From an uncultured Candidatus Saccharibacteria bacterium (GTDB lineage Bacteria; Patescibacteriota; Minisyncoccia; Phycocordibacterales; JAACPR01), in NCBI GenBank assembly GCA_964385145.1, contig CAYLNC010000003.1, forward strand, positions 1 through 33,979: a stretch of 33,979 nt of DNA, given 5' to 3'. Positions 1 to 33,979 of this stretch are shown in pieces. The position numbers and the translations under genes were made by a program. Under the pieces are notes generated by a model. That model did not search any database, was not told where the DNA came from, and saw only the letters and a program-made list of their open reading frames with translations. Within the stretch, counting starts at the first letter, position 1. Every line of letters begins with the position of its first letter.

Positions 1-7847: not shown

Positions 7848-8459
7848 ATGAAAGTTATTTTTGTAGATACAGAAACAGGAGGAATAGATCCTAATAAGGT
7901 AAGTATTCTTACCTTTAATGCTTTAGTATGTGAATTTAAAGAGTCTGGTTCTTTTAAGATACTAGATAGTCTTAATCTTAAACTAAAACCAGATGATGGT
8001 TGCTATCATGTCAATGCTGAGGCACTAGCTATTAATGGTATTGATCTAGTAGAACACAATAAAGAGGCTATTAGTATAGCTGATGGTAATCTAAAACTAT
8101 ATAGATATCTAAGAGATCATACAACTAAAGAAAGAATGGTATGTGTTGGTCAACATATTCACTTTGATCTAGAGCATATGTTTATGTCTGGCCTCATAGA
8201 AGAAAGAAAATTCTATACCTTTATGGATAAGAAAGTTATAGATATTTTAACTTTAGCTAGTATGGCTATGCTTATGGGGCTAATTCCTAGAAATCAGTCC
8301 TGTAAGCTAAAAGACTTAGCCAAGTATCTAGGTGTTCCAGTAGACGAAAAGAAATTACATGATGCTAGTTATGATAATGAATTAGCTGCAAATGTATTCT
8401 CTAAAATGTTTAAATTATTTAGAGCAGGTCAGCCAGAAATAGATAATGACTCTATTTAA
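7848..8459 (+). CDS. DEDDh (DnaQ-like) 3'-5' exonuclease
   Basis: 203-aa ORF. Exo I FVDTETGG, Exo II-like HIHFDLEHM, Exo III HDASYDNELAANVF (H-x4-D). Confidence 0.75.
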   Translation: MKVIFVDTETGGIDPNKVSILTFNALVCEFKESGSFKILDSLNLKLKPDDGCYHVNAEALAINGIDLVEHNKEAISIADGNLKLYRYLRDHTTKERMVCVGQHIHFDLEHMFMSGLIEERKFYTFMDKKVIDILTLASMAMLMGLIPRNQSCKLKDLAKYLGVPVDEKKLHDASYDNELAANVFSKMFKLFRAGQPEIDNDSI

Positions 8460-8470
8460 TTGGAGATTAT

Positions 8471-8545
8471 GGGGGTATAGTTTAATTGGGAAAACGTTGC
8501 CTTTGCAAGGCAGTGTTCGGGGTTCGAGTCCCCGTACTTCCACCA
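8471..8545 (+). tRNA. tRNA-Ala (anticodon UGC), CCA encoded, G3.U70 present
   Basis: GGGGGTA TA GTTT AATTGGG AAAC G TTGCC TTTGCAA GGCAG TGTT CGGGG TTCGAGT CCCCG TACTTCC A CCA. Confidence 0.9.
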
Positions 8546-8552
8546 AAACCTA

Positions 8553-8942
8553 ATGAAGCTACCACCTAAAACTAGACTATCTCTAAATCTTTTCCTAATT
8601 CTACTACTTCTAATCATTCATTTTATGTTTAGAGTAGTAGATGTTTCTGGTTTTAGTATGCTTCCTACCTACAGTAATGGAACCCTAACTCTAGCTACCA
8701 GATACCCCAATCTATTTGGAGGTATTGAACCTAAAAAAGATATTATTCTTTTTAAAAAGAATAATGAGTATTTTGTCAAAAGAGTAGTTTATAGTAATAC
8801 TAAAGGCTACTTTGTAGTAGGTGATAACGTTTACTATTCTTATGACTCTAGAGACTTTGGACTCGTAACAAAAGAAGAAGTTCTAGGAAAATTGGTCTTT
8901 CCCAGAAAGGCCCCTAAAAACTATCCCAACCCAGAATATTGA
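8553..8942 (+). CDS. Signal peptidase I (S26) homolog
   Basis: 129-aa ORF. N-terminal TM segment LSLNLFLILLLLIIHFMF, Ser box GFSMLPTY, Lys box FVKRVV, and GDNVYYSYDSRDFG box. Confidence 0.75.
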   Translation: MKLPPKTRLSLNLFLILLLLIIHFMFRVVDVSGFSMLPTYSNGTLTLATRYPNLFGGIEPKKDIILFKKNNEYFVKRVVYSNTKGYFVVGDNVYYSYDSRDFGLVTKEEVLGKLVFPRKAPKNYPNPEY

Positions 8943-9015
8943 GGGATCGTCTAGTTGGTAAGACCTCTGCCTTTGGAGCAGAAGACCGTAGGTTCGAGCC
9001 CTACTCCCTCAGCCA
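8940..9015 (+). tRNA. tRNA-Gln (anticodon UUG), CCA encoded
   Basis: TGAGGGA TC GTCT AGTTGGTA AGAC C TCTGC CTTTGGA GCAGA AGACC GTAGG TTCGAGC CCTAC TCCCTCA G CCA. The first 3 nt are the TGA stop of the upstream CDS. Confidence 0.9.
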
Positions 9016-9023
9016 TTTTCTAT

Positions 9024-9491
9024 ATGAGTAAACTAAAATTTAAATGTACAAAAGTAGAGTGGTACTATGAACTTAACTCTAAGTGGTTTGGTTCTTGGAA
9101 GCAAGAACTAGCTAAGCAAAAAAGAGAAGATAGAAGATATGATGGACCAGCTCATTATCTAAAGCTTGCTGAAGATACTTCTATAACAGATCAACTTCCA
9201 AAAAGAGAAGGGATTCAGTTTTGGGTAAGAAAAGGTAAAGGTTACTATGATCAGTATATCTTTATGGAAAATAAATGGTTTGTAACAAAAGAACCACAAA
9301 CTGGAGTGTATGAATTTAGAATGAACGTTAAGCAGAAAATTGCTGATATAGTTCTAGAGACTCCTACTAAGATTTTAAGAGCTCCCTATGCAAAACTTAA
9401 GGCTTTTCTAGAAGTAGAAAAGTCTGTAAGAAGAGTAGTTAGAGATACTAATCTACATACTCTCAAATCCAACCGACGACCCGCCAAATGA
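9024..9491 (+). CDS. Hypothetical protein
   Basis: The track ORF 8955..9491 begins inside tRNA-Gln. Start trimmed to the internal ATG (MSKLKFKCTK...), 8 nt after the tRNA CCA. Confidence 0.6.
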   Translation: MSKLKFKCTKVEWYYELNSKWFGSWKQELAKQKREDRRYDGPAHYLKLAEDTSITDQLPKREGIQFWVRKGKGYYDQYIFMENKWFVTKEPQTGVYEFRMNVKQKIADIVLETPTKILRAPYAKLKAFLEVEKSVRRVVRDTNLHTLKSNRRPAK

Positions 9492-9883
9492 GTAAAACAT
9501 ACTTTAAACTACGTAATGACCGTGGTAATATAACTTTTACAAGATTTGCAGGAGGTCCGTATGGTCGAAGCCTTCAAATTACTGTAGGTAAGGCCTATAA
9601 CTTCAAACCAGATATACTATCGAATTTCATGTGCCATATGTGTATTACTAAAGATGAGGCAAAGGAACTACGAGACGCATTGACACAATTTATATCTGGA
9701 GATACTTCAGATTCGTGTCGCACAAGCTATGTAGACCATAGATCAGAGAAAGTAAGAAAGATAGAAGATACTCCAGAAGGATGCTGCCCAGATTGTCATT
9801 CACATCTTGATGGATGCTACTGTCATAGCTGCCAAGCTAGTACAAAATATAAATACTATGAGCAAACTAAAAGTATATCTTGA
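9488..9883 (+). CDS. Hypothetical protein with C-terminal Cys/His-rich (zinc-binding-like) cluster
   Basis: 131-aa ORF with ATGA overlap to the upstream ORF. Contains CCPDCHSHLDGCYCHSC. Confidence 0.6.
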   Translation: MSKTYFKLRNDRGNITFTRFAGGPYGRSLQITVGKAYNFKPDILSNFMCHMCITKDEAKELRDALTQFISGDTSDSCRTSYVDHRSEKVRKIEDTPEGCCPDCHSHLDGCYCHSCQASTKYKYYEQTKSIS

Positions 9884-10412
9884 TCTAGACGGTGTCACTG
9901 TTAACTGGCTGGGTCCTGTTTTGAAACTTCTTAATCTAGATGAAAATGATCCTAAGTTAAGAGCTATTTTAAAGAGCACTAATGACTGGATTCCAAAAGA
10001 ACTAGTTCCTGAGATTGTTAATGTTCCTAAGGTTGTTGGAAAGGCTGGTTACAATTTTTGGGCTTTTCTCCCTACCTTTCCTTGGAGCCAGAAACTAGTA
10101 GAGATTTGCTCTAAGTATGATCTTTATTTTCTATCTTCTCCTAGCAACTTTCCAGTTGCAGCGCATGCCAAAATTAATTATGTAAAGAAAACTTTTGGCA
10201 ATCATAAAGTTATCATCACTGAACACAAATATGCATGTTCGGGCCCTAATAAAATCCTTATAGATGATCTAGAGTTGAATATCTCTAAATGGAGAGATGC
10301 AGAAGGGATAGGTTATCTATGGCCCAACATGTGGAAACTTCTTGATGGAGATGAAGAAGTTCCTTTAGAAGAGCTTTCAATATTACTTGATGAACTAGAT
10401 AAGAGGCTATAA
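9858..10412 (+). CDS. HAD-superfamily 5'(3')-deoxyribonucleotidase-like protein
   Basis: Start trimmed to MSKLKVYLDLDGVTVNW. DLDGV is HAD motif I at the N-terminus, as in NT5C-type enzymes. Confidence 0.55.
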   Translation: MSKLKVYLDLDGVTVNWLGPVLKLLNLDENDPKLRAILKSTNDWIPKELVPEIVNVPKVVGKAGYNFWAFLPTFPWSQKLVEICSKYDLYFLSSPSNFPVAAHAKINYVKKTFGNHKVIITEHKYACSGPNKILIDDLELNISKWRDAEGIGYLWPNMWKLLDGDEEVPLEELSILLDELDKRL

Positions 10413-10949
10413 ATGAATTTAGAGACAATTAAAAGCTGGCTATCCTTTAGAAATAGAACTAAACCAATTACAACCGTTGTACTACATGCTACTGCTGGAT
10501 CCACTGCAGTAGGGGCTATTAGTACACTTGTGCAGAAGCAACTATCTTATCACTACATAATTGAAGACCAAAGAGAAACTGATGGTAAAGTTATAAAATG
10601 TGTTCCCTATAATAAGGTTGCTTTTCATGCTGGAAAGAGTAAAGGCCCCGATGGCCCTAACGTTAATGAGTATTCTATAGGAATCTCTTTTGTAAATAGC
10701 AATACTGGAAATGATCCATACTCCCAGAAGCAGTATAATGCTGCTCTTGAGCTTTTAACAGAACTATTTAAGGCTATTCCTACTCTTAGCTACCTAACAA
10801 CCCACTATTGGGTAAGTCCCCTAAGAAAATCAGATCCAAGAGGATTTCCAGTTGATAAGCTAGCTAGAGATGTTAGTGCTTTAGTTGGAAGAACAGTAAC
10901 TATCTGGAATGATGGTAGGGGAATTCTTCCTGGCGAAGGAATAAAGTAA
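10413..10949 (+). CDS. N-acetylmuramoyl-L-alanine amidase (Amidase_2/PGRP, T7-lysozyme type) endolysin
   Basis: 178-aa ORF. Motifs VVLHATAG, YHYII, AFHAGKS, YSIGISF and THYWVSPLRKSDP. Confidence 0.8.
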   Translation: MNLETIKSWLSFRNRTKPITTVVLHATAGSTAVGAISTLVQKQLSYHYIIEDQRETDGKVIKCVPYNKVAFHAGKSKGPDGPNVNEYSIGISFVNSNTGNDPYSQKQYNAALELLTELFKAIPTLSYLTTHYWVSPLRKSDPRGFPVDKLARDVSALVGRTVTIWNDGRGILPGEGIK

Positions 10950-10955
10950 GATTAC

Positions 10956-11426
10956 ATGAATGGTAAAAGGTATATAAATTATGACCTTGTTTGGGAGACA
11001 TTTGACTGGTCACAGAAATGGGCTCCACGATCTAGTGTATTTGTAAATAGGAGTGCGGGCTATAGTAAAATAAATCAAGCATGTCTAGAGGTATTAAATA
11101 AAACTGTTCGCATAGATTTAGTTTTAAAAGACGATTTAGACCAATTTAATTCTCCAGAATATGCCCTTTTAGGGAAACTATATGACGCGTCCTTTTTCAA
11201 AGATGGGACTGTTTACTTTTTTCCAAAGAAATCTTATGCTAGGGTTGCTAATTTCGTTGTTTCTAGGGCAAAATATAAGCGTAAATCCTTTATCATATCA
11301 GAACTATGCCTAGATGAAGGAGGAACGATTTTTGGTATTTTTAAAAGAGAAAAACAATTTAGGCTAAAAACAGTTATATATTGGAAAAAGAATAAAACGT
11401 ATATCTTTAAGGAGCCCTCTAAATGA
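10956..11426 (+). CDS. Hypothetical protein
   Basis: 156-aa ORF in the co-directional gene train. No motif recognised. Confidence 0.55.
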   Translation: MNGKRYINYDLVWETFDWSQKWAPRSSVFVNRSAGYSKINQACLEVLNKTVRIDLVLKDDLDQFNSPEYALLGKLYDASFFKDGTVYFFPKKSYARVANFVVSRAKYKRKSFIISELCLDEGGTIFGIFKREKQFRLKTVIYWKKNKTYIFKEPSK

Positions 11427-11776
11427 CAGCTCGTGCCTATCTAAAAAGTCAAAACTTTAAGAAAACAAAGTATCAAGATACTTATTCTTATACTGATAAT
11501 GATATTAAGATTACTGTCTTCTATAGGAAAAGTGGAACCAAGACATCTCTTATTGAAGTAGAGCTTAAAGATAAGGTATTTCAATATAGCAGTCCTAGTG
11601 ATGATTATCTTATAAAAGATATAAAGAGCCTTTTGGCTAAAAACCTATATAAGATTACTTTTACTGTAGTAACCCATGAAATGCTTTCAGAATATTGGAA
11701 GTACAAAGATATTAAAGAGTTATTTAAGGTAAAGGACCTAGCTTTTGAATTTACAAAGACAGAGGAAAAAGTATGA
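11423..11776 (+). CDS. Hypothetical protein
   Basis: 117-aa ORF with 4-nt overlaps at both ends. Confidence 0.55.
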   Translation: MTARAYLKSQNFKKTKYQDTYSYTDNDIKITVFYRKSGTKTSLIEVELKDKVFQYSSPSDDYLIKDIKSLLAKNLYKITFTVVTHEMLSEYWKYKDIKELFKVKDLAFEFTKTEEKV

Positions 11777-12945
11777 TTAAGAAGACTCTATACCATAAGG
11801 GTAAACAAGGAGAACTCCGAGTTTGGTCTGTATGGACCGAAGGTAATGAAGTAGTTACTGAGTATGGAACTCTAGATGGAGTTATGCAACAAGCTAGATA
11901 CAAAGCTACTCCTAAAAATCAGGGTAGATCTAATGCTACAACTGCAGAGCAACAAGCTAGTCTAGAAGCAGAATCTCTCTATAAGTTTAAGCTAGATAGA
12001 AAATATTCTACCACCCCAGAAGAAGCTAAAGAGCCCCTTCTTTTACCGATGTTAGCAAAAGATGATTTGAAGAAACTTAAGTTTCCCTGTTATGTGCAAC
12101 CTAAGCTAGATGGAGTTAGATGCTTAGCTTTTTGGGAAGGCGATAGGATTAAGCTTATTTCTAGGGCCGGGAAGGAATGGACTGTTCCTAAGCATATTAA
12201 TGAGCAGGTAGCTAAAGTTCTTCCTAAAGATTCTATGTTTGATGGTGAGCTTTACATTCATGGTAAATCCTGTCAAACTATTACTTCATACGTTAAGAAG
12301 TGGAGAGAAGTAGAAACTCCATTGGTTGAGTATCATATTTATGATATGCCAATAGTTGATGGAAAAGATGACCTACCTTTTGAATCAAGATGTAATGCTT
12401 TAAGCTTTATGGATAGAGAAGATGGCCACCCTACTTCAGGAGTGTATGAACTTGATAAAGCTTGGGAAGAGATGATAGAAGCAATTCCTAACCTAAAGCT
12501 TGTTGAAACTGGTATAGTTAATTCGTTAGAAGAAGTTAAAGCTTTTGAATCAAAAATAGTAACTGAAGGGTATGAAGGTACCATTGCTAGAAATGCTAAT
12601 GGTCTATATCTCTTTGGCTATCGTTCTTCTGATCTAATTAAGATTAAGACCTTCAAAGATGCTGAATTTGAAGTTGTAGACTGTCGAGACGGAATAGGAA
12701 AGTTTGAAGGTTGTGCAGTATTTATCTGCAAGAATGACCTTAACGATTTAACATTTGAATGCACCATGGCTACCTCTATGGAGGAGCGTGCTATAATGTT
12801 TAAAAATAAGAACCAATATATTGGTCAAAAGTTAACAGTTAAGTTCTTTGATAGAACTGATGATCTATTGCCTCGGTTTCCCGTAGGCAAGCTATTTAGA
12901 GCAAACGAGGATATTGATGGAATATCGAGTAAAATACAAACCTAA
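11773..12945 (+). CDS. ATP-dependent DNA ligase with about 100-aa N-terminal extension
   Basis: 390-aa ORF. Motif I QPKLDGVR, motif III DGELY, motif IV EGTIAR, motif V LIKIK. C-terminal OB-like region (KLTVKFF...FP). Confidence 0.85.
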   Translation: MIKKTLYHKGKQGELRVWSVWTEGNEVVTEYGTLDGVMQQARYKATPKNQGRSNATTAEQQASLEAESLYKFKLDRKYSTTPEEAKEPLLLPMLAKDDLKKLKFPCYVQPKLDGVRCLAFWEGDRIKLISRAGKEWTVPKHINEQVAKVLPKDSMFDGELYIHGKSCQTITSYVKKWREVETPLVEYHIYDMPIVDGKDDLPFESRCNALSFMDREDGHPTSGVYELDKAWEEMIEAIPNLKLVETGIVNSLEEVKAFESKIVTEGYEGTIARNANGLYLFGYRSSDLIKIKTFKDAEFEVVDCRDGIGKFEGCAVFICKNDLNDLTFECTMATSMEERAIMFKNKNQYIGQKLTVKFFDRTDDLLPRFPVGKLFRANEDIDGISSKIQT

Positions 12946-13483
12946 TGATAGATATTTAACCAGAAGATATAATTATGGTTACTTTGGTAATTTAGCTTTT
13001 TCAGAGAAAGATAACGCTCCAGAAGGATTCCAAGATCCTATCTTTAATAGGGAGTGGGTAGCTAGAAACTTTATAAAGAACATTATAATGATTAACGATC
13101 CAGCTACAAGAAAGTATCTAGCAGAAAACCTCTATATAGAGAGAACTAATGAAGATAATAGTATCTCTAAAAAAGAAGCTAGGATTAGAAAACACAATAT
13201 CTCTTTTCAACGGGAATGGGATAAAAACTGGTCAGTACCTATTAGATGTAAGTATCATAAATGGGTAACTATTGAGAGTACTAGATACTATCCCTATAGA
13301 GGTAATATTCTTACAAAATTTGGAGATAATTACTATCAAGTATACCTACAACATATAAGCCCACGTCGTAGATACTATACTACCTCTAGTAAGGGTGAAT
13401 TTGATATTGAAATTAAAAAGGTTTCCATGAGTCCAGTTCAAGAGGGCTATAATAGTTCATTTAAGAAAACCTATGAACTCTAG
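12914..13483 (+). CDS. Hypothetical protein
   Basis: 189-aa ORF overlapping the end of the ligase gene by 32 nt. The start is uncertain. Confidence 0.5.
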   Translation: MMEYRVKYKPNDRYLTRRYNYGYFGNLAFSEKDNAPEGFQDPIFNREWVARNFIKNIIMINDPATRKYLAENLYIERTNEDNSISKKEARIRKHNISFQREWDKNWSVPIRCKYHKWVTIESTRYYPYRGNILTKFGDNYYQVYLQHISPRRRYYTTSSKGEFDIEIKKVSMSPVQEGYNSSFKKTYEL

Positions 13484-13489
13484 TTTTAA

Positions 13490-13579
13490 GGAGAAGTGCC
13501 AGAGAGGATGATTGGGTCTGTCTTGAAAACAGATAATCAGATAACTGATTCGTGGGTTCGAATCCTACCTTCTCCCCCA
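13490..13579 (+). tRNA. tRNA-Ser (anticodon UGA), class II, CCA encoded
   Basis: GGAGAAG TG CCA..TGG G TCTGT CTTGAAA ACAGA, a long variable arm (TAATCAGATAACTGATTC), then GTGGG TTCGAAT CCTAC CTTCTCC C CCA. Confidence 0.88.
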
Positions 13580-13594
13580 CTAACTATATAAGTT

Positions 13595-13909
13595 ATGAGT
13601 ATTGATTTTAAAACTCTTTGTTCTATTAAGAATTATAGCTTAATAAAGGAAGTAGTAGGAAATCCTTATAGAGTATTTAGAAAGTTCTATAGCATTGAGG
13701 ATATAAATATTAAGATAATAAAGACAGCTAGTTCCTTTAGCCCACGAGTTTATATAACTGCCCATAATTTGGAGTGTCCTAAAGATTTACGGGTTACAGT
13801 ATGCTTGGGAGTTCGTCAAAACGTTAATTTTTCATTTTATGAAATGCGGCAAGATGTTCCTATGAGACACAAATTCCACTATCTAAAATATTTACTTTTA
13901 GAAAAATGA
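13595..13909 (+). CDS. Hypothetical protein
   Basis: 104-aa ORF starting 15 nt after the tRNA-Ser CCA. No SD. Confidence 0.5.
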   Translation: MSIDFKTLCSIKNYSLIKEVVGNPYRVFRKFYSIEDINIKIIKTASSFSPRVYITAHNLECPKDLRVTVCLGVRQNVNFSFYEMRQDVPMRHKFHYLKYLLLEK

Positions 13910-14040
13910 AAAAGAAACCAAAGACTCATTTAGGTTCTATTATGAGAAAAGCTAAAGTTCATACGAATGAAGATAAGCGACTATATAATAGACGTAAAAG
14001 AAAGAAGCTTACTAAAAAAGAAATAGAAGATGCTGAATAG
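13906..14040 (+). CDS. Small highly basic hypothetical protein (44 aa)
   Basis: Not in the ORF track because it is under 60 aa. ATGA overlap with the upstream ORF. Sequence MKKKPKTHLGSIMRKAKVHTNEDKRLYNRRKRKKLTKKEIEDAE. The last base of its stop codon is base 1 of tRNA-Ser(GCU). Confidence 0.4.
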   Translation: MKKKPKTHLGSIMRKAKVHTNEDKRLYNRRKRKKLTKKEIEDAE

Positions 14041-14127
14041 GAGCGTTGCCAGAGAGGACTATTGGGGCAACCTGCTAAGTTGTTGGGCTATACAGTCCCA
14101 GAGGTTCGAATCCTCTACGCTCCTCCA
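14040..14127 (+). tRNA. tRNA-Ser (anticodon GCU), class II, CCA encoded
   Basis: GGAGCGT TG CCA..TGG G GCAAC CTGCTAA GTTGT, variable arm TGGGCTATACAGTCCCA, then AGAGG TTCGAAT CCTCT ACGCTCC T CCA. Confidence 0.85.
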
Positions 14128-14252
14128 TTTTTAAAGAAAGTTTGGTAATATAAGATTATATATTACTTTTTATTAAAATAAATATATTATACTATTAAAT
14201 TATTTTTATATTTCAAAAGCATCATGCAAAAGCAATTTTCTCTATTAAGAGT
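14128..14252 (+). promoter_or_regulatory. Longest, extremely AT-rich intergenic spacer; probable promoter/leader of the IF3-Ro60 operon
   Basis: 125 bp that is almost entirely A/T, in an otherwise tightly packed genome. I could not confidently assign -35/-10 boxes. Confidence 0.35.
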
Positions 14253-14747
14253 ATGAATATCAATTCGATTAAAAATGAAAAATGTCTAGTCTATTCAGAA
14301 GTTATTCTAATAGATAATGAAGGAAAAAATCTAGGTAAAGTTAAGACTAGAGAGGCCCTAAAGATGGCTAAAGGTCTTAGTCTTGATCTAGTAATTGTTG
14401 ATCCTACTAGAGAAGTACCTATTAGCAAGATGCTTGATTACGGAAAATATCAATACGAGATGAGCCGTAAGAAGCAGCCAAAAGCTAAGGAACTAAAGTG
14501 TATTACTCTTAGACCAGTAACAGGTCCCCATGACCTAGATACTAAGATAAAACACATTAGAAAGTTTCTTGAAGAAGGTCATAAGGTCAAACTTGAATGT
14601 AAGTTTAAGAGACCAGAACTCGCCCATCCTGATCTAGGGAAAGAGAAACTAGAGTATATAGTTTCTGCTCTAGATAAACTTGCCAAACCAGATAAAGATA
14701 TTACCTTAGAAGGTCGCTCTATGTTTTGTATTTTAGCGCCGCTCTAA
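14253..14747 (+). CDS. infC: Translation initiation factor IF-3 homolog
   Basis: 164-aa ORF that aligns by eye along the full length of bacterial IF3. N-domain: VILIDNEGKNLGKVKTREALKMAKGLSLDLVIV...MLDYGKYQYE. Lys-rich linker. C-domain: ITLRPVTGPHDLDTKIKHIRKFLEEGHKVKL...GRSMFCILAP. Confidence 0.9.
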   Translation: MNINSIKNEKCLVYSEVILIDNEGKNLGKVKTREALKMAKGLSLDLVIVDPTREVPISKMLDYGKYQYEMSRKKQPKAKELKCITLRPVTGPHDLDTKIKHIRKFLEEGHKVKLECKFKRPELAHPDLGKEKLEYIVSALDKLAKPDKDITLEGRSMFCILAPL

Positions 14748-14761
14748 GGGTCGGAGAAAAA

Positions 14762-16333
14762 ATGAATTACGGAAAATATTCTAATCCTACTAAAATTCCT
14801 CAGTCTCAGCCTATTCCTGGTAAGAATATGAAGAAGAACAATGCAGGAGGGTATAGTTTTACTGTCTCTCCTTGGCAGTTTTTGACCAGATTTCTTATCC
14901 TGGGAACAGAGGGAGGTAGCTATTACTTAAGTGAGCAGAAACTTACTCTTGGAGCACTCTCTAATCTTCAACACTGTATTCAGGAAGATGGAGTAAGGGT
15001 CGTTAATGAGATCGTTCAGATTTCAGATGAGGGTCGAGCAGTTAAAAATGATCCTGCCATCTTTGCACTTGCTGCAGTAGTTAAGTTAGGAAATGACGAT
15101 GCAAGAAAGGCTGCTTATGCAGCTCTTCCTAAGGTATGTAGAATTGGGACCCATCTCTTTACTTTTGCAGAAGCCCTAAAAGATCTGCAGAAGGGCTGGG
15201 GCCGTGGTCTTAAGACTGCTGTTAGTAAGTGGTATTTAGATAAGTCTGCTGATAAGCTTGCTTATCAAGTAGTTAAGTATCAACAGAGAAATGGCTGGTC
15301 CAATAGAGATCTTTTAAGGCTCTCGCACCCAATTAGTAAGGATGCTACCCTAAATGCAGTCTTTAAGTGGATTGTAGATGGTACTGTTTCTGAGGAACTA
15401 CCTAAGGTAATTGAAGGTTTTGAGCTTGCTAAGAAGGCTACTTCTGCAAAGCAAATTATTAAGCTAATTAATGATTATGATTTGCCTAGAGAAGCTATTC
15501 CTACTACGTATCTTAATGATGCTACAGTTTGGGCGGCCCTTCTTCCTAAAATGCCCTATACTGCTCTTATGAGAAATTTGGGCAACCTCTCTAAGCACAA
15601 CCTACTTAAGCCTCTTAGTAGCGAAAGTAAAATGGTAATTGATAAGCTTACTAATGAGGACAATATTAAGGCTGCTAGAGTTCACCCTATTAGTATTCTT
15701 ATTGCTATGAAGCAGTATGCCTCTGGACGCGGCTTAAAGGGTAGTGGTAGTTGGTCTGCTGATCCTAATGTAACCTCTGCTCTAGAAGATGCCTTCTATA
15801 AAGCCTTTAAGTATATTGAGCCTACAAATCTTAATTATCTTTTAGGAATTGATATATCTGGGTCTATGTCCTATTCAAGAAATGGTGTTCTTACTGCAGC
15901 AGAGTGTGCAGCTGCAATAGCTATGTCTATTGTTAAGTCTGAAAAGCATACTTATACTATGGGATTTAGTACTAACTTTATTCATCTTGGGATCAACAAA
16001 AATCAAAGTCTAAAGAATGTTTTAAAGACTACTACCAATAGGACGTTTGGTGGTACTGATTGTGCTCTTCCTATGGAATATGCCCTACAGAATAAGCTAG
16101 ATGTAGATGTCTTTATTGTTATTACCGACAATGAGACATGGGCAGGTAATATTCATCCGAGTGAGGCACTAAAGCAATATAATAAGGCCATGAATAAGAA
16201 AGCCAAGCTAATTGTCTTGGCTACTGACGCTACTAGCTTTACAATTGCAGAGCCTGGTAATCCTCTAATGCTTGACATTGCTGGTTTCGATGCTAGTGTG
16301 CCTGCGGCAATAGCCGAATTTGCTAAGATGTAA
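14762..16333 (+). CDS. rsr: Ro60-related protein (Rsr): TROVE domain plus C-terminal vWA domain
   Basis: Start trimmed to MNYGKYS (GGAG upstream). TROVE-like blocks: YSFTVSPWQFLTRFLILGTEGGSYY and VVKYQQRNGWSNRDLLRLSHP. vWA MIDAS motif GIDISGSMS, and later ITDNETW. Confidence 0.85.
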   Translation: MNYGKYSNPTKIPQSQPIPGKNMKKNNAGGYSFTVSPWQFLTRFLILGTEGGSYYLSEQKLTLGALSNLQHCIQEDGVRVVNEIVQISDEGRAVKNDPAIFALAAVVKLGNDDARKAAYAALPKVCRIGTHLFTFAEALKDLQKGWGRGLKTAVSKWYLDKSADKLAYQVVKYQQRNGWSNRDLLRLSHPISKDATLNAVFKWIVDGTVSEELPKVIEGFELAKKATSAKQIIKLINDYDLPREAIPTTYLNDATVWAALLPKMPYTALMRNLGNLSKHNLLKPLSSESKMVIDKLTNEDNIKAARVHPISILIAMKQYASGRGLKGSGSWSADPNVTSALEDAFYKAFKYIEPTNLNYLLGIDISGSMSYSRNGVLTAAECAAAIAMSIVKSEKHTYTMGFSTNFIHLGINKNQSLKNVLKTTTNRTFGGTDCALPMEYALQNKLDVDVFIVITDNETWAGNIHPSEALKQYNKAMNKKAKLIVLATDATSFTIAEPGNPLMLDIAGFDASVPAAIAEFAKM

Positions 16334-16349
16334 GCATTAGTCATTTAGG

Positions 16350-16386
16350 GGAGAACCTCTATTTGGTTATGCCAAAGAGGTTCTCC
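16350..16386 (+). terminator. 11-bp perfect hairpin after rsr; its loop contains the next gene's ATG (terminator and/or translational control)
   Basis: GGAGAACCTCT (16350-16360) pairs with AGAGGTTCTCC (16376-16386), 15-nt loop, followed by TTTA. Confidence 0.45.
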
Positions 16387-16785
16387 TTTAAAGGTTATTA
16401 CAAGGATTGGTTCTTTCGTTCCCTAAAAGAGCTATCTTTTGTGCTCACTTGCGAGAAAAATGGTCAAAAATGGGAAGGAGCAGAAACTCCTAGGTTTACC
16501 GTTACCTATACTGATCTATATGGTAGGCAACGTCACCACTATCCAGATCTATTTGTAGACAATCATATAGTTGTTGAAGTTAAGCCTGCAAAACATCAAC
16601 GTGGTAAATTGGTACAACTAAAGGCCAAAGCAATGACTGAGTTTTGTAACAAGCATAACTATGTCTACATGATGGTGTCTCCTAGAAGGATTCCTAAAGA
16701 TAAGCTAAAAGAGCTATTTCTTAGTGGATCAATTAAGATCCTAGATGAATACATTCCAGCATTTAAAAGATATTTAGGTTTATGA
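16369..16785 (+). CDS. PD-(D/E)xK nuclease, TnsA-N-terminal-like
   Basis: YPDLFVDNHIVVEVKP matches the D...(D/E)xK core, preceded by FRSLKELSFVL. The ATG at 16369 is preferred over the TTG at 16363. Confidence 0.55.
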   Translation: MPKRFSFKGYYKDWFFRSLKELSFVLTCEKNGQKWEGAETPRFTVTYTDLYGRQRHHYPDLFVDNHIVVEVKPAKHQRGKLVQLKAKAMTEFCNKHNYVYMMVSPRRIPKDKLKELFLSGSIKILDEYIPAFKRYLGL

Positions 16786-17156
16786 ATATTAAAGTTGCTT
16801 CCCAAAATATAGAGCTACATAATAGCCTTTTACTTAAGTCTAAGACACAATACTATGAGTTCAAAGATAAGTATATGTTAAGAACTTATAGCAAAACTGG
16901 GCATAGAACTGAGAGTCTTAGAAAGTTTAATACAGATGAAACAGGCAAGGCTCCTACTTTAGTTTATAACTCCTTTAAGCTCTATGATGAGCGTATTGCA
17001 GTAATGCTTGGATTTACCTTTTGGGCAAAAGCTGAAAACAAATGTGGTATAATCTATGAATTTGTTGATAAGACATACGGCTATGGAAGACCAATAAAGA
17101 GAAGCTTAATCTATAAGGATAGATTAGCTCCAAAGTCTAAGGTAAAGTTGAAATGA
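16782..17156 (+). CDS. Hypothetical protein
   Basis: 124-aa ORF with 4-nt overlaps at both ends. Confidence 0.55.
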   Translation: MNIKVASQNIELHNSLLLKSKTQYYEFKDKYMLRTYSKTGHRTESLRKFNTDETGKAPTLVYNSFKLYDERIAVMLGFTFWAKAENKCGIIYEFVDKTYGYGRPIKRSLIYKDRLAPKSKVKLK

Positions 17157-17722
17157 TAAGGATTGGATTTGTGGGGGTACCAGGTGCAGGTAAGACAACA
17201 ACTGCAAGAGCCCTGGCTGGGATACTTAGACAAGAAACTAACTATAAAACTATTGAATTAGTTTCAGAGTATGCTAGAGCTTACATCCACAAGTATGGTA
17301 GTATTGATTCTGTTTATGATCAGATGCGAATTTTTAATAAGCAACTGGCAGAAGAAAACCAATTTCCCTCGACTATAGATGTTTTGGTTACAGATTCTCC
17401 TATCTTTCTAGGATTTGGCTACGCTTTAGAGCTAAGAAAAGAGAATAATAAAAAAGATACTATGCTTATTAATGATCTCTTTAAAGAGATGAATAAGTGT
17501 AATGATCCTCCTAGATACGACTTTATTTTTCATCTTCCCCCAGTACTTAAGCCAGTAAAAGACGGTATAAGATCAGATCTTCATTTTGATGACAAGTGGA
17601 GAGCAGAGGCAGATAAAAAACTTTTGTCAATTTTTTATGTCTTCAAACCAAAAAATCTTATTACTATCAGTGCTATTAATCTTAGTGATAGACTTAAAGA
17701 AGTAATTAACTACCTAAAATGA
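17153..17722 (+). CDS. P-loop NTPase (AAA_28 / NadR-kinase-like)
   Basis: Walker A GVPGAGKTT followed by LVSEYARAYI. The pattern resembles the NadR C-terminal/AAA_28 family. Substrate is unknown. Confidence 0.5.
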   Translation: MIRIGFVGVPGAGKTTTARALAGILRQETNYKTIELVSEYARAYIHKYGSIDSVYDQMRIFNKQLAEENQFPSTIDVLVTDSPIFLGFGYALELRKENNKKDTMLINDLFKEMNKCNDPPRYDFIFHLPPVLKPVKDGIRSDLHFDDKWRAEADKKLLSIFYVFKPKNLITISAINLSDRLKEVINYLK

Positions 17723-18021
17723 AAGTATATAAGAAGTATTGCAGTATCCATGCAGTTTGCTTAGCTAAAGATTTAGAGTTTTGGATTTGCGTAGGAAATA
17801 ATGGTACAGGATATAACTCAGAAGGCTTAAAAAATATCTTTAGTCTAAGAATATTCAATAAAGGAAAGATTAGTGACTATTTTACTCTTCATTGTAATAG
17901 AGAAAGAGCAGTACACCTAGAAAGAGTAAAAATGTCAGCTGCTACTGGTTCGTATAAAAAAGTAATATTTGTACCTAGAAACACAGTGGATATAGATATG
18001 TGGGAGCTTATTTCGAAATGA
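17719..18021 (+). CDS. Hypothetical protein
   Basis: 100-aa ORF with a 4-nt overlap upstream. Confidence 0.5.
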   Translation: MKVYKKYCSIHAVCLAKDLEFWICVGNNGTGYNSEGLKNIFSLRIFNKGKISDYFTLHCNRERAVHLERVKMSAATGSYKKVIFVPRNTVDIDMWELISK

Positions 18022-18314
18022 AGCTATCTATAAAACGCTCACAGACGCAGTGTCTCTTACTTAGTAATGGAGATGTTATAGTTACCGAGCTTTTTACTAG
18101 TGGAATCTGGGCAGCAGATAGTATTCGTATATGCCAAATGACTATAAAAAAGCCAACAATAGATAAACATCTTCCTTGGTTTAATTTATATCTTGATAAA
18201 CTAGGAGTTCCATTCTGCCGAAGACAGTTTGATTCCTATGGAGCCAGGCCTCTAAACCTATATCCTAGGCATGTTATAAATTCTCAACCCTTTAAAAGAG
18301 TACTAGATGATTGA
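18018..18314 (+). CDS. Hypothetical protein
   Basis: Start moved to the ATG that forms an ATGA overlap with the upstream stop. The track start is 18000. Confidence 0.5.
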   Translation: MKLSIKRSQTQCLLLSNGDVIVTELFTSGIWAADSIRICQMTIKKPTIDKHLPWFNLYLDKLGVPFCRRQFDSYGARPLNLYPRHVINSQPFKRVLDD

Positions 18315-19656
18315 ACTTTCAAATGTAATAACTTTAACAGATCAAGATAGAGAAAGAAATTTAGAGACAGTTCATCTTAACTGTATTGGAGAAAATCCTG
18401 CCTATTCTGTATTTCAAAGGATGTGTCAACTAAAGCCCTGGATGTCTAAGATGGCACCTCCAGATAAAGAGATAATTCTCTTTACTGACAAGAATAAGAT
18501 TTTAACTTGTCCTAGGGGCCTTTTAGGATTACTAGATATAGATTCTCCTATAATTGATTTAACCTCCAATGTTCCTATAGTTGGGTTTACTCCTACCTAT
18601 AAACTTAGAAAGGATCAAGAAGAGGCAGTTGATGCCTTGTTAGATGGAAGATTTGGGATTTTAGAGGCTCCTACTGGTTCTGGAAAGACGTTGATGGGTT
18701 TAGAGATTGCTAACAGATTAAAGCAAAGAACTCTCTTTTTGGTACATACTAAGAGCTTACTAAAGCAGACCATTCAGGAAGTAAAAACAAAGTTAGGCTA
18801 CGATCCTGGAATTATTGGAGATGGTAAATTTATAGTTAAAGACTTTACAGTAGGAACTATTCAAACTCTCTTACGTAAAGATCCTAGTACATATCAAGAT
18901 CTATTTGGCTTAGTGATTCAAGATGAAGCACATCATATTCCGTGCAACTCTTTTACTAAGATTATAAACAGTTTTAGAGCTAAATACGTTTATGGGCTAA
19001 CGGCAACCCCACAAAGAACAGATAAATTAGATTGGGTCCTCTATTCATGTATTGGTCCTAAGGGGTATGTAATAGATAGGAACTCTCTAGTAGATAAAAA
19101 TGCTATTGTTCATCCTCAAATTATTACCCTAAATACTCCCTTTATTCCTTCTAAAGAGTACCAAGAGTTTGATATAGTAGCTCATATTAATGCTCTTACA
19201 AAGGATAATATAAGAAATGCTTTTCTTATCCAGTCTGTAGATAATGTACTAAGACAAAATCCAGACTGTAGACCAGTAATTCTAACAGAGCGAATTGCTC
19301 ATGCTGAATATCTAGCAGAGCAGTTTAGAGGATATAATCCTGTTTTGTATCATGGAAGCTTATCAAAGAAACAGGCAGAAGAAGCTCTGAAAGAAATTAA
19401 ACTAAACTCTAGGCTCACGATTTCCACATATGCTTCTATAGGCGAAGGGTTTGACGTTCCACTTTGGGATACTCTTTTTATAACCACTCCTTTTACCAGT
19501 CCAGTACGGCTTATCCAAATTATTGGAAGAGTTTGTAGAGCTGCAAAAGGAAAGGATACTGCATTTGTCTATGATTTCGTAGATGTAAATGACAATGTAC
19601 TATATAAAAGGTATCTTAAAAGAAAAGGAGTTTACAATTCTTACTTCTCTAAATGA
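18307..19656 (+). CDS. SF2 DEAH-box helicase (Res-subunit / XPB-like)
   Basis: Motif I APTGSGKT, motif II QDEAHH, motif III LTATP, motif VI QIIGRVCR. Confidence 0.8.
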   Translation: MIELSNVITLTDQDRERNLETVHLNCIGENPAYSVFQRMCQLKPWMSKMAPPDKEIILFTDKNKILTCPRGLLGLLDIDSPIIDLTSNVPIVGFTPTYKLRKDQEEAVDALLDGRFGILEAPTGSGKTLMGLEIANRLKQRTLFLVHTKSLLKQTIQEVKTKLGYDPGIIGDGKFIVKDFTVGTIQTLLRKDPSTYQDLFGLVIQDEAHHIPCNSFTKIINSFRAKYVYGLTATPQRTDKLDWVLYSCIGPKGYVIDRNSLVDKNAIVHPQIITLNTPFIPSKEYQEFDIVAHINALTKDNIRNAFLIQSVDNVLRQNPDCRPVILTERIAHAEYLAEQFRGYNPVLYHGSLSKKQAEEALKEIKLNSRLTISTYASIGEGFDVPLWDTLFITTPFTSPVRLIQIIGRVCRAAKGKDTAFVYDFVDVNDNVLYKRYLKRKGVYNSYFSK

Positions 19657-19671
19657 GAACTACAGTAACTA

Positions 19672-19689
19672 TATGAACCACGGTTCATA
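19672..19689. promoter_or_regulatory. 18-bp palindrome TATGAACC-AC-GGTTCATA (operator-like site)
   Basis: Perfect 8+8 inverted repeat with a 2-nt spacer, in the 65-bp spacer upstream of the SD (AAGGAGG) of the 19722 gene. Confidence 0.3.
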
Positions 19690-19721
19690 CTACTAAACTT
19701 ACCGCAAGGAGGTAATGCCCC

Positions 19722-20138
19722 ATGGCAAAGGTAGTAGTTGCACTTTTGGTGTTAACTCTGTCTATGCTTGCGTACGGCTCAAAGTGTACGCGATGTGGTT
19801 ATGAAAAGAAACATACCCACTATCCCGCCTATTCGAGGCAGCTCCAAGAAGTTATAACTATAGCTTCAAAGAGAACCGGTATTCCAGTATCTGAAAAAGA
19901 TAGGGATATTTTAAATAAAATAGTGCGTAAAGAGAATAGACTAGGAGACTTAACTCTTACGTATAATGGATGTTATGGTTTAGGTCAAGGCAAGAAAAGC
20001 ACCTATATTAATAGTGGTGTTCCTTGGAAAACTAAATGTCCTGTAGAACAAGTAAAAATGATTTTGATATATGTAAAGGGAAGATATAAAACCTTCTCTC
20101 GTGCATGGAACCATCATCTAAAGCATAACTGGTACTAA
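19722..20138 (+). CDS. Secreted protein (signal peptide; C-terminus resembles Gram-positive transglycosylase-like/Apf tails)
   Basis: Strong SD. N-terminal hydrophobic segment VVVALLVLTLSMLAYG. C-terminal ...SRAWNHHLKHNWY. Function tentative. Confidence 0.55.
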   Translation: MAKVVVALLVLTLSMLAYGSKCTRCGYEKKHTHYPAYSRQLQEVITIASKRTGIPVSEKDRDILNKIVRKENRLGDLTLTYNGCYGLGQGKKSTYINSGVPWKTKCPVEQVKMILIYVKGRYKTFSRAWNHHLKHNWY

Positions 20139-20141
20139 AGT

Positions 20142-20525
20142 ATGGCAAACGACTCTACTGAACTAACAATTCCGATTGAAAAGAATCCTCATTTTACTCT
20201 ACAAAATGATCTAGATTCTGAGACTAACGTTTGGGGTTTGGACTATTTTCCTCACTATGGAATGATTGCTGCCCAGCCCTCTGCCCTCTGTATTCCCGCC
20301 ATTACTATGGCTTGCTTTAATCCTGCCTCTATTCCTTTTCTTGAGAAAGTAAAGGTTGGAGACTTTATTAATGCAACTGCGGATATTCACCATCCTATCT
20401 TTACTGCGTGGAATCCTCCTAAGGATTATATGCTTGAAGAGGGATTTCAAAAGATGTATGTTGTTAAGAACGTTGATGAGGATGCTTTGGGCTTCCCAAT
20501 CATCGTTGCTGAGGAGGCTCTCTAA
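20142..20525 (+). CDS. Hypothetical protein
   Basis: 127-aa ORF. No motif recognised. Confidence 0.55.
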   Translation: MANDSTELTIPIEKNPHFTLQNDLDSETNVWGLDYFPHYGMIAAQPSALCIPAITMACFNPASIPFLEKVKVGDFINATADIHHPIFTAWNPPKDYMLEEGFQKMYVVKNVDEDALGFPIIVAEEAL

Positions 20526-21121
20526 TGGCAGCTAATGCCCTACTTGAAGGTTATAAGAAGACAAAGGAGAAGCTTGATAATTGGCCACTAATGTCTTGTT
20601 CTCATGAGGAGAAGGTAGAGTGGTTTAGGGATGTTATCGGTGCCCGAATTACCCAGGTTCTTCTCTCTAATGATCGAGTAACCGAGATTGTAGTAGTTGA
20701 TGATCTCTATGATGTGGCTTCAGAGGCTCTGGAAGATATGCCTCTTCCAGACTCCTTCCCGGATCAGCAGAATATTACTAGAGATCAGCTAGCTAGAGAA
20801 TTTTCTAACTTTTGTAAGGGTCTTGTTATAAGAACTGCTACCCTAGAAAGCATGTATACGGAGAATGATGATGTTCCTCCGGATCTGCAATTTATTGGGC
20901 TAGTAACAGAAGGAATGAGAATTCGAAGATTCATCGAAGACTGGGATAGAAGTATTGGGTTTACTGCTGGCCTTCGGGCAGTTGGTTGTCCGTTTAACTT
21001 CTCCTTTGAGGAGCTAAAGCTTCTATTTGGCTTCTCGCACCTAATGCGAAGTATCGCACAGCGTGTTGGTGAAGGCTATCAGCCTCAGCCCGAAAACGCT
21101 AACGAGTTCAAGATTGGTTAA
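20525..21121 (+). CDS. Hypothetical protein
   Basis: 198-aa ORF with TAATG overlap upstream. No motif recognised. Confidence 0.55.
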   Translation: MAANALLEGYKKTKEKLDNWPLMSCSHEEKVEWFRDVIGARITQVLLSNDRVTEIVVVDDLYDVASEALEDMPLPDSFPDQQNITRDQLAREFSNFCKGLVIRTATLESMYTENDDVPPDLQFIGLVTEGMRIRRFIEDWDRSIGFTAGLRAVGCPFNFSFEELKLLFGFSHLMRSIAQRVGEGYQPQPENANEFKIG

Positions 21122-21124
21122 ACC

Positions 21125-21154
21125 AGGTGAGCCCTAGGGCTCACCTTTCTTTTT
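21125..21154 (+). terminator. Rho-independent terminator
   Basis: Perfect 22-nt palindrome AGGTGAGCCCT/AGGGCTCACCT (21125-21146), followed by TTCTTTTT that abuts the next ATG. Confidence 0.75.
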
Positions 21155-22396
21155 ATGGATAGCATCACTCATACCACAGCAGCTTCTTATCAACCATTTA
21201 GCTCGGAAACCCGAGTAAAAGATTTTGAAATTCCTAAATATTTAACCTTTGGTGGTACTATGATTAAAGTACCCAAAGGCCTCCATCAAAAAGATATTCA
21301 TTACCTTCTTGATGAACTTGGAAAGCCAGTAAGATGCGCCTGGATTTCCAAGCCTATTGCCCACCTTCTTAACTCTATGAGGTTTGAGAACTCAGATCTT
21401 AGAGTTAGAGAGCTTGAAAGAGCTATTGATGCTGTAGATGTAGAAATCCAAAACTTAGTTAGAGTAGGAGTTCTTAAGGACAAACATGGCCCTGGAGCCA
21501 TGAGCTTCTGTCAGACCCATGAAAATGTTCCTAAGGGGCATATTCTTATCTCCGAACGAACCTTCAAAACTCTTGTAGCAACTAATCCCAAGTGGGAAAA
21601 GACTAAGACGGTAGCTGTAACTAGATTTCCTAATCTAGGCCCTGCTACTACTCAGGAGCTTAGAATTATTGTTAATGCAACTAATGATAAGAAGCCCATT
21701 AGCTCTACTTCTATAGGAGCTCGTCTTCCTAATTTAGCTTCTCTTCTAGAAGAAGTTGAAGACACTATAGATCTTTCTGGGGTGCTAGATCCTTTCTACG
21801 TTAACCAGAAAGACCTAAAGGACGGTTTTCAGGGTGACTGTGATGGTGACCAGCTCTTTATTACTAGAAAGAGAAATGGGTATCCTATCTTTAGAGAAAT
21901 TTCTCTAGTTAGAGAGAGTGCCGATATTAGTGAAGACGATGTAAATCTTCTACTAAAGAAGGCTAATAGGCTAGATAGAAATGATCTTTCTTCTTGGCTA
22001 GGAACTTACTTTGATGATGTTCCTATCGGCCCAGCCACCTATGCCATTAGGTGGATGCTCTTTAACACCCTTCCCAAATATAAGAACTCAGATCATCCTA
22101 TGCATGAGGCATGGAAAGAGATTGCTCCTAGGGCAATTGAGATGATTGAGTTTGTTATGGACATTCGTAAGGGAGAGTGGACTAATCAGCAGATTGAGAC
22201 TAAAATGGCTTATATTAAGGATAAGCAAAAGGAGATTTCTGCTGCCCAAGAGACACAAAATTGGTTTGCTCTAACTGTAACATCTAGTAAGAGTTTTGAA
22301 GTTGCTGAATTTATTAAGCGATTTAGAACTCTTCAAGCTTACATGGATTTTGTAACTGGCCAGACTAATACTATAAGGAGTATGGCAAATGAGTAA
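21155..22396 (+). CDS. Candidate beta-prime-like catalytic double-psi beta-barrel subunit of a divergent RNA polymerase
   Basis: 413-aa ORF. VAVTRFPNLGPATTQELRII (compare [20 protein letters not shown]). About 55 aa later, FYVNQKDLKDGFQGDCDGDQLFI (compare [21 protein letters not shown]). The DCDGD codons are at 21836-21850. The start could instead be the ATG at 21260. Confidence 0.5.
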   Translation: MDSITHTTAASYQPFSSETRVKDFEIPKYLTFGGTMIKVPKGLHQKDIHYLLDELGKPVRCAWISKPIAHLLNSMRFENSDLRVRELERAIDAVDVEIQNLVRVGVLKDKHGPGAMSFCQTHENVPKGHILISERTFKTLVATNPKWEKTKTVAVTRFPNLGPATTQELRIIVNATNDKKPISSTSIGARLPNLASLLEEVEDTIDLSGVLDPFYVNQKDLKDGFQGDCDGDQLFITRKRNGYPIFREISLVRESADISEDDVNLLLKKANRLDRNDLSSWLGTYFDDVPIGPATYAIRWMLFNTLPKYKNSDHPMHEAWKEIAPRAIEMIEFVMDIRKGEWTNQQIETKMAYIKDKQKEISAAQETQNWFALTVTSSKSFEVAEFIKRFRTLQAYMDFVTGQTNTIRSMANE

Positions 22397-22745
22397 AGAC
22401 CCAGATGTAATAACGGTTGAAGAGCTAGCAGATATGTCAACTCAAGAGATTATGGATCTCTTGATGTTTGAATCTTACTGTTTTGTTAATGACGGCCCAA
22501 CATGTCACTGTGGGATTGAAAAGATTGGAGAAGTTTTAGGATATCTTCCAGATCAACTTTGTGAGGGAACTCTAGAAGAGGTTGATTTAAGTTCTCTTAA
22601 CTTTGAAACACAAGTTTCTGGGCTCTGTCCTTGTCAAGAAGCACATTTCTTTACTCTTAAGGTGGAAAATGGAGTAGCATCCTGGATACCTTCTGAGGGC
22701 AAATTGATGTGTGGAAATAGTCGAATTCGTATACCAAATAGATAA
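22389..22745 (+). CDS. Small acidic Cys-containing protein (possible zinc-binding)
   Basis: 118-aa ORF with SD AGGAG upstream. Cys pairs CHCG and CPCQ. Confidence 0.55.
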   Translation: MSKDPDVITVEELADMSTQEIMDLLMFESYCFVNDGPTCHCGIEKIGEVLGYLPDQLCEGTLEEVDLSSLNFETQVSGLCPCQEAHFFTLKVENGVASWIPSEGKLMCGNSRIRIPNR

Positions 22746-24136
22746 TGGCATCACTTTATAGATTAGAGCATCGCGTAGTTGGATATTGTACCTTTATTTC
22801 TGTAGTTTGCCGAAGAGGCAATATAGAGGTACGATCCTCGGAAAAGGCCATTCCTCCTATCTTTGAGTATAGTGTAGATGGCTCCTTCCGAATTGTTGGA
22901 CCTAGGGAGGTAGTGAGTAGCCTTAAGAGCCATCCATATAAGCCAAATTCTCCTGAGTTTAGTAAGCAGAGACTTGCTGATCTAGAAGTCTCTATGCTCT
23001 ATAAGCATCTAGAGAATTTTCCTACTCTTTCTACTATCTATGAAGATGGTAAGACAAAGCCCCACCCTCTTACAGAGTATCTCTATAGCCAGATGGTCTA
23101 TCTTAGGCCAGATTCTGATCTAGCCGCTAAGCTAAATAAGCTTACGTATGTTCAAAAGACGGAAAGCCTTCCTCTTATTTTAGAGAAGCTAGCTGCTAAT
23201 GTAGAGAAGAAAACTGGAATAAAGATTGATCTTTTTTCGGTTCCCAAGAGAAAGGTTGGAACTTTTGCCTATATTGGAGATGTTGATGGAATAGCAAAGG
23301 TTGCCAAAACTTTTGCTTTTGGTTTCCATAATATTATTCCTTGTGATAGGATTGCTAGAGAGCTCTCCTCTCTAAAGAGTGCAGAAAAGTTTTCTAATCC
23401 ACAAGAAGTTCCTTACGATCTTCCAGATGAGATACGACCCTATGTTTCTATGCTTAGGGTTGGTATAGTTGGAGTTAAACACTCTATGCTAGATGGAGCA
23501 GATCTCTATAAATCTGGTCTAAATAAGATTGCCTCTAGGCTTTCTAGAAAGAAGATTACCAGAGATATTACTTCTGTTCCTAAGGAAAAAAGAAATATAG
23601 TTGCTAAGCCCTTTAGGGCTGGTATCGAGATTTACCATGAGGATGAAACTGTGGTTGATGAGCTAGAGTCAAGTCCTGGCGGTATTAGACTAGTTTTTCC
23701 TGGTGGAGTTAAGGTTGTAGCTGGACTAAGTAATAGTACGGCTAGAGATGCAAAAGGAAAGAGTATTGATGCTCTTATGAGCTTTGAGACTTTTGCTAAG
23801 AAGGGAGCATTAGCTTGCTTTGTTATGAGCCCTGAAAATGCACTAAAGAACCTAACTCTTGATGAGGCTACTGAACTCTTTATGGCTAAGCCTAAAGAGA
23901 AAATAGTAGTAGATGGAGTTGAGTACCTAGGCTACATTGTAGACCTTCCCGTCATTAGGCCGGGACAGCGGTACACCGAGTTGTCAAAGGTTAGTAATAG
24001 CATTACTACTGACCTTATTGCTAAAGCAATTTTGAAGGCAGAATATAAGGTTTCTGATTCTAAGGAAGAAGAATACCTTGATCTTGTCCATTTTCGAAAT
24101 GCATTAGTTAAAGAAATCTCTAAGCTATCTAGATAA
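22745..24136 (+). CDS. Hypothetical protein; weak candidate beta-like barrel partner of the 21155 ORF
   Basis: 463-aa ORF with TAATG overlap upstream. FPGGVKVVAGLSNSTARDAKGKSIDALMSFETFAKKGA loosely resembles beta GDKxAGRHGNKG...VDIVLNPLGVPSRMNIGQ. The function call is speculative. Confidence 0.3.
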   Translation: MASLYRLEHRVVGYCTFISVVCRRGNIEVRSSEKAIPPIFEYSVDGSFRIVGPREVVSSLKSHPYKPNSPEFSKQRLADLEVSMLYKHLENFPTLSTIYEDGKTKPHPLTEYLYSQMVYLRPDSDLAAKLNKLTYVQKTESLPLILEKLAANVEKKTGIKIDLFSVPKRKVGTFAYIGDVDGIAKVAKTFAFGFHNIIPCDRIARELSSLKSAEKFSNPQEVPYDLPDEIRPYVSMLRVGIVGVKHSMLDGADLYKSGLNKIASRLSRKKITRDITSVPKEKRNIVAKPFRAGIEIYHEDETVVDELESSPGGIRLVFPGGVKVVAGLSNSTARDAKGKSIDALMSFETFAKKGALACFVMSPENALKNLTLDEATELFMAKPKEKIVVDGVEYLGYIVDLPVIRPGQRYTELSKVSNSITTDLIAKAILKAEYKVSDSKEEEYLDLVHFRNALVKEISKLSR

Positions 24137-24143
24137 CAAAAGC

Positions 24144-25454
24144 ATGAAACAGATACACGTTGATGATCTCACCCCTATCTCGCTTCGTCAAGCGAGTACG
24201 ATTTGTTTCGAACAGTTCCTTGCCGAAAAACGGAGTGGTGTTCGTATTACTCCAATTTTCCTTGGAGCTCCTGGTCAGGGCAAGACTGCCATTGTTGAGG
24301 ACTTTGCTCAGTATCTCAACAACAATAAGGAGCTTTATCGAGAAGCTCTAATTAATCGCTGCCTTGCTAATGGTAAGACTCAGAAGGAAGCAGAAGAAAT
24401 TGCTAATCAGGATTGGGTTTGTATTAGCTACCGCTTAGCTCAGTGCGACCCTACTGACTTGAAGGGTGTTCCTGTTTATACTTCTATTGACGGAGCAGAG
24501 ATGTGTACTTTTGCTCCTCCTATGGTATTCCCTATGGAAGGCCTAAAGAATAGTGCTCATGGAAAGAATGTTCTTATCTTTCTTGATGAGGTTCCTCAGG
24601 CAAACCCCTCTATTCAGAATCTTGCTGCAAACATTATTGATGGTAAGGTTGGTGACTATACCATTGATATTTGCCGATCCTTTATCGTTTGTGCAGGTAA
24701 CCGAAAAGAGGACAAAGCGGCCACCTATGATATTCCTCGGAATGTAGGTAACCGTCTTGTGAAATTTAATGTTCGTACTACTTTTCCTGAGTGGGAAGAG
24801 TGGGCTATCAATCATGATATTAATCCTCTTGTTGTTGGCTTCTTGAAGTCTAATCAAAACTTCTTTAATGAGGCTATTCCAGATAATGGTTACACTTATG
24901 GTACCCCTCGATCCTGGCACAAGCTGTCTTGTCAGGTTAACTCTCTTGGTGAGGACTTTCTTACTAAGGAAAGCTATCCTCTATATATGATTCAGGGTAC
25001 TGTTGGTATGGCTAGTGCCAATATTTTCTACCAGTATGCTAAGACTGTTAAGAATAAGTACGCTATTGAGGACATTATTGATGGTAAGGCTGTTAGTGTT
25101 CCTTCTAAGGAGGAACGAGATATGCTTTATTCTATTGTCCTTCAGGGTGTCTATACTATTAACAACTGGGTACTTGAGGCAATTAGTGATGCCAACTATC
25201 AGACTGCTAAGACACCAGATCGAAACGAGGCCTTTATAAAGGCTTTGGGTCCCAGACGAGTTAATGGTATTAGCAATATTTATCTTTGGCTCGACCAACC
25301 TGGAATCGACCCTGCCTTTAAGGTTCTTATCAATAAGTATCAGCGTGATGAAATTAAGTCTCCGCTTCGAGGAGCTATGTCGTCTCGCCCCGAATTTAAG
25401 GATGCATTTAAGAGCTATACGGAAATCGTTAAGGCTCTTGCACGTTCGCACTAA
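24144..25454 (+). CDS. MoxR/AAA_5-type AAA+ ATPase
   Basis: 436-aa ORF. Walker A GAPGQGKT and Walker B VLIFLDEV. Paired with a downstream vWA protein, like the CbbQ/NorQ/CobS-type modules. Confidence 0.75.
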   Translation: MKQIHVDDLTPISLRQASTICFEQFLAEKRSGVRITPIFLGAPGQGKTAIVEDFAQYLNNNKELYREALINRCLANGKTQKEAEEIANQDWVCISYRLAQCDPTDLKGVPVYTSIDGAEMCTFAPPMVFPMEGLKNSAHGKNVLIFLDEVPQANPSIQNLAANIIDGKVGDYTIDICRSFIVCAGNRKEDKAATYDIPRNVGNRLVKFNVRTTFPEWEEWAINHDINPLVVGFLKSNQNFFNEAIPDNGYTYGTPRSWHKLSCQVNSLGEDFLTKESYPLYMIQGTVGMASANIFYQYAKTVKNKYAIEDIIDGKAVSVPSKEERDMLYSIVLQGVYTINNWVLEAISDANYQTAKTPDRNEAFIKALGPRRVNGISNIYLWLDQPGIDPAFKVLINKYQRDEIKSPLRGAMSSRPEFKDAFKSYTEIVKALARSH

Positions 25455-25457
25455 CCT

Positions 25458-25479
25458 TTGGGGGCCCTAGGGCCCCCAA
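25458..25479 (+). terminator. GC-rich 22-nt perfect palindrome (terminator-like hairpin, weak T tract)
   Basis: TTGGGGGCCCT/AGGGCCCCCAA, located 3 nt after the ATPase stop. It shares the core GCCCTAGGGC with the hairpin at 21125. Confidence 0.45.
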
Positions 25480-25488
25480 TTATAAGAT

Positions 25489-26910
25489 ATGAGTAACACT
25501 GTTTCTAATCCAGAAAAACTTGAGACTGAATCTATTCAGCCTAATGATGAGGAAGTTAGACTCACTACAGAAGCTTTCATTCATGCTAGAATGAAGTTTA
25601 TTGAAGAAAATCCTTTTTATGGAGTTCTTCTTCTAAATGTAGATCCAGTAGCAACTGGAGGAGAAGTACCTATTGCTGCTGTTAACTATAAGAATCTCTT
25701 TCTTAATGCAGTAGATAGAAAGAGATCCGATAATCCAGTAAGTTTTCCTTTTCATGAACTAACTAAGAGGGGCCGAGAGGTTGTTCTTGTTCATGAAATT
25801 TCTCACTTAATCTTTGAGCATCTTAGCATCCCAGCAAATTTCAATAGGGATATTTGTAATATTGCAATGGATGCGGTGATCAATAGAATAATTGATGAGG
25901 ATCCTAAGCTATCCCTGGATGAGCTTCCTAAGGGATGTGTTAGACCTATTAGAACCTATAATGGATATACTGGATTTACTATTGGTGAAGGCCCGACCCA
26001 AAAGCAGTTTAACATTGAGGGTTTCAAAGATATGGATTGGATTCCTATCTATTGGGCCATCATGGAGCAACTTGAAAAAGAGTGTAAAGCTGCTGGAGGT
26101 AAGCAATCTCGAGGTAAGCAATCTCGAGAAGAGCTAGCTAAATCTATCCAACAAGCTGCAAAGAAACTTGCAGACAAGAACCCTATGAATGGCGATATTA
26201 AAGAGCCTGAAGAGGGAGAAGGAGAGGGAACTCCTGAGTTTGAGCAGGCAAAGGCAAAATTTCGATCAAAGGTGATTGAAGCCTATGAAACTGCTAAATC
26301 ACAGGGTTTAGCTCCTGCTGGGATGGAGCGGTATATTGATGTGCTAACTACTGCTAAAGTTAAGTGGACTGACTATCTTAGACAGCTCATTAGAACTGAG
26401 ATTTCTAAGTCTGACTTTTCACACAAAGCAAACTCTCGAAGGGCCCACATTGGATTTGGTACTAAGAAGAGACCTCCTATCTTTCCTAAGGTAGAAAGTG
26501 AAACTCTTAGCAATGTGTGGTTGGCTCTAGATACTTCTGGCTCGATGAGCCAAGATGATATTACACAGGGCCTTAGTGAGTTTGCTAGTCTTCGTCAAAC
26601 GTTACCCTTTCCGTTGCACTTTGTTAGCTGCGATGCTGCAGTTTATGAAGTTCAGAGTTATGATTCTACGGAAGAGCCTGATTGGACAACGCTTAGTATA
26701 GATGGGGGAGGAGGTACTGACTTTAGGCCAGTCTTTGATCTCATAGCGCAATATCAGAAAGAGAAGGGAATTCGCCCAGCACTTCTCGTTTTCTTTACTG
26801 ATACTTTTGGATCTTTTCCAGAAAAGGAACCCGATTATCCAGTTATCTGGGTATGCAACTATAGGGGTGGACAGGTACCTTGGGGTACCTTAATCAATAC
26901 GGCGGACTAG
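25489..26910 (+). CDS. Zincin-like (DUF2201_N-type) plus vWA domain protein, partner of the MoxR ATPase
   Basis: 473-aa ORF. HExxH in VLVHEISHLIFEH. Acidic/low-complexity linker. C-terminal vWA MIDAS motif LALDTSGSMS. Confidence 0.7.
   Translation: MSNTVSNPEKLETESIQPNDEEVRLTTEAFIHARMKFIEENPFYGVLLLNVDPVATGGEVPIAAVNYKNLFLNAVDRKRSDNPVSFPFHELTKRGREVVLVHEISHLIFEHLSIPANFNRDICNIAMDAVINRIIDEDPKLSLDELPKGCVRPIRTYNGYTGFTIGEGPTQKQFNIEGFKDMDWIPIYWAIMEQLEKECKAAGGKQSRGKQSREELAKSIQQAAKKLADKNPMNGDIKEPEEGEGEGTPEFEQAKAKFRSKVIEAYETAKSQGLAPAGMERYIDVLTTAKVKWTDYLRQLIRTEISKSDFSHKANSRRAHIGFGTKKRPPIFPKVESETLSNVWLALDTSGSMSQDDITQGLSEFASLRQTLPFPLHFVSCDAAVYEVQSYDSTEEPDWTTLSIDGGGGTDFRPVFDLIAQYQKEKGIRPALLVFFTDTFGSFPEKEPDYPVIWVCNYRGGQVPWGTLINTAD
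26097..26126 (+). repeat. Perfect 15-bp tandem duplication (GGTAAGCAATCTCGA x2), in frame
   Basis: Read directly from the sequence. It encodes GKQSR-GKQSR in the linker of the vWA protein. Confidence 0.9.
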
Positions 26911-26914
26911 GTAA

Positions 26915-27712
26915 ATGAGGAAGGATCCCTTTAAAGAGTTTCTAAAGGCTCAAATAGCTAAAGAAAAAGAAGTCTCTACAGGCTCTCTTTTCTTAGATAG
27001 GGCTTTTGGAATTCCACTGGGATCCTTTCTCTTACTAAAAGGTCCAGCTAATTTTGGAACTACTGCAATTGTATTGGGTCTTGCAGAAACGCTTATAGAG
27101 CTAGACAAGACAGTAGTCTATGTTGACCCAATTCTATCAGCACAGCCACACAAACTTTCTCCTAGGCTAGCTGAAAAACTTCTTATTCTTAGGCCTTGGG
27201 ACTTAAAGCCTTCAGAAATATATTCCGTAGCTATAGAAATTTTAGATATTGATTCAGAAGCAATATTTATCTTTGATAATATCTATCTTCTAGAGAATCT
27301 TTGGAAAAGTTCCCAGTGGAACTTTGCAGAACTAATAAGGAGAATTAGAGAATACAGCTTTGGAAGTACCATAATAGGCACACAACGAGAGAGTAGACAT
27401 TATGATATCTGGTCTCAAGTTGTAACCATCAAGGGTAAAGAAAATATTTATGCTAAAGAAGAGGGTGCCTCAGTTCACAAGGGCCATATTTTAAGCCTAA
27501 GTGGTCCAAGGGGCAAATCCGAAGTCTATATAGACTATTCAATAGGGAGAGTTTCAAAAGCCTATGAAGAGGTCTTCTTACAAATAGAAAAAGGCGAAAA
27601 AAGTTTGCAGTCAGCATTTGGTACTAACGATAGTAGAACTACAGGTGCGTGGAATTATATACATAAAATGGGTGAGCTAAGTAGGCGAGAAAATGAAACT
27701 AGTAAGATTTAA
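26915..27712 (+). CDS. RecA-fold protein with degenerate ATPase motifs
   Basis: 265-aa ORF. GSFLLLKGPANFGTTAIVLGLA aligns with RecA [22 protein letters not shown], with Walker Lys replaced by Thr. VYVDPILSAQP aligns with FIDAEHALDP, with the catalytic Glu lost. A Walker B-like segment AIFIFDN is retained. Confidence 0.55.
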   Translation: MRKDPFKEFLKAQIAKEKEVSTGSLFLDRAFGIPLGSFLLLKGPANFGTTAIVLGLAETLIELDKTVVYVDPILSAQPHKLSPRLAEKLLILRPWDLKPSEIYSVAIEILDIDSEAIFIFDNIYLLENLWKSSQWNFAELIRRIREYSFGSTIIGTQRESRHYDIWSQVVTIKGKENIYAKEEGASVHKGHILSLSGPRGKSEVYIDYSIGRVSKAYEEVFLQIEKGEKSLQSAFGTNDSRTTGAWNYIHKMGELSRRENETSKI

Positions 27713-28181
27713 AGTAGTAACAATAGACAAAGTTAGAGGTACTGATACAGTTTTAGTTAATGCTCTTTGCACTTTTGATCATCAAGGTAAAGAGTATGAG
27801 GTTTCTGGTATAACTACAGGAGAATCTCTAGAAAACGTAGCTAGCCTTTGTCAACAAGCAAAAGAATCGGCTGAGAACCTCTTTAAGCTTATGTTTAATA
27901 TAGAGAGCTCTTCCGAATCCAAGGTTTCTGAACCTCTATCTAAGTTTGTGAGAGAGGTTATTTCTCCTGCAGTTATGAAGGAAGCAAAAACATACAAGCA
28001 GGACGAACTAAAGAAACTCTATGAACCTGCTGATGATCATAAGCAGAAGAAAGTTTCTGAGCTATGCGAAACTTTAGGAATAGATATTATTCCTGTTCAG
28101 GATAGCTGGACTATGATTGAAGTTCTTGTTCTGATTTCCTATCTAGAAAAGATGGCAGATGGAATAGTTGGAGGCCAGTAG
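27693..28181 (+). CDS. Hypothetical protein
   Basis: 162-aa ORF overlapping the upstream gene by 20 nt. No motif recognised. Confidence 0.55.
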   Translation: MKLVRFKVVTIDKVRGTDTVLVNALCTFDHQGKEYEVSGITTGESLENVASLCQQAKESAENLFKLMFNIESSSESKVSEPLSKFVREVISPAVMKEAKTYKQDELKKLYEPADDHKQKKVSELCETLGIDIIPVQDSWTMIEVLVLISYLEKMADGIVGGQ

Positions 28182-28513
28182 TGGTTGCGTGAATTCTAGG
28201 TACTATAGTAGATATACAACCTAGACTTGTAATAATTGAAGATAGATTAACCAAGAAGAACTATAATTGTACACCGGAAACTGATGAATTTCTGGACTAT
28301 AAGATAGGAGACTCTGGTGTTTTTGTTGGTCAAATCTATAATGAAGTTTTTAGGATTAGAAAAGTAGAAATTAGGAAATTTCTTAATCCCCTCTATGAAA
28401 GCGATCTATACGATGCTAGTGGTAAATATAACCTAATATCCCCTATTGATAATCCTTTTACAGAGGTGTTTCAAAAGTATTTGGAGGCTAAAGATGAATC
28501 TACTGGAGAATAA
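28181..28513 (+). pseudogene. Coding-looking ORF with SD plus GTG start, interrupted by in-frame TGA at codon 4 (nonsense-disrupted, read-through, or non-canonical start)
   Basis: GGAGG (28170-28174) lies 6 nt before the GTG at 28181 (TAGTG overlap). The frame reads GTG GTT GCG TGA, then 106 open sense codons (28193-28510) before the TAA at 28511-28513, encoding ILGTIVDIQPRLVIIEDRLTKKNYNCTPETDEFLDYKIGDSGVFVGQIYNEVFRIRK... No in-frame ATG/GTG/TTG occurs until near the end. Confidence 0.4.
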
Positions 28514-28889
28514 GCCAAAGTACCATTCTGAGCTTTTTAATAAAGATAATAGTCCTAAGACAGAGTATACTTTTGAGAACCTATGTACCTACATTAGAAC
28601 TATAATGGCTCCAACTCTTGGTATAAGATCTAATTTTACTACTCGAGAGGACTTAGAGAAGCGAAGAAAAGCTGCTATAGATAGTACTAGAGAATTAACT
28701 ATGAGAGAAAGAAATGAGCTCATTAGGATAGTTAAGAAATATGATCTAGAAGAAATTCTATTTAGTATAGATTGCTCTGGATTTGATGAAGATAATTTTG
28801 ATGTAGATACTATTGAGAGGAATATAGCAGAGGGAGCAGTAGAGATTGCTAGAAGAAATAGGATCTCTAAATATGGAATGAATTTATGA
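28494..28889 (+). CDS. Hypothetical protein
   Basis: Start trimmed to MNLLENKPKY, with SD GGAGG 6 nt upstream. Confidence 0.6.
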   Translation: MNLLENKPKYHSELFNKDNSPKTEYTFENLCTYIRTIMAPTLGIRSNFTTREDLEKRRKAAIDSTRELTMRERNELIRIVKKYDLEEILFSIDCSGFDEDNFDVDTIERNIAEGAVEIARRNRISKYGMNL

Positions 28890-29923
28890 ACTGGATTGAA
28901 AATTCTAAGAAAAAATTAAAAGCAGCACTTAGTAAGCAAGGTAATAGATCTGGACCCTATCTTCAATGGCTTAAAGAAAGACAAGATGATTCTAAGTTAA
29001 GGATATGTAATTGGAATTTATCTAATGGAATTCCTACTTTTTCTAGTGCTTTTCATGATTTAGAGTCTGGCTTAGTATGCTTTGCTGGTAGACCAAACAG
29101 TGGAAAATCTACCCTTTTAGTTAATCTAATGTTAGGTGTTTGTAGTCTAAATGATGATACTATTGTTTTAGATATTAGCCTTGATGATCCTTACCTAAAG
29201 AGATACCAACAGTATATTGCAGCTCTTTCTGGGCTTACGTACCAGGAGATTACTACCTCTCTAAATCTTAGTGATACTAAGAAAAAACTTTTGGAAGATT
29301 CCCAAAAAGTAATAGAGAAGCTTTATACAGAAGATAAGCTTAGAACTATTGAAGCCATTGAAACTAACGAGGTTGCGGGTGAAATGGTCTATTATTCTTT
29401 TAGGCAGCCTGAAACTATCTTTAGGCTTATGCGTAAGACTAGAGAAGAGTATCCTAATAAGAAGATTATTCTAATGATTGATGCTTGGAATAATCTTGAT
29501 CTTTCTTCTGCTAAGGGCAATTCTGATCTATCTCAAGCAAATTATTACCTTGGTAAGTTTCAAGAGGAAGCTAATAAGCTTGAGATTATAGTTATCTTAT
29601 CTGCCCATCTTAGGAAAAGCGAGAAGAAACATCAGAAATCCGATCTAGATGATATTAAGGGTACCTCTGATATGGCCTATAATGTAGTATGGGCTGGGAT
29701 AGTGAGGAATGAGCTTAGAGAGAACATTCTAAAAAGTCCCCTGGTCTATGAAGAGGGAGACAAAATGTATCCAGTAGTTGCTATAGATGTAGTAAAGACT
29801 AAAGTATCAACTTGGGATATGCCCCTTCTCTATGTACTTATGAGTGGTCAGTGTGGAATTAAACCTCTTGAGGATTATGAATATAATCAATATCTTCAAG
29901 AATACCTTGGAGTTAGAAAGTGA
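28886..29923 (+). CDS. DnaB-like (RecA-fold) replicative helicase
   Basis: 345-aa ORF. Walker A GRPNSGKST, Walker B ILMIDAWNNL, and later LSAHLRK and KGTSDMAYN, typical of the DnaB C-terminal domain. Confidence 0.7.
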   Translation: MNWIENSKKKLKAALSKQGNRSGPYLQWLKERQDDSKLRICNWNLSNGIPTFSSAFHDLESGLVCFAGRPNSGKSTLLVNLMLGVCSLNDDTIVLDISLDDPYLKRYQQYIAALSGLTYQEITTSLNLSDTKKKLLEDSQKVIEKLYTEDKLRTIEAIETNEVAGEMVYYSFRQPETIFRLMRKTREEYPNKKIILMIDAWNNLDLSSAKGNSDLSQANYYLGKFQEEANKLEIIVILSAHLRKSEKKHQKSDLDDIKGTSDMAYNVVWAGIVRNELRENILKSPLVYEEGDKMYPVVAIDVVKTKVSTWDMPLLYVLMSGQCGIKPLEDYEYNQYLQEYLGVRK

Positions 29924-30375
29924 ACGAATATGTAGATAGTGACCTACCAACAGGTCAAGATATTTTAGGCAAAATTAGAAAGCTAGAAACCGCAAATTCA
30001 GATACCCTTTTAGAGATAAAAGATTGGACTTTTGATAAAGCAGAGGCTCTTTCTTATCTATTCCAAAAGTTTATTGTGGCTTTTGATTTTAAAGAAGATC
30101 CAGAGGTTTTTCAAAATAGACTTCTAAAGTACCATAATATTGTATCTGGGCTTATTGGTCTTAGTTCTGGAATGTATGATAGAGCACATAAGCTGGAAGC
30201 GGATAACCTAAGAATTAACCAGGATCCAGCTGTGAAGAAGGCAATGACTGCTACAGATAAAGAGCTTCATATTAAAGGAGTTACTGCTCACTTTAGAGCC
30301 CTTAAGATTAGCTTAGAAGAGCTAGAAAAGAATATTGAGCAACGCCTCTTTAGTACTCGAGTAAATAGAAGATAA
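29920..30375 (+). CDS. Hypothetical protein
   Basis: 151-aa ORF with 4-nt and 1-nt overlaps to its neighbours. Confidence 0.55.
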   Translation: MNEYVDSDLPTGQDILGKIRKLETANSDTLLEIKDWTFDKAEALSYLFQKFIVAFDFKEDPEVFQNRLLKYHNIVSGLIGLSSGMYDRAHKLEADNLRINQDPAVKKAMTATDKELHIKGVTAHFRALKISLEELEKNIEQRLFSTRVNRR

Positions 30376-30758
30376 TGGAGCGATATGAAGAAGCTGAAAA
30401 ACTAGTAGCCCAAGTTACTGGGGGTAAGCTTGTTCCTGGTTCTGGTTGTGGTAAAAGAAAAGGCGATGTTACGTATCAAAATTATGCTTTTGAAGTTAAG
30501 CAAACTGATAAAGATGTTTTAAGTATTCAAAAGCATTGGCTAGATAAACTTGAAAGGGAGCACCCCTTTCAAGAGTGTGTGTTAGTTATATTTTTTGGCT
30601 TAGTGGGCTTTCCTTATTATAGAGTAAGAAGGGTCCACGATAAATATAGTCCTTGGAAGACTCTAAATGTTACCTATGGTAATCTTCCAAACTATATTTA
30701 TAATAATAGCTCTACTATTTGGGAGCTCGATACATGGGACTCTTTAGCGAACCTATAA
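30375..30758 (+). CDS. PD-(D/E)xK nuclease-fold protein (Hjc-like; candidate Holliday-junction resolvase)
   Basis: VPGSGCGKRKGDVTYQNYAFEVKQT fits the archaeal Hjc-type pattern SG...D...(E)VK. Tentative. Confidence 0.4.
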   Translation: MERYEEAEKLVAQVTGGKLVPGSGCGKRKGDVTYQNYAFEVKQTDKDVLSIQKHWLDKLEREHPFQECVLVIFFGLVGFPYYRVRRVHDKYSPWKTLNVTYGNLPNYIYNNSSTIWELDTWDSLANL

Positions 30759-31768
30759 AGGAAGAATCACTATATGATCAATTCATTAAGAAGTTTGGGC
30801 CAGAAGTTAAAGCTCGAGAGGGTAACAATATTAGACAAATTTGTCCAGAATGCAAACATAATTCCCTCTCTGCAAACATACACAATGGATGCTTTTTCTG
30901 CTTTAATTGCGGCTATGGTAAGGGTCTAAAGCTCTATGGAGTTCAAGGTGGTCAACCAGAAACTCCTGTAGATAATGATCTACACAAGAAAGTAACTAAC
31001 TTTATTTTTGATAATGGCTCTCTACTAGGTATACATAAGAAGTATCTAGTAGAGAGATCTATATATGGACCTGAACGATATAAGTTTGTTACTAGCTCTT
31101 TTGCACTAATACATGAACTTAAAAGAAAATTTAGTAATGAAGATCTAGTAGCCTCTGGGTACTTTTCACTTTGGGGAAAAGACCTAAAAGCTAGTAGGGC
31201 ACTTGATCCTAGAAGAATTCTAATTCCCTATTGGTCTGGAGAGGAAATCTTAACTCTAAAGAGTAGAGCAAATCCTTTTGCTGATCAATCTGAAGAGGTT
31301 GTTAGATACCTAGCTCCACGAGGATCATCTCTAAAGGATAAGCTCTGGTATAAAGGATCACTTAGATCCAATTCTATTATTACAGAAGGTGAGCTTGCAG
31401 CTATTGCAGCTCATAGTTTAGGCTATAGCGTTTGTGCCGTTCCAGGCTTAGGCTTTGCAAAATCCCCAGCAATACAAACTGCTCTAAAATCTCTTATTAA
31501 AGATGTTAAGAGATTATACATTATACTTGATACCGATCCAGGTATTCAAGATGAAGCTTTAAGGCTGCAAAATTCCATTAAACTTTTTGAGGTCGCTCCA
31601 GATATTTCCTCTATTCTTTACCTACCACAGGATAAAGAAGACGAGTGTATGGATTTAGATCTGTATTTGAGTCGCTATGGCTCTGATGAACTTGATTATC
31701 TTTTAGATACAGCTTGGGCAAGGCGAGGAAAAACATATGATGAACTTAGAAAAAGAGCCTATCAATGA
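30734..31768 (+). CDS. DnaG-type DNA primase (zinc finger plus TOPRIM)
   Basis: Start trimmed to MGLFSEP. Zn finger CPECKH...CFFCFNCG. TOPRIM motifs ITEGELAAIAA and YIILDTDPG. Confidence 0.75.
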   Translation: MGLFSEPIKEESLYDQFIKKFGPEVKAREGNNIRQICPECKHNSLSANIHNGCFFCFNCGYGKGLKLYGVQGGQPETPVDNDLHKKVTNFIFDNGSLLGIHKKYLVERSIYGPERYKFVTSSFALIHELKRKFSNEDLVASGYFSLWGKDLKASRALDPRRILIPYWSGEEILTLKSRANPFADQSEEVVRYLAPRGSSLKDKLWYKGSLRSNSIITEGELAAIAAHSLGYSVCAVPGLGFAKSPAIQTALKSLIKDVKRLYIILDTDPGIQDEALRLQNSIKLFEVAPDISSILYLPQDKEDECMDLDLYLSRYGSDELDYLLDTAWARRGKTYDELRKRAYQ

Positions 31769-32213
31769 GAATACTTTATTTAGGTGTGCTGATGAAGTAG
31801 TACGATCTTTTTCTTATAATCTAAGAGATGACCTACTATCGGTAGCACTATTATCTGGCTATAAGGTAGCTAGTTCCGATAAGCTAATTAATGACAACTA
31901 TATAAAGATAGCTATGCTAGATAGTTGTAGACGATATCTAAATAGGGAGAATGAAATTTCTAAGCCTATTATCCCTTTAGATAGTGCTACCCATGTTACT
32001 AGTGGAGATGTCTATAGTGATCCTGACTTCTATGAAAACATAACAAAGTCATTAACAGCTAAGCAGAAAAATATAATTGATCGAGTTACCAAAGGTTATT
32101 CTATTTTGGAAATAGCTAATGAGCTAAATACCACAAATAGAAATATTTCTATTCATTTATACAAAGCAAAGCGAAAGATTAAGCAACTTCTAAAAGAAAA
32201 TGAGTACAACTAA
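31737..32213 (+). CDS. Sigma-factor-like protein (region-4-type HTH)
   Basis: C-terminal LTAKQKNIIDRVTKGYSILEIANELNTTNRNISIHLYKAKRKIKQLL resembles the sigma-70/ECF region 4 HTH. Confidence 0.55.
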   Translation: MMNLEKEPINENTLFRCADEVVRSFSYNLRDDLLSVALLSGYKVASSDKLINDNYIKIAMLDSCRRYLNRENEISKPIIPLDSATHVTSGDVYSDPDFYENITKSLTAKQKNIIDRVTKGYSILEIANELNTTNRNISIHLYKAKRKIKQLLKENEYN

Positions 32214-33147
32214 AAAATCTAAGTCTTTAACAAACCATCCACTTCTTGACTTAGTAGCTAAAATAGATAAAAAATTTGTTGAGGACCTTCCCCCAGTAGA
32301 GGCAATTCCTACTGATCCAGAAGACTTTTATAACTGGTGGTGGCAAACATATGGTAAGGGCTGTGAGGAATGCTTACTAGCCCTTACCAGAAACAAAGTA
32401 GTAAAAGCTGATGGTAATACTAAGGCTTCTATTATGATAGTTGGAGAGGGTCCTGGATTTCTTGAAGACTTAGCTGCTCTCCCTATGGTTGGTCCTATGG
32501 AGCTAAGAGGAAGCCACTGTAGTCTTTGTTCAAAAGTTAAAGACTGCTACTCTCAAAGACTCCTAGGCAAGCCCTTTTCTTCTGGTATGCCCCCTAAAAA
32601 GGTTACATGTAATCCAGATTATAAGACTACAAAGCAATTGCCTTCAACCTTCTATATTAGGAGTGCTGGAGCTATTGTGGACGGTATTCTTATTAATAAA
32701 TGGAAATTTAGTTATCCTAGGCATAACTGGATTGTGCAGTATAATGCTAACCATCCTAATGAGCCATGGACACATGACTCTCCTTGGTTTATTACCAATG
32801 TGGTTCTCTGTAGGACTACTGATATTACTGGAATTAAGGATAAGACTCCAGATAGTCTTCCTAGAAGTAAATGCAAGAGATGGCTAGCATTTCAATGGGC
32901 AGCAGTTCAACCTAAGCTAATTATAGCTGTAGGTAGGGTAGCTTTAGCTACCCTAATGGGCAGTGAAGAAGGCTCTAAATCTATAGTTCCAAATACTATA
33001 GTACAAACTAAGTTTGGTCCGGTTCTCTTCCAAAATCATCCAGCATCAATGATGCGAGAAAATTCTAAAACGCTTAAGGCTTATGGGTTTGCTAAGTTTG
33101 CTACTACTCTAGAAAAAGCTTTAGAATATGTAGGTTTACCAATATGA
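32200..33147 (+). CDS. Uracil-DNA glycosylase superfamily protein (family 4-like) with large internal insertion
   Basis: Motif A IMIVGEGPGFLED and motif B FQNHPASMMR. A long Cys-containing segment lies between them. Confidence 0.6.
   Translation: MSTTKKSKSLTNHPLLDLVAKIDKKFVEDLPPVEAIPTDPEDFYNWWWQTYGKGCEECLLALTRNKVVKADGNTKASIMIVGEGPGFLEDLAALPMVGPMELRGSHCSLCSKVKDCYSQRLLGKPFSSGMPPKKVTCNPDYKTTKQLPSTFYIRSAGAIVDGILINKWKFSYPRHNWIVQYNANHPNEPWTHDSPWFITNVVLCRTTDITGIKDKTPDSLPRSKCKRWLAFQWAAVQPKLIIAVGRVALATLMGSEEGSKSIVPNTIVQTKFGPVLFQNHPASMMRENSKTLKAYGFAKFATTLEKALEYVGLPI

Positions 33148-33979: not shown

Follow-up and report, generated by a model that had tools for sequence, protein, structure and literature searches.

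All cellular transcription relies on two-barrel RNA polymerases (RNAPs), and how a simple pair of barrel proteins gave rise to their huge beta and beta-prime subunits is a question that much smaller relatives could inform. Two genes in the 33,979-nt stretch of DNA analysed here (the window) pose it in a concrete form: do proteins of 413 and 463 aa represent drastically reduced homologues of beta-prime and beta that share one joint active site and act as the RNAP of a jumbo phage? We put the probability of this reading at roughly 65%. Each protein is homologous by fold to its subunit, catalytic-type residues are conserved and the pairing of the genes is obligate; we rate the pair as a new family of two-barrel polymerases whose subunit layout has not been reported. 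The genes concerned are the following.

21155..22396, + strand: gene of the beta-prime-like catalytic subunit (413 aa)
22389..22745, + strand: gene of a small Cys-rich protein (118 aa), between the beta-prime-like and beta-like genes
22745..24136, + strand: gene of the beta-like catalytic subunit (463 aa)

The recomputed ORF coordinates agree exactly with the earlier note, which had listed ORFs of 413 and 463 aa with a Cys-pair ORF between them. In the window, stop/start overlaps (ATGAGTAA and TAATG) join the beta-prime-like gene to the Zn-protein gene and the latter to the beta-like gene, and on their sequence the two catalytic genes are translationally coupled via the CxC...CxCxxxH protein. 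In the 11 loci with a partner identified, the two genes lie side by side, very distant subgroups included: all eight close loci and the three distant loci L009, L011 and L015, with partner matches at 99.8% for L009 and L011 (E 6e-30 and 2e-27) and 86% for L015 (E 5e-6). On three short contigs the partner gene was not found. Every locus with both genes found has the barrels on separate ORFs, and no fused beta-prime/beta form occurs among the 46 representative clusters, all of which are ≤595 aa. These 46 clusters, from among 1.84 billion, make up the family; its members are 330-600 aa long, the distant ones keep their sizes and pairing, and the family is located on phage contigs of ~200-250 kb, the genome size class from which phage-encoded multisubunit RNAPs are known.

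In the 413-aa protein the earlier note had seen the two-part signature of the beta-prime barrel, with its parts about 55 residues apart. Both parts are present (VAVTRFPNLGPATTQELRII, aa 153-172, nt 21611-21670; FYVNQKDLKDGFQGDCDGDQLFI, aa 214-236, nt 21794-21862, with Asp at 228, 230 and 232), but the gap between the quoted strings is 41 residues; R157 and D228 are 71 residues apart. Three motifs stand out.

21623..21652, + strand: first barrel motif R157-F-P-N-L-G-P-x-T-T166, with invariant columns and the [RK]xP signature; counterpart of beta-prime N-R425-A-P427-T-L-H (E. coli numbering)
21833..21850, + strand: predicted Mg-binding Asp triad G227-D228-C-D230-G-D232; counterpart of beta-prime D460/D462/D464, placed by hhalign on E. 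coli beta-prime 446-468
22148..22174, + strand: E332-F-V-M-D336-I-R338-K339-G340, in the C-terminal helical domain, where this invariant motif forms the tip of a predicted helical hairpin

Across 25 homologues R157, P159-P163, T165, T166, G227, D228, D230, G231 and D232 are invariant, and D228, D230 and D232 remain so in 36 sequences with identity down to 15%, where exactly this Asp triad makes up the most conserved residues of the family. The signature [RK]xPx{20,100}DxDxD, used by Chaban et al. 2024 as a filter for beta-prime-type barrels, is present in 35/36 family members (here R157-F-P159 ... D228-x-D230-x-D232); in the background it occurs in two unrelated frames among ~420 long frames, and E. 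coli beta-prime passes as a positive control. A single DxDGD occurs across all six translated frames of the window; together with the invariant columns and the rarity of the signature in the background, this places DxDGD and the barrel motifs beyond chance. The best local hhalign match of the family is E. coli beta-prime 446-468 (NADFDGD); the position of the ribose-sensing Asn in that motif is taken by Q, E or T in the 25 homologues. A template-free AF2 model built solely from aligned family members (pLDDT 81, pTM 0.58) returned RNAP largest subunits (beta-prime/Rpb1-type) as all of its best 50 Foldseek matches in the PDB, 22 matches having E ≤ 1e-3 and the best being the N-beta-prime fragment of the AR9 nvRNAP (7s00_d, E 2.1e-4); since the global TM-score is ~0.2, the resemblance is to the RNAP core only. 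The beta-prime barrel proposed for this ORF is thus borne out by exclusively largest-subunit fold matches, the invariant triad and the [RK]xP...DxDxD signature. Beyond the barrel, the protein has a strongly conserved C-terminal domain of ~150 residues (helices 291-309, 315-339 and 344-366 in the model; T295, E332, D336 and K339 invariant in 36 sequences). A trigger-loop or bridge-helix-like role for the E332...G340 motif is speculative; sequence alignment of the protein to the E. coli bridge helix and trigger loop gave no match (E 0.7).

The Lys motif of the 463-aa protein had been placed at nt 23702-23794, a range of which the start is correct and the end falls 15 nt short: GGVKVVAGLSN covers aa 320-330 (nt 23702-23734), and DAKGKSIDALMSFETFAKKGA covers aa 335-355 (nt 23747-23809), so that the true end is 23809. 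The conserved barrel elements are as follows.

23699..23728, + strand: barrel motif P319-G-G321-V-K323-V-V-A-G-L328, with G321 and K323 invariant; its alignment with E. coli beta P1062-G-D-K1065 is of low confidence and not significant alone
23768..23809, + strand: D342-A-L-M ... A-K-K353-G354-A355, the counterpart region of beta G-T-P-V-D-I-V-L-N-P-L-G-V-P-S-R-M, aligned by hhalign to beta 1083-1101
23948..23971, + strand: basic motif P402-V-I-R405-P-G-Q-R409 on the last barrel strand (392-404 in the model), with R405 invariant and P402 and R409 nearly so

The invariant basic residues of the family are K168, R202, K323, K353 and R405, and its best local hhalign match is E. coli beta 1083-1101. 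The AF2 model (pLDDT 87, pTM 0.80) matched RNAP second-largest subunits (beta/Rpb2-type) in all of the best 50 Foldseek hits in the PDB, with E values down to 5.2e-8 over 350-400 aligned columns and 290 matches at E ≤ 1e-3, and viral second-largest subunits in the best 25 hits of the viral library BFVD. Global TM-scores are low (0.33-0.39), and so only the cores match. The beta-like assignment, which the earlier note had called weak, is consequently the stronger of the two results, with second-largest subunits alone among these matches in both libraries.

At the level of sequence, similarity to known RNAPs is below significance (hhalign E values of 0.02-0.1 against the E. coli subunits). Neither protein had a match in Pfam, nor did the distant members, and searches with both proteins of PHROGs, of the PDB by HMM and of 50,697 phage records by tblastn gave no match. 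An uncultured group of ~250-kb phages probably has its own transcription enzyme, missed by every sequence-based annotation pipeline.

The intervening protein, noted earlier for its Cys pair, is both real and conserved: its gene was found in 7/8 close loci, and in C39-x-C41 ... C80-x-C82-x3-H86 the residues C39, C41, C80, C82 and H86 are all invariant. It is a probable Zn-binding accessory subunit. The surroundings of the pair in the window include these features.

18307..19656, + strand: SF2 (ResIII/DEAD) helicase, separated from the pair by 1.5 kb on the upstream side; associated with it in 3/8 loci, in L006 directly upstream; taken as context only
21125..21154, + strand: 9-bp GC-rich hairpin AGGTGAGCC-CTAG-GGCTCACCT with a T-run (MFE -18.7 kcal/mol), abutting the ATG of the beta-prime-like gene
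24144..25454, + strand: MoxR-type AAA+ ATPase, after the pair in 7/8 close loci; a generic phage gene
25458..25479, + strand: second hairpin (GCCCTAGGGC core), closing the beta-prime / Zn / beta / MoxR block
25489..26910, + strand: DUF2201 metallopeptidase-like and VWA protein, which partners the MoxR ATPase in 7/8 loci

The two hairpins have the GCCCTAGGGC core in common, and the first may be a terminator-like or RNA-stabilising element. The MoxR-type ATPase could possibly serve as a polymerase assembly chaperone, and the SF2 helicase has a parallel in phages of the phiKZ type, in which a Rad25-like helicase is linked to the RNAP genes. The block around the pair holds genes for an RNA ligase, PNK, a DNA ligase, Ro60/TROVE, the SF2 helicase, a DnaB-like helicase, a primase-like protein and UDG; these neighbours belong to replication and repair, with no obvious link to transcription. 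The window showed no recurrent promoter-like motif, and no alpha- or omega-like genes were annotated in the eight neighbourhoods. The sole recurrent large unknown within +/-10 kb of the eight loci (fam8) combines a Cys/His core with a ThiF partner, and a polymerase motif was not found in it.

In the mechanism that we propose, the 413-aa protein, the 463-aa protein and the small Zn-binding protein would be made from one transcript by coupled translation. The beta-prime-like double-psi beta-barrel would carry the Mg-binding triad D228/D230/D232 and the beta-like barrel would supply the invariant basic residues K323, K353 and R405; as a heterodimer, both subunits may then place their barrels face to face around one active site and carry out templated nucleotide polymerisation by the same two-metal mechanism as cellular RNAPs. 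Support for the facing barrels is indirect and comes from the obligate adjacency of the genes and their translational coupling. The product would be RNA rather than DNA and the template presumably DNA. The most likely role is that of a host-independent DNA-dependent RNAP of a ~250-kb jumbo phage, which, expressed from an early or middle region of nucleic-acid metabolism, might transcribe later phage genes.

That the enzyme is 'minimal', in the sense of complete, we advance as a hypothesis; further beta-N or beta-prime-C pieces may lie elsewhere in the ~250-kb genome. We hold only tentatively, at somewhat worse than even odds, that the 413- and 463-aa proteins, with or without the 118-aa Zn protein, form a complete and self-sufficient DNA-dependent RNAP of ~100-115 kDa, a heterodimer or heterotrimer that would be the smallest known of the multisubunit type and have exactly one barrel per subunit. 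An unlikely alternative, but one that we take seriously, is that the pair comprises N-beta-prime-like and C-beta-like pieces of a larger split RNAP of the phiKZ/AR9 kind, which would have N-beta, C-beta-prime (bridge helix, trigger loop, lobe, protrusion) and perhaps a specificity subunit elsewhere in the genome. In its favour, the AR9 N-beta-prime fragment that best matches the 413-aa model in the PDB is equally long (410 residues), and in jumbo phages the break in beta-prime comes directly behind the barrel, with the subunit genes scattered. A bridge helix and trigger loop are not recognisable in the 413-aa protein, the 463-aa protein matches the C-terminal half of beta in its conserved motifs, and the inspected range is +/-10 kb around the genes. 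However, that range held no conserved further large-subunit candidate in eight loci, fam8 being without a polymerase motif; the 413-aa protein has its additional ~150-residue conserved helical domain, which N-beta-prime fragments would not need; sizes and pairing persist in distant members; beta of the phiKZ type is a much weaker structural match than giant-virus or cellular beta; and none of the 50,697 phage records shows BLAST similarity.

The pair could also be a two-barrel polymerase other than a transcriptase, such as a primase, a PolD-like DNA polymerase or an RNA-templated or RNA-repair polymerase, which we consider improbable. Its position in a block of ligases, PNK, Ro60/TROVE, helicases, a primase-like gene and UDG would suit such an enzyme, as would the replaced ribose-sensing Asn and the breadth of a superfamily that includes PolD and RNA-dependent enzymes such as QDE-1. 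A DNA polymerase gene was not seen in the window, which means little because ~34 kb of a ~250-kb genome is covered. The best 50 matches of each model are nonetheless all subunits of DNA-dependent RNAPs, with no PolD, QDE-1 or RDR chain, a primase-like gene is already present beside the DnaB-like helicase, and a DP1-like exonuclease partner is not. That the proteins have no catalytic kinship to polymerases at all, their barrel-like folds and acidic motif serving a structural or regulatory role through convergence or a modelling artefact, seems to us very improbable. Non-significant sequence statistics, low TM-scores and a pTM of just 0.58 for the 413-aa model leave some room for it, but two independent models from unrelated alignments led exclusively to the two different catalytic subunits of one enzyme, the Asp triad is where conservation peaks, the published signature is present and the genes are paired wherever a partner was found.

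One barrel per subunit is the architecture postulated for the beta/beta-prime ancestor before the large accretions of the cellular enzymes. If the reduced beta-prime/beta reading is true, one small polypeptide per barrel would open the beta/beta-prime heterodimer to experiment in minimal form, and the dispensability of clamp, bridge helix, trigger loop, flap and assembly platform could be tested directly. The pair may rank among the smallest enzymes of the cellular-type RNAP class and, if so, a compact orthogonal polymerase for synthetic biology. Reduced forms have so far been single chains (YonO, crAss gp66, P23-45, QDE-1), the near-full-size splits of phiKZ/AR9 into four to five pieces and the fused-barrel enzyme of a yeast plasmid.

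With cellular, giant-virus and poxvirus RNAPs the pair shares the fold of both catalytic cores (beta-prime/Rpb1 and beta/Rpb2), the DxDGD triad, the preceding R-x-P and L-H-P elements in the same order, the basic barrel motif and D-x-x-G-x-x-V-D motif of beta, and two barrels on two polypeptides. In contrast to these RNAPs, each subunit is about one third of normal size (413 and 463 vs >1,000 aa), the RNA_pol_Rpb1_* and RNA_pol_Rpb2_* Pfam models give no match, the clamp, Zn-binding domain, rim helices, bridge helix and trigger loop are not recognisable by sequence, and alpha or omega homologues are absent from the eight neighbourhoods; the gene order, beta-prime before beta, is the reverse of rpoB-rpoC in E. 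coli. An identity as PolD (DP2/DP1) was considered and rejected: neither fold search has a PolD chain among its best 50, and the conserved block has no exonuclease partner.

The enzymes YonO (SPbeta), phi14:2 gp66 (crAss-like), P23-45 gp64/gp96 and QDE-1 are likewise highly reduced and phage-borne, escape routine annotation and have the same [RK]xP...DxDxD, and the total size here is comparable to the ~100 kDa given for YonO; yet YonO, gp66, P23-45 and QDE-1 have both barrels in one polypeptide and the present family has them in two. No YonO-, crAss- or QDE-1-type chain is among the best 50 PDB matches of either model, which places the family with the multisubunit clade.

The nvRNAPs of AR9 and phiKZ are also encoded by jumbo phages, have their catalytic barrels on separate short polypeptides, do without an alpha or omega platform and sometimes have a linked SF2 helicase; the AR9 N-beta-prime fragment, like the 413-aa protein, has its barrel in a chain of ~410 aa. 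They differ in showing no detectable sequence similarity to the pair (tblastn, 50,697 phage records), and phiKZ-type beta matches the 463-aa model weakly (Noxifer subunit, E 3.8e-2) compared with giant-virus subunits (3e-8; BFVD). Jumbo-phage RNAPs have four scattered core genes, for N-beta-prime, C-beta-prime, N-beta and C-beta, plus a fifth subunit (gp226/gp68), whereas two large genes were found here (+/-10 kb, eight loci), adjacent, coupled and amounting to ~880-1,000 aa combined, with a conserved C-terminal helical domain of the 413-aa protein's own and a Zn protein between the genes.

The RNAP of the yeast cytoplasmic linear plasmid VLE/pGKL2 (K2ORF6p and K2ORF7p) is a minimal two-polypeptide, two-barrel enzyme of ~1,100 aa without most of the beta-prime clamp and without rim helices, and associated with an SF2 helicase. 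YonO and this VLE enzyme, which lacks more than half of beta-prime, show that a two-barrel protein of ~800-1,100 aa suffices for RNAP activity. The VLE enzyme differs in its eukaryotic host and in its sequence similarity to canonical regions, and both of its barrels are fused in the large subunit, the small one corresponding to the beta-prime C-terminus; it did not tolerate a beta/beta-prime split, whereas in the phage pair the split falls exactly between the barrels.

Three ORFs of the window, recovered where the earlier note had placed them, most likely represent a new, sequence-isolated two-barrel polymerase family whose catalytic barrels are carried on separate small polypeptides:

21155-22396, + strand, beta-prime-like gene, 413 aa (ORF call)
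22389-22745, + strand, putative zinc-protein gene, 118 aa (ORF call)
22745-24136, + strand, beta-like gene, 463 aa (ORF call)

Neighbouring genes overlap at their stop and start codons, the beta-prime-like and 118-aa genes in ATGAGTAA and the 118-aa and beta-like genes in TAATG, which implies that translation of all three is coupled. The middle product is indeed a small Cys-pair protein, whose invariant residues C39-x-C41 ... C80-x-C82-x3-H86 likely form a zinc site, judging from the sequence pattern.

The peptides quoted previously for the 413-aa protein were found at aa 153-172 and aa 214-236, with Asp at positions 228, 230 and 232, and six-frame translation of the window yielded a single DxDGD. 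Homologues of this protein numbered 35 among 5.8 billion clustered proteins, and when 1.84 billion representatives were searched exhaustively with a HMMER profile, only 46 clusters emerged (E <= 1e-3), all of 61-595 aa and none a full-length beta-prime. R157-x-P159-N-L-G-P163-x-T-T166 and G227-D-x-D-G-D232 are invariant in 25 close homologues; in a wider set of 36 sequences that takes in distant members, down to 15% identity, D228, D230, D232, T295, E332, D336 and K339 are invariant. No feature of the family is thus better conserved than the Asp triad, a putative metal site. The pattern [RK]xPx{20,100}DxDxD, used by Chaban et al. as a filter for two-barrel RNA polymerases (RNAPs), is present in 35 of these 36 members; the same scan recovered E. 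coli beta-prime as a positive control and returned 2 unrelated frames among ~420 long reading frames as background.

Template-free AlphaFold2 models of the two large proteins were built from alignments restricted to family members. For the 413-aa model (pLDDT 81, pTM 0.58), all 50 best Foldseek matches in the PDB were RNAP largest subunits (bacterial beta-prime, cyanobacterial gamma, Rpb1 and Pol I/IV), the closest being 7s00_d, a 410-residue N-terminal beta-prime fragment of the split non-virion RNAP of phage AR9 (E 2.1e-4); 22 matches reached E <= 1e-3, over ~260 aligned columns at a TM of ~0.2. Together with the Asp triad and the two-barrel signature, these matches support the proposed beta-prime-like barrel. 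The 463-aa protein, in which the previously quoted peptides were found at aa 320-330 and aa 335-355, has 41-42 homologues, with K168, P199, R202, E206, E306, G321, K323, K353, G354, R405 and D423 invariant. Its model (pLDDT 87, pTM 0.80) matched second-largest RNAP subunits in all 50 best PDB hits (Rpb2 of Pol I-IV, archaeal B, ASFV and vaccinia); E fell as low as 5.2e-8, 290 matches reached E <= 1e-3, and the alignments spanned 350-400 columns at TMq 0.33-0.39. The best 25 matches in a viral library were likewise second-largest subunits (E 2.6e-8 to 8e-5), from giant viruses, poxviruses, ascoviruses and baculoviruses, whereas jumbo-phage beta proteins matched far more weakly (PDCC-1, 2.6e-3; phiKZ-like Noxifer, 3.8e-2). 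The beta-like assignment, which the earlier note had considered weak, is thereby strengthened. No YonO, QDE-1, crAss gp66, RDR or PolD chain appeared among the best 50 PDB matches of either model. The core evidence is a pair of independent predicted models, from adjacent genes, each matching exclusively a different catalytic subunit of one enzyme.

Kinship to RNAP rests on structure and motifs, because sequence-level searches gave no significant link. Pfam and PHROGs returned no match for the 413-, 118- or 463-aa proteins and no RNAP match for distant members, megablast and tblastn against 50,697 GenBank phage records returned none, and profile HMMs, narrow and broadened alike, found only noise among all PDB sequences. 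HMM-HMM comparison (hhalign) with single E. coli beta-prime and beta sequences was consistent with the two assignments: significance was not reached (E 0.02-0.11), but the best local alignments, neither significant alone, fell on beta-prime 446-468, which holds NADFDGD, and on beta 1083-1101 (EDMPYDENGTPVDIVLNPL). At low significance, D228/D230/D232 correspond to E. coli beta-prime D460/D462/D464 and R157-x-P159 to R425-x-P427; an extended alignment pairs P319-G-G-V-K323 with beta P1062-G-D-K1065 at low confidence. These correspondences are individually weak and mutually consistent. The Asn of NADFDGD is replaced by Q, E or T in the 413-aa family, and ribose discrimination is therefore not readable from sequence.

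The pairing of the two genes recurs beyond the window. The close set comprises eight loci, namely the window plus L001-L004 and L006-L008, with contigs reaching 146-250 kb. In all eight the beta-prime-like and beta-like genes are adjacent; the zinc protein lies between them in seven (the exception is L007), and in 7/8 a MoxR-type ATPase and a DUF2201/VWA protein come after the pair. Distant subgroups keep the pairing without zinc protein, MoxR or VWA: the ~500-aa partners that follow two distant members of the 413-aa family, P0100 and P0105, score 99.8% probability against the beta-like profile (E 6e-30 and 2e-27), and the truncated partner after a third, P0109, scores 86% (E 5e-6). In the most divergent subgroup, three short contigs have no adjacent partner.

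The main rival is a larger phiKZ/AR9-style split enzyme with its other pieces encoded elsewhere. This rival, which we consider unlikely though well short of negligible, gains from the conserved C-terminal helical domain of the 413-aa protein, in which hhalign recognised neither bridge helix nor trigger loop, and from the beta-like protein, which seems to cover the C-terminal half of beta only. However, when further polymerase pieces were sought within +/-10 kb of the gene pair, the recurrent large neighbour fam8, of ~800-900 aa, had the look of a Cys/His enzyme with a ThiF partner and was not polymerase-like; three minus-strand genes of the window, also considered as missing subunits, gave no matches. 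Less likely than a larger split enzyme, and indeed improbable, is a two-barrel polymerase with a non-transcriptional role, and the chance that the pair is not a polymerase at all is very slight. We retain a polymerase with one catalytic barrel per small polypeptide as the most likely reading, in which both proteins, joined by the zinc protein in most lineages, would form an active site of the cellular-RNAP type.

In 6/8 loci a two-gene unit lies upstream of the RNAP-like pair (L002:6087-9409, L003:6172-9394, L006:4647-8007, L007:5490-8907, L008:2649-5742 and L004:5039-7275; not the window or L001): a ThiF/E1-like gene and, invariably after it, the gene of a large protein of 500-904 aa, fam8. 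This protein has no Pfam or PHROG match and conserves a Cys/His core (VLCCAFDAT ... WYKxHPxT ... PYGLGIS ... GGGGHASYxGPR); the two genes may form a ubiquitin-like conjugation or peptidase module. The minus-strand trio (window 3663-6891; 446, 235 and 388 aa), consecutive within an otherwise plus-strand region, is richer in GC (~0.41 vs ~0.35), has no Pfam, PHROG or PDB matches and may be an inserted module. At L007:251-3199, an intein that carries a LAGLIDADG homing endonuclease domain splits a ribonucleotide reductase gene.

The neighbouring MoxR ATPase was tried as a handle for finding very divergent pairs in jumbo-phage isolates and was rejected: it is generic, with homologues in 565 phage records, and neither PA5oct nor Munch has such a pair upstream of it. 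Because MoxR is common in phage records without the RNAP-like pair, MoxR/VWA is at most accessory. A 198-aa upstream ORF (window 20525-21121) was rejected as a sigma factor, as it is not conserved across loci; its sub-threshold match to Pfam VMAP-M0 ('vWA-MoxR associated protein'; E 0.015, 16.3 bits vs cut-off 25.9) is a hint of a possible association with the MoxR/VWA pair downstream. In the L002 lineage only, a protein with a true Sigma70 region 4 domain (Sigma70_r4; 156 aa, L002:9544-10014, 31 bits vs cut-off 24.1) lies directly upstream of, and overlaps, the beta-prime-like gene; this protein may act as a specificity factor of the new enzyme or of host RNAP. Two hairpins bracket the beta-prime/Zn/beta/MoxR block:

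21125-21146, 9-bp hairpin 1, core GCCCTAGGGC, CUAG loop, followed by a T-run
25458-25479, 9-bp hairpin 2, core GCCCTAGGGC, CUAG loop, without T-run

The palindromic core has only these two exact copies in the window and is absent from related loci. Hairpin 1 ends 8 nt before the ATG of the beta-prime-like gene, with no Shine-Dalgarno between. No dedicated promoter motif was found in the window's intergenic regions, and sigma-70-like sites occur at chance level. Downstream of the VWA gene, window 26915-28181 encodes a 265-aa protein bearing a Walker-A-like 'GPANFGTT' (conserved in 7/8 loci) and a 162-aa protein (conserved in 6/8), neither assigned to a family; the two lead into DnaB-like helicase and primase-like genes.

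The window is a nucleic-acid-metabolism region of a large phage, with RNA ligase, polynucleotide kinase, DNA ligase, Ro60/TROVE, SF2 helicase, DnaB-like helicase, primase-like and UDG genes and five tRNAs:

1083-1157, tRNA Val-TAC
8471-8545, tRNA Ala-TGC
8940-9015, tRNA Gln-TTG
13490-13579, tRNA Ser-TGA
14040-14127, tRNA Ser-GCT

ORF 8553-8942 at its end and ORF 8955-9491 at its TTG start both overlap tRNA-Gln, and the TTG start is therefore probably miscalled. An RNA-repair set shares this region: a T4 Rnl1-like RNA ligase (2342-3397), a polynucleotide kinase-phosphatase (6945-7847) and a Ro60/TROVE + vWA protein (14726-16333); an Rfam scan found tRNAs only and no Y-RNA-like partner for the Ro60/TROVE protein.

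At the sensitivity of the pattern scan, the RNAP-like family is absent from 185,579 species-representative GTDB genomes, and it occurs on 3 of 2.9 million IMG/VR contigs, all of 197-240 kb. By analogy with other jumbo phages, which carry their own multisubunit RNAPs, its most probable function would be host-independent transcription of phage genes. Small size has precedents: ~800-1,100 aa of two-barrel protein can suffice for a working RNAP, as in YonO and in the yeast linear-plasmid RNAP, which works without more than half of beta-prime.

We found no description in the literature of a phage polymerase with one catalytic barrel per small polypeptide, in keeping with the earlier suggestion of an undescribed architecture; the superfamily is known, but the family is new, with a new subunit arrangement. 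Published classes comprise single-chain enzymes, jumbo-phage enzymes in four to five pieces, the fused yeast-plasmid enzyme, and the full-size beta and beta-prime that some metagenomic phages encode. Whereas single-chain phage RNAPs are one polypeptide and jumbo-phage enzymes come in four to five pieces, here the barrels lie on two adjacent large genes; and whereas E. coli has the order rpoB-rpoC and the fused yeast plasmid enzyme runs from beta to beta-prime barrel, the window and all related loci have the opposite order, beta-prime-like and then beta-like.
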